Part shown: positions 1-14,909 of the stretch, in pieces
Numbering within the stretch: position 1 is the first letter of the stretch
How the letters are laid out: each line of letters starts with the position of its first letter
Assembly: GCA_043813875.1 (NCBI GenBank)
Contig: JBDRKP010000043.1
Location: 1 to 14,909 of the forward strand
DNA: 14,909 bases
Direction of reading: 5' to 3'
From: an archaeon
Lineage (GTDB): Archaea; EX4484-52; B79-G9
The notes under the pieces: generated by a model
What the model saw: only the letters and a program-made list of their open reading frames with translations
What the model was told of the DNA's origin: nothing
The model's database searches: none
Position numbers and translations under genes: made by a program

Positions 1-154
1 ATTTTTTACGTGATGATCGCTCAGTCTCGCAACCTTTGTTTCCAATGCATTCGTGGTTTAATGCGTGCGTTTTAACGCATAAAATATCAATTTAGGTGCT
101 TCAAAAAAGACACACTATCACGGAAATTTTTGGCATACCCCATTTCTCAATAAC

Positions 155-162
155 TATAAATA
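155..162 (+). promoter_or_regulatory. Archaeal TATA box (TATAAATA), probably driving a leaderless transcript of the 186..1325 gene
   Basis: TATAAATA ends 23 nt before ATG 186; no SD motif in between. Confidence 0.6.
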
Positions 163-185
163 CGCATTAAGACAAAAATATAACC

Positions 186-1325
186 ATGAAAAGCGACCCT
201 ACTGACACATATTCAGAAATAGAAGAAAAAAGGACCTCAAAACTGGGCTACCTGATACTTGGCGCACTCTTCATCTTCCTCATAATCACCGGCCAGACCA
301 TCTACCACGACATAGCACAGATACCCGACCAGCCCATTCCCCCAAGCTACTGCGCAAACATGTACACCGAAAGCCTCACAGGCATGCGCTACTATGACCA
401 CCGCTGCACCTACAGCGAAATAGACAAAAAATATGGCATCGACACATTAATCACCTCACTGGAACCCGACATAAAAACAATATCCCAATACAACCAGCAA
501 TTATCAGAAAAAAACAGTCAGGCATACGCCAACGATATGCAGCTGAACGACCTGCTCCAGCAATACGACATAAGCCTCCAGGAGACAATGGCAAACGAAG
601 ACGCACTGATGGACAAGCCAGAGATAAAAAGACAGATAACAACCTTAAGAACAAACAGTGACAACATCAACGCACAGATAAAAGAACTGGAAGCCAAAAG
701 AAGCGCAATCATAGAACGCATAGACCCGAAACTGAAAGAACTCAAAATCGCATACGACAAAGCCGACGAAGAATACAAAAGCAAACTCGTATATTACAAC
801 ATCAAGACATTCATACTGAAGCTCCTGTTCATCCTGCCACTATTCCTCATTTTCCTCAGATACTACCTAAGGTACAAGAAAAAAGATAGCCCATACACGA
901 TAATCATAACAGCCATATTCTTCGCCACCACGATATTATTCCTTGAAATCGTATTGATCCTCCTATACGACATAATACCCAAAGGCCTCATAGAAAAGAT
1001 ACTCAACATATTCTTAAACAGCTCAATATTAAGATACGTCCTTTATTACACCGTCGTCATCATCGTCATCCTGATACTCGGCGGCATAGTATACTACATC
1101 CAGAAAAAGATATACGACCCAAAAAGAGTCGCAATAAGAAGCTTACGGAACAACAAATGCCCAAACTGCTCCTTCGACCTCAGCCTCTCAGACAGCCACT
1201 GCCCATACTGCGGGCGACAGATAAAAACAAAATGCCCCCACTGCAAAAACTATAGATACAGAGACCTCGCATACTGCCCGTCCTGCGGCAAGAGAAATGA
1301 TACCAACAAAGAAGACACCAAATAA
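186..1325 (+). CDS. Membrane protein: N-terminal TM, long coiled coil, about 3 further TM helices, C-terminal double zinc ribbon
   Basis: 379 aa ORF with hydrophobic segments (LGYLILGALFIFLIITG; FILKLLFILPLFLIFL; etc.), a helical Q/E/K-rich middle, and four CxxC motifs (CPNC, CPYC, CPHC, CPSC) at the C-terminus. Confidence 0.85.
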   Translation: MKSDPTDTYSEIEEKRTSKLGYLILGALFIFLIITGQTIYHDIAQIPDQPIPPSYCANMYTESLTGMRYYDHRCTYSEIDKKYGIDTLITSLEPDIKTISQYNQQLSEKNSQAYANDMQLNDLLQQYDISLQETMANEDALMDKPEIKRQITTLRTNSDNINAQIKELEAKRSAIIERIDPKLKELKIAYDKADEEYKSKLVYYNIKTFILKLLFILPLFLIFLRYYLRYKKKDSPYTIIITAIFFATTILFLEIVLILLYDIIPKGLIEKILNIFLNSSILRYVLYYTVVIIVILILGGIVYYIQKKIYDPKRVAIRSLRNNKCPNCSFDLSLSDSHCPYCGRQIKTKCPHCKNYRYRDLAYCPSCGKRNDTNKEDTK

Positions 1326-1439
1326 CCAAGCAACACTATCCGCCCCAGGAAAACTTCACGCACTTATCGGTTTCAAAAAGAACGTCACTCAATCTGAATA
1401 CACAAGAGACATCTAAAACCCATCCGAAACAAAAGCCGA

Positions 1440-2294
1440 TCACAAAGACAGCGCAACAAGCCCCAACAAAACAGAAACAATACCCACATTCTGGTTGAAA
1501 TCGACCCTCTCGCGATAAAGAATCCTTGCAAGAACAATGCTCACCGCAGGCGAGGCAGAACCGATAGGCGCGACAATCGCCGCATACTCAAAAGACACGC
1601 CCGCTCCATAAGAAAGATACGCGAGCGCATCAAGGACAGCGACACATGCGACAAAAAACAGGACACCCTTCGGGAACGAGACATCCTTTCCGGAAGAGCG
1701 CGAATACGCAATCAGGCAAAAGGTCATGACGACACCAGTCAAAAAGATCGGCAGAAACCATCCGATCTCCTCGACCAGGACATCTATGACCACAAAATCA
1801 ACACCAAAAGCAAGCGCCGCAACCACAGCATACTTAACGCCTGCCGCATGATTCTCAAGCTTCAAAAGATCCCTCCACCTGAAAGAAACAAGAACAGCGC
1901 CAGCAATAACAAGAACTACTCCGAAACCCTGCAAAAGCGCGAGCCTCTCGCCAAGAAAAGCAAGACTCAAAAAGACAGTAACAACAGCCCAGCACGAGGC
2001 GACAGGCATCACAATTGAAACTTTCCCTTCCTTAAGACTCCTGTAGAAGGCAAGATTGGCAACAACCCCAAGCACTGCAGAAACGACAACCAACGCAAGC
2101 GTAAACAAAGAAAAGACAGGCAACTCAAAGAAAAAAATAAAAATAGGCAGCAAAAACAGCACAAAGATTATCTGGCTCCAGAAAAATGCCCTGAACACAT
2201 CGCATCCCTTAACGGCTTTCGATATAAAGAAATCCGAAAAACCCCAACAGAACATGGCAATTACGCCGAAAATCACGCCAAAAGAGCCATCCAT
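1440..2294 (-). CDS. EamA/DMT family transporter
   Basis: 284 aa, about 10 TM helices in two repeats; AMFCWGFSDFF start, FYRSL..GKVSIVMP, LAFLGERL and ILYRER motifs typical of EamA repeats. Confidence 0.9.
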   Translation of the reverse strand: MDGSFGVIFGVIAMFCWGFSDFFISKAVKGCDVFRAFFWSQIIFVLFLLPIFIFFFELPVFSLFTLALVVVSAVLGVVANLAFYRSLKEGKVSIVMPVASCWAVVTVFLSLAFLGERLALLQGFGVVLVIAGAVLVSFRWRDLLKLENHAAGVKYAVVAALAFGVDFVVIDVLVEEIGWFLPIFLTGVVMTFCLIAYSRSSGKDVSFPKGVLFFVACVAVLDALAYLSYGAGVSFEYAAIVAPIGSASPAVSIVLARILYRERVDFNQNVGIVSVLLGLVALSL

Positions 2295-2351
2295 AAAAAA
2301 TATTGAAAAGCTGTATTAATATAGTCAACTACTCCACAAAAAGCAACAAAC

Positions 2352-2396
2352 TTAACAATCGTTAACTATTTAAACATTGCGCACAATTACAATGTT
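2352..2396. promoter_or_regulatory. Divergent promoter region: TATA (TTTAAA 2369-2374) flanked by two inverted repeats (candidate operators)
   Basis: TTAAC-aatc-GTTAA at 2352-2365 and AACATTG-N10-CAATGTT at 2373-2396. Confidence 0.5.
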
Positions 2397-2416
2397 ATAC
2401 ACAAGGTGAGTCAGCT

Positions 2417-2452
2417 ATGACTGGTGGACATATTTGCGGCACTAAGAAATGA
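2417..2452 (+). CDS. Putative 11-aa leader peptide MTGGHICGTKK
   Basis: SD AGGTGA at 2404-2409, 7 nt before ATG 2417; TGA at 2450-2452; first ATG-start ORF after the predicted promoter. Confidence 0.35.
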   Translation: MTGGHICGTKK

Positions 2453-2614
2453 AGAAACAGCTTATCTTAATTCTAACAATATAAAAAACAAACACATACA
2501 CAACCATTCTAATAACAACAACAATCAAGACACTCATTCTCAGAAATTCTACAGCATTACCTCGACCCATCTTCTCAGCACAAACTCAAGCAATTATTCC
2601 AAAGGAGGATTAAT

Positions 2615-2770
2615 ATGATATTCATGGCCAAAATAGAGGTAAAAGGGACAGGATCAGATATCACAAAGCATGTTTGCGAATATTGCGAACGCGGTGAGTG
2701 TGATAAAAACCCGGATTGCAAGTGTGAACCACCTTACAAACCAATCAATCTACAGTATCCAACCAACTGA
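2615..2770 (+). CDS. Small Cys-rich protein, 51 aa, possibly metal-binding
   Basis: SD GGAGG at 2604-2608. Manual translation: MIFMAKIEVKGTGSDITKHVCEYCERGECDKNPDCKCEPPYKPINLQYPTN, with HxCxxCx4Cx5CxC. Below the ORF-track size cutoff. Confidence 0.7.
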   Translation: MIFMAKIEVKGTGSDITKHVCEYCERGECDKNPDCKCEPPYKPINLQYPTN

Positions 2771-2808
2771 AACAGACAAAAATCTGATAATCACGGAGGA
2801 CGATAAAA

Positions 2809-3750
2809 ATGAAGACTGCGACAATGACAAGACAAAATACTCACATAAAGCAGGACATCACAGAACTCATAGGAAACACGCCGATGATAAGGATAAAAAA
2901 GATTCTTCCAGAGGGCGCAGCCGAAGTCTACGCCAAACTCGAATGGTACAACATCGGCTCATCCGTAAAAGACCGCATGGCCCTTCGACTCATAGAGAAA
3001 GCAGAAAAAGACGGGCGAATCACGAGTGGAAAAGTCATCCTCGAGGCAACATCAGGCAACACCGGGATAGCATTGGCGATGATCGCGGCAGCAAAAGGCT
3101 ATAAAATCGAGCTCGTCATGCCCGAATCCGTAAGCATCGAAAGAAGAAAGATAATCAGGGCATACGACGCTAAACTCACACTCTCCCCGGGCGCAAAAGG
3201 AACCGGCGGCGCAGTCGAACTGAAATACCAGATGCTGAAAGAAAACCCAAAAAAATACGTCGACATCGACCAGTTCCGTGACCCAGCAAACATCGAAGCC
3301 CACTACGACACCACAGCAAAAGAGATACTCGACCAGACCGGCGGCGACCTCGACATGGTAGTCGTAGGCATCGGTACCGCAGGAACAAGCGTCGGCATCT
3401 CAAAAAGGATGAAAGAGCACAACCCGAAAATAAAGATAATCGGAGTGATACCAGAACTAGGATCGGCAATACAGGGATTGAGAAACCCCTGCGAAAACTA
3501 CCCCACGCAGCTCTACAAAAGTGGATATTTCGACGAAATCGTAGAGATAAAAAAAGAAGAGATACCAAAAACCATCGAAATAACACGCGAATTAGCCAAA
3601 AAAGAGGGACTCCTCGTTGGCATGAGCGCAGGCGCCGCGATGTACATAGCAAAAAGAAAAGCAATAGAGCTAGGTCCAGGCAAAAAGATAGTCACAATAT
3701 TCCCGGACAACGGCTTCAAATACCTAAGCACATCTCTCTTCGAAGAATAA
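2809..3750 (+). CDS. cysM: PLP-dependent cysteine synthase (CysK/CysM family, CysM-like)
   Basis: IGNTPM, SVKDR (PLP Lys54), EATSGNTG, GIGTAGT, GMSAGAA and PDNGFKYLST motifs; IQGLRN loop; SD GGAGG at 2795-2799. Confidence 0.92.
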   Translation: MKTATMTRQNTHIKQDITELIGNTPMIRIKKILPEGAAEVYAKLEWYNIGSSVKDRMALRLIEKAEKDGRITSGKVILEATSGNTGIALAMIAAAKGYKIELVMPESVSIERRKIIRAYDAKLTLSPGAKGTGGAVELKYQMLKENPKKYVDIDQFRDPANIEAHYDTTAKEILDQTGGDLDMVVVGIGTAGTSVGISKRMKEHNPKIKIIGVIPELGSAIQGLRNPCENYPTQLYKSGYFDEIVEIKKEEIPKTIEITRELAKKEGLLVGMSAGAAMYIAKRKAIELGPGKKIVTIFPDNGFKYLSTSLFEE

Positions 3751-3778
3751 AACAGAAATCAAAAAGGAGGTAAGAAAA

Positions 3779-3832
3779 ATGGAAACAATAATGGGTGAAT
3801 ACCGGTGCAATCAAAGAACACACTATACCTGA
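3779..3832 (+). CDS. Possible 17-aa ORF METIMGEYRCNQRTHYT overlapping the SerK-like start (or the frameshifted true N-terminus of that gene)
   Basis: Strong SD AGGAGGT at 3765-3771, 7 nt before ATG 3779; this ATG is out of frame with the 3795 ORF. Confidence 0.3.
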   Translation: METIMGEYRCNQRTHYT

Positions 3833-4274
3833 TATAACAGAACACAACATAAAATTAACCAACATAAAAGACCTGAAACCACACGAACAAATAAACCCCA
3901 AGAGACTACTGGAAGTCAAAAAAAGTATAATAATCGAAGGCCTCAAATACCCGATAGTAGCAGACAAGAAAACCAACATAATTCTTGACGGTCACCACAG
4001 GTTCAACGCCTTCAAAAAACTAAACATAAAAAACATCCCCGTCTACTATGTCAACTATCTGGATGACAAAATAATTCTTGACACTTGGAGCAGGCAAAAA
4101 ATAACAAAAGAGGACGTCATAAACAAAGTAGAATCAGGCGGACTATTCCCAGAGAAAACAACCAGGCACATGCTCGCAACACAAGACGGGCCAACACACA
4201 TATCCGAAGCGCTTCCAAAAATAGATCTTGACATAACCCGCCTGACAAAAAACAGGTATGAACCATTCCAATAA
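3795..4274 (+). CDS. ParB/Srx-fold protein, short SerK/SbnI-like free serine kinase homologue
   Basis: LKPHEQ, ILDGHHRF, NYLD...TW and TKEDV...G.LFPEKTTRH motifs match the SerK/SbnI family; directly downstream of the cysteine synthase. GTG start uncertain. Confidence 0.8.
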   Translation: MNTGAIKEHTIPDITEHNIKLTNIKDLKPHEQINPKRLLEVKKSIIIEGLKYPIVADKKTNIILDGHHRFNAFKKLNIKNIPVYYVNYLDDKIILDTWSRQKITKEDVINKVESGGLFPEKTTRHMLATQDGPTHISEALPKIDLDITRLTKNRYEPFQ

Positions 4275-4299
4275 AAAGATTAGAAATATTATAAAGAAC

Positions 4300-4758
4300 A
4301 TGAAAGGAAAAATCCACTCAATCAACATAAGCGCAACAAAAGGCATCCCAAAGACCCCCGTAGCAGCAGCCGACGCGATAGCAGGCTGGGGCCTAAAAGA
4401 CGATTCCCATGCACAGCCAGGCATAAGACAGGTCAGCCTCCTTGCCATGGAGAGCATAGAAAAACAGAAAGAATGCGCAAAAATAAAGAAAAAAGACATC
4501 GACCTAAAGCCCGGCGACTTCGCAGAAAACATAACGACAGTCGGCATAGACCTGAAAAACCTACCCATAGGCACGAAAATAAAAGCAGGAGATGAAGTCA
4601 TCCTAGAGATATCAAAGATCGGAAAAGAATGCCACATCGGCTGCGCCATATTCCAGAAACTAGGGAGTTGCATCATGCCAAAAGAAGGCATATTCGCAAA
4701 AATAATCAAAGGCGGCACGATAAAAAAAGGCGACACACTCGAGACAATAGACAAATAA
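4300..4758 (+). CDS. MOSC domain protein (stand-alone putative sulfur carrier)
   Basis: GKIHSINIS..KG..K, G..DDSHA...RQVSLL, PGDFAENITT, GKECHIGCAIF...GSCIMPKEGIFA motifs. ATG 4300 preferred over 4258 because the family N-terminus starts there. Confidence 0.9.
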   Translation: MKGKIHSINISATKGIPKTPVAAADAIAGWGLKDDSHAQPGIRQVSLLAMESIEKQKECAKIKKKDIDLKPGDFAENITTVGIDLKNLPIGTKIKAGDEVILEISKIGKECHIGCAIFQKLGSCIMPKEGIFAKIIKGGTIKKGDTLETIDK

Positions 4759-4778
4759 TCCAAAAAAAAGACATCACA

Positions 4779-5252
4779 TCAAAGAACTTTAGACATCCTG
4801 ACCACACGGATGCATCCTCCCTGCAAACCAGTCTCATACACCCTATCCTCAACAAAAACATAACCATTCCTTCTATAAAAACCGACACCATTAAGAGAAG
4901 AATCAAGAACCAGCTTAAAGACGCCCGATTCTCTGGCGCAATTCTCCAAAAAATCAAGCAGCTTCTTCCCGAGTTTTTTGCCCTGGAACTTCGGATCCAC
5001 AAACATCCCCTTAACCTCATCACGATTCAGGCCAGCGCACCCAACCACCCTGCCTTCAAGAGAAAGCACAAAAAATTTCCATCCCTCAGTATACTTCATG
5101 AAATTCTCTCCCGAATACAATGACACCCAATAACGCCTCTCATCATCATTATAGACATCCCTAGAGCAAACCTCAATGCATTTCCCAACAAGGCGGGACA
5201 CATCATCTATATCTCCACCAGCCATTTCACGTATATCAGACAATCCATCCAT
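4779..5252 (-). CDS. GNAT family N-acetyltransferase
   Basis: MFVDPKFQGKKLGKKLL acetyl-CoA motif A and NGVGFYRRNGY motif B. ATG 5252 preferred over TTG 5267. Confidence 0.88.
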   Translation of the reverse strand: MDGLSDIREMAGGDIDDVSRLVGKCIEVCSRDVYNDDERRYWVSLYSGENFMKYTEGWKFFVLSLEGRVVGCAGLNRDEVKGMFVDPKFQGKKLGKKLLDFLENCARESGVFKLVLDSSLNGVGFYRRNGYVFVEDRVYETGLQGGCIRVVRMSKVL

Positions 5253-5334
5253 ACAAAACAATGGCAATCCAGCATTGAAATATTTATTGACACAAATAAC
5301 AAAATAATAGAAAATTTGAAATATTTAACAAAAA

Positions 5335-5342
5335 TTTAAATA
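5335..5342 (+). promoter_or_regulatory. TATA box for a leaderless transcript of the 5365 gene
   Basis: TTTAAATA ends 22 nt before ATG 5365; no SD. Confidence 0.5.
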
Positions 5343-5364
5343 ATTCCACAACAATCCCATAAAC

Positions 5365-6018
5365 ATGACAAACACAACAGCACAGGTATGGAAATACATA
5401 AGCAATGACACAGCGATCAAAAAACTGCTGTCAAAAGGACTGATAAACAACAGGGCTCTGGCAAAAAGAATAATCAAAGACCTCAACATGGCAACAACAG
5501 CCGAGACAGTAGTAAGCGCAATAAGACGCTACGACAACTGGGAAACCGAAACCAGTGAGACATATCAGAAAGCGCGAAAACTCCTCCAGAAATCCACATA
5601 TTCATCAAAAACCAACATCTGCACAATCACACTAAAAAAAGACACCACAATCCAGAACTATTTGCCAAAAATATTCTCACACATCGACTTCTCAAGAGGT
5701 GAAATATTGAGAATAGTCCAGGGCGAACTTTCCGTCAAGATAATAATCGACGAGCATAAACTGGAAAAAATACTTGATTTGATTCCTGAATCCCAGATAG
5801 CAGACATAAGAAAACATCTGGTGGAACAAAACATACTCTTTGATAAAGAAGGAGAAAAAACACCTGGACTGGTATCTCTTATAACAAACGAATTATCCTC
5901 GAACAACATAAACATGGAAGAAGTTCTTACCTGCGTCCCCGAACTGATAATCCTTATAGACGAAAAAGATTATATCAAAAGCACAAAAATACTTTTCCAG
6001 TTGATTAAGGAAATATAA
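5365..6018 (+). CDS. N-terminal helical/HTH-like plus C-terminal ACT-domain protein (putative amino-acid-binding regulator)
   Basis: GLINNRALAKRI...VVSAIRRY N-terminus and TPGLVSLITNELSSNNINMEEVLTC..ELIILIDEKD ACT-like C-terminus, a pattern seen in archaeal ACT proteins. Confidence 0.75.
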   Translation: MTNTTAQVWKYISNDTAIKKLLSKGLINNRALAKRIIKDLNMATTAETVVSAIRRYDNWETETSETYQKARKLLQKSTYSSKTNICTITLKKDTTIQNYLPKIFSHIDFSRGEILRIVQGELSVKIIIDEHKLEKILDLIPESQIADIRKHLVEQNILFDKEGEKTPGLVSLITNELSSNNINMEEVLTCVPELIILIDEKDYIKSTKILFQLIKEI

Positions 6019-6030
6019 GCCGTTCGTGCC

Positions 6031-6561
6031 TCAAACAAACCTCTTCATTTCGCGCAAAAAACAATCGTAAAGCTCCCCATCAACAGCACAAAGCACAACC
6101 TCAAAACCAGCATTTTTCTCCAAAAAACGCGAAACCACAGAAACCATCGCATGCGCCGCCTCCCTCTTATCGACACCCCCGACACCCGTACCCATACCCG
6201 GAAACGCAATCTTCTTAAGCCCTTTTTCCCGAGCAAGCAAAAGCGCCGCCAAGACCGCCTTCCTCACATTAAGAACCCCTATCCTCTCAACAGGCCCGAC
6301 CATAGTAGGCGCATGAATCACATACCTCGAAGCCAGCCTTCCCGCCGTAGTCATCACAGCAGAACCGACAGCAATCGGCGCCTGCAAAACCGCCTCGTCC
6401 TCGATCATCTCACCACCTATGCGCCTGATCGCAAGCGCAACCCCGCCGCCCATAGTGCCAGCTGAATTCGCAGGATTGACAATAGCATCGACCTTCTGTT
6501 CAGTGATATCTCCCTTCACAACAGAAACATCTTTCAGAATACCACCTATTAAACAGCTCAA
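6031..6561 (-). CDS. Macrodomain protein (AF1521/MacroD-like ADP-ribose binding or hydrolase)
   Basis: VVKGDIT, DAIVNPAN, GGGVALAI, YVIHAPT and IAFPGMGTGVGG motifs. Start codon uncertain. Confidence 0.93.
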   Translation of the reverse strand: MSCLIGGILKDVSVVKGDITEQKVDAIVNPANSAGTMGGGVALAIRRIGGEMIEDEAVLQAPIAVGSAVMTTAGRLASRYVIHAPTMVGPVERIGVLNVRKAVLAALLLAREKGLKKIAFPGMGTGVGGVDKREAAHAMVSVVSRFLEKNAGFEVVLCAVDGELYDCFLREMKRFV

Positions 6562-6926
6562 AATTCCCCGCCGCGATAAGCCCAGTAAGCCGCAGCAACA
6601 GGCATCAAGAAATCCTCAACGAACATAAAAGGCTGATTCTGGAACCGTGAAAAAAGATAAGAGACACTAAAAGAATTGAAAAACCCAAGATCATAAAGCG
6701 AAATCCCAACCACTAAAAGACCAAGCCCCGCAACCACCATACTCGGACTCCCGGCAATCATATAACCGCCGATGACAAAAAAAAGGACCATATGGATTGT
6801 CAAAAGAGGCATCAAAAGCAGGTGATTAAACCCGATAAGACTGAACTTAAGATAACCGGCATAAATAAACGCCGCCCCTACAACCAGCTCAATGATGCGC
6901 CCATTCATACTAGATATATGGGACAT
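6558..6926 (-). CDS. Hypothetical membrane protein (about 4 TM)
   Basis: 122 aa hydrophobic ORF with G/T-rich codons like other minus-strand genes; stop overlaps the macrodomain start; good promoter upstream. Confidence 0.7.
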   Translation of the reverse strand: MSHISSMNGRIIELVVGAAFIYAGYLKFSLIGFNHLLLMPLLTIHMVLFFVIGGYMIAGSPSMVVAGLGLLVVGISLYDLGFFNSFSVSYLFSRFQNQPFMFVEDFLMPVAAAYWAYRGGEF

Positions 6927-6966
6927 CAGTCATATATCAAACTATCGGTTGACCTCAACAAAAACG

Positions 6967-6982
6967 TTTATAAAACTTTCCC
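6967..6982 (-). promoter_or_regulatory. BRE-TATA promoter for the membrane protein/macrodomain operon
   Basis: Minus strand reads GGGAAAGT-TTTATAAA, about 40 nt upstream of ATG 6926. Confidence 0.55.
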
Positions 6983-7045
6983 ACAAAAAGAGTAAGTCTA
7001 ATCACAGGCAAACAACTTGAATAACTTGAATTGACAACAACAACC

Positions 7046-7060
7046 CGAAAAACATATAAA
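7046..7060 (+). promoter_or_regulatory. BRE-TATA promoter for fusA
   Basis: CGAAAAA-CATATAAA; SD-like AGGCGA at 7105-7110. Confidence 0.5.
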
Positions 7061-7115
7061 CAAGAGATAATCAAAATAACAAGAATCAAAAAATAATCAC
7101 AAAAAGGCGATAACA

Positions 7116-9314
7116 ATGGCAAAAGGAACAAGAACAGAACGTATCAAAGAAATAATCAAAGACATGAAGACAATAAGAAACATAGCCATAGCAGCTCACA
7201 TAGACCACGGGAAAACCACACTCACAGACAACCTTCTTGCAGGCGCAGGCATGCTCTCAGAAAGTCTCGCAGGCACAGCCGTAAGGATGGACTCCGACAA
7301 GCAGGAACAGGAACGCGGCATAACAATCTACTCAGGAAACGTATCAATGGTATATGATATCAACGACAAAGACTACCTCGTCAACCTCATCGACACCCCT
7401 GGCCACGTAGACTTCGGCGGCGACGTGACCCGCGCGATGAGAGCCGTAGACGGCGTGATAGTCGTAGTATGCGCAGTAGAAGGCGCAATGCCCCAGACAG
7501 AGACAGTCTTAAGGCAGGCCCTGAAAGAACGTGTAAAGCCACTCCTATTCATAAACAAGGTAGACAGGCTGATAAAAGAACTCAAACTCACCCCCGAACA
7601 GATGGTAGAACGCTTCACAAAACACATCGCATCCGTAAACAACCTCATAAGAAAATACGCGCCACCAGAACTGAAAGAAGAATGGCTCGTAGACGTCCAG
7701 TCCGGCAAAGTCGCATTCGGCTCAGCATACAAGAACTGGGGCACATCAATCCCGTACATGAAAAAGACAGGAGTCACATTCAAAGAGATAATAGAGCTCA
7801 CAAACGCAGGACAGGAAAAAGAACTAGCAAAAAAAGCAAAAATCCATGAAGTCATACTCGATATGGTAATAAACCAGCTTCCAAACCCTGCCCAAGCCCA
7901 AAAATACAGGATCCCACGCATATGGACAGGAGACATCAGCACACCAGAAGGACAATCAATGATAAACGCAGACAAAAACGGCGAAGTGATAGGCGTAATC
8001 ACAAACATAAACAGCGACCCTAACGCAGGCATAATATCCACAATAAGGCTCTTCAGCGGAACATTGAAAGACGGCCAGACAATCCATCTGACAAACGCAG
8101 ACACAGACGCACGCGTCCAGATGGTATCTGTCTACGACGGCCCGAAAAGAGTACCGGTGAACGAAATGTGCGTAGGGAACATCATAGCCGTATCAGGTCT
8201 TGACATGGCATCATCAGGTGAGACAATAAGCACCGCCGGACACAAGATACCGCCATTCGAAGACATAAAACACATATTTGAGCCGGTAGTGACCAAATCA
8301 ATCGAGATAAAAAACATAAAAGACCTGTCAAAACTCATAGATATATTGAGGATGCGCTCAAAAGAAGACCCGACAATAAGAGTGAAAATCTCAGAAGAAA
8401 CAGGCGAGACACTAGTCTCGGGTCTTGGCGAACTCCACATAGAAGCAAAGATAGAACGCTACATCCATGACAAAGGCATCCCCATCATAGTCTCAAAACC
8501 GATAGTAATCTACAAAGAAAGCGTAACAAAAGAATCACAGGAATTCGAAGGGAAAACCCCGAACAGGCACAACAAATTCTACATCAAGGTCGGCCCATTG
8601 TCAGACGAAGTAAGAAGCGCACTGATATCAGGAAAAGTTCCTGAAGGAAAAATAAGAAAACAAGACCAATTGATTGTAACAAACGCACTCGCAGACGCAG
8701 GCTTCGACAGGGATGAAGCAAGAAAAGTAGTCGCAATCCTCAACGGAAACATGCTAGTGAACCTCACAAGAGGAGTAGTCCAGCTGAACGAAGTGATTGA
8801 ACTCATCATCCAGTCATTCAAGGAAGTCTGTAACGAAGGACCACTGGCATCAGAACCCGTATTCGGACTTAAAGTGATGCTGATGGATGCAAAACTCCAC
8901 GAAGACGCGATACACAGGGGTCCGGCACAGGTCCTCCCTGCAGTAAAAAGCGCCCTCAAAAACGCCATGATTGACGGAAAAGCATCAATATTCGAACCAA
9001 AACAGATACTCAGAATCGATAGCCCGCAAGAACACATGGGCAACGTCGTAAAAGAGGTCCAGAACAGGCGCGGGCAGATAATAAACATGGAAGAAGAACA
9101 GGGCATGAGCGTCATAACCGCAAAACTGCCGGTATCAGAGATGTTCGGCTTCGAGGGAGCTATAAAATCCGCAACTGGCGGCAGAGGATTCCAGTCACTG
9201 GTAGACATAACTTACGAAAGGCTGCCTCAGGAAATACAGGACCAGACAGTCCTAAGGATCAGGAAACGAAAAGGCATGAAAGAAGAATTGCCCCAGATAA
9301 AATTAGACCAATAA
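7116..9314 (+). CDS. fusA: Archaeal translation elongation factor 2 (aEF-2)
   Basis: AHIDHGKTT, EQERGITI, LIDTPGHVDF, NKVD, GLGELHIE and the diphthamide loop HEDAIHRGPAQV; 732 aa. Confidence 0.98.
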   Translation: MAKGTRTERIKEIIKDMKTIRNIAIAAHIDHGKTTLTDNLLAGAGMLSESLAGTAVRMDSDKQEQERGITIYSGNVSMVYDINDKDYLVNLIDTPGHVDFGGDVTRAMRAVDGVIVVVCAVEGAMPQTETVLRQALKERVKPLLFINKVDRLIKELKLTPEQMVERFTKHIASVNNLIRKYAPPELKEEWLVDVQSGKVAFGSAYKNWGTSIPYMKKTGVTFKEIIELTNAGQEKELAKKAKIHEVILDMVINQLPNPAQAQKYRIPRIWTGDISTPEGQSMINADKNGEVIGVITNINSDPNAGIISTIRLFSGTLKDGQTIHLTNADTDARVQMVSVYDGPKRVPVNEMCVGNIIAVSGLDMASSGETISTAGHKIPPFEDIKHIFEPVVTKSIEIKNIKDLSKLIDILRMRSKEDPTIRVKISEETGETLVSGLGELHIEAKIERYIHDKGIPIIVSKPIVIYKESVTKESQEFEGKTPNRHNKFYIKVGPLSDEVRSALISGKVPEGKIRKQDQLIVTNALADAGFDRDEARKVVAILNGNMLVNLTRGVVQLNEVIELIIQSFKEVCNEGPLASEPVFGLKVMLMDAKLHEDAIHRGPAQVLPAVKSALKNAMIDGKASIFEPKQILRIDSPQEHMGNVVKEVQNRRGQIINMEEEQGMSVITAKLPVSEMFGFEGAIKSATGGRGFQSLVDITYERLPQEIQDQTVLRIRKRKGMKEELPQIKLDQ

Positions 9315-9333
9315 ACACACACAACACCCAACA

Positions 9334-9348
9334 CATAACATTTATAAA
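9334..9348 (+). promoter_or_regulatory. Putative internal promoter for tuf-rps10
   Basis: CATAACA-TTTATAAA in the 211-nt fusA-tuf spacer; SD GAGGTG at 9513-9518. Confidence 0.5.
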
Positions 9349-9525
9349 CTTAACTATCAATAATGTGAAAGACTGAGAACAACAGAACTGATTCTCGTTC
9401 ACATAAAACTTTAAAAAAATTCGAAGTCAAATAATGTTTAATCAACAAAATCGCAACAAAAAAACAATAATAAACAATAATATTAGAAAAATACAACCTA
9501 AAATGATACTACGAGGTGTTTATAT

Positions 9526-10803
9526 ATGGCAGAAAAACCACACATGAATTTAGTGACAATCGGTCACGTAGACCAGGGAAAATCAACATTGATCGGCAGA
9601 ATGTTATGGGATACAGGAAACGTTCCAGAGCAACAGATGAAAAAAATCGAAGAGAAAGCAAAAGAGCTTAAAAAAGAATCATTCAAATTCGCGTTTTTAA
9701 TGGACACCGTAAAAGAAGAAAGAGAACGCGGTGTAACAATAGATGTCATGCACCAGAGATTCGACACAGCAAAATACTACTTCACAATCATTGACGCACC
9801 GGGTCACAGGGACTTCGTAAAGAACATGATTACGGGCGCATCGCAGGCTGATGCAGCAATCCTTGTGCTGGGCGCAAAAGACGGCGTCATGCCACAGACA
9901 AAAGAGCACGTGTTCCTGATAAGGACACTCGGCGTAAAAGGCCTTATTGTAGCGATCAACAAGATGGACGAAGTAAACTTCGACGAAGCAGCATACACCA
10001 AAGCAAAAGATGACATAATCAAGCTATTGAAGACAGTCGGTTTCAAGACAGACACAATCCCCTACATCCCGGTATCCGCATGGACCGGCGAAAACGTCGC
10101 AAAGAAACCAGAAAAGATGTCATGGTACAAGGGAAAGACACTATTGGAAACACTTGACGACCTTACAGTCCCGGAAAAACCAACCGGAAAACCACTAAGA
10201 ATACCAATACAGGATGTCTACACAATCACAGGCGTCGGAACAGTACCAGTAGGCCGTGTAGAGACCGGAGAAATCAAATCCGGCGACAAACTGATATTCA
10301 TGCCATCCGGAAAGACCGGTGAAGCAAAGAAAATCGAAATGCATCACGAAGAGATACCTAAAGGTACAGCAGGCGACAACATAGGATTCAACGTAAGGGG
10401 CCTGAACAAAGGAGACATCGCCCGTGGTGAAGTCGCAGGCCACATAAGCAACCCGCCAACAGTAGTGGATTCAAGCGGCGAATTCACAGCACAGATAATT
10501 GTATTACAGCATCCAAGTGTGATAACAAAAGGATATACACCAGTATTCCACATCCACACATCACACGTTGCATGTCAAATAACAGATATCTTAAAAAAGA
10601 TAGATCCGGCAACAGGCGCAACAAAAGAAGAGCATCCAGACTTCATCAAGCCAGGGGATGCAGCTATAATCAAATGTAAACCAACCAAACCGATGGTTAT
10701 AGAAAAACAATCCGAGTTCCCTCAGCTTGCAAAATTCGCAATAAGAGACATGGGACAAACGATTGCAGCAGGCATGTGCATTGATCTTGTAGCAAAAAAA
10801 TAA
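9526..10803 (+). CDS. tuf: Archaeal translation elongation factor 1-alpha
   Basis: [53 protein letters not shown] and FAIRDMGQT motifs; 425 aa. Confidence 0.98.
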
Positions 10804-10870
10804 ATTAAGATACAATATTATTTGACATGCTTTATGAAAGACTAAAGTATGATACCACAGGTGAAATAAA

Positions 10871-11179
10871 TTGCAGACAGCACGAGTAAAAATAACTAGC
10901 ACAAACTATCAGGAACTGGAAGTTCTGGCAAAACAGATAAAAGAGATTGCCTTGAAATTCGGAGCAAACGTAGCAGGTCCCATACCACTCCCCACAAAAA
11001 AGATGAAGATAACCACAAGGAAAGCTCCATCTGGCGACGGTACAGAAACCTTCGAGAAATGGGAGATGCGCGTCCACAAGCGTGTAATCGACATAGGCAT
11101 GAACGAACGCGCCCTCAGGCACATAATGCGAATCGAAGTCCCTGACTCAATCAACATTGAGATTGAGCTGCGCGAATAA
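10871..11179 (+). CDS. rps10: 30S ribosomal protein S10 (uS10), TTG start
   Basis: GPIPLPTK, TTRKAPSGDGTETFEKWEMRVHKRVIDI; SD AGGTGA at 10859-10864; conserved position after tuf. Confidence 0.97.
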   Translation: MQTARVKITSTNYQELEVLAKQIKEIALKFGANVAGPIPLPTKKMKITTRKAPSGDGTETFEKWEMRVHKRVIDIGMNERALRHIMRIEVPDSINIEIELRE

Positions 11180-11192
11180 TTTATTTCACCGG

Positions 11193-11233
11193 TTTTGACT
11201 TTTTCTTCTTTCATTTATCTCATATTTTTTCTT
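11193..11233 (+). terminator. Oligo-T archaeal terminator region after rps10
   Basis: TTTTGACTTTTTCTTCTTTCATTT...TTTTTT, conspicuous on an otherwise T-poor strand. Confidence 0.6.
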
Positions 11234-11261
11234 ACATCAAATCAATACAATCAGAAACCGG

Positions 11262-11276
11262 CATAACCTTTAAAAA
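11262..11276 (+). promoter_or_regulatory. Putative tRNA promoter
   Basis: CATAACC-TTTAAAAA about 50 nt upstream of the mature tRNA 5' end; same layout as the tuf promoter. Confidence 0.45.
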
Positions 11277-11325
11277 ATTCTTACCCCAACAACACAAAGC
11301 GATTTACTTTTATAGCCAAAACAGT

Positions 11326-11409
11326 GTCGAGGTCGCCTAGCTCGGTATGGCGCAAGCCTGGAAAGCTTGTGTTCGCAAGAACTCGAGAGTTCAAATCTCT
11401 CCCTCGACG
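11326..11409 (+). tRNA. tRNA-Ser (anticodon GGA), intronless, CCA not encoded
   Basis: Acceptor GTCGAGG/CCTCGAC with discriminator G; anticodon arm CAAGC-CTGGAAA-GCTTG; long variable arm GTTC-GCAA-GAAC; T arm GAGAG-TTCAAAT-CTCTC. Usual archaeal position after rps10. Confidence 0.97.
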
Positions 11410-11431
11410 CTCATAAATCACAAAAATACTA

Positions 11432-11558
11432 ATAGGTGACCTAAACGCAAGTTTAGGTCGCCCTGATAATCAACCTTTCTGAAGGTTGATGGCCAACCTT
11501 TCAGAAGGTTGTGATCAAGCTTTCTGAAGGCTGAAACATTTCAGAAGATTGCCCTGAT
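11432..11558. repeat. Palindromic (REP/BIME-like) repeat array: hairpin A plus four hairpin-B units
   Basis: A = GGTGACCTAAAC-GCAA-GTTTAGGTCGCC (11435-11462). B consensus CAACCTT-TCWG-AAGGTTG at 11471, 11494, 11516 (degenerate) and 11534 (degenerate). Confidence 0.85.
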
Positions 11559-11603
11559 TCTAAAAGCGCACATATTTGAAATTTAAAATCCAACAAACAA
11601 CAC

Positions 11604-12143
11604 ATGGACAAAAACAACATAGTCCGCCGTCAAAAAATCATCGCGGTAATCGGCCACGCCTCCCATGCAGAAAAGAGGCACATAGATACAGCGTACGAAG
11701 TAGGAAAAGAGATAGCAAAACAAGGGGCAATCCTCATAACCGGCGGCAACAGCGTTGGCGTCCCAAACGCCGCAGCCAGAGGCGCTAAATGCGCCGGCGG
11801 CATCTCAATCGGAATAACACCATCATCAGACGGACACGACACAAGCCAATACCTCACGATACCCATCCACACCGGCATGGGCTTCGCAAGAAACCAGATA
11901 CTGGGCCTCACAGCAGACGCCCTCATCGCAATCGGAGGTGGAGTTGGAACATTCTGCGAAATGGCATATTCATACGTATACAAAAAACCCATAATCGTAA
12001 TAACCAACCAGGGCGGCCTCCCTGAACAATATGCAGGAAAATACCTCGACGAGAAAAAAACAGCTATGATACACGAAGCAAAAACCCCAAAAAAAGCAGT
12101 AGAACTGGCAATCAAACTCACAGAAAACCCAAAAATATCCTAG
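11604..12143 (+). CDS. TIGR00725/LOG (SLOG superfamily) Rossmann-fold nucleotide-binding protein
   Basis: IAVIG, AYEVGKEIA, LITGG..GV..AAARGA..AGG.SIGITP, TGMGFARN and IGGGVGT..E motifs. Confidence 0.9.
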   Translation: MDKNNIVRRQKIIAVIGHASHAEKRHIDTAYEVGKEIAKQGAILITGGNSVGVPNAAARGAKCAGGISIGITPSSDGHDTSQYLTIPIHTGMGFARNQILGLTADALIAIGGGVGTFCEMAYSYVYKKPIIVITNQGGLPEQYAGKYLDEKKTAMIHEAKTPKKAVELAIKLTENPKIS

Positions 12144-12161
12144 GGACATAACTGAGATCTC

Positions 12162-12575
12162 ATGATGGAAATAAAACCAATCAAAGAAGAAGACACAAAA
12201 AAATTCAGGCAATCCTGGGAAGAATCTGACAAAGAAAAAAGCATATCACCAGAAATAAAACGGCTCTACTTAGGCGCCTTCATAGGCAATGAACTTGTCG
12301 GCTACATGAAGATAAAATTCCGTGGCGGAGTCGGCAACCTATCCTCACTAATCGTCCAGAAAAACATGCGTAAAAAAGGCATAGGAAGAACGCTCCTGAA
12401 CCACTTTGAAAACATCTCAAAAGAGCACTCATGCCACAAACTGACCCTCAGAACCTCAGAAAATCATCACACCGCCCTATCATTATACAAAAACAGCGGC
12501 TATGTAATAGAAGCAACCTTCAAAAACGACAAAGACCATATAACATGGTACCAGCTATGTAAACATACAATATAA
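12162..12575 (+). CDS. GNAT family N-acetyltransferase
   Basis: LIVQKNMRKKGIGRTLL motif A; N..ALSLYKNSGY motif B. Confidence 0.88.
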   Translation: MMEIKPIKEEDTKKFRQSWEESDKEKSISPEIKRLYLGAFIGNELVGYMKIKFRGGVGNLSSLIVQKNMRKKGIGRTLLNHFENISKEHSCHKLTLRTSENHHTALSLYKNSGYVIEATFKNDKDHITWYQLCKHTI

Positions 12576-12586
12576 ACCGACAAGAG

Positions 12587-13027
12587 ATGAACAAAATGGA
12601 AAAATACAGATACCTGGAACACACAGCAGACGCAAAATTCGAATCATACGGGAAAACACTAGAAGAAGCCTTCGAAAACGCAACACTGGCCATGGCAAAC
12701 ATAACAGCAGATACCTCAACAATAGAGCCAAAAATAAAAAAAGAACTCTCAATCAAATCAGAAAATCTCGGCTCCCTCCTATACGACTGGCTTGAAAGAC
12801 TCATAACCCTGACCGAATTGGAGGGATACCTGATAAACAATATCAAAATCAAAAAAATAAAGAAAAAAGATGACTACTACATCCTCGCAGCAACAACACA
12901 AGGCGACACATATCGCCAGAAATACGAACTTAAGACAGAAGTAAAGGCAATAACCTACAACGACATGTTGATCAAGCAGGACAAAAATACAGGAATATGG
13001 AAAATAACAGCAGTAGTAGACATATAA
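12587..13027 (+). CDS. Archease (RtcB tRNA-ligase cofactor family)
   Basis: YRYLEHTAD, GKTLEEAFENA, LLYDWLERL, EVKAITY and C-terminal VVDI motifs. ATG 12596 is an alternative start. Confidence 0.93.
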   Translation: MNKMEKYRYLEHTADAKFESYGKTLEEAFENATLAMANITADTSTIEPKIKKELSIKSENLGSLLYDWLERLITLTELEGYLINNIKIKKIKKKDDYYILAATTQGDTYRQKYELKTEVKAITYNDMLIKQDKNTGIWKITAVVDI

Positions 13028-13180
13028 TATCAAATAGAACAAAAAAACAGTGTGCTTGAACAAAGCGGATAAGTGACCTAAAGCTTCGCTTTAGGTCGCT
13101 CTGATGATCAACCTTTCTGAAGGTTGAAATACAGGAATATGGAAAATAACAGCAGTAGTTGATATATGATATCAAACAGA
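12985..13180 (+). repeat. 54-bp direct repeat of the archease 3' end (12985-13038 and 13127-13180)
   Basis: First 33 bp identical; 4 mismatches in 54 bp; offset 142 bp. Confidence 0.9.
13069..13127. repeat. Second copy of the hairpin A + hairpin B element
   Basis: ATAAGTGACCTAAAGC-TTC-GCTTTAGGTCGCT-CTGATGATCAACCTTTCTGAAGGTTGA aligns with 11432-11489. A left half-site ATAAGTGACCTAAA recurs at 13196-13209. Confidence 0.88.
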
Positions 13181-13245
13181 GAAAAACAAACAAAAATAAG
13201 TGACCTAAAAGAGATAACACATCACGAAAAATATAGTGGAAAACA

Positions 13246-13683
13246 ATGAGACACGAAATACTCATAGCAATCATACTTATAATCACGATATCCATAAGCG
13301 GCTGCACACAAAGTATCTCACCCGCCGACAAACCCGAAATCACACAGACAGATTCAATCCAGCCAACCGAAAAAAAAGAAATAGAAAACACAGAACCCAC
13401 AGACGACACACAAGAATCCCAGCCAGAAGACAAAAAAGAAATCGCAAAACAAGAATGCATCAACCTATGCCAGCAAGAACTCATAAAAGGAACCGATCTA
13501 AAAAGCGGCCCTTGCCTCTCGGACCCTGACGTGATAGCAGACGACTGGGTATGCGACGTAGCCCACGACCCAAGACAACCCATAGACAACCAGCAGGAAA
13601 ACCAGTGCAAAGCATTCAGAGACGGTAAAGCCCAACACTTCATCGAACTAGACGAGACATGCAGGATCATAAAAGAACACTAA
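13246..13683 (+). CDS. Putative lipoprotein with acidic linker and six-Cys C-terminal domain
   Basis: Signal MRHEILIAIILIITISISG-C (lipobox-like); E/T/Q/P-rich linker; CINLC, GPCLS, DWVCDVAHDPR, ENQC, HFIELDETC. Confidence 0.85.
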   Translation: MRHEILIAIILIITISISGCTQSISPADKPEITQTDSIQPTEKKEIENTEPTDDTQESQPEDKKEIAKQECINLCQQELIKGTDLKSGPCLSDPDVIADDWVCDVAHDPRQPIDNQQENQCKAFRDGKAQHFIELDETCRIIKEH

Positions 13684-13694
13684 TCATCCGCGAC

Positions 13695-14909
13695 TCAAAC
13701 GCTATCATAATCAGAATACATCATCTTACCCAGGCAATCCGCGCAAAAAATATACTTATCCCTGACTTGCTCCAAAAACTTTCTATTCACAAGCGACTCC
13801 CCCATAACCTGATCATAAAGATTCTTTATAGAGACCAACGACGATTTCAGTCCCTCGGCGCTGATATCATTCTTGACCACAGACACATACGTCTTATTCG
13901 TAATGGCATATAATTCAAGCACCCTCATAACATTACTGACATCTTCACGCAAGCTCAGGCTCTCCTTCAGCTTAGGATTCACATCAAGCGACACATACAA
14001 CTTCAGCATCAAAGGGAAAAATCTAAAAGAAACATTCACGCCCCCCACCTTATCAAGCAGAAACATAAACCTCAACAAGCCATCCAAAAGCAAGTATGAC
14101 ACATAGCCCCTTACATAAACATACATTGCCAAAAATCCAAGCAATACAAACATAAAAACAACAGCATACTGGCCCATCATACCGTCGTCTTTATCCACCC
14201 CGGATACATTCTCATTAAAATCCGACCCAACTTCATCTACGGCATCCACATAGAACACAACATTCGAGCTATTAGTATTACCAAAAACATCAGCGCACTC
14301 AACCACAATCAAATGCCATCCATTAGACACGTTGATCCTGGCTGATTTTTCAGACAGCAGATAATCATCCATCTCCACATGGCCCTCACCATCAATACCA
14401 TACCAGCAATACACACCACTATCATCATAATAACGGACAACCAGCTCAAAAACATTAGAACCGACATCAGAATTATTAAGCGGATAGACAATATCCACCA
14501 GCGGCGCCAAAACATCCTCGTCCTCCGCAAACCCCACCGCAAAAACCAACGGCCTCTCCACATCATCCAAAAGATTGTAGGTAAAACTCCTATTCACAGT
14601 ATAATTGACAGTTATGACCTCGCCTTCAGTTGCATTCTCAAACACGAACATGTAGGACGGATCATCCTCGACCACATAAATATTACCATCCTTCGAAAGC
14701 CCGACATCTATATCTTTGGCGCTCCCGGCAAAAGTTTTCGGTAACGTATCATACACAAAAAAATCAACAGACGTATTAGAACACAGATACAAAATAGAAA
14801 GGCTTATCTTGGAAACCTTATAGATTGAGCTATTAGATTCAAAAGTCCTCGAGACATTATAGCACCCCGAGATATCATAAGAAGTCTGGCTGATCTCAGT
14901 GAAATTATC
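13695..14909 (-). CDS. Membrane-anchored surface glycoprotein, 5'-truncated by the window edge
   Basis: The frame stays open from 14909 (DNFTEISQTSYDISGCYNVSRTF...) into the track ORF. Many N-x-S/T sequons; Ig-like segment (D..AP.V.IVYP.N...NGWHLIVVECADVFGN); one TM helix and a cytoplasmic tail. Confidence 0.85.
   Translation of the reverse strand, partial: DNFTEISQTSYDISGCYNVSRTFESNSSIYKVSKISLSILYLCSNTSVDFFVYDTLPKTFAGSAKDIDVGLSKDGNIYVVEDDPSYMFVFENATEGEVITVNYTVNRSFTYNLLDDVERPLVFAVGFAEDEDVLAPLVDIVYPLNNSDVGSNVFELVVRYYDDSGVYCWYGIDGEGHVEMDDYLLSEKSARINVSNGWHLIVVECADVFGNTNSSNVVFYVDAVDEVGSDFNENVSGVDKDDGMMGQYAVVFMFVLLGFLAMYVYVRGYVSYLLLDGLLRFMFLLDKVGGVNVSFRFFPLMLKLYVSLDVNPKLKESLSLREDVSNVMRVLELYAITNKTYVSVVKNDISAEGLKSSLVSIKNLYDQVMGESLVNRKFLEQVRDKYIFCADCLGKMMYSDYDSV

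Follow-up and report, generated by a model that had tools for sequence, protein, structure and literature searches.

Two neighbouring genes in the genome of an archaeon (GTDB lineage Archaea; EX4484-52; B79-G9) fairly probably encode a two-enzyme route that makes cysteine from phosphoserine, a short SerK-like kinase providing the phosphoserine and a CysM-type enzyme using it, while the MOSC gene that follows them would be an unrelated neighbour of the Moco type. The genes lie in the window, by which we mean the whole stretch of 14,909 nucleotides that was analysed; it is contig C43 of a genome (G000) of 1.64 Mb that is 91.5% complete. In the mechanism we propose, the kinase would phosphorylate free L-serine to O-phosphoserine with a nucleotide as donor, and the PLP-dependent CysM-type enzyme would then swap the phosphate for sulfide, most simply free sulfide, to yield cysteine. 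Together the two genes would form a module leading from serine to cysteine in two steps without a serine acetyltransferase. The proposal is based on homology and fold, on conserved motifs, and on the linkage and phyletic patterns of the genes; from these we infer the substrates as well as the sources of phosphate and sulfur.

Table 1. Genes and spacers of the locus, in positions of the window
Feature	Position	Strand	Details
cysM-type gene	2809-3750	+	313 aa, ATG start
cysM-kinase spacer	3751-3794	+	44 nt; GGAGG at 3766-3770; read from the sequence
Short SerK-like ('mini-SerK') gene	3795-4274	+	159 aa, GTG start
kinase-MOSC spacer	4275-4299	+	25 nt; read from the sequence
MOSC gene	4300-4758	+	152 aa, ATG start inside listed ORF 4258-4758

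The original prediction described three co-oriented genes with short gaps between them, and the sequence confirms that arrangement (Table 1). The three open reading frames can be taken as genuine genes rather than chance ones because there are profile or PDB matches for all of them. In a search of sequencing runs, one independent contig covers the kinase-MOSC junction (4076-4351), and no independent contig was found across the cysM-kinase spacer among the short Logan contigs searched. Logan contigs carrying pieces of the locus with identical sequence were found in three groundwater DNA runs. A 153-nt contig matching 4298-4450 derives from an RNA library; it is proof of neither transcription nor an operon. 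A small Cys-rich ORF at 2615-2770, considered as a candidate carrier, was set aside because neither the fetched loci nor the genome yielded a relative.

The predicted kinase and synthase

The middle gene encodes a probable short relative of SerK, a predicted free-serine kinase forming O-phosphoserine. It matches the SerK family model NF053625 at model positions 15-101 of 244 (E 2.8e-16), its 59.4 bits falling well short of the cut-off (380), and the SerK structure 5x0b in the PDB (E 2e-10). The PDB alignment falls into two pieces, residues 22-116 on SerK 21-121 and residues 99-129 on SerK 199-229, from which it follows that about 77 SerK residues (about SerK 122-198, in the C-terminal domain) are absent; with its 159 aa, the protein does not have the full SerK architecture of about 242 aa with a complete C-terminal domain. 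In its AF2 model (pLDDT 87.3), the top six Foldseek matches are SerK structures (TMq 0.71-0.72, rmsd 2.2-3.6), with 1vk1 and 5x0g the best at 0.72. SbnI follows at about 0.6, and is the second-best match in sequence as well as in fold; ParB and Srx folds reach about 0.4. Normalised to the target, the TM-score against the SerK structures is 0.49. The motifs PHEQ (containing E31), DGHHR (65-69) and KTTRH (121-125) are all present, and E31 aligns with the Glu30 that is mutated in PDB entries 5x0e, 5x0g and 5x0j (E30Q in the last). H30, E31, D65-R69, K105 and H125 are invariant in 52 short-kinase sequences. At E-values of 1e-30 and below, the family counts 353 cluster representatives, with members also fused to NTP-transferase, hexapeptide-transferase, methyltransferase or NAD-binding domains. 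Longer, fused versions of the kinase did not turn up in a set of 5.8 billion proteins, a result that the search tool itself rates as weak evidence.

The first gene probably encodes a CysM-type PLP-dependent cysteine synthase that would act as an O-phosphoserine sulfhydrylase. PF00291 (PALP) is matched over its full length with 224 bits. The best family match is TIGR01136 cysKM, at 323.5 bits near the subfamily cut-off of 344.15 and under it; the scores against cysM (TIGR01138; 316.4 bits, cut-off 394.2) and the cysK model (296.9 bits, cut-off 350.95) are also under threshold. The translation contains the PLP lysine K54 in SVKDR, a TSGNTG loop at 81-86 and a Gly-rich phosphate loop, and R225 sits in a short loop of the CysM type. 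Over the enzyme's C-terminal 114 aa the alignment to Salmonella/E. coli CysM (2jc3, 2bhs) is gapless, with GLR over GIR, and in the same PDB comparison alignment to CysK-type chains requires gaps. A tree places the protein in a clade of its own phylum with support of 100/99, and its orthologues in two genomes (G014 and G015), 76-78% identical, adjoin cysS. Judged by its sequence, it is a predicted cysteine synthase that has been vertically inherited and is intact, with all motifs present. An SbnA-like paralogue, separate from this enzyme, lies on contig C1 of the same genome.

Linkage of the two genes recurs well outside the window. CysK/M is the immediate same-strand neighbour of the short kinase in 21 of 80 loci, downstream in 19 and upstream in 2, with hosts, going by the titles of the records, in the Woesearchaeota (2), Aenigmatarchaeota (1), Micrarchaeota (2), Beckwithbacteria (1) and the Caldisericota/Cryosericum group (15). 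This one bacterial group accounts for 15 of the 21, so that there are about six independent lineages rather than 21. Two genomes of the window's own phylum (G017 and G042) likewise have the pair side by side, and one fusion protein of 582 aa (P0154) joins a mini-SerK (44% identity) and a CysM-type PALP domain (34%) in a single chain. A profile search found no cysE over the cut-off in the window's genome or in any of the 23 others that carry the kinase-synthase pair; among control genomes, 8 of 14 have one. The adjacency and the fusion bear out a link, in several phyla and in genomes without cysE, between CysM-type synthases and this short ParB-fold relative of SerK; together with the missing cysE they suggest that serine is what it phosphorylates. 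The 24 cysE-free genomes and the adjoining kinase also argue, indirectly, for a synthase preference for O-phosphoserine over O-acetylserine. The original prediction had seen neither a serine acetyltransferase nor a MoaD/ThiS-like carrier in the window; both observations hold, and they extend to the whole genome, in which nothing matched cysE over the cut-off or ThiS/MoaD (PF02597).

The other 59 of the 80 loci have no CysK/M neighbour, the kinase standing there among housekeeping genes; together with the varied fusions, this means that the substrate may differ among subgroups. In 7 of the 80 loci a TrpB-cluster protein is encoded no more than three genes away from the kinase, and it was considered as a user of phosphoserine. 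A scan of one representative showed it to be canonical TrpB (TIGR00263, 632 bits), whose substrate is serine, and we therefore dropped this neighbour as support.

The MOSC protein and Moco genes

We assign the third product, from its sequence relationships, to the MosC-type MOSC proteins, with a predicted part in Mo/W-cofactor synthesis and not in the cysteine module. PF03473 is the only domain matched (34.9 bits, above the cut-off of 22.7), the MoaC/MOSC fusion model NF011069 is matched in its MOSC half (positions 163-307 of 308, E 5.9e-51), and a sequence search of the PDB returned no match at E 0.01. The gene is the only MOSC gene in the genome, and its product is 45-63% identical to members encoded in MoaA-MoaC-MOSC-MoaB operons. 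A mosC gene is described in Moco clusters of Geobacter (PMC2700814), and the Geobacter protein, one from Dehalobacter (PMC4751268) and NF011069 fall in the same MosC-type subfamily as the window's protein.

The relatives of this gene keep company with Moco genes. In 65 of 80 metagenome loci, at least one of MoaA, MoaC, MoaB or MoeA is encoded no further than 3 kb away (40 of the 49 that have at least 600 nt on both sides). In all 12 genomes examined outside the window's genus (g1), namely 11 of 11 Caldisericota and G101, MOSC adjoins MoaC, and where the flanks are long enough the gene order is MoaA-MoaC-MOSC-MoaB; those 11 Caldisericota also carry the kinase-synthase pair, elsewhere in the genome and far from MOSC. 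Among the 42 genomes of the window's phylum, MOSC occurs in seven and MoaC in seven, all of them in g1. The window's genome, which encodes two AOR-type enzymes, has MoaA-MoaC-MoaB-MoeA on contig C4, where MoaB follows MoaC directly. Unlike the MosC of Moco clusters, the gene has in g1 left its cluster and stands beside the kinase. Members of this family would act with MoaA, MoaC and MoaB in Mo/W-cofactor synthesis, and the window's protein would be dispensable for the cysteine module.

These patterns run counter to the earlier proposal that MOSC replaces CysO as the sulfur donor; that it might track with Moco genes instead, which was named there as an outcome that would speak against the idea, is what the neighbourhood and phyletic survey found. 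Nor does the pair appear to need MOSC: the six DPANN and CPR genomes that carry the pair all lack it, and in g1 it stands beside the kinase in genomes that have no CysK/M (0 of the seven other members of the genus). The CHxxC...C cluster on which the proposal was built (C111-H112-x2-C115...C124) is indeed present. It is invariant in 31 of 31 aligned family members, three of them from Moco operons, and is therefore a family trait, with nothing particular to this locus.

The kinase and MOSC genes adjoin each other in the window and in five of the seven other g1 genomes, one of these with a broken kinase gene; in a sixth, a piece of MOSC lies where a contig ends. In one MAG the two read as a single ORF, one base of the stop codon differing from its relatives; the spacer and stop codon were aligned for the window and four genus relatives. 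We propose that in g1 MOSC came to adjoin the kinase gene and would then have been kept there by descent. The adjacency nonetheless counts against the explanation we favour, as it fits chance only through descent within one genus.

Alternative readings

That all three genes form one pathway, with the kinase supplying O-phosphoserine and MOSC carrying a persulfide on its Cys cluster to CysM, strikes us as very improbable. A sulfur-carrier role has been predicted for MOSC domains (Anantharaman and Aravind, 2002, cited by PMC1779556 and PMC4751268), and co-orientation, short gaps, a genome lacking matches to cysE and to a ThiS/MoaD carrier, and a kinase-MOSC adjacency kept in g1, up to a single ORF in one MAG, would all suit such a pathway. 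However, the single ORF comes down to one base, a CysM-like gene lies within 3 kb of MOSC in only one of the 80 metagenome loci, and on the opposite strand, and the Moco-operon setting, the phyletic pattern shared with MoaC, the family-wide Cys motif, the DPANN/CPR and Caldisericota genomes and the lack of CysK/M in the rest of g1 all weigh against it. A variant confined to g1, in which the short kinase and MOSC would be one unit giving O-phosphoserine and activated sulfur (from the Cys-His cluster) to SepCysS genus-wide and to CysM here, is a long shot in our estimation. The adjacency and the single chain in one MAG speak for it, as does the fact that MOSC, MoaC and SepRS all mark g1. If true, the unit would be an undescribed kind of protein sulfur donor for O-phosphoserine-dependent cysteine synthesis.

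Two further readings concern the kinase itself. We think it quite unlikely that the ParB-fold protein is something other than a serine kinase (a kinase of another small hydroxyl compound, a nucleotide-binding regulator or a sulfiredoxin-like repair enzyme), its adjacency to CysM then reflecting regulation or other chemistry. The score far under the SerK cut-off and the loss of about 77 residues of the C-terminal domain, which count against the explanation we favour, would be accounted for, as would the fusions to nucleotidyl-, hexapeptide- and methyl-transferases and the 59 housekeeping loci; sulfiredoxins have the same fold, with lower scores, and CTP binding is reported for one SerK-like protein (PMC12704722). 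Six supplementary files of that ParB-fold survey, which may be truncated, contain no MOSC, PALP or SerK entries. Against this stand the best folds, SerK and SbnI, both free-serine kinases and well above ParB and Srx, the invariant catalytic Glu, DGHHR and KTTRH motifs, and the recurrent CysM neighbourhood with its fusion and without cysE. It is also unlikely, on our weighing, that in g1 the kinase mainly feeds tRNA-dependent cysteine synthesis through SepRS and SepCysS, with the CysM of this one genome an ancestral leftover of minor importance or an enzyme of other chemistry (sulfide release, or another beta-substituted alanine). The SepRS/SepCysS route, as described by Mukai et al. (2017; PMC5424206), uses free O-phosphoserine as the module would, but in the window's genome its two genes are on another contig (C62), where they are adjacent. 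Among the seven other g1 genomes SepRS is present in six, SepCysS in four and the kinase in five, alongside the missing CysK/M. The route would be a second consumer of O-phosphoserine in g1, its link to the kinase being suggested by co-occurrence in that one genus; genus g6, however, has SepRS/SepCysS without the kinase (0/4). The window's genome also has SerA, so O-phosphoserine need not derive from the kinase, and its CysM is intact and vertically inherited. This reading supplements our preferred explanation more than it excludes it, since O-phosphoserine in this genome could supply SepRS/SepCysS as well as the module.

Comparison with known systems and significance

The SerK of Thermococcus kodakarensis (TK0378) shares with the window's kinase the ParB/Srx fold, the catalytic Glu and the DGHHR and KTTRH motifs, and its route, as described by Makino et al. 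(2016; PMC5120207), likewise has a CysK/M-family partner and makes serine acetyltransferase unnecessary. It is longer (242 aa against 159, the shorter protein being without about SerK 122-198), and serK is placed outside any operon in that account, whereas the window's kinase gene is directly beside the synthase gene. The same paper describes clear SerK homologues only in Thermococcales and Desulfurococcales and ties the route to the heat stability of phosphoserine (PMC5120207). Unlike the hyperthermophilic hosts of SerK, those of the short kinase are DPANN, CPR and Caldisericota of groundwater and comparable sites.

In Staphylococcus, SbnI, a free serine kinase, and SbnA, a CysK-family enzyme that uses O-phosphoserine, work in staphyloferrin B synthesis. 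By analogy, the window may hold a similar arrangement, in which a SerK-like kinase would supply O-phosphoserine to a neighbouring CysK-family PLP enzyme. SbnI, at about 254 aa, has a regulatory C-terminal part and the product of SbnA is a precursor of diaminopropionate, not cysteine; the window's synthase scores higher against cysKM/cysM than against SbnA (323 versus 202 bits). CysM of Mycobacterium tuberculosis is an O-phosphoserine sulfhydrylase that works with the thiocarboxylate carrier CysO. Its structures (3dki, 3dwg and 3dwi) match the C-terminal part of the window's synthase over 111 residues, and if that match is gapless, R225 would presumably fall on Arg220 of the mycobacterial enzyme. 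CysO is a carrier of the ThiS/MoaD fold, of which none was matched in the genome, and the MOSC fold is different.

The kinase-synthase pair is apparently an undescribed, compact variant of the SerK/O-phosphoserine route to cysteine; no description of the short SerK or of its pairing with CysM was found in the literature searched, outside subscription journals. For genome annotation, a MOSC gene whose subfamily belongs to Moco operons should not be taken for the sulfur donor of the sulfur-metabolism gene that it adjoins. The hosts of the pair are small-genome archaea (Woese-, Aenigm- and Micrarchaeota and the window's phylum), CPR bacteria and Caldisericota. If the kinase forms phosphoserine, it would offer enzymology a serine kinase of minimal size, about 130-160 aa, it would fill a gap in cysteine synthesis in metabolic reconstructions of DPANN and CPR organisms, and it would mean that the SerK route is not bound to high temperature.

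Gene row and surroundings

The archaeal genome under study (G000; 1.64 Mb in 90 contigs, completeness 91.5%) carries the three genes on contig C43, which forms the entire window and also encodes EF-2, EF-1alpha and S10. The original prediction described three co-oriented genes and took them for one pathway, in which the kinase makes O-phosphoserine and the MOSC protein replaces CysO as persulfide donor to the synthase. The coordinates confirm the gene row, with spacers of 44 nt (genes 1/2) and 25 nt (genes 2/3); of the pathway, the cysM-kinase O-phosphoserine module is supported and the MOSC protein as sulfur donor is not.

Table. Coordinates of features in the window (contig C43) and at other loci.
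Feature	Location	Strand	Remarks
Gene 1, CysK/CysM-family PALP enzyme	2809-3750	+	PF00291, TIGR01136
Gene 2, SerK-like	3795-4274	+	GTG start; SerK model match
Gene 3, MOSC domain	4300-4758	+	PF03473; MOSC half of NCBIfam MoaC/MOSC fusion model
EamA-family transporter	1440-2294	-	divergent, upstream of the pair
Cys-rich ORF, 51 aa	2615-2770	+	CxxC-x4-C-x6-CxC; GGAGG six bases before ATG
RNA-library contig, 153 nt	4298-4450		run X7, groundwater metatranscriptome
GNAT	4779-5267	-	
Macro domain	6031-6561	-	
SepCysS	G000 C62, 266-1360	-	536 bits
SepRS	G000 C62, 1508-3025	-	438 bits, above cut-off
CysRS	G000 C62, 6260-7663	-	
Second CysK-family protein, 317 aa	G000 C1, L006 460-2436		36% identical to gene 1 product
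Threonine-synthase-like protein, 611 aa	G000 C80, L005 793-2628	-	N-terminal Cys-rich stretch
Kinase-MOSC ORF, 352 aa	L011 463-1521 (G007 C155)		one MAG
Split kinase	L111 82-1620 (G008 C51)		409-aa ORF between the pieces

The small ORF with five cysteines ends 38 nt upstream of cysM and has no relatives in the fetched loci or elsewhere in G000. Along the whole plus strand of the window the AT skew ranges from about +0.2 to +0.48 and the GC skew is mostly negative, also over the well-supported minus-strand EamA, GNAT and macro genes, so that genes on the two strands have opposite base make-up; the contig-wide AT skew (0.38) is the highest among the 90 contigs (median 0.12). The sole RNA-library piece starts 2 nt ahead of the MOSC start codon, too little for a claim about transcription or a start site.

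A probable short SerK-like kinase and the neighbouring cysteine synthase

The 159-aa protein matches the SerK model well below its cut-off (59 bits against 380; E 2.8e-16), and among solved structures it hits the SerK entries 1vk1 and 5x0b of Pyrococcus and Thermococcus in two separate segments, at E about 1e-10. The first segment pairs kinase residues 22-116 with SerK 21-121 and the second pairs 99-129 with SerK 199-229, so that some 77 residues of the C-terminal domain of SerK have no counterpart. E31 aligns with the glutamate mutated in the SerK E30Q and E30A PDB entries and, like H30, I63-R69 (ILDGHHR), Y88, K105 and H125, is invariant in a 52-member alignment of the short family, in which K121 and T122 are almost so. 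The AlphaFold model (pLDDT 87.3) retrieves SerK structures at the top (TMq 0.71-0.72) and SbnI next, with ParB, Noc and sulfiredoxin at only about 0.35-0.4. Searched by profile, 1.84 billion cluster representatives yielded 353 relatives at E <=1e-30 and 1880 at E <=1e-10, and most of the best 150 representatives are 125-170 aa long. Alignment, invariant residues, predicted fold and this typical length together indicate that the protein belongs to a short branch of its own within the SerK/SbnI kinases and is not a fragment. Several of the best-scoring representatives (P0148-P0155) contain two matched stretches, and short SerK-like domains are fused to nucleotidyl-transferase, hexapeptide-transferase, NAD-binding and SAM-methyltransferase domains in P0185, P0198, P0199, P0207 and P0271; the family may have several substrates.

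Gene 1 scores 224 bits for PF00291 and 323.5 bits for TIGR01136, slightly below the cut-off of 344. Its C-terminal 114 residues align gaplessly with CysM of Salmonella and E. coli (GLR over GIR), whereas CysK-type chains require gaps; M. tuberculosis CysM matches along this stretch too, over 111 residues, and a gapless match would put R225 on its Arg220. A maximum-likelihood tree built from 33 CysK/M proteins groups the synthase with others of its phylum in one clade (support 100/99), next to the kinase-linked protein of G017 and those of G014 and G015 (76-78% identical), where cysS adjoins the gene. Judged by this placement, it is an inherited cysteine synthase rather than a recent import.

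The linkage of kinase and synthase recurs well beyond the window. A one-genome-per-species scan found 278 kinase relatives, and in the best 80 of these 278 loci CysK/M is the immediate same-strand neighbour in 21 (19 downstream, 2 upstream): two in Woesearchaeota, one in Aenigmatarchaeota, two in Micrarchaeota, one in Beckwithbacteria and 15 in the Caldisericota/Cryosericum group, one of the last labelled Deferrimicrobium yet inside that clade in the CysK/M tree. As kin are not independent, these loci amount to about six lineages. The pair is adjacent also in G017 and G042 among 42 genomes of the window's phylum, and a natural protein, P0154 (582 aa), is a single chain in which a CysM-type PALP domain (34% identical) is joined to a mini-SerK (44% identical) and to a second, degenerate copy of it. 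No cysE exceeds the cut-off in any of 23 genomes with the pair (best 44 bits; controls 8/14). The original prediction had seen neither serine acetyltransferase nor MoaD/ThiS in the window, and this extends to all of G000, where the best cysE match reaches 38 bits against a cut-off of 210.65 and ThiS/MoaD has no match. On the functions we infer for its two proteins, the most likely reading of cysM plus short kinase is a compact route to cysteine through O-phosphoserine.

The Caldisericota pair is often flanked by NifS and NifU ahead of it and an EamA-family transporter behind it; in seven loci (L033, L035, L038, L039, L040, L049, L062) this transporter lies downstream on the opposite strand. 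The window's EamA protein has no tblastn match to these at 1e-4, so the two are not close homologues. Exporters of cysteine and O-acetylserine belong to the EamA family.

The MOSC gene and the molybdenum cofactor

In favour of the MOSC protein belonging to the same pathway, the four closest relatives (kinase 64-69% identical) keep kinase and MOSC adjacent, and in one MAG the two form a single ORF, through either a genuine fusion or an error in sequencing; in a DNA alignment three relatives have TAA or TAG as stop codon where this MAG reads TAT, and a single-base change is weak evidence for fusion. These four relatives have no CysK/M upstream, and none of the seven other genomes of the genus has CysK/M (best matches are other PALP enzymes, E 5e-14 or worse), so the kinase-MOSC pair persists without the synthase. 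In G008 the kinase is split by an ORF on the opposite strand (residues 25-68 and 117-159 of the query, about 1.3 kb apart) and the adjoining MOSC gene is intact. The macro-domain and GNAT genes beside MOSC are kept in the same relatives too, and the whole neighbourhood is thus kept together, which descent within one genus would predict.

Outside the genus, MOSC follows molybdenum cofactor (Moco) genes instead. It matches PF03473 (34.9 bits) and the MOSC half of the fusion model (E 5.9e-51), in a family with at least 7956 matches, many bacterial members being 55-65% identical. The CHxxC...C cluster, which the original prediction named for the donor, is invariant in 31/31 aligned members. Eleven of the 21 genomes that carry the kinase-synthase pair have this MOSC, all of them Caldisericota, and none of the six DPANN and CPR ones does; in all 11 it adjoins MoaC, in the order MoeA-MoaA-MoaC-MOSC-MoaB as far as flanks extend, on another contig than the pair or distant from it. 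The sole MOSC bearer among 50 further kinase-bearing genomes (G101) likewise has it beside MoaC. Among 80 metagenome loci (47-69% identical), MoaA, MoaC, MoaB or MoeA lies within 3 kb of MOSC in 65 (40/49 with >=600 nt on both flanks), the kinase in one, by its equal length probably the same contig as locus L014, and a CysM-like gene in one, on the opposite strand. Within the phylum MOSC and MoaC have the same distribution: G000, 6/7 other genomes of its genus and 0/34 outside it. G000 encodes two AOR-type enzymes and, on C4, MoaA-MoaC-MoaB-MoeA, with no MOSC between MoaC and MoaB. In Geobacter, mosC is counted among the genes of Moco clusters (PMC2700814). The window's MOSC gene is therefore assigned, as a MosC-type gene, to Mo/W-cofactor synthesis, and its place here, in one genus, is happenstance.

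MoaE (PF02391), the molybdopterin synthase large subunit, is missing from all eight genomes of the genus and from the 11 Caldisericota genomes with the MOSC-containing cluster, and is present in 11/11 controls with MoaC; the genomes examined that pair Moco genes with a MosC-type MOSC thus lack this subunit. Some ThiS/MoaD match occurs in 5/5 Caldisericota genomes. The Geobacter paper gives moaE as absent from Geobacter metallireducens (PMC2700814), and MOSC proteins may stand in for molybdopterin synthase according to a Dehalobacter paper (PMC4751268).

Phosphoserine demand and the spread of the proposed module

In G000 SepRS adjoins SepCysS, with cysS close by, giving both tRNA-dependent and direct routes to Cys-tRNA in addition to CysM; SerA is also encoded. 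SepRS and SepCysS are confined to two genera of the phylum, that of G000 (6/7 and 4/7 other genomes) and g6 (2/4 each), the latter having SepRS without the kinase. Twenty other genomes of the phylum give strong CysK/M matches, and all lie outside the genus of G000. Since SepRS requires free O-phosphoserine, co-occurrence suggests that its demand explains why a genus that lost CysM retains the kinase; g6, and SerA in G000, weaken the link.

For the second CysK-family protein the top models are SbnA (320.6 bits, cut-off 350) and cystathionine beta-synthase; its gene is preceded by a radical SAM/SPASM gene, and the protein may also use phosphoserine. The C-terminal part of the threonine-synthase-like protein (609 aa in genus relatives) resembles the end of 2-isopropylmalate synthase.

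Literature searches, with few subscription journals and incomplete supplements, returned no description of a short SerK, alone or paired with CysM, nor of MOSC-dependent cysteine synthesis, of which the original prediction likewise knew none. The Discussion of a 2016 paper places clear SerK homologues only in Thermococcales and Desulfurococcales (PMC5120207). Read in this way, the cysM-kinase module represents a shortened, apparently undescribed form of the SerK pathway, spread far more widely than that description.
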